A stretch of DNA of 64,000 bases from contig CP182352.1 of the NCBI GenBank assembly GCA_048571215.1, positions 2,688,001 through 2,752,000 on the forward strand. Reading direction: 5' to 3'. Below are positions 1-64,000 of this stretch, in pieces. Source of the DNA: Halarcobacter sp. (GTDB taxonomy: Bacteria > Campylobacterota > Campylobacteria > Campylobacterales > Arcobacteraceae). The first letter of the stretch is position 1, and the number at the start of each line of letters is the position of its first letter. Below the pieces are notes generated by a model, which saw only the letters and a program-made list of their open reading frames with translations, did no database searches and was not told the DNA's origin. Position numbers and translations under genes: made by a program.

Positions 1-531
1 GAATTCATATACAGCTTCTTTATCTAAACACTCTCCCAATGGATTATTTGGTAAACATAAGAAAATTATATCTGCTCCATGCTCTTTATACATAGCTTCA
101 AATTGTTCTAAATTGTGTTCATCATCTTTTGTTTTTAAAACTTCACACCCTGTTTGTCTACCATAAATTTCATACATTGCAAAAGTTACATTACTCATAA
201 GTATTTTAGAGTTTTCATTACATTTTGCCTTAATAACAAAATCTATGATTTGATCACTTCCCTCACCAATTACAATATTTGAACTTGCAACCTTAAACTT
301 AGATGCAAGTGATTCTTTCAATTCATACATAGAATCATCAGGGTACATAAACATATTTTTTGCTAACTCTTGTATCTTTTTAACAACTTTTGGTGATGTT
401 CCATATGGATTCTCATTTGAGGCTAATTTTATTATATCTTTTGTATCAACACCATATTCTCTTACAACAAGTTCAATAGGCTTTCCAGCTTCATAAATCT
501 TACAATTATCTAATACTTTATTAAACTCCAT
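1..531 (-). CDS. hisC: Histidinol-phosphate aminotransferase, 5' part (runs off left edge)
   Basis: Manual translation from ATG 531: [27 protein letters not shown]...[11 protein letters not shown]...YPDDSM...GEGSDQ; follows pheA. Confidence 0.9.
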
Positions 532-541
532 CTTTATACTC

Positions 542-1609
542 CTAAATATCTTCTACTTCTTTTACATACGAACCTAAAAATTTTATACTATCTTTATGTT
601 TCTCAAATATAGTTTTCACATTATCATCTTCTCTATGACCATCAAAATCGATAAAGAAAACAGAAACCCCCTCTACTATATGAGATTTTATTTTTGTTAA
701 ATTTATACCAGCTTTATCAAAATCTATTAAAAAATCAACCAAAGCCCCAGGGGTATTTGGAAGTCTAGCTAATATAGAGGTTTTATCATATCCCGATTGG
801 GCATTTTCAAAATCACTTACAATAAAAAATCTTGTTTTATTGTTATCTTTATCCTCAATATTTTCAAATAATATTGGAAGATTATGAAGTTTTGCTCCAA
901 CATGTGGGCAAATTGCAGCAGCACCCTCTTCCCCTAGAGCTAATCTCGCAGCTTTTGTTGTTGATTCAACAGGGATTTGTTCCACTTCATCTAAACCAAA
1001 ATTTTCTAAAAATCTTCTACATTGTTCAAAGGCTATATCTTTTGAATAAATCTTTTTAATATCTGTAACTTTATCACATTTTGTTGCTAAAGTATGATGG
1101 ATATTTAATATTACCTCAGCAATGATTTTCAAATCATAATTAGTTAAACAATTAATAGTATCACTTACAATTCCATTTGATGAATTTTCAATAGGGATAA
1201 CTCCAAACTTAGCTTTTTGGGTACTAACTTCTCTAAAGATACCTTTTATTGAACCAATTGAGATATAAGAACTCATTGCTCCAAATCTAGCCTCAGCTGC
1301 TTGGTGAGTAAAACTTCCCTCCGGTCCTAGGTAAGCAATATTTTCAGGTAACTCATAATTTCTTGAGATTGCAAAAATCTCTAAAAACAGTGCTTCTATT
1401 GCACTCCTATTTAGTTTTCCTGTATTTAACTGTTCAAGTCTATCTATGATAGCTTTTTCCCTTTCAGGTCTATATATTGCTCCACCACTTTTTGCTTTCA
1501 AAACTCCAACTTGATGAACAATATCCATTCTTTCGTTAATAAGTTTTAATAACTCATTATCAATGGCATCTAATTTATCTCTTAACTCTTGTAAGCCTGA
1601 TTCATTCAT
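542..1609 (-). CDS. pheA: Chorismate mutase/prephenate dehydratase
   Basis: N-terminal chorismate mutase ([13 protein letters not shown]), [23 protein letters not shown]-terminal ACT domain. Confidence 0.95.
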
Positions 1610-2385
1610 ATTTTGTCCTCTTTTAAAAGCTTTAATACTTCACTCATATCTTTACATATAAAATTTGGCTTCTCATCTTGATTGAGTGAATTTTCTACTT
1701 CTTTTTCACTTTTTACTTTTCCACTTAAAACTAGGCAAGTTTTCATATTGAATTTTTGTGCCCCAAGTAAATCTCCAATCATATCATCACTTATAATAGT
1801 AATATCTTTAAAATCCACATTAATTAAGCCCTTTGCATTTTCAAAAAAATTAAGGCTTGGTTTACCAACTACCTTATAATCTTTATTTACTGCATATTTT
1901 ATCATATTCATTATTGCACCAACGCCTGGGTACCTTTTCCCATCTTTGTTATATGTTGATGTTTCATGCATACCAATAAGTTCATTACACTTTAAAGCTG
2001 CTTCTATCATTTGGGCATAATCTTCATTTGTATACTCTTTTTTAACTGATACCACTAAAGCTTCAGGAGTATCAAAATCTATCTCATAACCTAATTTTTT
2101 AATAATCTTTAAAAATGAATCTTGTCCAAAGGCTGCAAGCTTTTTAGCCTTTAGTTCATCTTCTAAGATAAAAAAAGGATCTATATAGTTTTTTATATTA
2201 AATCCTTTATTTTTCAAATCCTCTTTGAAAGTATCACTTTCATGTTTTGTGTTATTTGTAATAACAACATAAGGAGTATTTGTATCATTTAAAAAATCTA
2301 TAAATTCACAAGCACCTTTTATTGGCTCTTTACTTGCGTCATCTATTAGTGTACCTTGTACATCTATAAAAAAAGCCTTACTCAT
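1606..2385 (-). CDS. HAD-IIA (NagD-like) hydrolase
   Basis: FIDVQGTL, ITNNT, VGKPS, SDDMIGDLLGA motifs; second Asp of DxD replaced by Q. Confidence 0.8.
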   Translation of the reverse strand: MSKAFFIDVQGTLIDDASKEPIKGACEFIDFLNDTNTPYVVITNNTKHESDTFKEDLKNKGFNIKNYIDPFFILEDELKAKKLAAFGQDSFLKIIKKLGYEIDFDTPEALVVSVKKEYTNEDYAQMIEAALKCNELIGMHETSTYNKDGKRYPGVGAIMNMIKYAVNKDYKVVGKPSLNFFENAKGLINVDFKDITIISDDMIGDLLGAQKFNMKTCLVLSGKVKSEKEVENSLNQDEKPNFICKDMSEVLKLLKEDKI

Positions 2386-2388
2386 AAA

Positions 2389-3597
2389 TTATTTTATAAA
2401 CTCCTCTTCAAGTGCAATTATATCTTCAAAAACTTCTCTTTTTCTAATAAGTCTATCTTCCCCATCTTCAAGTGCTACTTCTGCTACTTTTCCTCTTGTA
2501 TTATAGTTACTTGCCATGGTAAAACAATAAGCCCCTGCACTATAAATTGCTACTAGATCATTATGTGTAGTTTTTGGAAGCTCTATATTTTTTGCAAAAA
2601 AGTCTCCACTTTCACAAACAGGACCAACTAAATTACAATCACTAAACTCTTTATTATCATTTAGAACTTCTATTTTATGATATGCATCATATAAACTTGG
2701 TCTAATCAAATCATTCATAGCCCCATCAACAATAACAAATCTTTTTTCACCATTTATTTTCTCATATAATACTTTTGATAAAAATACTCCACAATTTCCA
2801 ACTAAAAATCTTCCAGGCTCACAAACTACAGTAATATCAAGACCAAACATCGCTTCTAAAACTGATTGTGCATATTCATTTGTATCAATTAACTTTTCAT
2901 CATCATAAACTATACCTAAACCACCACCAATATCCATAAATGATAACTCAATATTGATAGCTTTTAGGTTTCTAACTAAATCAGCAACTATTTTAACTGA
3001 CTCTTTTATTGGTTCAAGTTGTGTTAACTGTGAACCGATATGACAATGAATACCAACAGGATCTAAATTTTCAGAGTTTTTACACTGAATATACATTCTC
3101 TTAGCAGTATCAATATCAACTCCAAATTTATTTTCATGTAAACCAGTTGAGATATATGGATGGGTTTGTGGATCAATATTTGGATTAACTCTAATAGATA
3201 TTCTAGCAGTTTTTCCAAGCTGACGTGCAATTAGTTCAACTCTTTGTAATTCCGCATCTGATTCTACATTTATCATCAAAATATCAAGTTCTAAAGCTGT
3301 TTTTATCTCCTCATCAATTTTTCCAACACCAGAAAAAATTATCTTATAAGCAGGTATTCCAACTTTTATAGCTCTTTTAACCTCTCCAATACTAACACAA
3401 TCAGCTCCAGCCCCAAGATTTGCTAAATGTTTTATAACACTTAAATTTGAGTTTGCCTTAACAGCATATGCAATTAAAGATTTTCTAGCTTTAAAAGCAC
3501 CTTTTAACTCTTCATATTGTGTTGTTATGTGATTAAAATTGTACACATAAAGTGGTGTACCATATTTATTTGCTAACTCTTTAAAATTAATACTCAT
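2389..3597 (-). CDS. lysA: Diaminopimelate decarboxylase
   Basis: YAVKANS PLP lysine, HIGSQ, DIGGG, EPGRF, GPVCESGD. Confidence 0.96.
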   Translation of the reverse strand: MSINFKELANKYGTPLYVYNFNHITTQYEELKGAFKARKSLIAYAVKANSNLSVIKHLANLGAGADCVSIGEVKRAIKVGIPAYKIIFSGVGKIDEEIKTALELDILMINVESDAELQRVELIARQLGKTARISIRVNPNIDPQTHPYISTGLHENKFGVDIDTAKRMYIQCKNSENLDPVGIHCHIGSQLTQLEPIKESVKIVADLVRNLKAINIELSFMDIGGGLGIVYDDEKLIDTNEYAQSVLEAMFGLDITVVCEPGRFLVGNCGVFLSKVLYEKINGEKRFVIVDGAMNDLIRPSLYDAYHKIEVLNDNKEFSDCNLVGPVCESGDFFAKNIELPKTTHNDLVAIYSAGAYCFTMASNYNTRGKVAEVALEDGEDRLIRKREVFEDIIALEEEFIK

Positions 3598-3670
3598 TTT
3601 ATTCCTATACTTTTAAAATCTTAATTTAAAATTTCACCAAATTTTAAATCAAAATCTCCTATTTTATAAA

Positions 3671-5350
<1,680 letters not shown>

Positions 5351-5352
5351 AT

Positions 5353-6549
5353 TTATTCCTCAATAACCAAAGCTTTTACACCTGGTAATATTTTACCTTC
5401 AATTAACTCCAATGAAGCACCACCACCAGTTGAGATAAAAGTCATATCATCTTCATCTCCTGTTACTCTAACTAAATCAGCAGTATCACCACCACCAACT
5501 ACAGTTGTTGCAAAAGATTGTGCAACTGTATTAGAGATTCGTGTACTCCCTTTTGCAAATTTTTCCATCTCATAAACACCCATTGGTCCATTCCACAAAA
5601 TTGTATTTGCATCAGAAAGGGCTAATCTAAATAGTTGTGCCGTTGCTGGTCCTATATCTAAGCCCATCCACTCACTTGGTATCTCTTGAACTGTTACATG
5701 TTTGGCAATTGCTTCAGCATCAAAAGCCTCTGCAACAACAATATCTACAGGTAAATATAGTTTTACACCTAAATCCTTCGCCTCTTGCATAATTTTTAAT
5801 GCTTCTGGGATTAAATCATCTTCAACTAAAGATTTACCAACCTCATAACCTAAAGCTTTTAAGAAAGTAAATGCCATACCTCCACCAATTAAAATCTTAT
5901 CAACTTTTGTTATAAGATTATGTAAAACCTCTAGTTTACCAGAAACTTTTGAACCACCTACAATAGATACAAATGGTCTTTTAGGATTTTCAACAATTTT
6001 ATGGAAAAACTTAATCTCTTTTGCTAGTAAAAATCCAGCTGCTTTATGTTTTATATCAAAATGTTTTGTAATAGCCTCTACAGACGAGTGGGCTCTATGT
6101 GAAACACCAAAAGCATCATTGATGTATATATCTGCCATTGAAGCTAATTTTGCCGCAAACTCTTCATCATTTTTTGTTTCACCAGAGTTATATCTTAGGT
6201 TTTCTAAAAGTAAAATCTCACCTGCTTGTAAATTTTTTGCTAATTCTATAGTATCATCTTGTGCAACATTTTTAGCCATTTTTATCTCTTGTTTTAAAAG
6301 AGTGTGAAGTCTTTTAGCTACAGGTTTAAGAGAATATTTTTCTTCACCAGGCTCAGTAGGTCTACCAAAATGAGAAGCTAAAATAATAGAACAATCCCTA
6401 TCAATACAGTATCTAATAGTATTTAAAGCACTTCTAATTCTTCTATCATCACTAATATTATTGTATTCATCCATAGGAACATTAAAATCACATCTAATAA
6501 ATACTTTTTTACCATCAATATCAATATTTTTAATCTCTTGTAATTTCAT
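5353..6549 (-). CDS. pgk: Phosphoglycerate kinase
   Basis: [28 protein letters not shown]. Confidence 0.97.
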
Positions 6550-6563
6550 TTACTATCTTCCTC

Positions 6564-7562
6564 TTATTTATTTGCTACGTAAACTGCCATATCTACTAAT
6601 CTTGATGAATATCCCCATTCATTATCGTACCAAGTCATGATTTTAATCATATCATCTCCAATAACTTGCGTTAAATCTGATGCAACAATTGTAGAGTTTG
6701 TATTTCCAATTAAATCACTTGAAACCATCATATTATTGTCTATTGCAACTATTCCTGCTAACTCTTTTGCTTTTTCTTCAAATAAAGCTGTTACTTCCTC
6801 TTTTGATGTTTTTTTATTTACAACAAAATTTACATCTACCATAGAAACATTTGGAGTTGGAACTCTTACACTTTGCCCATGTAATTTCCCATCAAGTTGA
6901 GGCATGATCAATCTCATTGCTTTTGCAGCACCTGTTGTTGTAGGGATCATATTTTGTGCCCCTGCTCTTGCTCTTCTTTTATCTTTATTATGTTTTACAT
7001 CTAAAATATTTTGATCATTTGTATAAGAATGAATTGTAGTCATAAGACCCTTTTGTATCCCATATGCATCATCAATAATTTTTGCAACTGGTCCTAAGCA
7101 ATTTGTTGTACAAGAAGCATTTGAAATAATCGCTTGCCCTGCATAATCTTTCTCATTTACACCCAGAACAAATGTTGGAGTATCATCTTTTGCAGGAGCT
7201 GACATCACTACTTTTTTAGCTCCATTATCAATATGAACTTGACATTTCTCTTGTGTTAAGTAAGCACCTGTACACTCTAGTACAATATCTGCTCCATACT
7301 CTTTAGAAAATGTTAACTCTGAGGCATCTCTTGTTGAGTATAATTTTGCATTAATTTTACCCATTTTTAAAAAACCATTTTCTACTTTTACTTCTCCATC
7401 AAAAGTACCATGCACTGTATCATATTTTGTAATATACTCTAACATCTCCGGGCTCGCTGTATCATTTATTGCTACTAATTCAACATCATCTCTTTTTGCA
7501 ATTATTCTTGCAACGCATCTTCCTATTCTTCCAAAACCATTTATTGCAACTTTTACAGCCAT
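6564..7562 (-). CDS. gap: Glyceraldehyde-3-phosphate dehydrogenase
   Basis: INGFGRIGR, SNASCTTNCL, WYDNEWGYS. Confidence 0.97.
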   Translation of the reverse strand: MAVKVAINGFGRIGRCVARIIAKRDDVELVAINDTASPEMLEYITKYDTVHGTFDGEVKVENGFLKMGKINAKLYSTRDASELTFSKEYGADIVLECTGAYLTQEKCQVHIDNGAKKVVMSAPAKDDTPTFVLGVNEKDYAGQAIISNASCTTNCLGPVAKIIDDAYGIQKGLMTTIHSYTNDQNILDVKHNKDKRRARAGAQNMIPTTTGAAKAMRLIMPQLDGKLHGQSVRVPTPNVSMVDVNFVVNKKTSKEEVTALFEEKAKELAGIVAIDNNMMVSSDLIGNTNSTIVASDLTQVIGDDMIKIMTWYDNEWGYSSRLVDMAVYVANK

Positions 7563-7610
7563 TTCAACCCTTTTGTATATAATAATTTGGGGGATATTTT
7601 ATCCAAAAGT

Positions 7611-7619
7611 TGCTATAAT
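7611..7619 (+). promoter_or_regulatory. Extended -10 promoter element for nadD-rsfS
   Basis: TGCTATAAT (TGnTATAAT) ~35 bp upstream of nadD start. Confidence 0.55.
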
Positions 7620-7653
7620 ATAATTTAATCATAAGTTTAAAGGAAAAGATTAG

Positions 7654-8205
7654 GTGAAAATAGCTATTTTTGGTGGTAGTTTTGACCCTCCACATATAGG
7701 TCACCAAACAATTGCAAAAAAGATTGTAAAAAAGTTGGATATTGATTTATTGATTGTTGTTCCAGCATATTTAAATCCTTTAAAAGTTAAATCTTTTTTA
7801 GATGCAAAAACCCGTTTCAAACTTTTAAAAAAACTTTTTAAAAACAAGAGTTTAATAAAAGTTTCAAAGTATGAAATCAAGCAAGAAAGAGCTGTTTATT
7901 CAATAGAAACCATTGAGTATATTATAGAAAAATATAAACCCTCAAAACTCTATTTAGTAATTGGAGCTGATAATTATAAACATTTTAATCTTTGGCACGA
8001 ACACGAAAGGATTAAAAAGTTAGTTGAACTTGTGGTTGTTTCAAGGGATGGGGTAAATGCTAAAAATGATAATGGTGTAAGAAGATTAAAAGTAGATATA
8101 AAAATAAGTTCTACAGAGCTTAGAAATACATTTAATCTTAAATTTATACCAAAAAAGATAAAAAAAGATATAGAAAAAATTTGGAAAAATAGAGGTAAAG
8201 TTTGA
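7654..8205 (+). CDS. nadD: Nicotinate-nucleotide adenylyltransferase
   Basis: FGGSFDPPHIGH, IGADN, ISSTELR. Confidence 0.95.
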   Translation: MKIAIFGGSFDPPHIGHQTIAKKIVKKLDIDLLIVVPAYLNPLKVKSFLDAKTRFKLLKKLFKNKSLIKVSKYEIKQERAVYSIETIEYIIEKYKPSKLYLVIGADNYKHFNLWHEHERIKKLVELVVVSRDGVNAKNDNGVRRLKVDIKISSTELRNTFNLKFIPKKIKKDIEKIWKNRGKV

Positions 8206-8525
8206 ATAAAAGAATAGAAAAAATTGTTTCAGTTTTAAATGAAAAAAAAGCAGAAAAAGTAGAAGTTATTGATTTAACCACAAAAGAGTATATCGTTGAT
8301 TATGTAGTTATTGCAACAACACTTAACTCAAAACATGCATTTTCACTTTTAAACTATTTAAGAACTGATTTAAAACCATTAGGTGAAGAGTTTTTAAGAG
8401 TTGATGATGATGAAAACTGGACAATTATTGATTTGGGTGATGTTTTTATTCACCTTATGAGTGAAAAATATAGAGATAAATATACTCTAGAAGATTTTTT
8501 AAGTCAACTTGATAGTAGAAAGTAA
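8202..8525 (+). CDS. rsfS: Ribosome silencing factor
   Basis: EKKAE..VIDL, WTIIDLGDVFIHLM..RDKYTLE; follows nadD. Confidence 0.92.
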   Translation: MNKRIEKIVSVLNEKKAEKVEVIDLTTKEYIVDYVVIATTLNSKHAFSLLNYLRTDLKPLGEEFLRVDDDENWTIIDLGDVFIHLMSEKYRDKYTLEDFLSQLDSRK

Positions 8526-8542
8526 AAGTTTAACTTTTACTT
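8520..8542. terminator. Hairpin between convergent genes (probable bidirectional terminator)
   Basis: AAGTAAAAGTT-T-AACTTTTACTT spanning both stop codons. Confidence 0.55.
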
Positions 8543-8665
8543 ATCTGCTACTGGTGGTCTTAGAACTTTGTTATAATTACTAGCGGCATCTTTTGCACCA
8601 CCCATATTACCAGTCCAAATAGCTACACCTACGGCAATAACTAAAATAATAATTACCCACTTCAT
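8537..8665 (-). CDS. Small 42-aa membrane-anchored protein (absent from ORF track)
   Basis: MKWVIIILVIAVGVAIWTGNMGGAKDAASNYNKVLRPPVADK; ATG overlaps argS stop (TAATG); AAGGAG RBS upstream. Confidence 0.7.
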   Translation of the reverse strand: MKWVIIILVIAVGVAIWTGNMGGAKDAASNYNKVLRPPVADK

Positions 8666-10254
8666 TACATAGTCTCCTTAACTTTAATCCCTAACAAATT
8701 TAAAGCAACTTTAATAGTTAAAGCACTTAAACTTAACACCTTTAGATACTCATCTTGTTCTTTAGAATCAACTATTTTATACTCATTATAAAATCTATGA
8801 ATAGATGAAGCTAATGAATATAAATAATCTGTAATCTTTTGCATATCTCTTTTGTTAAATGCTTCATTTAAAATTGATGGTAAAAGTAGAGATTCAAAAA
8901 CTAAATTTAATCCATCTTCATTTAAATTTTCATAGGGTACATTTATAACATCTTCAAAAGATTTTTCAGCTTTTTTAAATACTTGATTTATTCTAGCATA
9001 AGCATAATTAATATAAAAAACAGGATTTGAACTATCTTGATTTTTTAATTTATCAATATCAAAATCCAAATGAGTATCACTTTTTTTTGTTAAAAATACA
9101 AATCTTAAAGCATCAGCACCTATCTCCTCAACAATATCAGACATAAGTATAACATTTCCTGCTCTTTTACTCATCTTGTATGGCTCGCCACCTTTTAGCA
9201 GTTGTACCATTTGAGAAAGTAAAACTTCTAGTTTTTCAGGCTCATATCCCAAAAATTTTATAGCAGCTTTTACCCTTGCTATATATCCATGGTGATCTGC
9301 ACCCCAGATATTAATATACTTATCATAAGCTCTATCATATTTATTTTTGTGATAGATAATATCACCTGCAAGGTATGTTGGTATTCCATTGTCTCTTACA
9401 ACAACCCTATCAACATCATCTCCAAATTTAGAAGATTTTATCCAGATTTTCTCATCTTTTTCATACAAAGAGCCATTATCTTCAAGAACTTTTTTAGTAT
9501 CTTCCCAATTTACATAAAGTGATTTTTCACTTACATAATTATCAAATACGATACCCAAATTGGACATATCTTTTTTGATTATCTCTAAAACTTTATCTTT
9601 GGCAAAAAGAGTCATCTCTTTTAATTTTGTTTCATCCTCAAAAATTTCTGTACCATATTTTGAAGCTAAATCTTGAGCAATATCTATTAAGTATTCACCT
9701 CGATAGTATTTTTCTGGATATTCAACATCTTTTTTAAGTACAAACTCTTGACCTGCTAAAGCTAAAGAGATAGCCAATAAATCCATTTGAGCACCTGCAT
9801 CATTTACATAATACTCAGTTGTGATATTATAACCCAAATGTCTTCCAACTTTGCAAAGGGAGTCACCTTGTATTGCACCCCTTGCATGTCCAATATGTAA
9901 AGGTCCAGTAGGATTTGCACTTACAAACTCTAAAAGGATTTTTTCCTCTTTTTGTTCCTCTTTACCATATTGATCTTTTAAAATCAAAACCTCTTTTGAT
10001 AAACTCTCTAAGAACTTTTTTGATAGTTTAAAATTGATAAAGCCTTTAACCGCTTCAACTTTTTCAAACATTTCACACTCATCAAACTTTGATACTAACT
10101 CATCTGCAATTATCATTGGAGATTTTCTAAACTCTTTTGCTAATGAAAAGGCAACAGGAGTTGCAAAATGCCCTAAAGAGATATCTTTTGGTTTTTCTAA
10201 TACAATTTGTGTTTGTAATATATTTTCAATATAATCTTTTACTTGTTTTTGCAA
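8665..10254 (-). CDS. argS: Arginine--tRNA ligase
   Basis: EFVSANPTGPLHIGHARGA, WGADHHGY, MSKRAG. Confidence 0.97.
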   Translation of the reverse strand: MQKQVKDYIENILQTQIVLEKPKDISLGHFATPVAFSLAKEFRKSPMIIADELVSKFDECEMFEKVEAVKGFINFKLSKKFLESLSKEVLILKDQYGKEEQKEEKILLEFVSANPTGPLHIGHARGAIQGDSLCKVGRHLGYNITTEYYVNDAGAQMDLLAISLALAGQEFVLKKDVEYPEKYYRGEYLIDIAQDLASKYGTEIFEDETKLKEMTLFAKDKVLEIIKKDMSNLGIVFDNYVSEKSLYVNWEDTKKVLEDNGSLYEKDEKIWIKSSKFGDDVDRVVVRDNGIPTYLAGDIIYHKNKYDRAYDKYINIWGADHHGYIARVKAAIKFLGYEPEKLEVLLSQMVQLLKGGEPYKMSKRAGNVILMSDIVEEIGADALRFVFLTKKSDTHLDFDIDKLKNQDSSNPVFYINYAYARINQVFKKAEKSFEDVINVPYENLNEDGLNLVFESLLLPSILNEAFNKRDMQKITDYLYSLASSIHRFYNEYKIVDSKEQDEYLKVLSLSALTIKVALNLLGIKVKETM

Positions 10255-10266
10255 TCTTTTTGCTTC

Positions 10267-10497
10267 CTATACAGTTTTAGTTTCGTTTTTATCTTCAGTT
10301 TTTTGTTCTGTTTTCTTCTCTATTTCGTCATTTTTATCAGCAGAAGCAACTTCCTCTTCATCATCTTTTACAGCTTTTTTGAAGTTTTTAATACCGCTTC
10401 CTAATCCTTTAGCTAGTTCTGGAATCTTCTTTCCACCAAATAACAACAATACTACTAAAGCAATTAATACCCATTCCATACCACCAGGTAAACCCAT
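10267..10497 (-). CDS. tatA: Twin-arginine translocase TatA
   Basis: [26 protein letters not shown]. Confidence 0.95.
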
Positions 10498-10591
10498 ATG
10501 AAATCCTTAATCTTAAATTTTTTAGGATTTATTATATCTTTTTGAAGCTTAAATAAATTTAGAAGTAATTGCAAGATACTTTATATCTAGG

Positions 10592-10978
10592 CTATTTAAT
10601 TAAAAAATGAAGTAATTTATATCCACTAGCTGCTGCTAAAATTGTACCAAATAGATTTAGTGCCATATTTGTTAATCCCAATACAATTGATGTTTGAAGT
10701 AAAAAAAAGCTCTCAATAGCAAAAGTTGAATATGTGGTTAAGGCTCCTAAAAATCCTGTAGTTAAAAATGCTTTTAAATTATCTGGTAAATTGTAGTGTA
10801 AAAAAAGAGCAAAAAGTAAACCAATAATAAAACTTCCTAAGACATTAACTAAAAGTATTCCTACCGGGAATTCATATGGTATATATCTATTTACTAAATG
10901 CACTGTATAAGCCCTAGCAATTGCACCTAAAAAACCACCTAATCCTATAGCTACAAGTGTTTGCCAGGAGATACTCAT
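10592..10978 (-). CDS. crcB: Fluoride channel Fluc/CrcB
   Basis: GGFLGAIAR, VNVLGSF, TGFLGALTTYSTF. Confidence 0.93.
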   Translation of the reverse strand: MSISWQTLVAIGLGGFLGAIARAYTVHLVNRYIPYEFPVGILLVNVLGSFIIGLLFALFLHYNLPDNLKAFLTTGFLGALTTYSTFAIESFFLLQTSIVLGLTNMALNLFGTILAAASGYKLLHFLIK

Positions 10979-11658
10979 GATTTTGATATCTCCTCTTTAA
11001 ATACTCTATTCATATCTTCTTCAAGCTTCTCAAACCAATCAGTTTTTTTATCTGCTTGTACTGGGTCTAAATAGATAACTTTTACAATCCCAGGTTTTTG
11101 TTTAAGAGATTTAGAATCTAATATATCCCTTGTATTTAATATAATAGCTGGTTGAACTTTTAGATTAAATTTATTTGCTATCATTTTAGCACCAGACTTA
11201 AACTTTAACATCTTTTTTCCACTGCTTCTTGTTCCTTCAGGGAATACTGCTATTGGTCTACCCTTAGATAATCTATCTTTACAATCTCTTAAAAGTGATA
11301 TGATTCCTGCTTTATCTTCTCTATCAACAGATATCATACTTGGTGCTTTTATAATATGTCCAAAAAACATAAGGTCTGTAATCTCTTTTTTTGCAATCCA
11401 TGCTAAATTTCTTGGGTGAATATATTCCATTACTATGATATCTAATAAACTTTGATGGTTTAGTAGAACCATATCACAACTAGTATCAAGTTCTCCATGC
11501 TCTTCTAATTTTATTCCTAAAAGATACATTTGAATATTCATCCAAGTTTTAATAACTTTATGGGTATGGTTTCTAAATGCATACATAAAAATAATTACAA
11601 TTCCCACAGTAATTGAAAATTGTATCAGTACAATAAAACCTCTAATTCTTGATAACAT
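10975..11658 (-). CDS. plsC: 1-acyl-sn-glycerol-3-phosphate acyltransferase
   Basis: NHQSLLD, FPEGTRS. Confidence 0.9.
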   Translation of the reverse strand: MLSRIRGFIVLIQFSITVGIVIIFMYAFRNHTHKVIKTWMNIQMYLLGIKLEEHGELDTSCDMVLLNHQSLLDIIVMEYIHPRNLAWIAKKEITDLMFFGHIIKAPSMISVDREDKAGIISLLRDCKDRLSKGRPIAVFPEGTRSSGKKMLKFKSGAKMIANKFNLKVQPAIILNTRDILDSKSLKQKPGIVKVIYLDPVQADKKTDWFEKLEEDMNRVFKEEISKS

Positions 11659-12799
11659 CTTCTTCTTTTACCCAACCAATATATTTATTTTCATTGCTTT
11701 TAAACATAATCTTAACAAAGCCATTTTTTCTTTTCATATCTTCTACGATAGTTTGTTTTGAACTCTTTTGAAATATTGTAGAGTTTTTAGTTGGCAAAAT
11801 ATATATAACACTATTTGCTTTTAATTTTACAGTTTTATTAGGCATAACAAAAATTATAAAAAATATTAGTGAAATTAAAAACAGTGTTAAATATAGATAT
11901 TTTCTTTTCCAAATAAATAAAATCAAAAATATTAGAGCTATTACAGCTACTATGATTTTTTTATAAAACTCAAAATTTGAATTATTTGGGTTTAAATCTG
12001 TTTGTGTACTTACTAACTCTTCATCAAATTTTATTGGTATTATTACTTTTTCTAAACGATTTGTTTCAGTATTAAAATAGCTAAATATTATAGATTGTGT
12101 ATGAATAGGTATAACAACATAATATATCATATGCTGTTTTGGATACTCATCTTCAATCAATGTTATCCCCTGCTCTTCAAATCCATTTATACTAAAATCT
12201 TCCAAGTTTGAATCAATAGCTTGTATATCAATAACTGTCAAAGCCTCTTTATTTGTGTATTGTTTACTTTTAGATTCAAAAATAGTTAAATCTTTTGCAA
12301 TAACATTTGAGAAGACTTTATCCCCTTTTGCCACATCTAAAAAGTTTATTTCAGGAGATTTCAATACTCTTTGTTCTACAAGTTCCCCATTATTATACAA
12401 GCTAACTTGAATATCTGGCAATTTAAAGTTTTTTTCATAAGATTTAAAATAAAAACTATTTACATAAGTGTTTTTAACATTTTCCAATGGTTCCCACTTA
12501 TTGTCTTTATTTAATGGTTCCATATTTAAACCATTTAAAAAATCAGTTTTAATTGTATCAAAATTGTTTCTTGTTATTAAAGCCTTGATTTTTACTTCAA
12601 ATCTTTGATTTTTATATATATTTTTAGGATAATCAATATACGACAAGTACAAGTTTTTTGAGTCATAATATACTTGATTTTGCTCAACTTGTGTATTAGT
12701 ATTACTTTGATCAAAAACCGAGCTCTCATCATTAGTAAATTCATTATTCGCTAATAATGTTGAAATAAGCAATAAAAATAATAATACTAATCTTTTCAC
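11642..12799 (-). CDS. Conserved exported protein with C-terminal TM helix and SH3-like domain
   Basis: Signal peptide, TM near C-terminus, ILPTKNST...IGWVK; conserved position between purQ and plsC. Confidence 0.65.
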   Translation of the reverse strand: MKRLVLLFLLLISTLLANNEFTNDESSVFDQSNTNTQVEQNQVYYDSKNLYLSYIDYPKNIYKNQRFEVKIKALITRNNFDTIKTDFLNGLNMEPLNKDNKWEPLENVKNTYVNSFYFKSYEKNFKLPDIQVSLYNNGELVEQRVLKSPEINFLDVAKGDKVFSNVIAKDLTIFESKSKQYTNKEALTVIDIQAIDSNLEDFSINGFEEQGITLIEDEYPKQHMIYYVVIPIHTQSIIFSYFNTETNRLEKVIIPIKFDEELVSTQTDLNPNNSNFEFYKKIIVAVIALIFLILFIWKRKYLYLTLFLISLIFFIIFVMPNKTVKLKANSVIYILPTKNSTIFQKSSKQTIVEDMKRKNGFVKIMFKSNENKYIGWVKEEDVIKN

Positions 12800-13470
12800 T
12801 ACTTTAAAAACCCTTTTAACATAGCTACACCATCAGAACAACCTAAAACATCCTCCATCGCTCTTTCTGGATGTGGCATAAGTCCAAATACATTTTTATC
12901 TTTATTACAAATACCTGCTATATTTGCAACAGAACCATTTAAATTTTGTGTTTCCCCATTCTCATCACAATATTTTAAAAGTATTTGCCCATTTGCTTCT
13001 AGCTCTTTTAAACTCTCTTGGTCTATAAAATAGTTACCATCATGGTGAGCTACTGGGATATTTACAACTTCATCTTTTTTAAGTCTTGATAAAAAGATAT
13101 TATCGTTATTTATAACCTTTAGATGATTGAATTTAGAGATAAAATGTAAAGAATCATTTCTTTTCATAGCCCCAGGAAGAAGTCCTGCTTCTAAAAGGAT
13201 TTGAAAGCCATTACAAATTCCTAAAACTTTTCCACCATTTGCAGCATATGCTTGAACAGATTCCATTATATTTGCAAATCTTGCAATTGCCCCACTTCTT
13301 AAATAATCCCCATAAGAGAACCCACCAGGTATTACTAATAAATCAATATTTTCTGGTAATTTACTCTCTTTATGCCAAACAATTGTTACATCACAACCAA
13401 GCATCTCAAAAGCATACTTAGTATCATATTCACAATTTGTACCTGGAAATTGTAATACAGCTACATTCAT
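12799..13470 (-). CDS. purQ: FGAM synthase glutaminase subunit
   Basis: FPGTNC, PGGFSYGDYLRSG, GICNGFQIL, MPHPER. Confidence 0.97.
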   Translation of the reverse strand: MNVAVLQFPGTNCEYDTKYAFEMLGCDVTIVWHKESKLPENIDLLVIPGGFSYGDYLRSGAIARFANIMESVQAYAANGGKVLGICNGFQILLEAGLLPGAMKRNDSLHFISKFNHLKVINNDNIFLSRLKKDEVVNIPVAHHDGNYFIDQESLKELEANGQILLKYCDENGETQNLNGSVANIAGICNKDKNVFGLMPHPERAMEDVLGCSDGVAMLKGFLK

Positions 13471-13474
13471 ACTA

Positions 13475-13720
13475 CTAACCTACAATTTCTATATCATAAT
13501 CTTCAATAACAGTATTTGCTAAAAGTTTTTCACACATTTTAGTAACTTCTGCTCTTGCTTCCTCTTCATTAAGTGCATTAAGTTCCATAATGATTTGTTT
13601 CCCAACTCTTACATCTTTAATAATATCTTTAAATCCTAAAGTATCTAAAGCATGATGAGTTGCCTTACCTTGATCGTCTAATACACCCTTTTTTAATGCC
13701 ACATTAACAATTGCTTTCAT
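13475..13720 (-). CDS. purS: FGAM synthase subunit PurS
   Basis: LKKGVLDDQG, VRVGK, LLANTVIEDY. Confidence 0.95.
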   Translation of the reverse strand: MKAIVNVALKKGVLDDQGKATHHALDTLGFKDIIKDVRVGKQIIMELNALNEEEARAEVTKMCEKLLANTVIEDYDIEIVG

Positions 13721-13787
13721 TTATTCCCTTCAATTTATATTTTCGCGATTATATCTAAAACCACCTTTAGCAGTTTCAAAGTAAATA

Positions 13788-14741
13788 CTATTTGCTCAAT
13801 CTATTATAGATTGTGCTATACCCTTTTAAAATCTCATTTTTAATAGAATCTGGAACTTCTACATCTAGTTTTTCACCAGCTTTTAAATCTTTTGCTTTCT
13901 CTTTCCAGTTATTTTCTTTTGCAAAATTACGAAGAATTTGTTTATCCATTGAGATATAATTTTTTGCATCAAAATCCTCTTTTGCAATAAATCTTGAACT
14001 CTCAGGGGTTAAAACTTCATCACCAAGAACCCATTCACCTTTTGAGTTAACAAATATTTCAAATTTTGTATCTACTACTATAATCCCATTATCTTCAGCA
14101 TATTTAGTAAAATCTTTAAATAGTTTTTCCATACTTGAAATAATATCAGGAAATTTTTTTCTAACATTTGAAGAATTTAAAGGTTCATCTTTAATCCCTT
14201 TAGTTGTTGGAGTAAAAATTGGTGTATCAAATTTATGCCATTGTGATAAGTTATTAGCTAACTCTAAACCATAAGGATCATTTCCTTTTTGACAAGCTTC
14301 AAATAAAGACCCTGTTAGATAATTTCTAAAAATAAACTCAAATTGAACAAGATCTCCTTCAATTTCAGCTTCTAAGGGTTTGCATAATTCCATAACTTGA
14401 CATCTAGGTGCTATACTCAAAGATTCATCTATAGTTTCAGATAAAATAGCAGTTCTAATACCAGCTTTTTTTGCAAATTCTGCACCACTATTAGAAATAG
14501 CTGTTTGCCATACACCTTTTCCTTCAATCTCAAGATTTAATGGAATATCAAAAACAGAACATCTATCACTTCTTACTAATAAAACTTTCGCTTCATCTCC
14601 TGAGCAAGTATAAAGGTCTGCATTTTTTCCAATATAAAATAGATTATATCCCAACTCTTCTAGTTGAGATATACCTTTTTGTGTTGTAGTTTTTTTTGAT
14701 TGTGGCCAAAGTCCAAGTGCTACAATATCACTTATTTTCAT
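13788..14741 (-). CDS. purC: SAICAR synthase (long type)
   Basis: SDRCSVFD, RNYLTGS, FTPTTK, VDTKFE, DEVLTPESSRF, DKQILR; upstream of purS. Confidence 0.9.
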   Translation of the reverse strand: MKISDIVALGLWPQSKKTTTQKGISQLEELGYNLFYIGKNADLYTCSGDEAKVLLVRSDRCSVFDIPLNLEIEGKGVWQTAISNSGAEFAKKAGIRTAILSETIDESLSIAPRCQVMELCKPLEAEIEGDLVQFEFIFRNYLTGSLFEACQKGNDPYGLELANNLSQWHKFDTPIFTPTTKGIKDEPLNSSNVRKKFPDIISSMEKLFKDFTKYAEDNGIIVVDTKFEIFVNSKGEWVLGDEVLTPESSRFIAKEDFDAKNYISMDKQILRNFAKENNWKEKAKDLKAGEKLDVEVPDSIKNEILKGYSTIYNRLSK

Positions 14742-14753
14742 CTAATCTCCTAG

Positions 14754-16043
14754 CTATTTATTAATTATAATTAATGATTTTAAAATACCAATTGCAGTAT
14801 TTAATTGATTATCTTTTGCAATATCCTCTGCTTCTATAACTTTTTTATCTTTTACTTCAATCTTTTTCTTTTTCACTCCATTGTCTTTTTCAAGTTCAAC
14901 CTTTAAGTGTTTTTTTAAGTCAGCTTCTTTTATCTTAAACACATTATCATCTGCTGTTACACTTTCACCTGGATAAGCAATAACATCAGGAGTTATTCCT
15001 GTAGCTTGGATTGTTCTTCCACTTGGAAGATAATACTTTGCAATAGTTAATTTAATATTTTCACTTCTATCTTGGGTTATAGGAAGTACTGCTTGTACTG
15101 AACCCTTACCAAAAGTTTTTTCACCAACTATAATTGCTCTTTTATGGTCTTGTAATGCCCCACTTACAATCTCAGAAGCTGAAGCAGAACCACCATTTAC
15201 TAATACAACCATTGGTACTTTTGAGATTGTAGTTGTTGTTTTTGCATCAAACTTTTCTTCATCAGCAGCATCTCTTCCCTTTTGAGAAACAATCACTCCA
15301 CTATCAACAAAAAGATCAACGGTTCCAATTGCTTGTGTTAATAATCCACCTGGATTATTTCTTAAGTCTAAAATTATTCCATCAATTTTAGGATTGTCTT
15401 TTAATGCTTTTCTTAAGTCTCTTGTAACTTTTCTATCAAAACTTGAAACTCTTAAATAAAGTAAGTTTTCATTTTCTATAATTTTTGCAAAAACCGAATC
15501 GATTTTGATTATATCTCTAATAATATCTATTTTAATAGGTTTATTTTCCCCTTTTCTTACAACTGTAAGTTCAATTGGAGTTTTAGGTTTACCTCTCATC
15601 AAAGATACTGCCTCATCAAGTGTCATATTTAATGTTGATACATTATCAATTTTTAAGATTATATCACCCGCTTTCATACCCGCTTTAAATGCAGGAGTAC
15701 CATCAATTGGTGATATAACAGTGATAGCACCATCTCTCATACCAACAGTGATTCCAAGTCCACCAAATTCACCTTGAGTTTGTATACTCATCTCTTTTGT
15801 TGATTTTTTATCTAAGTAAGTTGAATGGGCATCAAGCTCTTGCATTAAACCCTTTAATGCTTTGTCTACTATTTGTTCTAAGTCGATATCATCAACATAA
15901 TATTTTTCTACTGTACCAATAACCTGAGTTAACTTTGACAAAGATTCAAATCTACTTAGGTTTTTATCTTTTTCAGTCTCTTTTGCTGTAATTGATTGTG
16001 ATAGAAATAAAACTAAAGTTGAAATTAGTAAAAATTTATTCAT
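14754..16043 (-). CDS. ctpA: S41 carboxyl-terminal protease
   Basis: PDZ GGLGI, DLRNNPGG, SASASEIVSGALQD, TFGKGSVQ. Confidence 0.93.
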   Translation of the reverse strand: MNKFLLISTLVLFLSQSITAKETEKDKNLSRFESLSKLTQVIGTVEKYYVDDIDLEQIVDKALKGLMQELDAHSTYLDKKSTKEMSIQTQGEFGGLGITVGMRDGAITVISPIDGTPAFKAGMKAGDIILKIDNVSTLNMTLDEAVSLMRGKPKTPIELTVVRKGENKPIKIDIIRDIIKIDSVFAKIIENENLLYLRVSSFDRKVTRDLRKALKDNPKIDGIILDLRNNPGGLLTQAIGTVDLFVDSGVIVSQKGRDAADEEKFDAKTTTTISKVPMVVLVNGGSASASEIVSGALQDHKRAIIVGEKTFGKGSVQAVLPITQDRSENIKLTIAKYYLPSGRTIQATGITPDVIAYPGESVTADDNVFKIKEADLKKHLKVELEKDNGVKKKKIEVKDKKVIEAEDIAKDNQLNTAIGILKSLIIINK

Positions 16044-16160
16044 TATCTACCTTTATTTGTTTGTTTATTAAGAGCAAGTATTATATAAAAGTTTATATAA
16101 AAGTAAGATTTTATCATTTTTTTTGTATTATTTAACCTTAAATTTTAGGGAAGGTTTTAT

Positions 16161-16730
16161 ATGAGTCTTAAAGAGAACGTAGATTATGTAAAAGATGAAT
16201 TAAGTAGTGAAGAGAAATTTTTAGAGAGTTTTGTAAAAGTTGAAAGATTTTATAAAAAAAATAAATTAATAGTATTGCTTGCAATTGTCATAATTGTTTC
16301 AATAGTTGCTGGAACTTATATTGCAAAAAGCATTCAAGCCAATCAAAAATATGAAGCTAACATTGCTTTTAATAAAGTTTTAGAAAATCCAAAAGATGCC
16401 CAGGCATTAAAAACATTAAAAGAAAATGATGAGAAACTATACGACTTAGCTAAATATATTCAAGATAAAAATTATAATACAAATATTAAATATCTAAAAG
16501 AATTAGTTGAGTATAAAAAAGCCTTAGAAAAAAACAATATAGAAAAACTAAATACACTATCTATGCAAAATGATTTTTTATTAAAAGATTTTGCCATATT
16601 TAACAAAGCCTTAATACTTACAAATGAGGGGAAATATGAGGATGCAAAAACTGCTCTTAGATTAATCCCTGAAAGTTCAAAAGTAAATGACTTGGCAAAT
16701 GTACTAAAACACTATCTTGTTACTAAATAG
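16161..16730 (+). CDS. Single-TM protein with TPR-like helical domain
   Basis: ERFYKKNK then TM helix, helical C-terminus (NEGKYEDAKTAL). Confidence 0.6.
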   Translation: MSLKENVDYVKDELSSEEKFLESFVKVERFYKKNKLIVLLAIVIIVSIVAGTYIAKSIQANQKYEANIAFNKVLENPKDAQALKTLKENDEKLYDLAKYIQDKNYNTNIKYLKELVEYKKALEKNNIEKLNTLSMQNDFLLKDFAIFNKALILTNEGKYEDAKTALRLIPESSKVNDLANVLKHYLVTK

Positions 16731-16742
16731 TAAGGAAACCTT

Positions 16743-17717
16743 ATGAAATATATATTAAATTTAATCTTAGCTATTTTTATTTTAGCTGGATGTGCTGGAA
16801 AAGAGTTTTATGAACCAGAAGATACAGTTGGAAGTTATGATAATACAACAGAATACTTAAATGGTGATATTGTTTCTATGAATAAAGATGGGGCAACCTT
16901 AGATAATGGAGAAATTATTACAAAAAGAGGTGTTTCAAAATTCACTATAGCAGAGGGATTTAACTTTTTAAATATTAGTGAAAATAAAGTTATAACATCT
17001 AACTATAAAGATAAAGTTATGATTGAGGATAAAGTTTTTGATGTAAATGGAGTTGTTGTAGCAGCAACACTTCAAAAAAATATGTTAGCTCTTCTTTTTT
17101 CAGATAACTCAATTCAACTTTTTAATACAGATACTAAAAAAATCTTATTAAAAGAGTATTTTTCCCACTCATTTGTAAATGATACAAGAATAGCAAATCC
17201 ATATTTTATGAGTAATATTATTCTTTTCCCTACATTAGATGGTAAAATAGTTATTGTTTCACAAGCGAATAACCAAATCATAAAAAATATTGTTGTTGAT
17301 GCAGATGGACAATTCAACAATATTATCTTTTTAGATGTTGTAGATGACACACTAATAGCTGCAACATCTAATAAAATTATCACTGTTGGTAATGATTCTT
17401 TAAATATAAAAGATTACAGTTTAAGAGATATAATTGTTCATAACAACACTATTTTTATAGCTACCATTGATGGTCAAATAATAAAACTTGATATTGCACT
17501 TAATGAACTAGCTAAGAGAAAATATAAGTTTGCAAAAATTTATGCCTTGGCATATGGAACCTCTTTGTATGCTTTAGAATCACAAGAGTATTTAATAAAT
17601 TTGTCTGATGATTTTAAAACTGAAAAAATATATGATTTTAGTTTCGACAATGAAGAAAAAGTAATAGCTCTTGGAGATACAATATATTATAATGATGAGT
17701 ATGTTATTTTAAAATAA
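16743..17717 (+). CDS. Lipoprotein, probably beta-propeller
   Basis: Lipobox LAGC; beta-rich repeats (FPTLDGKIV, IATIDGQII). Confidence 0.6.
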   Translation: MKYILNLILAIFILAGCAGKEFYEPEDTVGSYDNTTEYLNGDIVSMNKDGATLDNGEIITKRGVSKFTIAEGFNFLNISENKVITSNYKDKVMIEDKVFDVNGVVVAATLQKNMLALLFSDNSIQLFNTDTKKILLKEYFSHSFVNDTRIANPYFMSNIILFPTLDGKIVIVSQANNQIIKNIVVDADGQFNNIIFLDVVDDTLIAATSNKIITVGNDSLNIKDYSLRDIIVHNNTIFIATIDGQIIKLDIALNELAKRKYKFAKIYALAYGTSLYALESQEYLINLSDDFKTEKIYDFSFDNEEKVIALGDTIYYNDEYVILK

Positions 17718-17812
17718 CACTCATCATAATAATACCCATTATAAAAATCAAGCTATATAAAAATAATAAAACAAATCCCATAAATAAATCTTTTTTTAGA
17801 TAAAATACCTCT

Positions 17813-19915
17813 ATGAATTTCAAAAGAATCTTAAAATATATTGCACTTGTCCTAATTTTATTTGTTCCCACTTTTTTTACAATAGACTATGTTTTAAGTT
17901 CAAAAATCGATTCTTTGAGAAATAATAAATATACAGCTGTTTCTAAAAACTTAAAAAATCTTACTCACCAACTTATTGATGTAAAAAGTTATGCAACACT
18001 CAATATTGCAATTGCTTTATCTGAAAATAATTCATATAAAAAATTCCTTTTAGGTGATAAAACAGAAGTTTTAAACCTAAAAGAGATCTCACTAAAAACC
18101 AAAAACAATAGTAACTTTAAAAATATTTGGATTCACCTTGTAGATGCAAATGGAATAAGCCAATATAGAAGCTGGACAAAAAAAAGGGGAGATTCTCTTT
18201 TAAAGGTAAGAAAGGAGTTGATTCCTTTACTTAAAAAACCAAAAATCACTTCTGTAATAAGTGTTGGTATTTTTGATCTAACATTTAAAAGTATTGTTCC
18301 TATTTACAATCAAGATAAGTTTTTAGGTTTTATTGAAGTGATTACAAAAATTAATTCTATTGCTAGAAAACTTAAAGAGGATGGGATAGATTTAGTTGTC
18401 TTAGTTGACAAAAAATATAAACAACAGATAAAAAAACCATTTACAAAACTCTTTATTGATAATTATTATGTGGCAAATACAAATACAAGATCTGACTTAA
18501 GAGATATCGTCAAAAAAGATATAGATAAATTTATATCTAAAAAAGAGTACCATATTATAAATGATAAGTATTTTACTACAACCTTATTTTTAAATGATTT
18601 CAACAACAAAGAGATGGCTTATATAATTATATTTAAAGATTATAAATCTTTATATTTGGATGGCATAAATGATTTTGAACAATTTATTAAAATTATTGGT
18701 ATCTTAATTACAATAACTATAATAGCTTTATTTAGTACCTATTACTATTTTAATAAATCAAAATATACAAGAAAATTGGAAGAAAAAGTAAAACAAAGAA
18801 CTAAAGAATTAGATATCTCCATCAAAAAATATAAACAAATATTTGAAGGTTCAAAGGCTATAAAAATATTAGTAGATCCTGATACACTTGAAATTTTTGA
18901 TGCAAATAAAGCAGCCTTAGAGTTTTATGGTTACACAAAAGAACAAATGAAAAAACTAAAATCTACTGATATAAATATTTCAATAAACAAAGATAGTAAA
19001 GTTTTCTGCCAAATTTTAAATAATGAAAAAAATATTTTTATATTTAAACATAAATTATCAAATAAACAGATCAAAGATGTAGAGGTTTACTCTTCTGCAA
19101 TTGATATAAACAATAAAAAGTATATTTATTCTATAATTAGAGATATAACAGAGAGCCTAAAAATAAAAAAAGATTATGAAGATAAACAAAAGTTATTTTA
19201 CCAACAAGCAAAAATGGCTTCTATGGGAGAGATGCTTGAAAATATTGCCCACCAATGGAGACAGCCATTATCTACTATAACAACAGCTAGTTCTGGGATT
19301 AAAATAAAAAAAGAGTTTGACTCTTTAGATGATGTATTTTTTAATGATTCCTTAGACATTATTCTAAAATCTGCAAATTTTTTATCACAAACAATAGAAG
19401 ATTTTAGAAACTTTTTTAAACATAGTGAGATTATTGAAGAATTTAGTACTATTGATGTTTTAGAAGATAGTTTAAATATTTTAAAACTAAAACTTCAATC
19501 TAATAATATCAAAGTAGATATACAAAATAAAACTCAAGAAAAACTACAAGGTTATAAAAATGAACTTATTCAAGTATTTCTAAATATTCTAAATAATAGT
19601 GTAGATGCCTTTAAAACAAGCGATGTAGAAAACAAATTGATTCAAATAATAATATATACAAAAAACAATTATATTTGTATTGATATTCAAGACAATGCAA
19701 GTGGAATTGATGAAGAAATTATTGAAAAAATATTTGAACCATATTTCACAACAAAACACAAATCTCAGGGGACAGGGATTGGCTTATATATGAGTGAACA
19801 AATTATTGAAAAGCATTTTGATGGCAAAATAATTGTAAAAAACTCTAATTTTCAATGTAACTCTAAAGAGTTTTATGGAGCTAATTTTAAAATCTTACTC
19901 CCTTTAAATGTCTAA
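17813..19915 (+). CDS. Sensor histidine kinase (Cache-like, PAS, HisKA, HATPase)
   Basis: Two TM helices, PAS (DANKAALEFYGY), ENIAHQWRQPL, EPYFTTK, GTGIGLY. Confidence 0.92.
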   Translation: MNFKRILKYIALVLILFVPTFFTIDYVLSSKIDSLRNNKYTAVSKNLKNLTHQLIDVKSYATLNIAIALSENNSYKKFLLGDKTEVLNLKEISLKTKNNSNFKNIWIHLVDANGISQYRSWTKKRGDSLLKVRKELIPLLKKPKITSVISVGIFDLTFKSIVPIYNQDKFLGFIEVITKINSIARKLKEDGIDLVVLVDKKYKQQIKKPFTKLFIDNYYVANTNTRSDLRDIVKKDIDKFISKKEYHIINDKYFTTTLFLNDFNNKEMAYIIIFKDYKSLYLDGINDFEQFIKIIGILITITIIALFSTYYYFNKSKYTRKLEEKVKQRTKELDISIKKYKQIFEGSKAIKILVDPDTLEIFDANKAALEFYGYTKEQMKKLKSTDINISINKDSKVFCQILNNEKNIFIFKHKLSNKQIKDVEVYSSAIDINNKKYIYSIIRDITESLKIKKDYEDKQKLFYQQAKMASMGEMLENIAHQWRQPLSTITTASSGIKIKKEFDSLDDVFFNDSLDIILKSANFLSQTIEDFRNFFKHSEIIEEFSTIDVLEDSLNILKLKLQSNNIKVDIQNKTQEKLQGYKNELIQVFLNILNNSVDAFKTSDVENKLIQIIIYTKNNYICIDIQDNASGIDEEIIEKIFEPYFTTKHKSQGTGIGLYMSEQIIEKHFDGKIIVKNSNFQCNSKEFYGANFKILLPLNV

Positions 19916-19917
19916 AA

Positions 19918-21393
19918 TTAAATATGCGTTTTTCTAATAACCTTATTTCTACCATTCTTTTTAGCTTCATACAATAATAAATCAGCATTATGTAGTATTC
20001 CATCTATTGTTTGATTGCTATTTTCTTTAAATGCAACTCCAACTGAAATTGTAAAATTAATGCTATTATCATCAACTTTAATAGTTGTTTGGGAACATTT
20101 TTTTCGTATTTGTTCAGCAAATTCATAAACAAAATCACTATCTTTGTCATATATTGTTATACAAAACTCCTCCCCACCTATTCTTCCAAAGACCATCTCT
20201 TCAGTAATAAAAGCATTTACAGTTTCTGCAAATTTTATTAAAACCTTATCCCCTACTGCATGGCTATACATATCATTTATTTTTTTAAAATGGTCTATAT
20301 CTATAATTATTATTGCAAACTTTGAATAACTCTTATTTGATTCTTTTAAAAGATAAATACTTTTTGAAAAAAAGCTTGCTCTATTTTTTATATTGGTTAA
20401 AGAATCAATATTTGCTAATTTAAATAAAGCTCTATTTTTAGTTTTTAGAGTTTTATATGCTTTATTTAATTGTCTAGTTCTTTTTATAATTTTTCTATTT
20501 AAACTTCTATTCTGATTTATTATCAATTTTTGATTTTGATAAACTACAATAAAAATAAGCAAAAATATAAAGCTACCTATTATATTAAATAAAGTAATTG
20601 CACTTTTCCCTTTACTTACAATAAAATCTTTATTTGAAGCTTGAATAGTAAATAAAAACTTTTTATTGGAATCATATATACCAATATAGTTTATAATCTT
20701 ATCTGATAAAATCTCATAAGATATCAAAATGTCAGTTAATTCTTGCAAAGGAGTTTTGATAATATTATTTTTTATTATCTTATTATTATTTATTTTAATT
20801 GTATTAAATAAAGTATTATGTTCTAAAAATAAATTCTCTTGGTTTAGAAACTTTATTGATATTAAATAACCATTTATATCACTTTTTGCATCACTTTTCA
20901 TAATAGGATGTTTAACTAGATAAAAAGCTTGTTTTTTATATTTGAAGATGGTACTTATTTTTTTATTATTTTCAAATCTTTTTATAATAAATTTTTCAAA
21001 CTCTTTTTTATTTTCAAAATGGGACAAGCTATTATATGTAGAAAAAACTACACTATTCTTCAGGTTTATAAATATAAGTGCATCTATTTGTAAATCCTCT
21101 AAGGTATTACTTCCATCCCTAAAGTTTTCATAAAGATACTCGCTGTTAGCATCTTTTATAAACTTATATGTATCATCCCAAACACTATAGTCTTTTGTTA
21201 TATTATTAAGATTAATTAAGGTTTTATCTAAACTCTTAAGAAATGTGCTAATATTATTTTTATTTAATTTTTCCTCAAGATTTATAAAATCACTTATAAA
21301 AAACCTATAACTTAGAAAGGTAAATAGTATAATTGATAAAATATAAACTACCATAAAAAATAGTAGATTAACTCTTAAGCTATTGAGTTTCAT
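19918..21393 (-). CDS. Diguanylate cyclase with CHASE4-like sensor
   Basis: DYSVWDDTYKF sensor motif; DIDHFKKIND, RIGGEEF intact. Confidence 0.9.
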   Translation of the reverse strand: MKLNSLRVNLLFFMVVYILSIILFTFLSYRFFISDFINLEEKLNKNNISTFLKSLDKTLINLNNITKDYSVWDDTYKFIKDANSEYLYENFRDGSNTLEDLQIDALIFINLKNSVVFSTYNSLSHFENKKEFEKFIIKRFENNKKISTIFKYKKQAFYLVKHPIMKSDAKSDINGYLISIKFLNQENLFLEHNTLFNTIKINNNKIIKNNIIKTPLQELTDILISYEILSDKIINYIGIYDSNKKFLFTIQASNKDFIVSKGKSAITLFNIIGSFIFLLIFIVVYQNQKLIINQNRSLNRKIIKRTRQLNKAYKTLKTKNRALFKLANIDSLTNIKNRASFFSKSIYLLKESNKSYSKFAIIIIDIDHFKKINDMYSHAVGDKVLIKFAETVNAFITEEMVFGRIGGEEFCITIYDKDSDFVYEFAEQIRKKCSQTTIKVDDNSINFTISVGVAFKENSNQTIDGILHNADLLLYEAKKNGRNKVIRKTHI

Positions 21394-21494
21394 AAAAATA
21401 TAGACCTACTTATTCGAATTTATATATTGTAGCAGTTTTTTAAAATTTTTTCATTAAGATTAAAATTATATTAAGATTATTATATTTATGTAAT

Positions 21495-22496
21495 TTAAAC
21501 CTTTAAATTTCTATTTGCAATATTTTCTATTAATACAGTTGCATAAGAGCCCTTAGGTAAAGAGAATTTTAATTTACATTTTTTACTATTTTTATCATAA
21601 TTTACATCTATATCTTTTGGATAAACTAAAGCATCTCGTCTAAACCCTTTTTCTTGTATATATGTATCATCATATTTTTTTTCGATTTCTCTTGCTTCAT
21701 ACATACTTCTAAATGCTTTTCTACCAGGAAGTAATCCTGTGGGTACTATTTTTTTATCTATAAAATCTTTTTCCATCTGTTGTGTTAAATTTTTTGGTGT
21801 AAAATATTTATCAGTTGAATAAACTTTAAATACATCTCCATTTAAAATATTAAAAGACTGCTTTGATAAATTTAGTCTTTCAACTAACCATTTATTAAAA
21901 AAATCACTTTGATATTGAGATATCAACATCTTTGAAACTTTTTTATCTTTGATAATCAAATCTTCATAGATATATTTTCTAGCCTTTTCTAGATTTTCTT
22001 TTCCATCATATCCAAATCTTTGAAAACCAAAATAGTTTGGCATCCCAATTTTTTCTATTTGTGATAATATTTTCTCTATTTTACCAACATCTTCAAAATT
22101 TACATCATGTAAATTTATCTCAAATCTATTTCCCTTTAGATCACCTATATTAAGTTTAGCTCCATGTAAAGTAGTATCAAGAATCTCTATTTTATTATGT
22201 TTAAAATTTTTTAAATCTTTTGAATATTTCTTTGGGATAGAGATATATTGTGTTGTTGTCGCATTTTTATCTTTTAATCCAGCATATCCTAACTCATTTT
22301 CATATATTCGTAAACCTTTAGAAAGTTTTTCTAATAAATCCCAAGTTCCAAGACCTTTTTTCCTAATCTTTGCAATTATGAAGTTTCCACGACCTGCAAA
22401 CTTTAATGGTAATTCTTCAACTATAAAATCATCAATATTTTGATAAAACTTAAAGTTTAAAGTTTTATGTTTTTGTAAAAATTCTCTTTTTATCAT
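21495..22496 (-). CDS. truD: tRNA pseudouridine(13) synthase
   Basis: DFIVEE, GYAGLKDKNATTTQ, NYFGFQRFG, LPKGSYAT. Confidence 0.94.
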   Translation of the reverse strand: MIKREFLQKHKTLNFKFYQNIDDFIVEELPLKFAGRGNFIIAKIRKKGLGTWDLLEKLSKGLRIYENELGYAGLKDKNATTTQYISIPKKYSKDLKNFKHNKIEILDTTLHGAKLNIGDLKGNRFEINLHDVNFEDVGKIEKILSQIEKIGMPNYFGFQRFGYDGKENLEKARKYIYEDLIIKDKKVSKMLISQYQSDFFNKWLVERLNLSKQSFNILNGDVFKVYSTDKYFTPKNLTQQMEKDFIDKKIVPTGLLPGRKAFRSMYEAREIEKKYDDTYIQEKGFRRDALVYPKDIDVNYDKNSKKCKLKFSLPKGSYATVLIENIANRNLKV

Positions 22497-22557
22497 ATAT
22501 ATATCTTTTTTAAATTTTTTGTATTATATAATCTTTTATCACTTAAAAGGCTTTATC

Positions 22558-22905
22558 ATGAATATGGAAAAAATACAAGATATTATAAAAGAGTTCTCAA
22601 CCCAAAGGGATTGGGAGAAGTTCCACAACCCCAAAAATCTAGCAATGGCACTAAGCGTCGAAAGCTCTGAGCTTTTAGAGATTTTTCAATGGCTTACTTT
22701 AGAACAATCTGCAAATTTACAAGGGGAGAAAAAAGAGCATGCAAAACAAGAAATAGCTGATATTGCAGTTTATCTAATCCGTATATGTATGCATTTTGAT
22801 ATAGATTTAGAAGAAGCAATTGTAGAAAAAATGAAACTAAATGAAAAAAAATATCCCTTATTTGATGAAGATGGAATAAAAATAGAGTATGGAAAAAAGA
22901 AATAA
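22558..22905 (+). CDS. MazG-like nucleotide pyrophosphohydrolase (DCTPP1/RS21-C6 type)
   Basis: RDWEKFHNPKNLAMALSVESSELLEIFQW, EIADIAVYL, KMKLNEKKYP; start moved to ATG 22558 after AAAGG RBS. Confidence 0.88.
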   Translation: MNMEKIQDIIKEFSTQRDWEKFHNPKNLAMALSVESSELLEIFQWLTLEQSANLQGEKKEHAKQEIADIAVYLIRICMHFDIDLEEAIVEKMKLNEKKYPLFDEDGIKIEYGKKK

Positions 22906-22906
22906 A

Positions 22907-23404
22907 ATGCAAAAAATATATATTGCAGGTCCTGATGTTTTTGAAAAAGACTCTATAGAGATAGGAAAAGAGTATTGTAAACTTTGTGAAAAGTATGGCT
23001 TCAAAGGTTTATACCCACTTGATAATGTAATTAATTTCAATCAAAACAAACAAAAAATAGCTCAAGATATATTTATAGCAAATAAAAACCTAATCGAAGA
23101 GTGTGATATAGTTATAGCAAATCTAAACTCCTTTAGGGGCAAAGAGAGTGATAGTGGTACAGTATGGGAATGTGGCTATGCACTTGCTTTAGGAAAAAAA
23201 GTTTATGCTTATCTATCAAGAGATGGTAATTATATAGATCAGTTTTCAAAAGATGAAATAGTTTTAGAAAATGGACTTGCCTATGATTTAGATGGTAAAG
23301 CTATTGAAGATTTTGATTACCCTTTAAATCTTATGTTATCTTGTTCAATTGAAAAAATAGTTGTTGGTGATTTTGAAGATGTTTTAAAAACCATCAAATT
23401 ATAA
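22907..23404 (+). CDS. Nucleoside 2-deoxyribosyltransferase / nucleotide N-glycosidase family protein
   Basis: IYIAGPDVF, CDIVIANL, DSGTVWECGYA, NLML; ATG 1 nt after the MazG-like stop. Confidence 0.88.
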   Translation: MQKIYIAGPDVFEKDSIEIGKEYCKLCEKYGFKGLYPLDNVINFNQNKQKIAQDIFIANKNLIEECDIVIANLNSFRGKESDSGTVWECGYALALGKKVYAYLSRDGNYIDQFSKDEIVLENGLAYDLDGKAIEDFDYPLNLMLSCSIEKIVVGDFEDVLKTIKL

Positions 23405-23846
23405 ATAAAAACATATATATAAATACGCCTAAGAAGGAACTTATAGTCATAGCCATAAAAACTAGTTTCCCAACTCTTTTATGATCAAACTCCCTATTAA
23501 ACTCAAAAAAGTTTCCTTTTTTATACTCTTTATAACTTTTTATAAATAAAAAAATCCAAGCAGCTATTGAAATAATAGCTATAAAAATATGTAAGATTAA
23601 AAAAATAATTATAAAATAAAAAGGTAATGAACTTTCACTAGCATACTTAAACACTCCTCCATCAAGTCTCACCATAACTTCAAAATATACTATAAATAAA
23701 AGTGTTACAGATAGTAGTATACTTTGAGAAATTATATGTTTTTTTATCTGATTTTTTTTAACATAATTTATACTCAATAAAAGTAAAAAGGGCAAACATA
23801 ATATATATATTGTAAATACTGTCATATAAATTGGTATTTCATTCAT
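23394..23846 (-). CDS. DUF420-like four-TM membrane protein
   Basis: Four hydrophobic helices, KKHIISQ, LILHI, HKRVGK; probable ATG 23846 overlaps helicase stop. Confidence 0.7.
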   Translation of the reverse strand: MNEIPIYMTVFTIYILCLPFLLLLSINYVKKNQIKKHIISQSILLSVTLLFIVYFEVMVRLDGGVFKYASESSLPFYFIIIFLILHIFIAIISIAAWIFLFIKSYKEYKKGNFFEFNREFDHKRVGKLVFMAMTISSFLGVFIYMFLFII

Positions 23847-26619
23847 TAAAACTAGCCTTTTTTGTAAACTCTTCAAAAAGTTTATCACTTAATGGTTTTT
23901 GCAGTTTTAGTTGCAAATTTATTGGTTTGTTTCCCTCAAACTTATAGGTATCAACTAAGCCAAGATATATGAATCCTTGAACTTTTTTATCCACATGGGA
24001 AAACTTTCTAACAAAAACATGTAGTTTCACCTTATGTTTTTTATTGTTAATAAGTTTTAAACCATCACCTTTATCTTGGGACATACTTGGCTTACTACTA
24101 TATGTAAAAAGCTCTTTTGATAAAAAAGTATTATCATAATTTGCACCCTTTGCAAACTTATGTTTATCTATAGTTATAAATAAAAAGAAATCATTTTTAA
24201 ACTTTAAAAATCCACTTCCCCTAAAAGAACTATGTATTTTATCCAAATTACATAGCTGTGCAATGTTTAACATATTATATTTTTCATACAACTTTAAAAA
24301 TGGCATACCATAATCTTCATTTGAGAAGTTATCTTCATATTCTAAAAGTGCATAATTTATAGACTCTTCAATAACTTGTTTTTTAAAACTATTTTCTAAT
24401 ATAGTTTCAAACTCTTTTGTACGAACTAAAATACCCTCTTTTAGCTCTACAAGTTTTAAAAATCTTTCTTTTTGTCCACTATCAAAAAACTCTTGATTTA
24501 AATACAAAAAACTATGTTTCAAACTTTGTTTATCTACAACTTTTAAATATTTTCCAAGCAAACTGAAAATCTTCTTTTGATCACAAGAACTATTTGATAA
24601 AAGATATTTTAAGATAACAAACTCATATACTCTTTTTATTGGCAAATGATAATCTATAAATCTAATAGCTTTTATAAAAACTTCATCTTTACATGTTTCT
24701 TTAAAAACCTCATCTTTTTCAACTTTTGCTAAAAACTCTATGTATGATTTTGAATAATTAATAAAATCTATAGGAGTTAATAAATCACTATAATAAAAAT
24801 AATCATCAAGTTTTGGTATAGCTTTTAGTGTTGACTTAAAAGCAAAATATTGCTCTTTTAGATATTTGATTGAATTGAAGTTTTCCTTATCTAATTGTTC
24901 TAAGATTCTATTTTTTGATACCTCATCCATGGATATAAAAGCTTCATTTATATTTGCAAAATTGTTTAATAAAGAGAGTTTCACACTATCTTTATCTATA
25001 GCTTTTCCACCTAAAAGAGCAAGGGCTACTAAAAATGTCTTACTGTGGTTACCTATAAAATCTAGAATTGTTACAAACTCTTTACTTTTGTGCTTTCTTA
25101 GTCCTCTTCCAAGCTGTTGTATAAACACTATAGGTGAATTTGTAGGTCTTAAAAAAAGCACTTGATTTACAGAAGGGATATCAACACCTTCATTGAAAAT
25201 ATCCACACTAAAGATAACTTCTAAATCATTATCTTCATCTTCCAAAGAAGCTATAGTTTCTTCCCTTTTTAAAACAGAATCACTGCTTGTTAGAACTTGA
25301 GATTTGATTGCTCTTTTATTAAACTCTTTGCCCATAAATATTGCATGTTCTTTTGAAACACAAAAACCTAATACTTTTCTTTTTTTACCTGAAAAGCCAT
25401 AAAAATTCATTTTATTGATAATATAATCAACCCTTTGATTTACCATCAAAACTCTTGCTACTAAATCAATTTTAGAGATATCTACATCTTTATAATCAAT
25501 CCCTTCAAAATCACTAATACCATAATAATGGAAAGCAGATATAAGTTTATTTTCTAAAGCTTCACTAAGACTAATATCACAAGCAATATTCTCATCAAAA
25601 AATTCATAAATATTTATATCATCACTTCTATTTGGAGTAGCTGTTAAGCCCAATAAAAACCTAGGTTTAAAGTATTTAATAACATCTAGATAAGTTTTAC
25701 TTGAAATATGATGGGCCTCATCAACTATAATATAATCAAACAAATCTTTTTTGAAACTCTCAAAGTTTGTACTCATGGTTTGAATAGTACTAAAAATATA
25801 CTCTTTATCTAATTCTTTTTTGTTTCCAGTATATAAGCCACAAGTTTTATTTAATATGATTTTTTCAAAACTTTCTTTAGCTTTTATTAAAATATTTTCC
25901 CTATGAACTAAAAACAAAACCCTATTTGCCCTGAAGTTTTTCACATCAAAGGCTGCCAAATAAGTTTTACCTGTCCCTGTAGAGGCTATTGCTAGGGCTT
26001 TTGATTCTTTATTTTTTCTAAAAAAGTTTAATTTATCCAAAGCTTTTTCTTGCATATGGTTTACCTCTATACTTTTATTGAAACTAAAATTTTTTTGTAT
26101 ATTTTTATTTTGGTATTGTTCATATTCATTTAAAAACTGTGAACTTACTTCATTTGAAATATTCCAAAGTTTATCAAACTCAAAAATAATATCTTGTATA
26201 AAAAGCTCATCTTTTTTTGATACTGTTTTTATATTCCATTCAATATTTGTTTTAAAAGCACTTGCAGTTATATTTGAAGAACCCAATAAAACCTTATAAC
26301 AATCATCAAATTCAAAAATATATGTTTTAGAGTGAAAACCCCTATTATTTTCATAACAATCAAAGATTTTCAACTGTAGATTATCAAACTCTTTTAGCCT
26401 CTTTAAAGCCTTAGCTTGGGTAAAATTTAAATATGTTGAGCTTAAGATTTTACCCTTAATACCTCTTTTTTTACAAGATTCTAAACTATCAAGTAATAGT
26501 TGAACTCCTGAATAATTAATAAACGCCACATTAAAGGTAAACCTATTGCAGCTATTTAAAAGTTTTTGTAACTCATTATAAAAGTTTGAAGTGGCATTAT
26601 TTGTAATAAGTTCTTTCAA
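23839..26619 (-). CDS. PLD nuclease-SF2 helicase-DUF3427 protein (SauUSI-like modification-dependent restriction enzyme)
   Basis: FHSKTYIF..GSSNIT (PLD), STGTGKT, DEAHH, LTATP, QQLGRGLR, C-terminal DUF3427-like domain (HVFVRK..FIYLG). Confidence 0.85.
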   Translation of the reverse strand: MKELITNNATSNFYNELQKLLNSCNRFTFNVAFINYSGVQLLLDSLESCKKRGIKGKILSSTYLNFTQAKALKRLKEFDNLQLKIFDCYENNRGFHSKTYIFEFDDCYKVLLGSSNITASAFKTNIEWNIKTVSKKDELFIQDIIFEFDKLWNISNEVSSQFLNEYEQYQNKNIQKNFSFNKSIEVNHMQEKALDKLNFFRKNKESKALAIASTGTGKTYLAAFDVKNFRANRVLFLVHRENILIKAKESFEKIILNKTCGLYTGNKKELDKEYIFSTIQTMSTNFESFKKDLFDYIIVDEAHHISSKTYLDVIKYFKPRFLLGLTATPNRSDDINIYEFFDENIACDISLSEALENKLISAFHYYGISDFEGIDYKDVDISKIDLVARVLMVNQRVDYIINKMNFYGFSGKKRKVLGFCVSKEHAIFMGKEFNKRAIKSQVLTSSDSVLKREETIASLEDEDNDLEVIFSVDIFNEGVDIPSVNQVLFLRPTNSPIVFIQQLGRGLRKHKSKEFVTILDFIGNHSKTFLVALALLGGKAIDKDSVKLSLLNNFANINEAFISMDEVSKNRILEQLDKENFNSIKYLKEQYFAFKSTLKAIPKLDDYFYYSDLLTPIDFINYSKSYIEFLAKVEKDEVFKETCKDEVFIKAIRFIDYHLPIKRVYEFVILKYLLSNSSCDQKKIFSLLGKYLKVVDKQSLKHSFLYLNQEFFDSGQKERFLKLVELKEGILVRTKEFETILENSFKKQVIEESINYALLEYEDNFSNEDYGMPFLKLYEKYNMLNIAQLCNLDKIHSSFRGSGFLKFKNDFFLFITIDKHKFAKGANYDNTFLSKELFTYSSKPSMSQDKGDGLKLINNKKHKVKLHVFVRKFSHVDKKVQGFIYLGLVDTYKFEGNKPINLQLKLQKPLSDKLFEEFTKKASFNE

Positions 26620-26627
26620 TAAAACTC

Positions 26628-27605
26628 CTACAATTTATCCATTGCATATCTTGCAGTACCAAGTAATGCTGTTTTGTCATTTAGTGCAACTTTTATCTTC
26701 ATCCCACGCATCAACTCTTCAAACCTACCCTTTGAAAAAAATGTATTTATAAAAACCTCATTTTCTAAAAATGGTAATATTTTTGGAGCAATTCCTCCAC
26801 CTATCAAAACTCCTCCAACAGACATAGACTTTAAAGCTAAATTTCCAGCTTCAGCGGCATAAATCTCACAAAATAGTTTCATAGTCTCTTTGCACAGTTT
26901 ATCATCAAACTCTAAAGCACCTTTACTTATCATTGCACTTTTATCACTATGCTTATTTAAGTTTGACATAAAATTAGCTTGTAAAGCAAAATTACTATCC
27001 ACTAAAAAATCATAAATAGTAGATATTCCCATCCCAGAAACAATCCTCTCTACACTAACATGACCTTTAAACCTATCTCTTGCCCATTTTAAGAGTTCAT
27101 CTTGTTGTGCAGTTAATGGAGCAAAATCACTATGACCACCCTCTGTTGCTATAGGAAAGTAATCTTTACCATCAAAATATAAAATCGCTTCACCAAGACC
27201 AGTTCCCGCTGCTATTACTGCTATATTTCCTTTTGTATCTCTTCCATATTCATTTAGATTTACAAACTCTTTCTCTTCTAAATATAACATTCCATAAGCT
27301 GTTGCTTCTAAATCATTTAAAAGTCTTACATTTTTTATGTTTAGTTGTTCTTGTAAATCACTTTGTTTTATATCCCAAGGGAGATTTGTTGTTTTACATC
27401 TTTGTTCTATTATGGGTCCAGCTATACCAAAACATGCTTTTTTTATCTTATATTCTTTATGTTTGGATAAAAATTGATTTATTAGTTTTTCAAAGCTACT
27501 AAAATCTTTACTTTTAAACTCTTCTAGTAAAACTACTTTAAGATTTTTTTCATCATATATTGCCAAATTTGTTTTTGTACCACCAATATCACCAGCTAAA
27601 ATCAT
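26628..27605 (-). CDS. glk: Glucokinase
   Basis: LAGDIGGTKT, GIAGP, TNLPW, LNDLEA, GTGLGE, EGGH, GGGIAPKI; start at ATG 27605 after AAGGA. Confidence 0.92.
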   Translation of the reverse strand: MILAGDIGGTKTNLAIYDEKNLKVVLLEEFKSKDFSSFEKLINQFLSKHKEYKIKKACFGIAGPIIEQRCKTTNLPWDIKQSDLQEQLNIKNVRLLNDLEATAYGMLYLEEKEFVNLNEYGRDTKGNIAVIAAGTGLGEAILYFDGKDYFPIATEGGHSDFAPLTAQQDELLKWARDRFKGHVSVERIVSGMGISTIYDFLVDSNFALQANFMSNLNKHSDKSAMISKGALEFDDKLCKETMKLFCEIYAAEAGNLALKSMSVGGVLIGGGIAPKILPFLENEVFINTFFSKGRFEELMRGMKIKVALNDKTALLGTARYAMDKL

Positions 27606-27615
27606 ATTTTTTCCT

Positions 27616-30573
27616 TTATTGGTTTTCACTATTTTGTGTTTTTAAAAGAAACATAAAGGCTTCTATAAAAAATTTATGTGCATCTTTGGGTGAAAGCTCA
27701 TACATATTTTGCCAAGCTTGTGTTTTAAACTCTTGATAATTTTGCTCACCATTTGATTTTTCCCAAGCTACTCTTACTGCATGACCTATTATAACATCAA
27801 GCATCAATTCCCCATCTATTTTTATCTCTGGATTATTTCTAAATAGTCTAATTAAGGATTCAAGAAGCTCTATATTTAATTGTCTATATTCAGGAGCTTC
27901 AATATTTTGTAAAAGTATTTCAACCTTTAAATCAAAGTTTCTCTCCCCTGGAGTACTTTCTAGTGTTACATCTGAAGAGATTCTATTTTCAAGATTATAT
28001 TTATCCCCTATTACTAAGCCTTTACATTGTTGTAAAAGATACCAAACTCCTTTATAAAACTCCTTTGATAACCTAGCTAACATCCCTGATTCTTTTCTCC
28101 ACTTCTCCCAACTATCAACCCTAATACAATCAGCTTGATTTTCTGTAAATTCAATGGAGGTTATACTACAAAGTCCTACTGCTTGAATATTTTCTTGATC
28201 TATCATATGATTAACTTCTACACTATATGATTTTAAGATATCTCTTAATCTCTCATAAATATCATGGGGTGCAAGGTTTACAAGGTATTCATAAGATTGA
28301 GCAATATTTAAAGATTCACTTTTTGCTATTTTGGATACTAAAAGTTGTACAAAATACCATGTTCTTAGAGTAATCATATTTTCAAAGAGTTCAGGCTCAC
28401 TTCTAATTAGATGTCCTAAATGTAAAATCAACTCTTGAGTTAATACTGTTTCTGCATTATTATTTCCACAATATGCATTTATCTTTTTTAAAATCTCTTG
28501 GTTATCTACAGGTTTTAATAAAAGGGCATCTTGACTATATGCTCTTCCTACTGCAAGAATTTTTTGTCTAATTACTATTTCTAAAAGGGCATCCTCTAAT
28601 CTCTCATCAGAAATATTTTGCTCTTGACAAGAGATTCTTACTTCTTTCCAATTATGTTTTGCTTTTGCATGCATATAATTATCTTCAAAATTAGAAAACT
28701 CAAACTCTCCTAACTCATATCCATGAAGATTATCTATCCTTTCAATTCCAGCTGTTGTCAAAAGTTGTTCTAAATTTCCAATTTTTATCTCAATATCCTC
28801 ACAAGTTCCTGATTGTAACTCATTTAAAAGATTTAAAACCTCTTGTTGTTGACTTTTTTCTAGCATATCTTCTCTTACCAAAAACGGAACAATTGCTTGT
28901 CCCGGATAATCCCATTGGCTACTTAGAAATTTAATAGTTGATTTAAACTGTTCAACCAATAAATTACTATCATAACTAAAATAAAAACCTTTTGGATTGA
29001 AGTAATGTGGTAAAAAAACTATTCTCTCCCCTGCTAAGATATGTAATCTAGCAGTTGTAATAGAACGTGGTACCCAAGATGGTCTACCACTTAAACCTAA
29101 TTTTTCATTTACTCCAAGTAGGGCATGTATCTGTGATAACTGGGAAGCATGAAGAATTTTTATAGGTTTTACCTCATCTATAGTTTGACTTTGAAAACCT
29201 AAATCTAAAAGTTTTTCCTGTACTTTTTTATCTTCTGAAAGTATGGTAACCATTGGATAAGAAACTCTTGTGTGACCTATTCTTTTTCTTCTATTTAATG
29301 GATCTATATCGCTAACTGATAATATCTTATCATCTATCATATCACTTAAGATATACAAACTTTGAGCCCAAACTAAAGGTATGTTTTCATTGGGAACTCT
29401 TTTTTGAGTATTGGGGTTTTGTTTCTCTTCTTCGATAAAATCTTTTGGAACATAATACAATTCAGGTAAAAGCTCTTGCCCCTCTTGTTCAATAAATAAA
29501 GGTTTTAACTTCTCTTTATAAAGCTTAACCTCATCATAATCATTCCTCATATAAGCATCAAGTAATAAATAGGTAAAAAATAGTGGCCATTGAGATTCTA
29601 TATTTTCAAACTCTTTTAACTCATGGGGGTCATAATGTAGTCTGCTATTATCTTCAATAATACTTTGATGACCATCTAATAAAAATCTTTTACACCCATA
29701 ATCTCCACCAAGTTTTTTTAAGATTTTTTCTTTTGTCTTTTTTAGTAATTCTTCATCTTCAACTGCATAGGCAGGATAGCCTATAATACTTAAAAGTGCC
29801 GCATCAGTCTCTTTTGAATTAGATTCCCGTGGAAGTAAGCCTTGCAAGGTTGACCTAGACCTTGCAATATCACTTGGGACCACATGGATCATAGCTTCTT
29901 TACCAGTAAAATTGCCAAATAGATTAAAATTTGACAAGGCTTCTAATGCCGCCTTTGCCATACCAACTGAACTACAATTTATTTCAGTATCTCCATGGTT
30001 TATTTTATTTCCCCTCTCCCAAATACCAAAATCAGGAGTGCAATAAGTTCTACTAATATAATGCACTAAATTTTGAACAAAATTCACCTCATCTATTGTA
30101 AAAATTATTCTAAGCCCTGAAGCTATCATTTGAGCTAACATTAAAAGAAAAAGAGAAGTGGCATCAAGCTGTAGATGTCCCCATTCATCGTCACCTACTA
30201 CATTTAATCCAGTTGTAGTTGAATATTTTGCATGTAGTGCATCTATAGGATTTAGAGTCTTTTTAAACTTTTCTACCTTTGATGATTGTCTCATCATACA
30301 AAGTAATAATCCTCTCATTAGTTTCACTACACTTTGATTTAAAAGATATGTTCTATGACTGTTTGGTTTATATTTTTTATAACTTAAAGCTAAGCCCCAA
30401 ACACAAAGTATACTATATACATTGTCTCTAACCCAAGCATCGGTATAATCACCATGACTAGTAATAGCTGTACTAGCAGGAAGCAGTCCTGTAATAGGGT
30501 TTTGCCTAGAAAGAATTGTTTTTTCAATTGTTATAAAATGTTTATTTAGTATATTGTCTAATTTATTGTGCAT
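27616..30573 (-). CDS. GH15-like protein related to phosphorylase kinase alpha/beta subunits
   Basis: TGLLPAS, DAWVRDNVYSI, WGHLQLDA, DFGIWERGNK, KRFLLDGHQ, PLVWAQSL, PEYRQLNIELL. Confidence 0.85.
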   Translation of the reverse strand: MHNKLDNILNKHFITIEKTILSRQNPITGLLPASTAITSHGDYTDAWVRDNVYSILCVWGLALSYKKYKPNSHRTYLLNQSVVKLMRGLLLCMMRQSSKVEKFKKTLNPIDALHAKYSTTTGLNVVGDDEWGHLQLDATSLFLLMLAQMIASGLRIIFTIDEVNFVQNLVHYISRTYCTPDFGIWERGNKINHGDTEINCSSVGMAKAALEALSNFNLFGNFTGKEAMIHVVPSDIARSRSTLQGLLPRESNSKETDAALLSIIGYPAYAVEDEELLKKTKEKILKKLGGDYGCKRFLLDGHQSIIEDNSRLHYDPHELKEFENIESQWPLFFTYLLLDAYMRNDYDEVKLYKEKLKPLFIEQEGQELLPELYYVPKDFIEEEKQNPNTQKRVPNENIPLVWAQSLYILSDMIDDKILSVSDIDPLNRRKRIGHTRVSYPMVTILSEDKKVQEKLLDLGFQSQTIDEVKPIKILHASQLSQIHALLGVNEKLGLSGRPSWVPRSITTARLHILAGERIVFLPHYFNPKGFYFSYDSNLLVEQFKSTIKFLSSQWDYPGQAIVPFLVREDMLEKSQQQEVLNLLNELQSGTCEDIEIKIGNLEQLLTTAGIERIDNLHGYELGEFEFSNFEDNYMHAKAKHNWKEVRISCQEQNISDERLEDALLEIVIRQKILAVGRAYSQDALLLKPVDNQEILKKINAYCGNNNAETVLTQELILHLGHLIRSEPELFENMITLRTWYFVQLLVSKIAKSESLNIAQSYEYLVNLAPHDIYERLRDILKSYSVEVNHMIDQENIQAVGLCSITSIEFTENQADCIRVDSWEKWRKESGMLARLSKEFYKGVWYLLQQCKGLVIGDKYNLENRISSDVTLESTPGERNFDLKVEILLQNIEAPEYRQLNIELLESLIRLFRNNPEIKIDGELMLDVIIGHAVRVAWEKSNGEQNYQEFKTQAWQNMYELSPKDAHKFFIEAFMFLLKTQNSENQ

Positions 30574-30623
30574 ATCTGTTGCCTTCTAATAAAACAACGA
30601 TTATACGACATTTTGGTTAAAGT

Positions 30624-30716
30624 TTAATAACTAAATCTCTTTTTATTGTAACTATAAACTGATTTTGATTTTGGAACAAATGTTTTACCTAAGAAACTTA
30701 TCATAATTTTTAACAT
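30624..30716 (-). CDS. Candidate 30-aa small ORF
   Basis: MLKIMISFLGKTFVPKSKSVYSYNKKRFSY; AAAGG RBS; lies just downstream of a sigma54-like motif. Confidence 0.35.
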   Translation of the reverse strand: MLKIMISFLGKTFVPKSKSVYSYNKKRFSY

Positions 30717-30745
30717 AGTTTTGCCTTTTTATGTTTTTAATCTAA

Positions 30746-30763
30746 ATGCAACAAGTGTTCCTT
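30746..30763 (-). promoter_or_regulatory. Sigma54-like -24/-12 promoter
   Basis: Minus strand AAGGAACACTTGTTGCAT = GG-N10-GC, close to the Campylobacterota TGGAAC-N5-TTGC pattern. Confidence 0.4.
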
Positions 30764-30875
30764 TAGAAGTTTTTCTATCCTATTTAAAAGCTAAAGATAT
30801 TGTGGTTAAAAACTATACTAATAGATAAAATAATTAACAATCATTTAGATATAATTCCCTTTTAAAATATATAAA

Positions 30876-31682
30876 ATGAAAACTAATATGAAACATAAAA
30901 CCAATGATATTATCTCTTATGAAGAGCAAACAAAAATCACCAAAGCAATAATAAAAGCAGCTGTATTGATGATGGAATTTGGAGCTGAAAGTAAACTTAT
31001 TGAAAAAACTGCACAAAGGCTTGGAAGTGCTTTAGGTGTAGATTCTGTGGAGATTGCTTTAATCCCTTCTGCAATTGTATTAACTACACTTACAAATAAA
31101 AAAACCCAATCTGTTACAACAACAAGAAGATCTCATCATAAACCTATCAATATGTCCATTGTATGTGATGTGCAAAAGGTGTGTATAGATGCAGAAAAAA
31201 ACAATTATGGAGTAGATTATATAATAGAAGGGTTAAGACAGATTGAACCAAACTATTATAATCCTTGGTTGATTGTATTTATGATTGCACTATCGTGTGC
31301 AGCTATCTCTATTTTGCAAGGTGGTGATACAGCAGCATTTTTTATCACCTTTTTAGCCTCAGGGATTGCAATGTATATTAGACAACAATTGGCTAGAAAA
31401 AAAATGATTTTATTTTTAGCTTTTTCAATAACTGCCTTTTTTGCTACTATTATTGCAAGTGGTGCATATATTTACTCCCTAACAACTACTCCCCAAATTG
31501 TATTAGCAGCATCTGTAGTATTACTATTTCCTGGTTTTCCCTTTGTAAACTCATTTTTAGATGCGGTAAAAGGTTATTTAAGTATGGGTTGGGGAAGATG
31601 GATGCAAGCTTCACTTTTAACATTTGCAACCTCAATGGGTATTATTTTAGCTATGAGTATTCTGGATATAAAGGGTTGGTAA
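30876..31682 (+). CDS. ThrE-family exporter, large subunit
   Basis: LMMEFGAES..IEKTAQRLG, YNPWL, LFPGFPFVNS. Confidence 0.88.
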   Translation: MKTNMKHKTNDIISYEEQTKITKAIIKAAVLMMEFGAESKLIEKTAQRLGSALGVDSVEIALIPSAIVLTTLTNKKTQSVTTTRRSHHKPINMSIVCDVQKVCIDAEKNNYGVDYIIEGLRQIEPNYYNPWLIVFMIALSCAAISILQGGDTAAFFITFLASGIAMYIRQQLARKKMILFLAFSITAFFATIIASGAYIYSLTTTPQIVLAASVVLLFPGFPFVNSFLDAVKGYLSMGWGRWMQASLLTFATSMGIILAMSILDIKGW

Positions 31683-32150
31683 ATGTTATTTGAAGAGTTT
31701 GGTATATTTGCTTTTTTACTTGCTTCAATCCCTGCAATTGGCTTTGGAATGTTGTTTAATGTTCCTAAAAATGCTTTAGTATATTGTGGTTTTGGAGGGG
31801 TAATTACATTTTCGATTCAAAAAATACTAATTCAAACAGGTATAGCAATAGAACTTTCAACCTTTGTAGCAAGTTTAACAATAGCAATATTAACTGAACT
31901 TTATATAAGAAAAAACAAAATGCCAAGGTCAGTTTATACAGTTGCTGCTATTATCCCTTTGATTCCTGCTGGATATGCTATTACTGCTATGATAAGTTTA
32001 GTTGATATGCATACACATGGGGTAAGTTTAGAGTTGATTTTTCGTTTTCTTGATACAAGTATGAAAGCCTTGTCAATATTGGGTGCTATAAGTTTTGGAT
32101 TAGCTTTACCATCTTTATATTTTACTAGATATAATAGAACAATAATTTAA
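31683..32150 (+). CDS. ThrE-family exporter, small subunit
   Basis: GFGMLFNVP, IIPLIPAG; adjacent to large subunit. Confidence 0.85.
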   Translation: MLFEEFGIFAFLLASIPAIGFGMLFNVPKNALVYCGFGGVITFSIQKILIQTGIAIELSTFVASLTIAILTELYIRKNKMPRSVYTVAAIIPLIPAGYAITAMISLVDMHTHGVSLELIFRFLDTSMKALSILGAISFGLALPSLYFTRYNRTII

Positions 32151-32229
32151 TTTATTTAAATATTAATAACTTGTATTAAATAAAAATAAAAGTTTATTTT
32201 CTACTTTTTTAAGTATAATACACTCCATA

Positions 32230-34458
32230 ATGAATAAAAATAACTATTACAAACAGAATATAATTGCATTTTACTTTTTTATCTTTTCCATAGGCTTGAT
32301 TTTATCTTTTATCCTCATTGATATAATCTATCTATCAAAAAATAATGATGATATAATTTTAAAAAATATTCAAAAAGAGACTTACGAAAAAGAGACTCTA
32401 CTTAAAAATAAATTTATAGAATCTAAAAATTTACTTCAAACACTTAATCAGTCCAAATATTTTCAAGAGTATAAAACTACAAATAACACTAAATTGCTTG
32501 AAGATCTTTTTTTATTTATAGCAAAAACAAATAAAGATATAATGAGTATAAAATATATCAATAAAGATGGTTTAGAAAAAGTTAGAGTTAATAGAAAAAA
32601 ACACTCTGAAGAAGTTTTTTTGGTAGAAAAAAACAAACTCCAAGACAAATCAAATAGATACTATTTCAAAGAATCTAAAAAATATCCAAATAATAAAATA
32701 TGGTTTACAAATATTGATTTAGATGTGGAGAATAATACTATAAAAAAACCTTTTAGTCCAACTTTTAGAGCCATATTAACTATAAAAGATAAAGAGTTTA
32801 AATCAATTGTTGTGATCAATTATTTTATGGAAGATTTATTAAATACTTTAATGAATTCTCCCCTATATGATTTTATTTTAATAGATGAAGATGGTTATAT
32901 ATTAAAACATTATAAACAAAATAAAAATTGGAGTTTTTACAAGGACTCTAAACTTACAATTAAAAGTGAATTTCCTAATGATTATAAACAAATACTTAGT
33001 CAAAATTTACTAGAAACAAATAAATTTATCTCTATAAAAATAAACACACCCACACAAAAAAAACTTATATTATTGATTAAAACAAAAAACACCTTCTTTA
33101 ATAAAGAGTATGAAGAGAGGATAAACAGATATTTAGTTGTATCAGTGCTTGTTTTACTTCTTTCCTTTATAATAAGTTTTCTATTTTCTAAACAACTAAA
33201 AAAGATTATCTTTACTTTAAAAAATACACAAAAAGAGAATCTAAATTTAGATGAAAAAGTAAAAGCTAAAACAAAAGAGCTAGAAGAATCTAAAAAACAA
33301 TTAACTGATATTTTAGATAATGTTTCAGATTTTATTTGGCAAACAGATGAAAATGGTAAATATACCTATGTAAGTCCTCAAATAAAAGATATATTAGGTT
33401 TTGATGCTAAAGATATATTAGGGAAAACCCCTTTTGATTTTATGAGTGAAGAGGAAGAAAAAAAAATAAAAGCTATATTTTTTGATTTAAAAAATAAAAA
33501 ACTATCTATAAAAAATTTAGAAAATATAAATATTGATATAAATGGAAAAGAGGTTTGGATTGAAACAAATGGTAACCCAATTTTAGATAGTACAGGGAAA
33601 TTAATAGGATATAGAGGTACTGATAGAGATATTACAAAAAGAAAAGAGCAAGAAAAAGAGATTAGAAAAATCAATAATAAATTAAAAGAGTTAAATAAAA
33701 CACTAGAATCAAAAGTACAAAAAGAGTTAGAAAAAAATAAACTTCATGAGGTTCAAATATTTAATCAAGCCAAAATGGCAGCCATGGGAGATATGTTAGG
33801 GAATATTGCCCATCAGTGGAGACAACCATTAAGTTACATTTCTACTACTGCTTCTGGTATAAAACTAAATCATGAGTTTAATATCTTAAACCATGAAGAC
33901 CTACCCCATGCTATGGATGAAATAGTTGCTAAAACCCAATATCTATCACAAACAATTGATACTTTTAGAAACTTTTTAATGGAGAAAAAAGAGTACCAAA
34001 ATATTATCTTACAGGATAGGGTTGAGATTGCACTAAATATAGTAAGTGCCTCACTAAAAGATAATCATATCTACTTAGAAAAAGTTATGGATTATACAAA
34101 TCCTATTAATACTAAACTTGTTGTAGGTGAATTAAGTGAAGTTATAATCAACATAATTAATAATGCAAAAGATATATTGTTATCAAGACAAATTCCAAAC
34201 CCTTGGATTGTAGTTGAATTAACGCAAGCTGAAAATACAGCCATCTTATCTATAGAAGATAATGCAGGAGGTATAGAACCAGAAGTTATCTCAAGAGTTT
34301 TTGAACCATATTTCACTACAAAAGACTTATCAGTTGGAACTGGGCTTGGGCTTTATATGAGTTATAAAATAGTTAAAGAGAGTTTAAAAGGGAAACTTAG
34401 TGTACAAAATAGTGAATTTGGTGCTAAATTTATAATAGAGATACCTTTAATAAAATAA
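32230..34458 (+). CDS. Sensor histidine kinase (Cache, PAS-PAC, HisKA, HATPase)
   Basis: DKSNRYYF Cache motif, WQTDENGKYTYVSP PAS, NIAHQWRQPL, GTGLGLY. Confidence 0.92.
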   Translation: MNKNNYYKQNIIAFYFFIFSIGLILSFILIDIIYLSKNNDDIILKNIQKETYEKETLLKNKFIESKNLLQTLNQSKYFQEYKTTNNTKLLEDLFLFIAKTNKDIMSIKYINKDGLEKVRVNRKKHSEEVFLVEKNKLQDKSNRYYFKESKKYPNNKIWFTNIDLDVENNTIKKPFSPTFRAILTIKDKEFKSIVVINYFMEDLLNTLMNSPLYDFILIDEDGYILKHYKQNKNWSFYKDSKLTIKSEFPNDYKQILSQNLLETNKFISIKINTPTQKKLILLIKTKNTFFNKEYEERINRYLVVSVLVLLLSFIISFLFSKQLKKIIFTLKNTQKENLNLDEKVKAKTKELEESKKQLTDILDNVSDFIWQTDENGKYTYVSPQIKDILGFDAKDILGKTPFDFMSEEEEKKIKAIFFDLKNKKLSIKNLENINIDINGKEVWIETNGNPILDSTGKLIGYRGTDRDITKRKEQEKEIRKINNKLKELNKTLESKVQKELEKNKLHEVQIFNQAKMAAMGDMLGNIAHQWRQPLSYISTTASGIKLNHEFNILNHEDLPHAMDEIVAKTQYLSQTIDTFRNFLMEKKEYQNIILQDRVEIALNIVSASLKDNHIYLEKVMDYTNPINTKLVVGELSEVIINIINNAKDILLSRQIPNPWIVVELTQAENTAILSIEDNAGGIEPEVISRVFEPYFTTKDLSVGTGLGLYMSYKIVKESLKGKLSVQNSEFGAKFIIEIPLIK

Positions 34459-34588
34459 CTTAACATTTATATAATTAACTTTAATAAAATAATTTATTTT
34501 ATATAATTTATTTTAATATAAGGACTTAACCTTTTTATAATTAATTTTAATATAAAATATTCACTAAATTATTATACTTAGGAATAAA

Positions 34589-36658
34589 GTGAAAACAAAA
34601 AAGAACCTTGGAGAGTATTATAAAAATCTGTTTGATAATGCATTTGAACCAATTTTGTTATTAAAAGAAAATCACTTTATTGATGGAAATCAAGCTGCAA
34701 TTAATATGCTTAATATGAGTTCCAAAGAGGAACTTTTTAAAATTCACCCTTCACAAATATCACCACAATTTCAACCTGATGGCAAACCATCCAATGAAAA
34801 AGCAAATGAGATGATAGATATATGTATTAAAAACTCTTATCATCAATTTGAATGGCTTCATAAAACTATAGATGAAAAAAAGTTTTTAGTAGAAGTTACA
34901 CTAAAAAAAATCTCAATAATTAATAATACTTTAATCCATGTTACCTGGAGAGATATCAAAAATGAAAAAGAATATAAGGAATCTTTAAAAGAGCAAAATA
35001 AAGAGCTAATTAAAAAAAACCACTATATAAATAAAATAAATAACTTAATTAGTAAAGACTCAAATAACGATTTATTAGCTTCTGTTCTTTTATTTGAAGA
35101 GTATAAAAAAGCGATTGATGAAAGTTCAATTGTTTCAAAAACTGATTTAGATGGTAAAATCACCTATGTTAATAAAAAGTTCTGTGAAATTTCTGGATAT
35201 AAAGAGGAAGAACTACTAGGAAATAGTCATAATATAGTAAGACATCCAAATATGAAAAATAGTTTCTTTAAAAATCTTTGGGTAACCATTTCAAATAAAC
35301 AAATTTTTCATGGAATAATCCAAAATAAAAAGAAAAATGGCGAATCTTATTATGTTGATTCTACAATAATTCCCATAATGGATAAAGAAAACAACATTAT
35401 AGAATATCTTGGGATAAGACATGATATAAGTTCAATTTTTGAAAAAGATAAATTAATTTATGAACAATTTACAGATGAGCTAACAGCACTACCAAATAGA
35501 CAAAAACTAATAGATGATATAAAAAAACAACCCTATCCTAAACTTGCAATAATAAATATAGATAGATTTAGAGATATAAATGACTCTTATGGGATAGAAA
35601 TAGGTGATATAGTTTTACAAGAGATTGCAAAAAGATTATTAAGGTTTAAAAGTTTAAATTTGTCTATATACAGAGTTTCAGGAGATATCTTTGCCTTTTT
35701 AGCATATGGAAATTTTTCAGAAGTAGAACTATATAAAACATGTAGAAATTTTAATCTTTATATGGATCAAAAACCTATTTTAATAGAAGACAATATTTTT
35801 GATATAGCCACAACAATAGGTATAGCATCTGGAAAAGATAAACTTTTAAGTCATGCAGAGGTTGCACTGCTTCATGCCAAACAAAAAAATAAAAGTATTA
35901 TTACCTTTGATGAACAAATGCCTCTATATAGAGACTTAAAAAAGAATATAAAACTAACAAAAGATATTAAATATGCACTAAATAATGATGGAATATTAGT
36001 GTATGCACAAAAAATTCTTGGAAATAAAAATCAAAAAGACAAATATGAAACTCTAATGAGAATGAGGTTAAATGATAATTCGATACTTTCACCATTTTTC
36101 TTTTTAGACCATGCAAAAAAAGCAAAACTTTATCCCTATATGACTAAAATAATGATTAATAAATCTTGTGAATATTTTAGTAATAAAGATTTAGAGTTTT
36201 TAATCAATCTTATGATAGAAGATATTTTAAATGAAAAAACTGTTAATTTTCTAATCAATAAACTTATCCAAACAAATACAGCAAAATATGTTACCCTAGA
36301 GATTGTTGAATCTGAGGGCATTGAAAAGTTCTCTGAAGTTGAAAGATTTATAAAAAGACTCAAAGCAATTGGATGTAAAATAGCCATTGATGACTTTGGT
36401 ACAGGATATTCAAACTTTGAATATATAATAAAACTAAATGTAGATTATCTGAAAATTGATGGCTCTTTAATTAAAAATATCCATGTAAATGATAATATAA
36501 AACTAACCGTTGAGACCATCGCAAATTTTGCTAAGGTATTAAATATAAAAACTGTTGCTGAGTTTGTACATTGTCAAGAGGTTCAAGATATAGTAAAATC
36601 CTTGGCTATCGATTATAGCCAAGGGTTTTTATTTCATGAACCAGAATTTTTAATATAA
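34589..36658 (+). CDS. PAS-PAS-GGDEF(degenerate)-EAL c-di-GMP phosphodiesterase
   Basis: Two PAS domains, SGDIF in place of GGDEF, ETLMR, EIVESE, DDFGTGYS, AEFV. Confidence 0.9.
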   Translation: MKTKKNLGEYYKNLFDNAFEPILLLKENHFIDGNQAAINMLNMSSKEELFKIHPSQISPQFQPDGKPSNEKANEMIDICIKNSYHQFEWLHKTIDEKKFLVEVTLKKISIINNTLIHVTWRDIKNEKEYKESLKEQNKELIKKNHYINKINNLISKDSNNDLLASVLLFEEYKKAIDESSIVSKTDLDGKITYVNKKFCEISGYKEEELLGNSHNIVRHPNMKNSFFKNLWVTISNKQIFHGIIQNKKKNGESYYVDSTIIPIMDKENNIIEYLGIRHDISSIFEKDKLIYEQFTDELTALPNRQKLIDDIKKQPYPKLAIINIDRFRDINDSYGIEIGDIVLQEIAKRLLRFKSLNLSIYRVSGDIFAFLAYGNFSEVELYKTCRNFNLYMDQKPILIEDNIFDIATTIGIASGKDKLLSHAEVALLHAKQKNKSIITFDEQMPLYRDLKKNIKLTKDIKYALNNDGILVYAQKILGNKNQKDKYETLMRMRLNDNSILSPFFFLDHAKKAKLYPYMTKIMINKSCEYFSNKDLEFLINLMIEDILNEKTVNFLINKLIQTNTAKYVTLEIVESEGIEKFSEVERFIKRLKAIGCKIAIDDFGTGYSNFEYIIKLNVDYLKIDGSLIKNIHVNDNIKLTVETIANFAKVLNIKTVAEFVHCQEVQDIVKSLAIDYSQGFLFHEPEFLI

Positions 36659-36659
36659 A

Positions 36660-39101
36660 CTAAAAGCTTTCCCACTCATCATCATTGGAGTTTGGAACTA
36701 TTAGTTTTGTCTCACTTTTTTTAAGCACTGTTTTTTTTGGTGTTGTTTTTATTGTAGAAGATAAACTATTTTTTCTTATATCTTCCCTATGACCAATAAC
36801 TTTTTTAGTCTCATTTACACAATCCTTTGCATGACTTACAGGATCTTTAGAATCAACTTTTTCCTTTAGCCCATCAGAAACAGCTTTTTCACATCCATGT
36901 GTTTTTATCTTATCAATATACTCAAATACTTTTACAGTATTATGTTCAATTTCATTTGCAATATCCATAAGTTTAGGACTATATTTATCTAAAGCATCTA
37001 AGTTAACATAATCTTGAACCCCATCATGTACTGCTTTATGAACCTCTAATAATAGATTCCAATCTTCATGTTTTGCATAATTTTCATTTTCATGTGCTTT
37101 TATCCACTTACCTAAGTCACAATCAACATCATTTTTTACACTCCACTTTTTATCTTGTCCTATTTTTGCAAAGTTTGCTTCCTTAAAGGAGATATGATCA
37201 AGTTTTAATTTTGTAGTATCAAATACTAAATTTACATCACAAACTGAATTTGCTTTGGATTGATCAAATTCAGTCCTATTAATAATAGCAATTAAATGTT
37301 CAGATATCTCATTTAAATTCATAGCTTTCGTTGATACTGTTTCACTTGCATTTGCATTCTCTTGTGTGGCTTTATCTAGCTCATTTATTGCATCATTGAT
37401 TTGTTTCATACCTTGCATCTGTTCATTTGTTGCTATTGTTACTTCATCAACAATATTTGTAACCTCTAATACTTTATTATTTAAGAAATTAAAACTATCA
37501 ACCATTCTATCTGCTGTAGTTTTACCCTCAACTGTTTTAGATTTGGCATCCTCAACTAAGGCTTTAATCTCTTTTGCAGCTTGGGCACTTCTACTTGCAA
37601 GGTTTCTAACCTCTTGAGCTACAACCGCAAACCCTTTTCCTGCTTCCCCTGCTGTTGCTGCTTCTACAGCTGCATTTAGTGATAAGATATTTGTTTGGAA
37701 TGCAATTTGGTCAATAATCTCAATAGCATCAACAATATCATTTGTAGCTTTATTAATATGCTCCATAGCTTCACCTGTTTTATGTGCTAACTGATCATCT
37801 TCATCACTTGTCTTTTTTAAATCAACTGCAATTTTTGACATCTGTTTTGTTTTATTTGTAGTTGATTCAATAGCTGATGTTATCTCTTCAACAGCAGCTG
37901 CTGTTTCTTCTAAAGACGCCGCTTGTTGAACTGCTGAAGCTGATAATTGTTCTGAAGTTGCAGCTAAATCTGAGGCATTTGTCATTAATCTTTTTGCTGT
38001 ATTATTTACCATACATAATACCTCTGATATAGAATCTCCTAAAGCTTTTGTTCCCCTTGACAGTGAACCTATACTTCCTGAGTATTCTGAATCAATTTTA
38101 TGATTATATTTTGCATTACCAAAAGCGATTAAAGCTTGAGTTACAATATTTAAACTATTTTGTGTAATTGTAGTCATCTCATTTATTTTTGATTTCAATA
38201 ACTCTATTTCTGGATTATTGGCAACTTGCATAATATCATAGTTATAAAACCCATTTTTTGCTTTATTTACTATCTCTATTGATTCTTTTATAACTGCATT
38301 ATCTTTTTCAAAACCAATTTTTGTCATTTGTATATTTTCATTAACAACATTTGCCATTAACTCTATTTCATCTTTTGTATGGATTTCAATAGCTTCAACA
38401 GTATCTTGTTTTCTATTTAAATATCTAAAGAATCCCAAAAGTCCTTCTTGAAATTTTTCTATCGAACCTGCAATTGATTTACTAACAAAAAGACTAATTA
38501 TAATTGCAGCAAGTAATGACAGAACAATTGTTACAAGCAAATATATTTTAATATTACTTTCAAAATTCTTTTCAATTTTACTTGCTTCTTTTAATTCACT
38601 CTCAATTAACTTTTTAGCTTTTGAGATATCCCCTTCTAATGTTTCTCCTGCACCATCAATCTCTTTATCAAGCTTTTTAAACTCTTCACTTGTAGCTTTT
38701 TCACTTATCAACTTAGGTAGTTCATCTTTTAAAATTGGTTCTAATTTTTTAAATGCACCTAAAATACTTTTAATTAACTTCTTTTCTTCATTAGTATCTG
38801 TAGCAGAAAGCAATTCCTCTTCATATTTAAATAAAGCTTCAAAATTATCATTTATATTTTTATTATAATCTGCTAATATATTAGATTGTTCTTTTTTTAC
38901 AATAATATCCATTGCTTCAAGCAACAAAGATGTATTTATATTATTGACTACTTCCATATCAACTAATTGTTTATATTTAGTAGCTTTTTTATCGGCAATC
39001 TCATCTAATTTATTTATACTAAAATATACATAAGCTCCAAATGCCATTAAAATTAAAACAATAATACCAAATCCACTTAAAAGTTTTTTTTGTATATTCA
39101 T
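36660..39101 (-). CDS. Methyl-accepting chemotaxis protein with C-terminal CZB domain
   Basis: Two TM helices, IAFQTNILSLNAAVEAATAGEAGKGFAVVA, LDH..CDLGKW..H...H, terminal EWESF. Confidence 0.92.
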   Translation of the reverse strand: MNIQKKLLSGFGIIVLILMAFGAYVYFSINKLDEIADKKATKYKQLVDMEVVNNINTSLLLEAMDIIVKKEQSNILADYNKNINDNFEALFKYEEELLSATDTNEEKKLIKSILGAFKKLEPILKDELPKLISEKATSEEFKKLDKEIDGAGETLEGDISKAKKLIESELKEASKIEKNFESNIKIYLLVTIVLSLLAAIIISLFVSKSIAGSIEKFQEGLLGFFRYLNRKQDTVEAIEIHTKDEIELMANVVNENIQMTKIGFEKDNAVIKESIEIVNKAKNGFYNYDIMQVANNPEIELLKSKINEMTTITQNSLNIVTQALIAFGNAKYNHKIDSEYSGSIGSLSRGTKALGDSISEVLCMVNNTAKRLMTNASDLAATSEQLSASAVQQAASLEETAAAVEEITSAIESTTNKTKQMSKIAVDLKKTSDEDDQLAHKTGEAMEHINKATNDIVDAIEIIDQIAFQTNILSLNAAVEAATAGEAGKGFAVVAQEVRNLASRSAQAAKEIKALVEDAKSKTVEGKTTADRMVDSFNFLNNKVLEVTNIVDEVTIATNEQMQGMKQINDAINELDKATQENANASETVSTKAMNLNEISEHLIAIINRTEFDQSKANSVCDVNLVFDTTKLKLDHISFKEANFAKIGQDKKWSVKNDVDCDLGKWIKAHENENYAKHEDWNLLLEVHKAVHDGVQDYVNLDALDKYSPKLMDIANEIEHNTVKVFEYIDKIKTHGCEKAVSDGLKEKVDSKDPVSHAKDCVNETKKVIGHREDIRKNSLSSTIKTTPKKTVLKKSETKLIVPNSNDDEWESF

Positions 39102-39179
39102 AAGTTTACCTCTTTAACCATAAATTTTAGTATTCTAATAATATTATTCTTTTAAACATATTAGTTAAAATAACTAATA

Positions 39180-41144
39180 TTAGGCAATAGGTAAAATTAT
39201 TTTAAACTCAGCACCTTTATAAGTTTTATCTTCATATAAATACTCACTATTTTGAACCGTCACCTCTCCTAAAAGATGTCTAGTTACAATTTGATAGGTC
39301 ATATATAAACCTATTCCTGTTCCTTGAGATTTATGTTTTGTTGTAAAATATGCTTCAAATACTTTATTTTTTATATCCTCAGGTATTCCACCTGCATTAT
39401 CTTTTATTGTTATTATTAAACACTCATCTATCTCATTATTTATGCAATTATCAAATAGATTACAATCTGATAAATCACATTTATTTAGCTTTCTTATATT
39501 AAAAAAAATAAGTTTTTTTTCTACTTTTAAGTTTTCAAAAGCATCAACAGCATTATTTAAAATATTTATCAAACTTTGAATCAATTCATTTTCAAAACTA
39601 ATTATTTTTATATCTTCTATATTTGAAATTATCTCTATCTCTTTTGAAGAAAATCTAGAAGAACTCAATTTGATACTTTTTTCATAAAGTTCTTTACTAG
39701 AGATCTCTTTTGCAACTTTTTCTGGATTGAAAAACTCCCTAAAGTCATCTATCGTTTGAGATAAGTATTTTGTAGATTTAATCAAAGTATCTAAAGAGCT
39801 ATGTAATGACTCTTTAGTACCAACTCCTATCTCATCTTCAATTTTTATTTTACCAGCAATAGTACTTATTAGAGATAATGGTTGTCTCCATTGGTGAGCA
39901 ATATTTCCTATCATCTCTCCCATTGAGGCCATCTTAGCTTGTTGATATAAAATAGAGTCTTTTTTTCTATTTAAATCAACTTCTTTTAATATTCTTTCAT
40001 TATAGTTGTCAAAAAACTGTTTTAAAATTTTAGATATATATGTAGCAAGTAGTATTAAAATAACTGTCAAAAATAAACTTATTAAAATTATCTTTTTGAG
40101 AGTTTCTGAATTAACTTTTTTTAATTCCTCTTTTTTGTTTTTTAAAAAGATTTGAAGATCTTTATCATAAAAACCAGTGGCAATTGCCCATCTCCAATCA
40201 TCTAGCCCTTTTGCATATGTGGTTTTACTTGCAGGTTTACCTGTTTGTGGCATAATTGTACTTATATAACGTATAAATCCCGAGCCTTCTTTTGCAGTTT
40301 TAATTATACCTTTTGTTATCTCATAACCATTTTTGTCTTTTAAATTTATTCTATTTACACCTATATATGCTTTTTTTACATGCTCTAAATATACTCCATC
40401 ATAATTTACAACAAAAATATAACTATTTTTTCCAAAAGAAACTTTTCTTATATAATCTTCTAAAATAATTTTTTTGACTTTCAACTCAAAGTCATCTAAA
40501 TATTCCCCCGTACCAATTATTAAACCCAAGGGTTTATACTTTTTATTTACAGTAATCTTTTTATAAAGCTCTGTTTTATTTGGTTTATACCAATAATAAG
40601 TAGAAAAATATTCATCTTTTTTATTTATATTTTCAATAATATCCTTTATAAAATAAAACCCTTTTTTATCTTTTAATCCTATTATGTTTGTACCTTCTAA
40701 CCAGGGCTGTATTGGGTGCATTATATTCTTGCCATGTATATCATATATATAAAAATATCCTCGACCATTGTTGAATCTCAATTCCCTTAAAGACTCTTTT
40801 ATAATAGCTAAGACCTTTTGTTTCCCTTCATTGGCAAACTTTTTATTTATATTATCCACTATATTATAAGCTTCATTTACTCTATTTAAAAGCTCTTTTT
40901 TTAACTCTTTATCAAGTTTTGATTTCTTTTCTAATATATTCTTATGTATAGTATCAATTTGTTCTTTTATTAAGTTTTTATTGGTTTCTATATAGTTTCT
41001 TTCATAAATCTTCAAATCTCGTTCATAACTAATTTTATTTTGAACATAGATTAAGATATTTACTAAAATTGCAATAGAAACAATTACAACTATAGGTGAG
41101 TATTTTACAAAATTTAAAAGCTGTTTTTCATTTTTTATTAACAA
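39180..41144 (-). CDS. Sensor histidine kinase with two Cache domains
   Basis: RGYFYIYD..HP, SYIFVVNYDG, NIAHQWRQPL, GTGIGLY. Confidence 0.92.
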   Translation of the reverse strand: MLIKNEKQLLNFVKYSPIVVIVSIAILVNILIYVQNKISYERDLKIYERNYIETNKNLIKEQIDTIHKNILEKKSKLDKELKKELLNRVNEAYNIVDNINKKFANEGKQKVLAIIKESLRELRFNNGRGYFYIYDIHGKNIMHPIQPWLEGTNIIGLKDKKGFYFIKDIIENINKKDEYFSTYYWYKPNKTELYKKITVNKKYKPLGLIIGTGEYLDDFELKVKKIILEDYIRKVSFGKNSYIFVVNYDGVYLEHVKKAYIGVNRINLKDKNGYEITKGIIKTAKEGSGFIRYISTIMPQTGKPASKTTYAKGLDDWRWAIATGFYDKDLQIFLKNKKEELKKVNSETLKKIILISLFLTVILILLATYISKILKQFFDNYNERILKEVDLNRKKDSILYQQAKMASMGEMIGNIAHQWRQPLSLISTIAGKIKIEDEIGVGTKESLHSSLDTLIKSTKYLSQTIDDFREFFNPEKVAKEISSKELYEKSIKLSSSRFSSKEIEIISNIEDIKIISFENELIQSLINILNNAVDAFENLKVEKKLIFFNIRKLNKCDLSDCNLFDNCINNEIDECLIITIKDNAGGIPEDIKNKVFEAYFTTKHKSQGTGIGLYMTYQIVTRHLLGEVTVQNSEYLYEDKTYKGAEFKIILPIA

Positions 41145-41711
41145 TTAATTCTCTATTTGTTTTAATAATTTAGTTTCTGCATCTTTTGAAAGAAAATTAT
41201 TTTCAAAAATTTTATTAACTTTAAAAAGTGTTTTAGCAGACTCTTGAATATATTTTAAAACCCCTTTTGAATCAACAACAATCTGAACAAAAAGGGTATT
41301 ATCTTTACTTTTAAAACTATTTATTACCTTAACTTTTTGAGTAGACTTTAAAGCAATTTGCTTAGCATGTTCATTTATATCTTTTTCAAAAACTTTTGCT
41401 TGGGATTCTTTTTTGTAATAATCATTTAAAATTTTTCTACTTTTTATATATATTTTTTTAGCTAAGTTTTGGGATGCATTTATTAGTGCAAGTTCTCTAT
41501 AAAAACTATACTTATCATTTTTTATATTTTTTGAAACTCCAACTTGAGAAATATTTCCCAATACTTTTGAGTTATATACCCATAAAGGTGCATCATCAGG
41601 AAGTTTAAACTGAGTTGACACCTTTTCTTTAAAAGAGTTATCAAACATAGAAAAACATCCTGAAAATAAAAACATCACAAAAAAACTAAGAAAATATATA
41701 CTCTTTTTCAT
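41145..41711 (-). CDS. LPP20-like lipoprotein
   Basis: Lipobox FSGC, APLWV, ALINASQNLAKKI. Confidence 0.65.
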   Translation of the reverse strand: MKKSIYFLSFFVMFLFSGCFSMFDNSFKEKVSTQFKLPDDAPLWVYNSKVLGNISQVGVSKNIKNDKYSFYRELALINASQNLAKKIYIKSRKILNDYYKKESQAKVFEKDINEHAKQIALKSTQKVKVINSFKSKDNTLFVQIVVDSKGVLKYIQESAKTLFKVNKIFENNFLSKDAETKLLKQIEN

Positions 41712-41714
41712 CTA

Positions 41715-42884
41715 CTAAAAATCACTAAAGTTTTTAATAGCCTCTTTTGCTTTTTCTAAAGCTTTTTGGCTTGAATCTTTATCAAAAGAGAGTGCAACTG
41801 CCATTCTTCTTCCAATATGTGATTGGGGTTTCCCAAATACTCTTACATATGTATCTTTTGTAAAAGATTCATCTTTTATATTTACAATAGGAGTAAAGGT
41901 ATCAGCTTTTGCCTTGTATGCCGCACTTGCTCCACAACCATAATCAATATAATCTAAGGGTAATCCCAATACTGCTCTAACATGTAAAGCAAATTCACTT
42001 TGAGATTGAGTTATCATAGTAACCATCCCAGTATCATGTGGTCTAGGACTTACTTCACTAAAAAATACCTCATCACCTTTTACAAACATCTCAACACCAA
42101 AAATACCACGACCACCTAAACCATCTGTAACAGTTTTTGCAATCTCTTGGGCACTATTTTTAGCTTTTTCGCTCATATCCATTGGTTGCCATGAGAAAAT
42201 ATAATCCCCATCTTGTTGTATATGACCAATTGGTTCACAAAAAACAGTTTGTTTTTCATTTCTAATTGTAAGTAAAGTAATCTCATAATCAAACTTTATA
42301 AACTCTTCAACAATCAATTCACTAGCATCTCCCCTAGCTTCCTTTGCCATTTCCCAAGATTTAGGTAAATCATCTTTTGATTTAGCAATACTTTGTCCAT
42401 GACCAGAAGAGCTCATCACAGGTTTTATTACACACGGGAAGCCCATATTTTGTGCAGCTTTTTCTAAACCTTCAAATGTTGTTACAAACTCATAATTTCC
42501 TGTATTTACTTTTAACTCTTGGGCTGCAAACTCTCTAATATTTTTTCTATTCATAGTTTTATTAACAGCATCAGCATTTGGAATAACATGAAATCCCTCT
42601 TTTTCAGCCTCAAAAAGAGCTTGAATATTTATAGCTTCAACCTCAGGTAATATATAATTTGGCTTCTCTTTTCTAATTATTTCTAAAACCTCATCTTTAT
42701 TTTTCATATTGATTGTATAGGCTTTATTTGCAACTAATTGAGCTGGAGCATTGTTATAACTATCAACAGCAATTGTTTCTATTCCTAATCTTTGTGCTTC
42801 AATAATCACCTCTTTACCTAACTCTCCACTACCCAATAACAATATTTTTACTGACTGAGATTTTAATGGTGCTGAAAATTCCAT
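41715..42884 (-). CDS. purT: Formate-dependent GAR transformylase
   Basis: [33 protein letters not shown]. Confidence 0.96.
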
Positions 42885-42886
42885 CT

Positions 42887-43621
42887 TTATATTCCTTTTA
42901 CCTTTTTATAAAATATTTTATCATAATTTCTTAATTCATATTTTCCAATAATTTGAGATAAGATTTTAACATAATCGTGTCCAATTCCTGAATATTTATG
43001 CATTGTTGCACTTAGTTTTAAGCCATCAATAACTTTTTTATTTTTTCGCATCATTTCCCGCTTATCTCTAAATTCTTGATATGCACTTGTTCTATTTAAA
43101 TTATTCATATATGCGGATATCGAATCTTGAAGAGTTTTGAAAACTCTAATTAGATGTTGCTTACCCTCTATTCTTTTTAATGGTACTATTCCTATTTTAG
43201 GGTTATAAGTCCAATGTCCAAAAATATTATTTGCAACTTTTGTAAATCTACTTTTACCCCATGCACTCTCAACAGCCGCTTGTGCTATTGCTAGTGAAGG
43301 TGGTATGATATCTATTCTTTTTAGAAAAGTATCATAATCATAAATATCTTGGACTTTATATTTTTTTTGTAAATTGATTAATCTTTTATACTCTTTTGAA
43401 GATTCATCAAAATCTTTTTTACTCTTGATTGATAAAATAAATTGTCTCTCTTTTAAAATATTCATATTCTCAATTCTTACTTTATTAGCAAAATAATTAA
43501 AGAAATAACTCTTTGCAACTACACCTCTAAGTTTATAATACTCAGGAGGCATACCATTTTGTGCTTGTACAAAACCAATACTTAAAAATAAAACAAAAAA
43601 AAGTTTAAAAATCAACTTCAT
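42887..43621 (-). CDS. Bax-like glucosaminidase (GH73) domain protein
   Basis: Signal peptide; [32 protein letters not shown]. Confidence 0.85.
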
Positions 43622-44358
43622 TTAAGAACAGCTGTAAATACCTCTTTTACAGCCCCTTTAAAAAATATTTTATCATCAACTTTAGATAATGTTAATTGCT
43701 CTTTACTTTTTGGATACACAAAACATCTATCTTCCACAAGACCTAAGTTATTTGCCCTTAGGAAACATGCAGCCATTCCTGTACCACAAGCCAAGGTTTC
43801 ACCCTCAACTCCCCTTTCATAGGTTCGTACATTGATAATACCATTTTCCACTTTTGCAAAATTTACATTTGCATTGTATTCATATCTCATTTTTGAGCAT
43901 AAATCATGGTCATATTTTTCTAAATCATCTACAATAGTAACCAAATGAGGAACCCCAGTATCTACTAAATGCCAAGTTAATCCCTCTTGGCTAAATTCAT
44001 CTTTTATAACTTTTGCTTCAGTAAGTTGTGTTGATACAATACTCTCTTCAACTTCTGATTCTATTATTCCAGCTCCTGTTAAAAACTTCATTTTAGAAGG
44101 TGCTAAGTGATTATTATAAGCATAATGGGCACAAGCTCGTGTACCATTTCCACACATAGCTGCATCGCTACCATCACTATTATAAAATAGCCACTCAAAA
44201 TCAGCATCATCACTTGGAATAATTACAATTAATCCATCAGCACCAATCCCCTCTGTTCTATTGCAAAGTTTAATTGCTTCTTTGGAATAATCTTTTTTTA
44301 CAAATGTATGAAAAATCACAAAATCATTTCCACTTGCACTATATTTTTTATAAGTCAT
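43618..44358 (-). CDS. dapF: Diaminopimelate epimerase
   Basis: GNDF, NSDGS..MCGNG, TYERGVEGETLACGTG. Confidence 0.95.
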   Translation of the reverse strand: MTYKKYSASGNDFVIFHTFVKKDYSKEAIKLCNRTEGIGADGLIVIIPSDDADFEWLFYNSDGSDAAMCGNGTRACAHYAYNNHLAPSKMKFLTGAGIIESEVEESIVSTQLTEAKVIKDEFSQEGLTWHLVDTGVPHLVTIVDDLEKYDHDLCSKMRYEYNANVNFAKVENGIINVRTYERGVEGETLACGTGMAACFLRANNLGLVEDRCFVYPKSKEQLTLSKVDDKIFFKGAVKEVFTAVLK

Positions 44359-44945
44359 AAAACCTCCTTTATAACTCTTTCAACCTCTTTTTGTAGAGTT
44401 TTTAAATTTGTTGAATTATCAATAACAAAATCTGCTAAAGCTTTTTTCTCTTCTATATCCATTTGATTAGATATTTTTAATTTAGCTTCACTCTCATCTA
44501 TATTATCCCTTTGCATCAACCTCTTTATTTGTAACTCTTTTGGAGTATATACAACTAAAGATTTAGGTATTGGATAATGCATTTTCTCAAAAAATAGTGG
44601 AATATCTATGAAATAAGGTTTATTTTGCTTTTCAAATATTTCTGATTCTTTTATAATCTCTTGTTTTATCAAAGGATGAATAAAAGCCTCTAGTTTTAAT
44701 TTTTCCTCTTCATTAGAGAAAATAAGAGGTGCTAACTTCTTTCTTAGAACCTTTCCATCTTCTACATACTCTTCACCAAACATAGTAGCAATTTTACTAC
44801 TATACTTATCTAAAAGCATATGTGCAATTTTATCAGCATCTATAGTTAGAAATCCATGTAATTTAAATAAACTACAAACTGTACTTTTTCCTGTTGCTAT
44901 ACCACCTGTTAAGGCTATAGCATTTTTAAATAAATCATTACTCAT
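44355..44945 (-). CDS. coaE: Dephospho-CoA kinase
   Basis: LTGGIATGKST, DADKIAH, IHPLI, DIPLFFE. Confidence 0.95.
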   Translation of the reverse strand: MSNDLFKNAIALTGGIATGKSTVCSLFKLHGFLTIDADKIAHMLLDKYSSKIATMFGEEYVEDGKVLRKKLAPLIFSNEEEKLKLEAFIHPLIKQEIIKESEIFEKQNKPYFIDIPLFFEKMHYPIPKSLVVYTPKELQIKRLMQRDNIDESEAKLKISNQMDIEEKKALADFVIDNSTNLKTLQKEVERVIKEVL

Positions 44946-45000
44946 AGTAAATATTTTACTATAAGAATGATTTAATTTTGATTATTTAATTATAAAATAG

Positions 45001-45543
45001 TTATCTTTTTGCAATACCAGTTAAAGCTCTGTGTTGTGCTGCAGGAAATACAAATGAAGCGTGGTGAATCTCAGTAGAGTAATATTCTAAATCATTCAAT
45101 AAGTCAGATCTTTGTAAGATAATATCTGCTGTTGGATGATATTTTTTTGAAGCTAAAATTGCAGTATTGTGTCCAAATCTATAAGGCATAACTATCCAAA
45201 AGTTTTTGCCAACAAGCTCTAAATCAGCTTTTAATTTTTCTTGATCATTGTGAAAGCTCTCTGTAGAAAAAGCAATTACCCCATCATCTTTTAAAACTCT
45301 TTGAATATTTGCTAAAATCATATCATCTAGATTTCCATCAGTAAAAATTATTACATCTATGTTTTTTTCATTTTTTGAAGTTAAAATAGAGATATCTCCA
45401 AACTCTATATTTCCAGTATGCTTAGAAGCTTGTTCTTTAATTCCATCAGTTATATTTCCCACGATTAAAACATTTTGTGCTTCTTTGTGTGTACATAAAG
45501 GAGTATGTACAATCATCTCATTAAATGCTTGGTTTTCACTCAT
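45001..45543 (-). CDS. Truncated/degenerate spermidine synthase-like protein
   Basis: EMIVHTPLCTH..NVLIVG, YYSTEIHHASFVFP; lacks the GGGDGG motif. Confidence 0.7.
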   Translation of the reverse strand: MSENQAFNEMIVHTPLCTHKEAQNVLIVGNITDGIKEQASKHTGNIEFGDISILTSKNEKNIDVIIFTDGNLDDMILANIQRVLKDDGVIAFSTESFHNDQEKLKADLELVGKNFWIVMPYRFGHNTAILASKKYHPTADIILQRSDLLNDLEYYSTEIHHASFVFPAAQHRALTGIAKR

Positions 45544-45705
45544 TTATACTAGTCCTTACTTTTTAATAAATTTTCGATATAATACCAAAAAAATTTTAAA
45601 TAACACTAGTTTATAAAAAGGTGTAGATTTTTTACAGCTATATTTAATAGTCGTATCATAAAGTATCACTTTTTTATGCAAAAGCAATAATATAGAAGGA
45701 AAAGA

Positions 45706-46701
45706 ATGTCAACAGTTAGTTATAAGGATGCTGGAGTAGATATTGATGCTGGTAACCAATTTGTAGAAAATATTAAACCATATGTTAAATCTACTCTAAT
45801 CCCTGGAGTATTAGGTGGAATTGGTTCATTTGCAGGTGCATTTGAACTTCCAAGTGGTTACAAGAAACCAGTATTACTATCAGGAACTGACGGAGTTGGT
45901 ACAAAACTAAAACTTGCAATTGATTCAAAAAAATTTGATACAGTTGGTATAGATTTAGTGGCAATGTGTACAAATGATTTATTATGTAATTTTGGAGAAC
46001 CTTTATTTTTCCTTGATTATTATGCAACAGCAAAACTTGAAGTAGATGAAGCTACTGATGTGGTAAAAGGTATAGCTGAGGGTTGTATTAGAAGTGAATG
46101 TGCACTTGTTGGTGGTGAAACGGCTGAGATGCCAGGTATGTACAAAGAGGGGGATTTTGATTTAGCTGGTTTTTGTGTTGGTATTGCAGAAAAAGATGAG
46201 TTAAATAGAATTGATAAAATCAGTGCAGGTGATACTTTAATAGCACTACCAAGTTCTGGAATCCACTCAAATGGATTTAGCTTAGTAAGAAAACTTCTTT
46301 TAGAAAAACTTGGTATGACATTAGAAGATGATTTTGATGGGAAAATCCTAAAAGATGTTCTTTTAGAACCAACAAGAATCTATGTAAAAGAGTTCAAAGC
46401 AAATAAAGATAAAATCAATGCCTTAGCTCATATTACAGGTGGTGGTATCACTGAAAATTTACCAAGAGTACTTCCTGATAACTTAAAAGCAATTGTAGAT
46501 AGAAGTAAAATAAAAGTTCTACCAATATTTGAATTTATGTCTCAATTTGTAGAAGTTGAAGAGATGTATAGAACTTTTAATATGGGTGTTGGTATGGTTT
46601 TAGTTGTAAATCCTGCAAATGTAGATGCTATTTTAGCTAATACTGATGGTTATGTTATTGGAGAAATTGCTGAGGGTGAGAAGGGTGTAGAGTTTATATA
46701 A
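45706..46701 (+). CDS. purM: AIR synthase
   Basis: YKDAGVDIDAG, DGVGTK, GGETAEMPG, HITGGG, TFNMGVG. Confidence 0.97.
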   Translation: MSTVSYKDAGVDIDAGNQFVENIKPYVKSTLIPGVLGGIGSFAGAFELPSGYKKPVLLSGTDGVGTKLKLAIDSKKFDTVGIDLVAMCTNDLLCNFGEPLFFLDYYATAKLEVDEATDVVKGIAEGCIRSECALVGGETAEMPGMYKEGDFDLAGFCVGIAEKDELNRIDKISAGDTLIALPSSGIHSNGFSLVRKLLLEKLGMTLEDDFDGKILKDVLLEPTRIYVKEFKANKDKINALAHITGGGITENLPRVLPDNLKAIVDRSKIKVLPIFEFMSQFVEVEEMYRTFNMGVGMVLVVNPANVDAILANTDGYVIGEIAEGEKGVEFI

Positions 46702-46723
46702 AATTTTACTAAAAAAATTAATT

Positions 46724-46757
46724 AAAAGGTAAGTTCTTAAGAACTTGCCTTTTTTTA
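46724..46757 (+). terminator. Rho-independent terminator after purM (probably bidirectional)
   Basis: AAAAGGTAAGTTC-TTAA-GAACTTGCCTTTT plus T tract. Confidence 0.7.
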
Positions 46758-47459
46758 TACCTCTTCCATCTCAATAAATAAAAAATGGGAATTTGTAAGG
46801 GCATTTATCGTTAATTTTTCCTCTTTTGTTATCTCTGCTGCATCACCACTTTTTAACTCAATCCCATTTACACTTGAACTACCTTCAATTTGTGCAAAAT
46901 ATACTTGTCTTTGTTTTTTTATTTCAAAATCTAAACTTTTAGATTGATCTAATTGGCTAACATAAAAGTTAACATCTTGATAGATTTTAATTTTTGCATC
47001 CCCTTCTTGTGATGATACAATATTTAAAATTTTATTTTTTCTTTCATCTTCTGTAAATCTATGTGAACCATAAAGTCTTGGCAAGCCTGCCTTTGGGGGT
47101 ATAATCCAAATTTGAAGGAGTCTTAAATCTTTGCTTTCATGCAAATTATGTTCACTGTGATAGATACCATCACCTGCACTTAAGTATTGAACCTCACCTC
47201 TTTTTAAAGTTTCACTGTTTCCCATAGAATCTTTATGAGTTATTTCACCATCAATAACATATGAAACAATTTCCATATTTGCATGGGAGTGAGTATCAAA
47301 ACCTGAGTTTGGATGGATAATATCATCATTTAAAACCCTTAATACTCCAAAATTTATATTATCATGATTTATATACTCTGCAAAAGAGAAGTGAAACCTA
47401 CTTTCTAACCAACCAAGATTAGATTTACCCATATTGTTTTTATCTAATTTTTTTACCAT
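46755..47459 (-). CDS. Pirin-family protein (YhhW-like)
   Basis: FHFSFAEY, GFDTHSH, HKDSMGN, SAGDGIYHSE, LQIWI. Confidence 0.9.
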   Translation of the reverse strand: MVKKLDKNNMGKSNLGWLESRFHFSFAEYINHDNINFGVLRVLNDDIIHPNSGFDTHSHANMEIVSYVIDGEITHKDSMGNSETLKRGEVQYLSAGDGIYHSEHNLHESKDLRLLQIWIIPPKAGLPRLYGSHRFTEDERKNKILNIVSSQEGDAKIKIYQDVNFYVSQLDQSKSLDFEIKKQRQVYFAQIEGSSSVNGIELKSGDAAEITKEEKLTINALTNSHFLFIEMEEV

Positions 47460-47461
47460 TT

Positions 47462-47965
47462 TCAATCCTTTAATAATTGAACATATTGTTTTAAAATCCT
47501 TTTTGAACTATCTTTTCTTAGTTGTTTTTCATATGTTGTTATTATTTCCCTTGGCATAACAATAGCACCCAATCTTGTAAACTGTATTCTCATCGCATTT
47601 ATACCATCACAACCATTGCTTCCAGAATGTGTTGCAAGTTGTATTTTTTTCATACTAAATAAGCTTCTAAAGTCATCCCCTATTCTTGATATCCAAGCTA
47701 TCATATTTACTAAAACAGGAGCCAAAGAAAAATTATACTCGGGTGATACAAAAATATACCCATCAACTTTTTTCATTTTTTCTGTTAAATCTAAAGCTTT
47801 TTTTGGTATTCCATCATTTTGCTCTTTTAAACTATCATACATAGGTAGCTCTAAATCAACTAAATTTATTATTTCACTTTTTACATTTTCTTCATCTAAT
47901 TGTTCTTGCAAAATATTTGCAAGTTTCATATTTTCGTTTAAACTTGATACAAATATAAGTATCAT
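47462..47965 (-). CDS. NADPH-dependent FMN reductase family
   Basis: LPMYD, VSPEYNFS, THSG. Confidence 0.85.
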   Translation of the reverse strand: MILIFVSSLNENMKLANILQEQLDEENVKSEIINLVDLELPMYDSLKEQNDGIPKKALDLTEKMKKVDGYIFVSPEYNFSLAPVLVNMIAWISRIGDDFRSLFSMKKIQLATHSGSNGCDGINAMRIQFTRLGAIVMPREIITTYEKQLRKDSSKRILKQYVQLLKD

Positions 47966-47967
47966 AA

Positions 47968-48741
47968 CTACTCCTTAAATATTATTGTATCCATTGACTG
48001 GTTACTATACATATACACATCATTCAAAGATTTTCCAACCTTAGTTTTAGATGCACCTAAACTTACAAACAAAGGTAAGAAATGCTCCAATGTCGGATGA
48101 TTTTGTACAAGATATGGAGCTTTTTTTCTATAATCTATTAGAGAATTTATATCTGCACTTTCTAACTTTTCAACTATCCAATTTCTAAACTCTTTTGCAT
48201 AGGGTTTTACAAAACTATTATTATCCCAGTTTGAATCCCTAAGATTATGTGTCATAGTTCCACTAGATATAATTAGAGTATCATTTTTTAATTTTCCTAA
48301 AATCTCTCCCAGTCTAACTAATTCTTTTGAATCATAATTTACACTTAAAGATATTTGCAAAACAGGTATATCTGCATCTGGATACATTAGTTTTAAAATA
48401 GTCCAAACTCCATGATCATAGCCACCTCTCGTTTTGTCTTTTAAAATATCTATATTATTCTCTTTAAGCAACTCTACTATTTCATCACTTTTACTTTTAC
48501 TACTTTTTGCTTCATAAGTTTGTTCATATAACTCTTTTGGGAAATTATAAAAATCATAAATTGTATAAGGTTTATCTTCATATAAAATCTTTAAGCCATT
48601 AGTTACCCAATGGGCAGATATTACCAAGATATATTTAGGTTTTTCAAATGTTGAGGGTAATTTTTTCAAAAATTCAGTAGTCCCATTATTCATCATTATC
48701 AAAGCAGGACTACCATGTGAAATAAATAAACTTGGTAACAT
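47968..48741 (-). CDS. DODA/LigB-type extradiol dioxygenase (YgiD-like)
   Basis: FISHGSP, ISAHW, DHGVW, SGTMTHNL, HPTLEHFLPL; start moved to ATG 48741 after AAGGA. Confidence 0.9.
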   Translation of the reverse strand: MLPSLFISHGSPALIMMNNGTTEFLKKLPSTFEKPKYILVISAHWVTNGLKILYEDKPYTIYDFYNFPKELYEQTYEAKSSKSKSDEIVELLKENNIDILKDKTRGGYDHGVWTILKLMYPDADIPVLQISLSVNYDSKELVRLGEILGKLKNDTLIISSGTMTHNLRDSNWDNNSFVKPYAKEFRNWIVEKLESADINSLIDYRKKAPYLVQNHPTLEHFLPLFVSLGASKTKVGKSLNDVYMYSNQSMDTIIFKE

Positions 48742-48810
48742 TAAGATTCCTTTTAAGTGTCCCACTTAAAAGGGACCTTTCTTTCTTCTTTCTCTTCTTT
48801 TTAGCTAAGC

Positions 48811-49407
48811 TTATTTAGCCAAAATTCCCTCTAAAGTTACATCGATTTTTACATCTTCACCAACAACAACGCCACCTGTTTCAATAACCTTGTTCCAATT
48901 TACACCATAATCTTTTCTATTAATTTTTCCACTAATCTCTAATCCAACTCTTTTATTTCCCCAAGGGTCAGTAATAGCACCTGTTTTTTCAATATCAAAA
49001 GCAACATCTTTAGTTACCCCTCTCATTGTAAATTTACCATAAGCTTTTCCATCTTCTATCTTATTTACAACAAATAAAATATTTGGATATTTTTCTGCAT
49101 TAAAAAAGTCTGCTGATTTTAAATGTCCATCCCTTTTTGCATTTTCAGTATTTATAGAAGCTACTTCAACAACACCATTTATACTTTGTAGTTTTCCAGT
49201 TTTTTCATCATATTCAAATGAACCACTAAATTTATCAAATTTACCTCTAACACTTGAAATCATCATATGTTTTACTTTAAAACCTATATTTGAATGAGAC
49301 GCATCAACTTTATATGTTCCTGCATACAAAGCACCCACTGTTAAACCTATAACTAAACCTAACTTTACCACTTTACTCATAAATGAAACTGCACTATTCT
49401 TTACCAT
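48811..49407 (-). CDS. YceI-family periplasmic isoprenoid/quinone-binding protein
   Basis: VDASHSNIGFKVKHMMIS, RDGHLKSADFF, DPWG. Confidence 0.92.
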   Translation of the reverse strand: MVKNSAVSFMSKVVKLGLVIGLTVGALYAGTYKVDASHSNIGFKVKHMMISSVRGKFDKFSGSFEYDEKTGKLQSINGVVEVASINTENAKRDGHLKSADFFNAEKYPNILFVVNKIEDGKAYGKFTMRGVTKDVAFDIEKTGAITDPWGNKRVGLEISGKINRKDYGVNWNKVIETGGVVVGEDVKIDVTLEGILAK

Positions 49408-49446
49408 TTTCCGTCCTTTTTTATTTAAATTTGATGATTATTAAAA

Positions 49447-49899
49447 TCATTGTGATTTATGTAATTTCCTTAATAAATCATACAAGGTTTCTATTTCCTC
49501 TTTTGATAAAGCTTTAAAATGCTCTTCAAAATTTTTCGCATGATTTGGAAACAACTCTTCAATTATCTTTTTTCCCTTTGAAGTGATAGATAATATTGAT
49601 GCTCTTTTATCTTTTTGATCTGCTGAAGCACAAATAAGACCATCCCTTTTTAAATTTCGCACAACAACTGTAATATTACCCGGAGTACTCATAGTTAACT
49701 TAGTAATTGCTCCAATATTAAGATCTCCCCTATGATACAAAACTTCTAAAACCTGAAATTGAATCATAGTAAGATTAAAACCTAATATATATTGGGTCTC
49801 TTTAGTTCTTATTTTAGTATATGCCCTAAAAAGTTGTACCCAAGTTTGCATAGATAAATCACTTAGTTCTCCATAGCTTTTAACTTTTTCTAGTTTCAT
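49447..49899 (-). CDS. MarR-family regulator (MhqR-like)
   Basis: QFQVLEVLYHRG, GNITVVVRNL, DKRASILSIT. Confidence 0.9.
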   Translation of the reverse strand: MKLEKVKSYGELSDLSMQTWVQLFRAYTKIRTKETQYILGFNLTMIQFQVLEVLYHRGDLNIGAITKLTMSTPGNITVVVRNLKRDGLICASADQKDKRASILSITSKGKKIIEELFPNHAKNFEEHFKALSKEEIETLYDLLRKLHKSQ

Positions 49900-49916
49900 A
49901 TTTAACTCCTAATGAA

Positions 49917-49977
49917 AGTATAGTACTAATTAGTACTAATTGTCAAGGGCTAAATCAAAAAATATTACTAATTAGTA
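49917..49977 (-). promoter_or_regulatory. Sigma70 promoter with two palindromic operators
   Basis: -35 TTGACA (49941-49946) and -10 TATACT (49917-49922), 18 bp apart; perfect palindrome TAGTACTAATTAGTACTA (49921-49938) between them; second TACTAATTAGTA at 49966-49977. Confidence 0.75.
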
Positions 49978-50064
49978 TCATATTTTCTCAAAAAAACCAG
50001 TTTTTATGGTAATTAAAAAATTTATAAATTTTTTTGAAATTTGTTTTAAGGAGTGGTTTTAGAG

Positions 50065-50093
50065 ATAAAAGGGTAGAGAAACTACCCTTTTAT
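50065..50093 (-). terminator. Terminator of the H1-like gene
   Basis: ATAAAAGGGTAG-AGAAA-CTACCCTTTTAT. Confidence 0.7.
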
Positions 50094-50099
50094 TTTAAA

Positions 50100-50288
50100 T
50101 TATGCAGCTTTTTTTGCAGCTTTTTTTGCAGCAGCTTTAGCTTTTTTTGGTTTAGTTAATTTTAGTTTAGAAACTTTTTTTGCAACTTTTTTTGCAACTT
50201 TTTTTACATCACTTTTTTTCTTTGCAACTTTTTTTGCAGCTTTAGTAGCTATCTTTTCAACTTTTTTATCTTTTAATGCTTTTGCCAT
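50100..50288 (-). CDS. Lys/Ala-rich histone H1-like small protein
   Basis: 62 aa of AAKK/VAKK repeats; AAGGAG RBS; own terminator. Confidence 0.75.
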   Translation of the reverse strand: MAKALKDKKVEKIATKAAKKVAKKKSDVKKVAKKVAKKVSKLKLTKPKKAKAAAKKAAKKAA

Positions 50289-50471
50289 ATTGGCTCCTTT
50301 TTTATTATAGTATAAATCTATTACATATTGTAAATAGTAATATATTATAGAGAATTATAGTTGAATAAATAATTTTTGTCAAGTATATTTATTTGAAATT
50401 TTATTTAACCATTTAATAAACTAAATTTAGATACTATATCCCGTTTTACTAAAAGGTTATAAGGAATTAAT

Positions 50472-51580
50472 ATGTTATTGACACCAGGACCAACACCTGT
50501 ACCAGAGTTTGTTAGAAAAGCTATGGCCGATGTAACTATTCATCATAGAACTCCTGAATTTGAAAAAATTTTTGAAGAAACTAGAGAACTATTATTTGAA
50601 CTTTATGGAATGGATGAAGTTATAATGTTAGCATCAAGTGGTTCAGGGGCTATGGAAGCATGTGTTACAAATCTTACAATTAAAAAGGCACTAACAATAA
50701 ACTCAGGAAAGTTTGGTGAAAGATTTGGAAAAATTTGCAAAGCGTTTAATATTGATTATCATGAAATAAAAAATGAATGGAACACTCCTGTAAGTGTAGA
50801 AGATATTTTAGAAGTAATAAAAAATGATAGTGATATAGATGCAATTTTTATCCAAATTTGTGAGAGTGCTGGAGGTCTAAGACACCCAGTTGAAAAGATT
50901 GCACAAGAGGTTAAAAAACTAAATAAAGATATTACAATAGTTGCAGATGGAATTACAGCAATTGGTGTTGAGAAAATAGATACTACAAATTTAGATGCTG
51001 TTATAACAGGAAGTCAAAAAGCACTAATGTTACCTCCTGGTCTTGCAATGATAGGTTTAAGTAATAAAGCAGTTGCAAAAATAGAAGAGAACCAAAAAGG
51101 TTTTTATTTTAATTTAGCAACAGAAATAAAAAAACAAAAAACAAATACAACAGCATGGACAGCAGCAACTACGCTAATCATAGGTTTAAAAGAGATATTA
51201 TCTCATATCAAACAAAATGGTGGATTAGAGAGTTTATATAAAAATACAGCTGCTAGAGCAAATGCAAGTAGAGAAGCTTTAAAAGCAATTGGGTGTGAGA
51301 TATATCCAAAATCTCCAGCAAATGCAATGACAACTGTTTATACTGAACATGCACCAGCAATAAGAAAAATTTTAAAAACAAAATATAATGTAAATATTGC
51401 AGGTGGACAAGACCATATAAAAGCACTTATTTTTAGAATCAATCATATGGGACTGGTTGAAGACTTTGAAGCTTCATGGGTTATAAATGCCGTAGAGCTT
51501 GCGATGGATGAATTGGGTTTAAGAGAGTTTGATGGTACAGCAAATAAAGTTTTTTTACAAAACTTATTTAAAGGAAACTA

Positions 51581-51581
<1 letters not shown>
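50472..51581 (+). CDS. Class V PLP aminotransferase (serine-pyruvate/alanine-glyoxylate type)
   Basis: LLTPGPTPVP, SGSGAME, GSQKALMLPPG, FRINHMG. Confidence 0.9.
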
Positions 51582-53682
<2,101 letters not shown>

Positions 53683-53686
53683 GCCA

Positions 53687-54238
53687 ATGAGAATGAAATT
53701 ACACCATACACCATATATTGCAAGAAGAGTTTCAAGAGATTTGGTAACCTGCGAATTCGTTGAAATTAGAAAAACGAAAGATGAGATTACTGATGAGATT
53801 GAAAAGATTTTAGATATAGATATTGAAAATGAACATGATTTAGATGAAAAAGTTGGAGAGATTTTAGAGTCTCAAGAAGAAAACATAGAGTTTTACAATG
53901 CTGATTATAGACAATTATTTTGGCTAACTAAAAAAAGGTTGGCAAACGATTTTGGTGTTATTTTAAACAATGAAGATAGATTTTCAGATATAGCACATAA
54001 AATTTTAGACTATCTTTGGGAAGAGGATTATATCCATTATACTTGTTCAGATAATCAAGTAAAAAATGTGATTTTTTCTTCAATTGATGAGTTTTTAAAA
54101 GGTTTTGAAGATGCAGATAACGAAGTTATGGAAAAAATTAAACACTACAAAAGAAGATTAATACCAGGAACTGAGGAGTATGATATTGTATATCATAGAT
54201 TATACGAAGAAGAACTAATAAAAAGAGGATTGATGTAA
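53687..54238 (+). CDS. DUF507-family protein
   Basis: PYIARRVSRDL, RFSDIAHKI, YKRRLIPGTEEY. Confidence 0.8.
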   Translation: MRMKLHHTPYIARRVSRDLVTCEFVEIRKTKDEITDEIEKILDIDIENEHDLDEKVGEILESQEENIEFYNADYRQLFWLTKKRLANDFGVILNNEDRFSDIAHKILDYLWEEDYIHYTCSDNQVKNVIFSSIDEFLKGFEDADNEVMEKIKHYKRRLIPGTEEYDIVYHRLYEEELIKRGLM

Positions 54239-54239
54239 T

Positions 54240-55364
54240 ATGCAAAAAGCATGGATTTATTTAGAAAATGGAACTTTTTTAGAGGCTAATTCTTTTGGTG
54301 CAACTGGAACATCAGTTGGAGAAATAGTATTTAATACTTCATTAACAGGTTATCAAGAGATAATCACAGATCCAAGTTATGCTGGACAATTTGTAACATT
54401 TACAATGCCAGAGATTGGAAATGTTGGTGTAAATGAAAATGACATGGAAAGTTCTACTGCTCATTGTAAAGGTGTATTAGTTAGAAATTACCATCATGAA
54501 TACTCAAATTTTAGAGCACAAGGTGATTTAGACTCACATTTAAAAGAGCATAATGTATTAGGTATTTGTAATATTGATACAAGATATCTAACAAAAATGC
54601 TAAGGGATGAAGGGGCTATGATGATGATAGCTTCAACAGAAATAAATGATAAAGATGAATTAGCTAAAAAACTAGCAGAATCTCCTAGAATCGAAGATAT
54701 CAACTATATCAAAGAGGTATCTACAAAAGAGTCTTATATCCATAAATTTGGAGCATGGAACCATGATAATTTAGCTTACAATAAAGCAGTAATGAGTGAT
54801 AAAAAAATCGTAGTAATCGATTTTGGTGTAAAAAGAAATATCTTAAATGAGTTAGTTGAATCTGGACTTGAAGTGGAAGTTATCCCTTCAACATTCCAAG
54901 CAGAAGATTTAATAGCAAGATTTGAAGCAGGTGAGATTGGTGGTGTTTTCTTATCAAATGGACCAGGTGACCCGCTAACACTTACAGAAGAGAAAGCACA
55001 AGTTCAAAAACTATTAGATAAAAACATCCCAATGTTCGCAATTTGTCTAGGGCACCAAATGTTATCAATAGCTCATGGTTATGATACATATAAACTAAAA
55101 TTTGGACAACATGGTGGAAACCATCCAGTAGCAAATCCAGAAACAAAAGTTGTAGAGATAACAGCACAAAATCATAACTATAATGTTCCAGATAATATTA
55201 TTGAAATAGCAGAAGTAACTCATATGAATCTATTTGATAATACTATTGAGGGTGTAAAGTATAAAGATAAACCAATTTTTTCAGTACAACATCACCCAGA
55301 AGCTAGTCCTGGACCACATGAGAGTAAATATATTTTTAAACAGTTTGCAGAAATAGTGAAATAA
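54240..55364 (+). CDS. carA: Carbamoyl-phosphate synthase small subunit
   Basis: GEIVFNTSLTGYQE, LSNGPGDP, ICLGHQ, HGGNHP, QHHPEASPGP. Confidence 0.97.
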   Translation: MQKAWIYLENGTFLEANSFGATGTSVGEIVFNTSLTGYQEIITDPSYAGQFVTFTMPEIGNVGVNENDMESSTAHCKGVLVRNYHHEYSNFRAQGDLDSHLKEHNVLGICNIDTRYLTKMLRDEGAMMMIASTEINDKDELAKKLAESPRIEDINYIKEVSTKESYIHKFGAWNHDNLAYNKAVMSDKKIVVIDFGVKRNILNELVESGLEVEVIPSTFQAEDLIARFEAGEIGGVFLSNGPGDPLTLTEEKAQVQKLLDKNIPMFAICLGHQMLSIAHGYDTYKLKFGQHGGNHPVANPETKVVEITAQNHNYNVPDNIIEIAEVTHMNLFDNTIEGVKYKDKPIFSVQHHPEASPGPHESKYIFKQFAEIVK

Positions 55365-55394
55365 TTAAAGTAAAGGAAAATCCTTTACTTTAAT
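55364..55394. terminator. Bidirectional terminator hairpin
   Basis: ATTAAAGTAAAGGA-AAA-TCCTTTACTTTAAT between convergent genes. Confidence 0.65.
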
Positions 55395-55933
55395 AAGCTT
55401 GCAAATCTTTCATCATTAATGATATCAGTTATTAACTGTTTAACTGACGGTTGAAATGTACTTCCCATATTATTACATGCAGTATATGCTAAAAATGATG
55501 AACTATAATCTTTTTTAGTAGTAACTGTAAACTCTTCTCCATTTGATGAAGAAACTTTAATTTTGAACTTCCAATAAGCATCTCCTAACATTGAACTACC
55601 AACAACTTCTTCTAAATAACCATTAATTTTAATTTTTGACTTTTCATCATATAATCCTGCCATCATAAGTTCTTCTTTTAATGCTTTTTCAATATAAGTT
55701 TCGTAAGATTCATCATTAGGAGTTGTAATAGTCTCAGCTAACCTACATAAAGTTGAATGTTGTCCAGGATTTTTTGCACTAAACGAAGAGACTCCTATTT
55801 TTGTATTTTTATATTTTTTTAAAGTTTGTACATTTTGTGCAGATGCACTATATTCGCTAGATTTTATACCACAACCTGTAAATAATATTGCTGATGAAGC
55901 AATTATTAATCCAAGATTTACATATTTTTTCAT
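55385..55933 (-). CDS. Hypothetical lipoprotein
   Basis: Lipobox FTGC; AAGGA RBS; two further Cys. Confidence 0.75.
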   Translation of the reverse strand: MKKYVNLGLIIASSAILFTGCGIKSSEYSASAQNVQTLKKYKNTKIGVSSFSAKNPGQHSTLCRLAETITTPNDESYETYIEKALKEELMMAGLYDEKSKIKINGYLEEVVGSSMLGDAYWKFKIKVSSSNGEEFTVTTKKDYSSSFLAYTACNNMGSTFQPSVKQLITDIINDERFASLLK

Positions 55934-56150
55934 TTTATTCCTTTAGTATTATATTTTATTATTAATTATATAAAAATAATACTTAATACTCTACAACTAC
56001 GCTATCATGAATATAAAGGTAATCCATCAGAAATAAGTTGTAATTACTTTTTATAAAACTCTTAGAATTTTATCTCATAAAGATTCTACTAACAGAATAT
56101 GTATTAAAAAAATGTAATTTGAGTAAATTGTCTCTGAGATTTATAGATAG

Positions 56151-56750
56151 TTTTAATTGCATGCAATTGTCTTGTAGAACAAAGTTCTCCGCTTTCTTTA
56201 CTTTTAGTGGTAAAAGTAAAACAAAAGCCACCAGACGCATTGTTGAAGGCAAAGCTACCTTCCACTTTTTATTTTTTTACTGCGTTGCGGGACTCGCTAA
56301 AAGAGTGAGTTAGTCACTCTTTTTTTACGCTCAAACATGTCCTCACTTTTCACCGTAAAAAAAGAAAAAGTTCCAGCTTCAACAAAGTCTGGACTAAAAT
56401 TCCCTAGCTTTGAACTTTCAAAATATATATTGAGTATCACACCAACAAAAACAAAATGGTATAAAAAAATGCAAATGTCCTTATCCCACTTTCCCGCATT
56501 TGAGAAGCCGAGTGTTTATTTATCCTTTTTGAAAACAAGTGACTAAACTGTTTGAAGCGTAAAAAAATGTGCTGGGAGCACATTTTAGCAAGTTTTTAGG
56601 CACTCAAAAGGGATAAGTAATAAGCGAGGGAACCTTCGGCTTCGAAACCTGCGAGATGGTTTCTTTGCTACTTTCTTTTTCACAAAAGAAAGTCGAGAAA
56701 GCCAAGACGTACAGTAAAAGTTTAACTACACTCAAATATATTGATAATAG
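56151..56750. repeat. ~600-bp structured non-coding unit, copy 1 (candidate large ncRNA or MITE-like element)
   Basis: Direct repeat of 56751-57345; many nested stems; GC-richer than flanks by eye; only short shadow ORFs. Confidence 0.85.
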
Positions 56751-57345
56751 TTTTAATTGTATGCAATTGTCTTGAAGAACAAAGTTCTCCGCTTTCTTTA
56801 CTTTTAGTGGTAAAAGTAAAACAAAAGCCACCAGACGGTTGTTAAAGCTAAAGTTCCCTCCAGCTTTCTAATTATTTCCTGACCTGCGGGACTTGATATA
56901 AAACGTGACGTTCAGTCACCTTTTATATCTTCGAACAAGTCCTCGGTCTTTTCCGAAAATAATTAGAAAACTTCCGGCTTCAACAAAGTCTGGACTAAAA
57001 TACTCTAGCTTTGAACTTTTTCATACTATTTGAGTATTACACCAATTCAAATAAAATGGTACTAAAAAATGTAAAGGTCCTTATCCCCACCTTCCCGCAT
57101 TTGAGAAGCCGAGTGTTTATTTTGCTTTTCGGAAAAGTTTTTCAACTGTTAGAGCGTAAAGAAACGTAACTAACTTACGTTTTAGCGAGTTTTGAAAAAC
57201 AGAAAAGTGAAATAATAAGCGAGGGAACCTTCGGCTTCGAAACCTGTGGGATGATTTTTTTGCTACTTTTTTTTTCACAAAAAAAAGTCGAGAAAGCCAA
57301 GACGTACAGTAAAAGTTTATTTATACTCAAATATTTTGATAATAG
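56751..57345. repeat. ~595-bp structured non-coding unit, copy 2
   Basis: Blocks identical to copy 1 alternate with diverged stems that keep pairing; ATAGT at all three junctions. Confidence 0.85.
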
Positions 57346-57594
57346 TATTGATATAACACAACATAATATATTTATCATTTTGTTAAACTATCAAGATTTT
57401 CACCCAGTAGTCATACAAAATGATAAGATATTACGGATATACGTTAATAATCTAACATATAAAAGTACATATTTATTTACATTATTTTATATTTTATTGA
57501 ATTTTAACTATTTAAGGCTTATTTGAGTTAATATCTTTACATTTTTAATGTTAAGATATTAGATGTTTTTATACATTATTTATATATAATGTAT

Positions 57595-57614
57595 TACTAA
57601 TAAGTAGTTATGAC
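57595..57614 (+). other. attI-like recombination site / cassette start
   Basis: TACTAAT-AAGTA-GTTATGAC: L box, 5-bp spacer and GTT core as in attI1 (CCCTAAA-ACAAA-GTT); TATAAT at 57585-57590. Confidence 0.5.
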
Positions 57615-58547
57615 AACAGACAAAAAAGGTAAATAAAGTGTTCAAATATAAATATAATAAACTTTTTCAGCCAACAATAGATGCATTGCAGCAGTTAGGT
57701 GGTTCAGGATCAATAAGTGAAATTGAGGAAAAAGTTATTGAAATTTTAAATTTAACTGATGATGAAATCAATGATATTCATAAGGGGAATACAACAAAAC
57801 TGACATATCGATTAGCTTGGGCTAGAACGTATTTGAAAAAATATGGATTGATTGAAAATTCATCAAGGGGCATTTGGGCTTTAACTGAAAAAGGATTAAA
57901 AGGTCAAAATATTGATGATGAAGAAATTAGAAAATTTGTTGTTAATGAAACCAAAAATAATGACGATAAAGACATGCCTGATGAAGAAGAAAATATAACT
58001 ATTAACAATGAAATTTCAAAATTATCATGGAAGGAAGAATTACTTAATGTTGTCAAACAGATGGAACCACAAGCTTTTGAAAGATTATGTCAAAGATTGC
58101 TAAGAGAACTTGGTTTTATAAATGTAGAAGTTACTCAATATAGTAATGATGGTGGGATTGATGGGAAAGGTGTAATTAGACTTGGAGGTGTTATGTCATT
58201 CCATGTAGTGTTTCAAGCAAAAAGATATAAAGACAGTGTTAGTGCTCCTGTAGTTAGAGATTTTCGTGGAGCAATGATTGGCAGAGCAGATAAAGGACTT
58301 ATTATTACGACGGGAACTTTTACCAGAGAAGCAAAAAAAGAAGCCCAAAGAGATGGTGCACCACCGATTGATTTAATTGATGGCAATGATTTTGCAGAAA
58401 AATTAAAAGATTTAAAATTAGGTATAAATATTGAATTTGTTGAGACGGTACATATCAAAAAAGAGTGGTTTGACAATTTTTAAGTCATAACAAATCAGAG
58501 GAGCCAATAAATTACCCTGCGGGCAATTCATCGGCTCATTTTAAACG
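57608..58547 (+). mobile_element. Integron gene cassette (Mrr ORF + attC)
   Basis: Starts G/TTATGAC, the exact reverse complement of GTCATAAC right after the stop codon; ends at G/TT of attC. Confidence 0.8.
57638..58483 (+). CDS. mrr: Mrr-family type IV restriction endonuclease
   Basis: Mrr_N winged helix (RLAWARTYLKKYGLIE..RGIW) and catalytic AFERL..DGGIDG..QAKRY. Confidence 0.9.
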   Translation: MFKYKYNKLFQPTIDALQQLGGSGSISEIEEKVIEILNLTDDEINDIHKGNTTKLTYRLAWARTYLKKYGLIENSSRGIWALTEKGLKGQNIDDEEIRKFVVNETKNNDDKDMPDEEENITINNEISKLSWKEELLNVVKQMEPQAFERLCQRLLRELGFINVEVTQYSNDGGIDGKGVIRLGGVMSFHVVFQAKRYKDSVSAPVVRDFRGAMIGRADKGLIITTGTFTREAKKEAQRDGAPPIDLIDGNDFAEKLKDLKLGINIEFVETVHIKKEWFDNF

Positions 58548-58553
58548 TTATTC
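58484..58553 (+). other. attC site (~70 bp)
   Basis: GTCATAAC...GTTATTC ends; central 17-bp stem 58501-58537 with 14 Watson-Crick pairs and 3 A/C mismatches that become G.T on the bottom strand. Confidence 0.8.
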
Positions 58554-58568
58554 ATAAAAAAACCTATC

Positions 58569-60131
58569 CTACAACCCCGGAGCCTTCCACATTGAAATAG
58601 TCAAACCCTCATCGACTAACTTCAATTGTTTTTGGTAAACCTCCTGCCACTTTTCCTTTATCCCATCATATATTTTCTTATTTTCCATATTTGGCAAATA
58701 CTCTTTATCCCAAACTACAAGCTCACGTGCTGCTGTTTGCAAATCTTTGTAGATACCAGCTCCTACTCCTGCACTCATAGCTGCTCCTAGAGCTGTGGCT
58801 TCTGTTACTTTTGGAATTTTTATTTTACACCCTGTTACATCTGCTAGGGTTTGGCTCCAAAGTTTTCCTTTACTTGCACCTCCTGCAAATACTATTGTGT
58901 CAAATTGACAGTTTGTAAACTCTTTTACTTTTTCTAGATTTATTGAGCTAACTATACACGCATTCTCTTGCAGGGATTTGAACATGGAAGCTTTATTACA
59001 TATATTTGAATCAATGCTTAGGTTTAAAAAACTTGGGGCTGCATGGTACCATTTACCATAATTCATACTATCACTAAATATTGGCATAATCCCATATGAG
59101 CCTACTGGTATATCTTTTGCTTTTTCTTCTAGGATTTCATAGGCATCTTTGTTTTGCTCTTTTGCTTCAAGTTTTTCCATTTCACAAAAAACATCCCTAA
59201 ACCATCTCATTATAAGCCCACAAAAAAAAGTGATCCCTTCTGCTTGGGATTGCTTTGGTATTACATGGGGATTAACTCTAAGGCTCATATCTTTTGGTGG
59301 TAAAACCTCACTTGATATATTTACTATCTGTTGCCAAAAAGAGCCTCCTAGAATTGCTACTTGTCCAATATCTACTACTCCAAGCCCTGCACTTCCAAGC
59401 TGCACATCTCCACCACCTGTAACCACTTTTGTATTTATAGATAAGGAGGTTTCATCACTTGCTTTTTTTGTAACATTACCTATTACAGTTCCAACTTCAT
59501 AACATGGGCAAAATATATTATCTTTTAATCCAACACTTGAAGCCATATTTTTATCCCAGGCTCTTTGTTTTAAAGAAAATATTCCTGTAGTTCCTGCATT
59601 ACTAGGATCAGTAGCAATAACTCCTGATAGTTTTGCCAATATCCAATCCCCTATCATAGAGATATTTGCAACTTTTTCATAAACTTCAGGTTTATTATTT
59701 TTAAGCCACATTATCCTAGGCAGTGCACCCAAAGCAAAGGTTTGTCCAGAAGTTTCATAAAACTTTTCTTCAATATTTTCAAAAGAGTTTTTCAGATACT
59801 GAACCTCTTTATAAGCTCTTGCATCTACATTTGCTACACCCCAAAGTTCATTTCCATCCCTATCATATAAAGCTATAGCTTCTCTCATACTTGTAGCACT
59901 TACGGCTAATATATCTTCAGGATTTATTGATACATTATTTATGGCATTTTTTATACATTTTTTAGTTAATAGCCAGTTTGTTTCAAAATCAAAACTCATA
60001 CTATTTGCTACACTCTGCTCTTCAAGATGTGTCCACTCCTCTTGACTAGCTGAGATTTGATTTCCTTTTAAATCAAAAAGTACAGCTCTAACACTACCAG
60101 TTCCTGCATCAATTGCCAATAAATACCCCAT
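58569..60131 (-). CDS. lsrK: Autoinducer-2 kinase
   Basis: YLLAIDAGTGSVRAVLFD, SATSMRE, SGQTFALGALPR, GGSFWQQ, RVNPHVIP, WYHAAPSF, C-terminal WKAPGL. Confidence 0.9.
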   Translation of the reverse strand: MGYLLAIDAGTGSVRAVLFDLKGNQISASQEEWTHLEEQSVANSMSFDFETNWLLTKKCIKNAINNVSINPEDILAVSATSMREAIALYDRDGNELWGVANVDARAYKEVQYLKNSFENIEEKFYETSGQTFALGALPRIMWLKNNKPEVYEKVANISMIGDWILAKLSGVIATDPSNAGTTGIFSLKQRAWDKNMASSVGLKDNIFCPCYEVGTVIGNVTKKASDETSLSINTKVVTGGGDVQLGSAGLGVVDIGQVAILGGSFWQQIVNISSEVLPPKDMSLRVNPHVIPKQSQAEGITFFCGLIMRWFRDVFCEMEKLEAKEQNKDAYEILEEKAKDIPVGSYGIMPIFSDSMNYGKWYHAAPSFLNLSIDSNICNKASMFKSLQENACIVSSINLEKVKEFTNCQFDTIVFAGGASKGKLWSQTLADVTGCKIKIPKVTEATALGAAMSAGVGAGIYKDLQTAARELVVWDKEYLPNMENKKIYDGIKEKWQEVYQKQLKLVDEGLTISMWKAPGL

Positions 60132-60152
60132 GAAAATCCCTTTAAATAATAA

Positions 60153-61319
60153 CTATTTTTTTAGTTTAGCCTGCTCTAATTCCCAGTATTCCATCTCAAA
60201 ACTATCTTTTAAACCTATACTTTCATAACCACCTAATTTATCTGCTTTTAAAACTGCATTCATAGTGTGAGTTACAATATCATCAATAATATTTGCCTCT
60301 TTTTCATTTTTGCCAAAACTAATCACACCAAAATCTCTTATAACTACATAATTAGGAGCAGGATTTAACATGATTTCATCTTTAGCAAATTTTTTAAAAT
60401 ACTCTTTATACTCCCTTTCAAACTCTAATAATGCAAGCTGTTCATTTTCATCTTCAAGAACTAAAGGAACTCTTTTTGTTCTAATAATATGCTCAGGGGT
60501 TAATACACCTCTTTTTTTGTTTTCATTACTCAACCTTGAATAGTTCAATGCCAATTTGCTTTGATTGATTTTAAATACAATATCAAAACCTTTTTTTTGT
60601 GATAAATAGTGTTCTAATTTAGATATATCAAACTCTCTTGCCTCAATCTCATCTAATTCAAGTGAAGCATTCTTCTCTAAAAATTTTTCAGCTAAGCTTA
60701 CTGCTTCAATCATCTTATCATAAGATTTTTTTCCATCATCATCAAAGGTAAAAATCCCATGATTGTGTAAGATTATCCCCTCACAAGTTTCCCAATCTAT
60801 ACCTTTACTCATCTCATAGATTTTTTTTGCTAAGACAAATCCAGGCATCACATAAGGCACTATCAAAAAATTTGGAAATACTTTTTTAATATTTTCAATG
60901 CCTGTTTTACTATTAGAAATAGTTACAACTGCATCTGCATGGGTATGATCTACAAATTTAAAAGGAATTATTGCATGTAAAATTGCCTCAACAGATGGGT
61001 TCGGAGCACTTTTATCTATCATTGCAGCTTTTTGTTTATTTACCATATCAGAATCGCTAAGTTCTTCTAAGGTAGCCATCTTTTTTAAAGTATCAAGTTT
61101 AACAGGAGCAAATCCTTCCTCTTTGATTGAAACAAGATCCCAACCACTACCTTTTACATAAAGGATATCTTCACCATCAACTTTTGATTTTACAGAAGTG
61201 TTTCCTCCACCATGAAGAACCAGTTCATCACTTCGACCTAATAGATTTGATGTGTATACTCTTAAAGCTAAATCACCTTCAAATGATTTTGCTTCATTTT
61301 CATCCCAAAGATTTTCCAT
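60153..61319 (-). CDS. Class II aldolase (RhaEW/YuxG-type aldolase domain, no SDR domain)
   Basis: HGGGNTSVK, VKGSGWDL, PSVEAILH, DHTHAD, HNHG, EYWELEQAKL. Confidence 0.85.
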   Translation of the reverse strand: MENLWDENEAKSFEGDLALRVYTSNLLGRSDELVLHGGGNTSVKSKVDGEDILYVKGSGWDLVSIKEEGFAPVKLDTLKKMATLEELSDSDMVNKQKAAMIDKSAPNPSVEAILHAIIPFKFVDHTHADAVVTISNSKTGIENIKKVFPNFLIVPYVMPGFVLAKKIYEMSKGIDWETCEGIILHNHGIFTFDDDGKKSYDKMIEAVSLAEKFLEKNASLELDEIEAREFDISKLEHYLSQKKGFDIVFKINQSKLALNYSRLSNENKKRGVLTPEHIIRTKRVPLVLEDENEQLALLEFEREYKEYFKKFAKDEIMLNPAPNYVVIRDFGVISFGKNEKEANIIDDIVTHTMNAVLKADKLGGYESIGLKDSFEMEYWELEQAKLKK

Positions 61320-61322
61320 TTT

Positions 61323-61607
61323 TTAACCTAAAATCTCTAAATGTTCTGTGTACTTTTTTTCACAAAATGGTTCATAAGATGATTTATAAATTGCATAGTG
61401 ATCTGTTTTTGCATGGGCAGCTAATGCCTCTTCTTCCCAAGATTCTACTGCATAAAATTTTCTTCTATTTTCAGTACATTGAAAAATATCGTAAAATATT
61501 ACACCCTCTTCTTTTTTTGAAGGTTCAACCATAGCTGATAAAAGCTCTTTCATCTTATCTTCACAACCCTCTTTTGCTATAAATGTAACTCTTTTTGTAA
61601 TAGTCAT
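61323..61607 (-). CDS. ABM/LsrG-like protein
   Basis: KKEEGVIFYD, FYAVESW, ALAAHAKTDHY; first gene of the lsrK operon. Confidence 0.8.
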   Translation of the reverse strand: MTITKRVTFIAKEGCEDKMKELLSAMVEPSKKEEGVIFYDIFQCTENRRKFYAVESWEEEALAAHAKTDHYAIYKSSYEPFCEKKYTEHLEILG

Positions 61608-61724
61608 TTTAAAAATCCTTATAATTTAATATAGATATATTATAAGGAAATTTCTCTTATATCATTGTATATAAGTATAAAGAGTTTTAGTATTTGAAGA
61701 TTATTAAAAAATGCGTAGTTTATA

Positions 61725-61748
61725 AAATGACTGAAAAACCAGTCATTT
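61725..61748 (-). terminator. Terminator hairpin after pgpA
   Basis: AAATGACTG-AAAAAC-CAGTCATTT. Confidence 0.55.
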
Positions 61749-61753
61749 AAATT

Positions 61754-62227
61754 TTATGATAAAATAAATCTTTCTATTAAGTAATAAGTACCAGAAGTAG
61801 CAATACCAGCTGCAACACCAGCCAATAAATCATCTCCCATAACTCCCCAACCACCTTTAACTTTTTGGTCAATTCTTCCAATAACTGAAGGTTTCCAAAT
61901 ATCGAAAAGTCTAAAAAACACAAAGGCTAAGGGTACAATTATATAGATGTTTTCAGGAGTAATCACACAAATCGATAGGGTTAGCCACATACCTGCTAAC
62001 TCATCTATAACTATCTCTTTGCCATCATGTGCTCCCACTTCTTCTTCATACAAATCTATTTGTTTTATAGCAATTGCTGTTATTAATAATGAGAGTAAAA
62101 AAAGTGTTGAAGGATGTACAACCTGAAGTAATAAAACCCCTAAAATAAGAGCAACAAAACTTCCAACTGTTCCAGGAGCTTTTGGACTTAATCCACTATA
62201 AAAAAGTGTTAAAAAAAGTTTTCTCAA
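61754..62227 (-). CDS. pgpA: Phosphatidylglycerophosphatase A
   Basis: PKAPGTVGS, IVIDELAG, FRLFDIWKP, GVMGDDLLAG. Confidence 0.94.
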   Translation of the reverse strand: MRKLFLTLFYSGLSPKAPGTVGSFVALILGVLLLQVVHPSTLFLLSLLITAIAIKQIDLYEEEVGAHDGKEIVIDELAGMWLTLSICVITPENIYIIVPLAFVFFRLFDIWKPSVIGRIDQKVKGGWGVMGDDLLAGVAAGIATSGTYYLIERFILS

Positions 62228-62236
62228 ATCTTTACC

Positions 62237-63121
62237 CTACTTCTTTTTTTCTATTCCAAGTTTTTTTCTCTTTTCCCAAAGAGATTTTCTTGAGATACCA
62301 AGTTTTTTACTAAGTTCTGTATCTGGATATTTTGTTTGAAATGATAAAACCATCATCTTAACATAATCATTTATAGTCATAATATTATTTGACATCATCA
62401 ACATATCACTTTTTTGGAATTCAACTTTTGTATAAGGAAACTCTTCCTCTTTTTCTAAAGATACTAAAATACATTTTTTATCTTCAATATACTTAATCAA
62501 ATTCTCTTTGGCACTCTTTTTCAAACTATGAAAATCTGTAAGATAAAGAATACCATTAAATTTTTCATTTATTTGTTTTTGCCAGTAATCTGAACTAAGA
62601 GAGATAAACTTCATTTGCAAATCTAATTTTCTTGCTAACTCAAAAGATAACTTATCTGCACTTATTTGTGAATTTGTTTCTATTAAAATTGGAAAAGTTG
62701 TTGGTAGTATACAACCACTTGTATCAACCTCATTAAATTGAAAATCTAAATACTCTCTTAGAGTTTGTAACTCTTTTCTAAGTGACTTACACTCCCTATA
62801 ATGATAAATTTTTCTAACTAATTCATCCATAATAAAGGGTTTCATAATATAATCTTTTGCACCCTCTTTGATTGGATCTGTTACAGTTTCATCTGAAATA
62901 TATGAAACTAATAAAAGAATAATAGAATCATTGTATCTTCTAATAATAGTCTTACAAAGTGCTGCAGGTAGTGAGGTTGATAGAAGTATTATGTCATAAT
63001 CTTTTGTTAAGTTGTCAATATTTGGTGATTCAACAAAATCACAATTATGTCCATCATCAAGTAACCTTGATACAACCTTCTGCGCTAAATAAATTTCACT
63101 CTCAATAATCAATATATTCAT
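62237..63121 (-). CDS. Atypical response regulator (HP1021/Cj1608-like)
   Basis: Receiver with IILLS in place of the phospho-Asp; C-terminal Fis-type HTH DTELSKKLGISRKSLW; lies between ispDF and pgpA. Confidence 0.8.
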   Translation of the reverse strand: MNILIIESEIYLAQKVVSRLLDDGHNCDFVESPNIDNLTKDYDIILLSTSLPAALCKTIIRRYNDSIILLLVSYISDETVTDPIKEGAKDYIMKPFIMDELVRKIYHYRECKSLRKELQTLREYLDFQFNEVDTSGCILPTTFPILIETNSQISADKLSFELARKLDLQMKFISLSSDYWQKQINEKFNGILYLTDFHSLKKSAKENLIKYIEDKKCILVSLEKEEEFPYTKVEFQKSDMLMMSNNIMTINDYVKMMVLSFQTKYPDTELSKKLGISRKSLWEKRKKLGIEKKK

Positions 63122-64000
63122 TCATTTTCCCAATTATAATATTTTAAAGTTGCACTAGATTGTACGGCAACCCCTTCTTTTCTCCCTATAAAGCCCAACT
63201 TTTCTGCTGTAGTGGCTTTTATATTTACAAACTGTTTTTCCAAATTTAATAGATTTGCTATAGTTGATTTAATCTGCATTTTATATGGATTAATCTTTGG
63301 TTTTTGAGCTATTATTGTAACATCTACATTTACTATTTCATAACCCACATTGTATATAAAAGTAACAATCTTTTCTAAAAGTAGTTTAGAATCTACACCT
63401 TTATATTTTTCATCAGTATCTGGAAAAAACTCTCCAATATCTCCAGCTCCTGAAGCTCCAAGTATTGCATCAATCAGTGAGTGAATTAAAACATCCCCAT
63501 CACTATGAGCTTTAAATCCAAAATCTATATTATCAATTTTTACTCCACCAAGATACATCTGTTTGTTTTCTTCAAAGGGATGTATATCAAATCCTGTACC
63601 AGTAAAATAATCATTCATAGGTTTTTTCAAACAATCTAAAGAAAATAGTTCTTCACCAAAAGTTAACTTTTTACTTTTGATAGAACCTTTTATGTATTTA
63701 ATTGTTCCACCTATACTTTTAATAGCGCTACTATCATCTGTAAACTCTATATTAGTATTTAAAGCATTTTTTAAAACTTCACTATTTGATAGTTGAGGAG
63801 TTTGTATAAGCTTAACCTCATCTCTATTTATTGTCTCATTTTTAAATACAACCGTATCACTCACATCCAAAGTAGGTACTATACAATCTGCATTACTCTT
63901 ATTGGCTACTAAATCCAAAACTACCTTTTTAGGGATACAAGCTCTTGCAACATCTGTAACCATTACATAATCACTTTTAACATACTCTAAAGCATTTTTC
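63118..64000 (-). CDS. ispDF: Bifunctional IspD/IspF, 3' part (start beyond right edge)
   Basis: DVARAC, IQTPQ, TDDSS (IspD); GFDIH, HSDGDVLIH, DIGEFFP, KATTAE (IspF); frame open to window edge. Confidence 0.95.
   Translation of the reverse strand, partial: KNALEYVKSDYVMVTDVARACIPKKVVLDLVANKSNADCIVPTLDVSDTVVFKNETINRDEVKLIQTPQLSNSEVLKNALNTNIEFTDDSSAIKSIGGTIKYIKGSIKSKKLTFGEELFSLDCLKKPMNDYFTGTGFDIHPFEENKQMYLGGVKIDNIDFGFKAHSDGDVLIHSLIDAILGASGAGDIGEFFPDTDEKYKGVDSKLLLEKIVTFIYNVGYEIVNVDVTIIAQKPKINPYKMQIKSTIANLLNLEKQFVNIKATTAEKLGFIGRKEGVAVQSSATLKYYNWENE

What the first reader, a model, noticed from the sequence alone, without database searches (positions are those of the whole stretch)
56151..57345. 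Tandem ~600-nt ornate non-coding elements with whole stems rewritten yet still paired
Seen: two head-to-tail units with long identical blocks (e.g. AGAACAAAGTTCTCCGCTTTCTTTACTTTTAGTGGTAAAAGTAAAACAAAAGCCACCAGAC; TAATAAGCGAGGGAACCTTCGGCTTCGAAACCTG) alternating with stems whose sequence differs but whose pairing is kept. Examples, copy 1 vs copy 2: TTTTTTTAC/GTAAAAAAA vs TTTCTAATTATTT/AAATAATTAGAAA; AAAAGAGTGA/TCACTCTTTT vs ATATAAAA.GTGAC/GTCAC.TTTTATAT; TATCCTTTTTGA/TCAAAAGGGATA vs TTGCTTTTC/GAAAAGTGA; AAAATGTGCT/AGCACATTTT vs AAACGTAA/TTACGTTT. The unit ends also pair (GTCTTG..GCTTTCT / AGAAAGC.CAAGAC), and a crossing long-range helix exists (TATTTGAGTAT 57027 / ATACTCAAATA 57323). Inference: strong selection on single-stranded structure, meaning either a large structured ncRNA in the size class of OLE/ROOL/GOLLD that I cannot assign to any family, or a non-autonomous mobile element acting as folded ssDNA/RNA. 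This is the best candidate for an undescribed system here.
Basis: partly seen in the sequence, partly recalled or inferred. Interest (0 to 1): 0.9.

Follow-up and report, generated by a model that had tools for sequence, protein, structure and literature searches.

The report
Folded selfish repeat carrying integron sites
The two 600-base units are copies of a widespread, self-folding bacterial repeat, probably one already listed in a 2019 survey, rather than one giant new RNA; in this lineage the repeat is joined to gene-capture (integron) sites scattered around the chromosome.

Summary
The tandem units and compensatory stems are real. Each unit is not one 600-nt RNA but two homologous ~215-nt modules set tail-to-tail around an 80-nt spacer. 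The genome holds 71 module matches at 35 loci. Covariation is strong (tree-aware: 168 compensatory branches against a null mean of 12). Relatives occur in Arcobacteraceae, Thermodesulfobacteriota, Beta-/Gammaproteobacteria and Bacteroidota. There is no Rfam match, but fold outline, taxonomy and variable context fit ffRNA-1 (Stav 2019, supplement), called a probable selfish element; I could not compare sequences directly. The proposed crossing helix shows no compensatory change. Not found in my searches: all 7 intact IS110 copies sit inside the repeat, and 14 of 18 integron attI-like sites follow a module (random mean 1.0). In the window the repeat precedes an attI, an mrr cassette and its attC. 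Best reading: a non-autonomous folded repeat, more likely acting as ssDNA, moved by an unidentified enzyme and spreading integrase-less cassette-capture sites. Transcription is untested. Earlier scan notes describe look-alike doublets in other bacteria, probably this family.

The parts
56147..56746 (+). Unit copy 1: head, module A, spacer, inverted module B, tail
56747..57346 (+). Unit copy 2, including the closing ATAGT core
56187..56402 (+). Module A of copy 1 (~215 nt: outer hairpin P2, then long rod P1 with conserved internal loops). Strand is the model's orientation; the purine-looped fold is on the opposite strand
   Evidence: R1 162.9 bits (L001 941-1156)
56483..56703 (-). Module B of copy 1, inverted homologue of A
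   Evidence: R1 145.3 bits
56787..57003 (+). Module A of copy 2
   Evidence: R1 152.9 bits; opposite strand folds as P1+P2, z -6.7
57084..57298 (-). Module B of copy 2
   Evidence: R1 170.3 bits; + strand folds as P1+P2, z -5.1
56403..56482 (.). Spacer of copy 1
   Evidence: between the modules
57004..57083 (.). Spacer of copy 2; holds a 9-of-12 sigma70-like match at 57030-57057, at chance level
   Evidence: 8 sites found, 7.7 expected
57299..57341 (+). Tail seen in this lineage's units (copy 1: 56704-56746)
56747..56751 (+). ATAGT junction core, also at 56147-56151 and 57342-57346; a short direct repeat bounding each unit
57347..57610 (+). Integrase-less promoter/attI module; attI-like site 57583-57610, predicted crossover G|TT at 57607
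   Evidence: homology to the native intI-attI spacer is indirect for this copy, through the module at genome position 1720.3-1720.5 kb
57638..58483 (+). mrr gene (Mrr_N + Mrr_cat), an integron cassette
   Evidence: the cassette's start core is matched by the exact inverse core 2 nt after the stop
58484..58553 (+). attC site of the mrr cassette
   Evidence: inverse core, hairpin and closing GTT

Best explanation
The element is a non-autonomous selfish repeat, most likely of the ffRNA-1 family. Its working unit is a ~215-nt fold: a long rod with fixed internal loops around an invariant AACTC / TCAAACA core, plus a terminal hairpin. Shown: the fold is under selection; modules pair tail-to-tail; copies are numerous, mosaic and at different sites in relatives; IS110s use them as landing pads; in this clade they sit upstream of attI sites that carry real cassettes. 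Inferred: the fold is recognised as single-stranded nucleic acid, more likely DNA than RNA (about 60:40), by an enzyme acting in trans that I could not identify. The 600-nt unit, bounded by a 5-nt direct core, is copied or exchanged as a block, which gives tandem arrays. After fusing to an intI-less promoter/attI module it seeded more than a dozen satellite cassette-capture sites, loaded in trans by the single intact IntI.
For: Copy number: 71 module matches, 54 near full length, at 35 loci. Covariation: 89% of cells paired, 41 of 49 pairs with two-sided change, 0 of 500 shuffles, slid controls at most 56%; 168 compensatory branches against null mean 12.3, max 38 in 2000 permutations. Mobility: present at the carA 3' site in 3 of the 23 other same-genus genomes whose downstream DNA was read, absent in 20 (one further locus was printed on the wrong strand and left out). 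42-63 matches per genome in three Thermodesulfobacteriota MAGs, many 85-95% identical. No gene association: 214 flanking proteins fall into 187 clusters, largest 3; no transposase, integrase or RT among 85 flanking proteins sent to Pfam, of 98 non-Arcobacteraceae ones. DNA-like signs: G-T and A-C each only 2-3% of paired cells on either strand; 3-nt loops closed by C-G (their stability in DNA is recalled). All 7 intact IS110 ORFs lie inside modules, at two fixed positions. attI link: 14 of 18 sites, random intergenic mean 1.0, max 6 in 3000 draws; exact inverse cores within 26 nt of the stop in 9 of the 17 ORF-bearing sites; 6 of 9 attI-like sites in G002 and G017 also follow a module.
Against: No mobilising enzyme was found. 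Y1/RAYT is present in 13 of the 19 other genomes with 10 or more matches (42 of 100 overall) but missing from 6; IntI is present in 8 of 19; G006 and G126 lack both. Only 1 of 30 Y1 loci and 0 of 30 intI loci carry a module. The Y2 search was blank, but so were its controls. No excision, circle or target-site duplication was shown. One strand is favoured: the purine-looped strand folds better in 65 of 68 (RNA parameters) and 50 of 68 (DNA parameters), which also fits an RNA. Some sites are old and shared across genera. The attI link is clade-limited: of 30 attI loci sampled across the family only 1 had a module, so integrase-less attI sites also arise without the repeat, and the link could reflect one fusion spread by other means.
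Confidence: 0.58

Rival explanations
1. Each module is a trans-acting structured RNA, transcribed outward from the spacer (the 'free-floating RNA' reading).
For: Strand asymmetry of folding; A-C excess on the model strand in the inner rod, 95 against 43 G-T, meaning G-U on the other strand; purine-rich internal loops and tandem G-A motifs on that strand (read); 33 of 36 multi-module clusters are tail-to-tail.
Against: Wobble pairs are rare overall and the bias reverses in the outer stems, 43 G-T against 16 A-C; the spacer promoter match is at chance level; distribution and sites are patchy.
Confidence: 0.2
2. A once-mobile repeat now kept as a 3'-UTR element that affects termination or mRNA decay, as proposed for REP/ERIC-type repeats.
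For: The P2 end faces a gene 3' end in 77 of 123 scored cases, 18 of 20 in the Gammaproteobacteria sample; some sites are shared across genera.
Against: 46 of 123 face a gene 5' end, as does copy 1 in the window; near-identical expansions point to recent spread; no terminator-like site at the P2 hairpins.
Confidence: 0.1
3. The covariation is a mutational by-product (template-switch correction of quasi-palindromes plus gene conversion), with no selection on the fold.
For: Changes are almost all Watson-Crick to Watson-Crick; copies are mosaics, which inflates event counts.
Against: Asymmetric loops and the core are kept, not corrected to a perfect palindrome, in copies from 26% to 64% GC across several phyla.
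Confidence: 0.07
4. The whole 600-nt unit is one large ornate RNA like OLE, ROOL or GOLLD.
For: Whole-unit folding z -7.0; the unit ends are complementary.
Against: The two halves are homologues on opposite strands; 82 of 118 clusters held one module (some loci are short); the crossing helix lacks compensatory change; spacers vary from about 70 to 260 nt between taxa.
Confidence: 0.04

Closest known systems
ffRNA-1 motif (Stav et al. 2019, PMC6429828, supplementary text and Table S1d)
   Same: Found from a 760-nt Arcobacter intergenic region; 4460 sequences, often several per species; Beta-, Gamma-, Delta- and Epsilonproteobacteria and Bacteroidetes; no gene association; long P1 with conserved internal loops plus a P2; judged most likely part of a selfish element. 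Each point matches this module.
   Different: In the passages I saw there is no mention of inverted pairs, tandem units, IS110 targeting or integron sites. The consensus figure (S6e) and the source record could not be read, so identity is not proven.
ffRNA-2 and MRSC-65-2 (PMC6429828 supplement; PMC11109978)
   Same: Multi-copy long stems with covariation and variable context, suspected selfish; the second is noted as possibly acting as DNA.
   Different: ffRNA-2 lacks P2 and its taxon list omits Betaproteobacteria. MRSC-65-2 is a single stem with a repeated UYCCGG; its alignment could not be read.
REP/REPIN with RAYT; ERIC-type MITEs (review PMC3184786; REPIN details recalled)
   Same: Intergenic, folded, non-coding, multi-copy, serving as IS targets; inverted doublets recall REPINs.
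   Different: Module is much longer than a REP with complex loops; no RAYT tracks it; no target-site duplication seen.
MITE-associated integrons (IMU 288 bp, NFM2-MITE 439 bp; PMC3184786 passages)
   Same: A non-autonomous structured repeat next to an integron platform with a defective integrase.
   Different: There two identical MITEs flank one integron with a 5-bp duplication. Here the repeat sits on one side, in place of intI, at many chromosomal sites.

Membership tests
ffRNA-1 | Match to the published consensus or source region NC_017192.1/411394-412153 | not testable with these tools
   Figure S6 holds only its legend; accession not in the collections
ffRNA-1 | Long P1 with conserved internal loops plus P2 | tested here: met
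ffRNA-1 | Present in Beta-, Gamma-, Delta-, Epsilonproteobacteria and Bacteroidetes | tested here: met
   Variovorax and Ralstonia; 23 of 151 genomes in the class of a Pseudomonadales MAG; 16 of 151 in the phylum of a Capnocytophaga genome (some weak hits lack the core); Thermodesulfobacteriota MAGs; Arcobacteraceae
ffRNA-1 | Several copies per genome, no common neighbouring gene | tested here: met
ffRNA-2 | No P2 stem | tested here: not met
   P2 is present and covaries (helix 1)
Any Rfam 15 family (incl. OLE, ROOL, GOLLD, Flavo-1) | Score at the gathering threshold | tested here: not met
   No hit in the region; best weak hits 23 bits of 50 and Flavo-1 21 of 42
Large ornate RNA | Covarying long-range helices across one ~600-nt molecule | tested here: not met
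Large ornate RNA | Abundant discrete transcript | tested here: inconclusive
   Only one low-depth contig set from relatives
REPIN/RAYT | Cognate RAYT flanked by the repeat and co-occurring with it | tested here: not met
   1 of 30 Y1 loci adjacent; absent from 6 of 19 high-copy genomes
Classical MITE | Terminal inverted repeats with target-site duplication | tested here: inconclusive
   Paired units have degenerate inverted outer ends and a 5-nt direct core, but no empty/filled pair at base resolution was found
Integron attI with gene cassette (downstream module) | attI like the native site, GTT core, ORF, matching inverse core and attC | tested here: met
   intact IntI elsewhere in the genome, TIGR02249 398 bits
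Integron attI with gene cassette (downstream module) | IntI-dependent recombination | not testable with these tools
   needs a bench assay

The most novel reading that the evidence does not exclude
The module is the recognition structure of an unknown trans-acting ssDNA (or RNA) mobilisation machinery shared across at least four bacterial phyla. In this clade the 600-nt unit excises and re-integrates at its ATAGT core while carrying an attI/promoter, and so acts as a vehicle that turns one integron into a chromosome-wide network of cassette-capture sites.
Probability: 0.25. Interest if true: 0.85.

Novelty: new variant of a known kind. Interest (0 to 1): 0.55.

Why it matters
A cross-phylum folded repeat with no known enzyme is an open question: how do such repeats move, and is the working fold DNA or RNA? 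This genome makes it testable, with many recent mosaic copies, defined junctions and two IS110s that target fixed sites in the repeat. The link to about 14 integrase-less attI sites suggests a way for one integrase to capture and express many cassettes from first position at once; some cassettes look defence-like (Mrr by Pfam; others judged only from their sequence).

Tried and rejected
Rfam at gathering and E-value thresholds: nothing real. BLAST of the window unit against plasmids and phages: no match; the Variovorax module also had no phage match. The four viral pattern hits were chance matches without a module; 59 of the 118 genome-scan loci had no HMM hit, and 7 of those were later recovered as GC-rich members. 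IS91/ISCR origin idea: no Y2 transposase found, control also blank, so open but unsupported. RAYT and IntI as the mover: do not track the repeat. Replichore bias: none, 39 against 32. RNAalifold on the sequence-only alignment recovered just 11 outer pairs, so the structure was set from mutual information and inspection; my first pair count had one helix off by one and was redone. RNA evidence: one metatranscriptome with 0.07 of the words; 8 contig pieces from relatives, no conclusion. A broader covariance model was too slow to calibrate, so a sequence-only model was used. The phylum search found only 3 of 100 other Campylobacterota genomes, two of them weak. Paper searches for the repeat and for repeat-linked or dispersed attI sites gave only the papers cited; most subscription papers are not searched.

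Full report
Setting. The window is G000:C1:2688001-2752000 of a complete 3.6-Mb genome. Named homologous loci are mostly Arcobacteraceae. An earlier scan note calls the organism a Halarcobacter; I did not check that.

Observation. The two units start at 56147 and 56747. There is no Rfam match at threshold.

Anatomy. BLAST found 63 matches in the genome, with partial copies breaking at recurring positions. An HMM seeded on the window showed that each unit is two homologous ~215-nt modules in inverted, tail-to-tail orientation. Their window positions are 56187-56402, 56483-56703, 56787-57003 and 57084-57298. The genome has 71 module matches at 35 loci. Read outward from the spacer, a module folds as a long rod with purine-rich internal loops (P1) followed by a hairpin (P2). 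In this lineage units carry a ~45-nt tail and are bounded by a short direct core, ATAGT or a close variant. Units are mosaics: 71-92% identical overall, with a different nearest neighbour for each segment.

Covariation. I aligned 68 of the 69 non-redundant modules chosen from 164 (one with an insertion was left out). Of the 40 top mutual-information pairs, 21 are at least 70% Watson-Crick, against 6% of all pairs. For the 49-pair structure, 89% of cells pair and 41 pairs change on both sides; no shuffle of 500 reaches this and slid controls give at most 56%. The structure was derived from these sequences, which favours it over the slid controls. On a tree, 168 branches change both partners to a Watson-Crick pair, against a null mean of 12.3 and maximum 38; module swapping may inflate this.

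Range. GC-rich members occur in Thermodesulfobacteriota MAGs at 42-63 matches per genome. Variovorax and Ralstonia wenshanensis replicons carry the same tail-to-tail pair just after a stop codon. A sequence-only model hits 23 of 151 and 16 of 151 genomes in two further groups; most of the hits printed hold the core and some weak ones do not (which stopped after 36 of 50 loci). Of 36 multi-module clusters, 33 are tail-to-tail.

Mobility and enzyme. At the carA 3' site the element is present in 3 of 23 other genomes read. Flanking genes share nothing. Neither Y1/RAYT nor IntI tracks the repeat, though Y1 is somewhat enriched, 13 of 19 high-copy genomes against 42 of 100. All 7 intact IS110 ORFs lie inside modules: four identical 327-aa copies between P1 and P2, and three 323-aa copies in the invariant core. 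The mover remains unknown.

DNA or RNA. For RNA: one strand folds better and the inner rod shows wobble bias to that strand. For DNA: wobble is only 2-3% on either strand, the bias reverses in outer stems, loops are often C-G-closed triloops, and no promoter stands out. Transcription could not be tested. I put DNA at about 60%.

Integron link. The genome has one intact intI with attI and cassettes near 895-898 kb. Seventeen further attI-like sites lack an integrase. Of all 18, 14 have a module within 800 nt upstream, against a random mean of 1.0; a fifteenth follows a unit split by IS110. Several keep a homologue of the intI-attI spacer, some with the first intI codons. Nine of the 17 ORF-bearing sites show the exact inverse core at the gene end. 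In the window the order is repeat, promoter/attI, mrr, attC. G002 and G017 show the link at 6 of 9 sites. Across the family integrase-less attI-like sites are common, with the pattern in 48 of 100 other genomes, yet only 1 of 30 sampled had a module. The fusion is therefore clade-specific, and whether the repeat drives its spread is inference.

Known families. Stav et al. 2019 (PMC6429828; I saw main-text passages, supplementary text passages, part of Table S1 and three figure legends, but no figures) describe ffRNA-1 from an Arcobacter intergenic region, with the same fold outline, taxonomy, multi-copy state and lack of gene context. I put identity at about 80%; the unreadable Figure S6e bears directly on it. 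Narunsky et al. 2024 (PMC11109978; passages only, supplement unreadable) list 250 mobile/repeat candidates that might include it. Delihas 2011 (PMC3184786; passages) covers ERIC and MITE-flanked integrons. Ten paper searches found no account of the inverted pairs, IS110 targeting or attI link; the library lacks most subscription papers.

Verdict. A real, strongly conserved fold, probably a listed but unstudied selfish repeat rather than a new giant RNA. Its paired architecture, IS110 targeting and clade-specific coupling to dispersed attI sites are the additions. New variant of a known kind; interest 0.55.

Noticed in passing
L258, L260, L261, L268-L270, L272, L274, L277 (just after carA); G000 about 1721250-1721310: A second, ~130-nt structured repeat occupies the carA 3' site in about 9 relatives and is fused to a truncated module in G000. 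It resembles ERIC as I recall it and may be ffRNA-2; neither was tested.
   Followed up: no
G000, most of the 30 hits (e.g. 958271, 1715052, 548532, 810141): A ~30-nt motif with core GAATCTCCACTTT caps the 5' end of at least 11 B-only copies, occurs elsewhere on its own, and truncates a RAYT-like 5' fragment at 548408-548532. It may mark a separate small mobile system.
   Followed up: partly
G000 copies near 958.1, 963.6, 971.1, 1464.6, 1472.3, 1711.7, 1804.0, 2523.3 kb: Short 21-35-nt inserts recur at fixed places inside the stems; one also appears upstream of an attI in another genome (L318).
   Followed up: no
G000 896495-896690 and about 898385-898570: The native integron holds two copies of a gene-less, ~190-nt, highly structured cassette.
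   Followed up: no
L303-L332: Integrase-less attI-like sites, often with only the first codons of intI, are common in Arcobacteraceae, including genomes with no intI.
   Followed up: partly
window 15055-15365: Rfam Rp_sR47 scores just over threshold (61.1 of 60) with many broken pairs; probably spurious.
   Followed up: no
G000 2560378-2560911 (L050): The single RAYT-like gene stops at 177 aa while the frame seems to continue; the homologue in L212 is 221 aa. It may be truncated.
   Followed up: no
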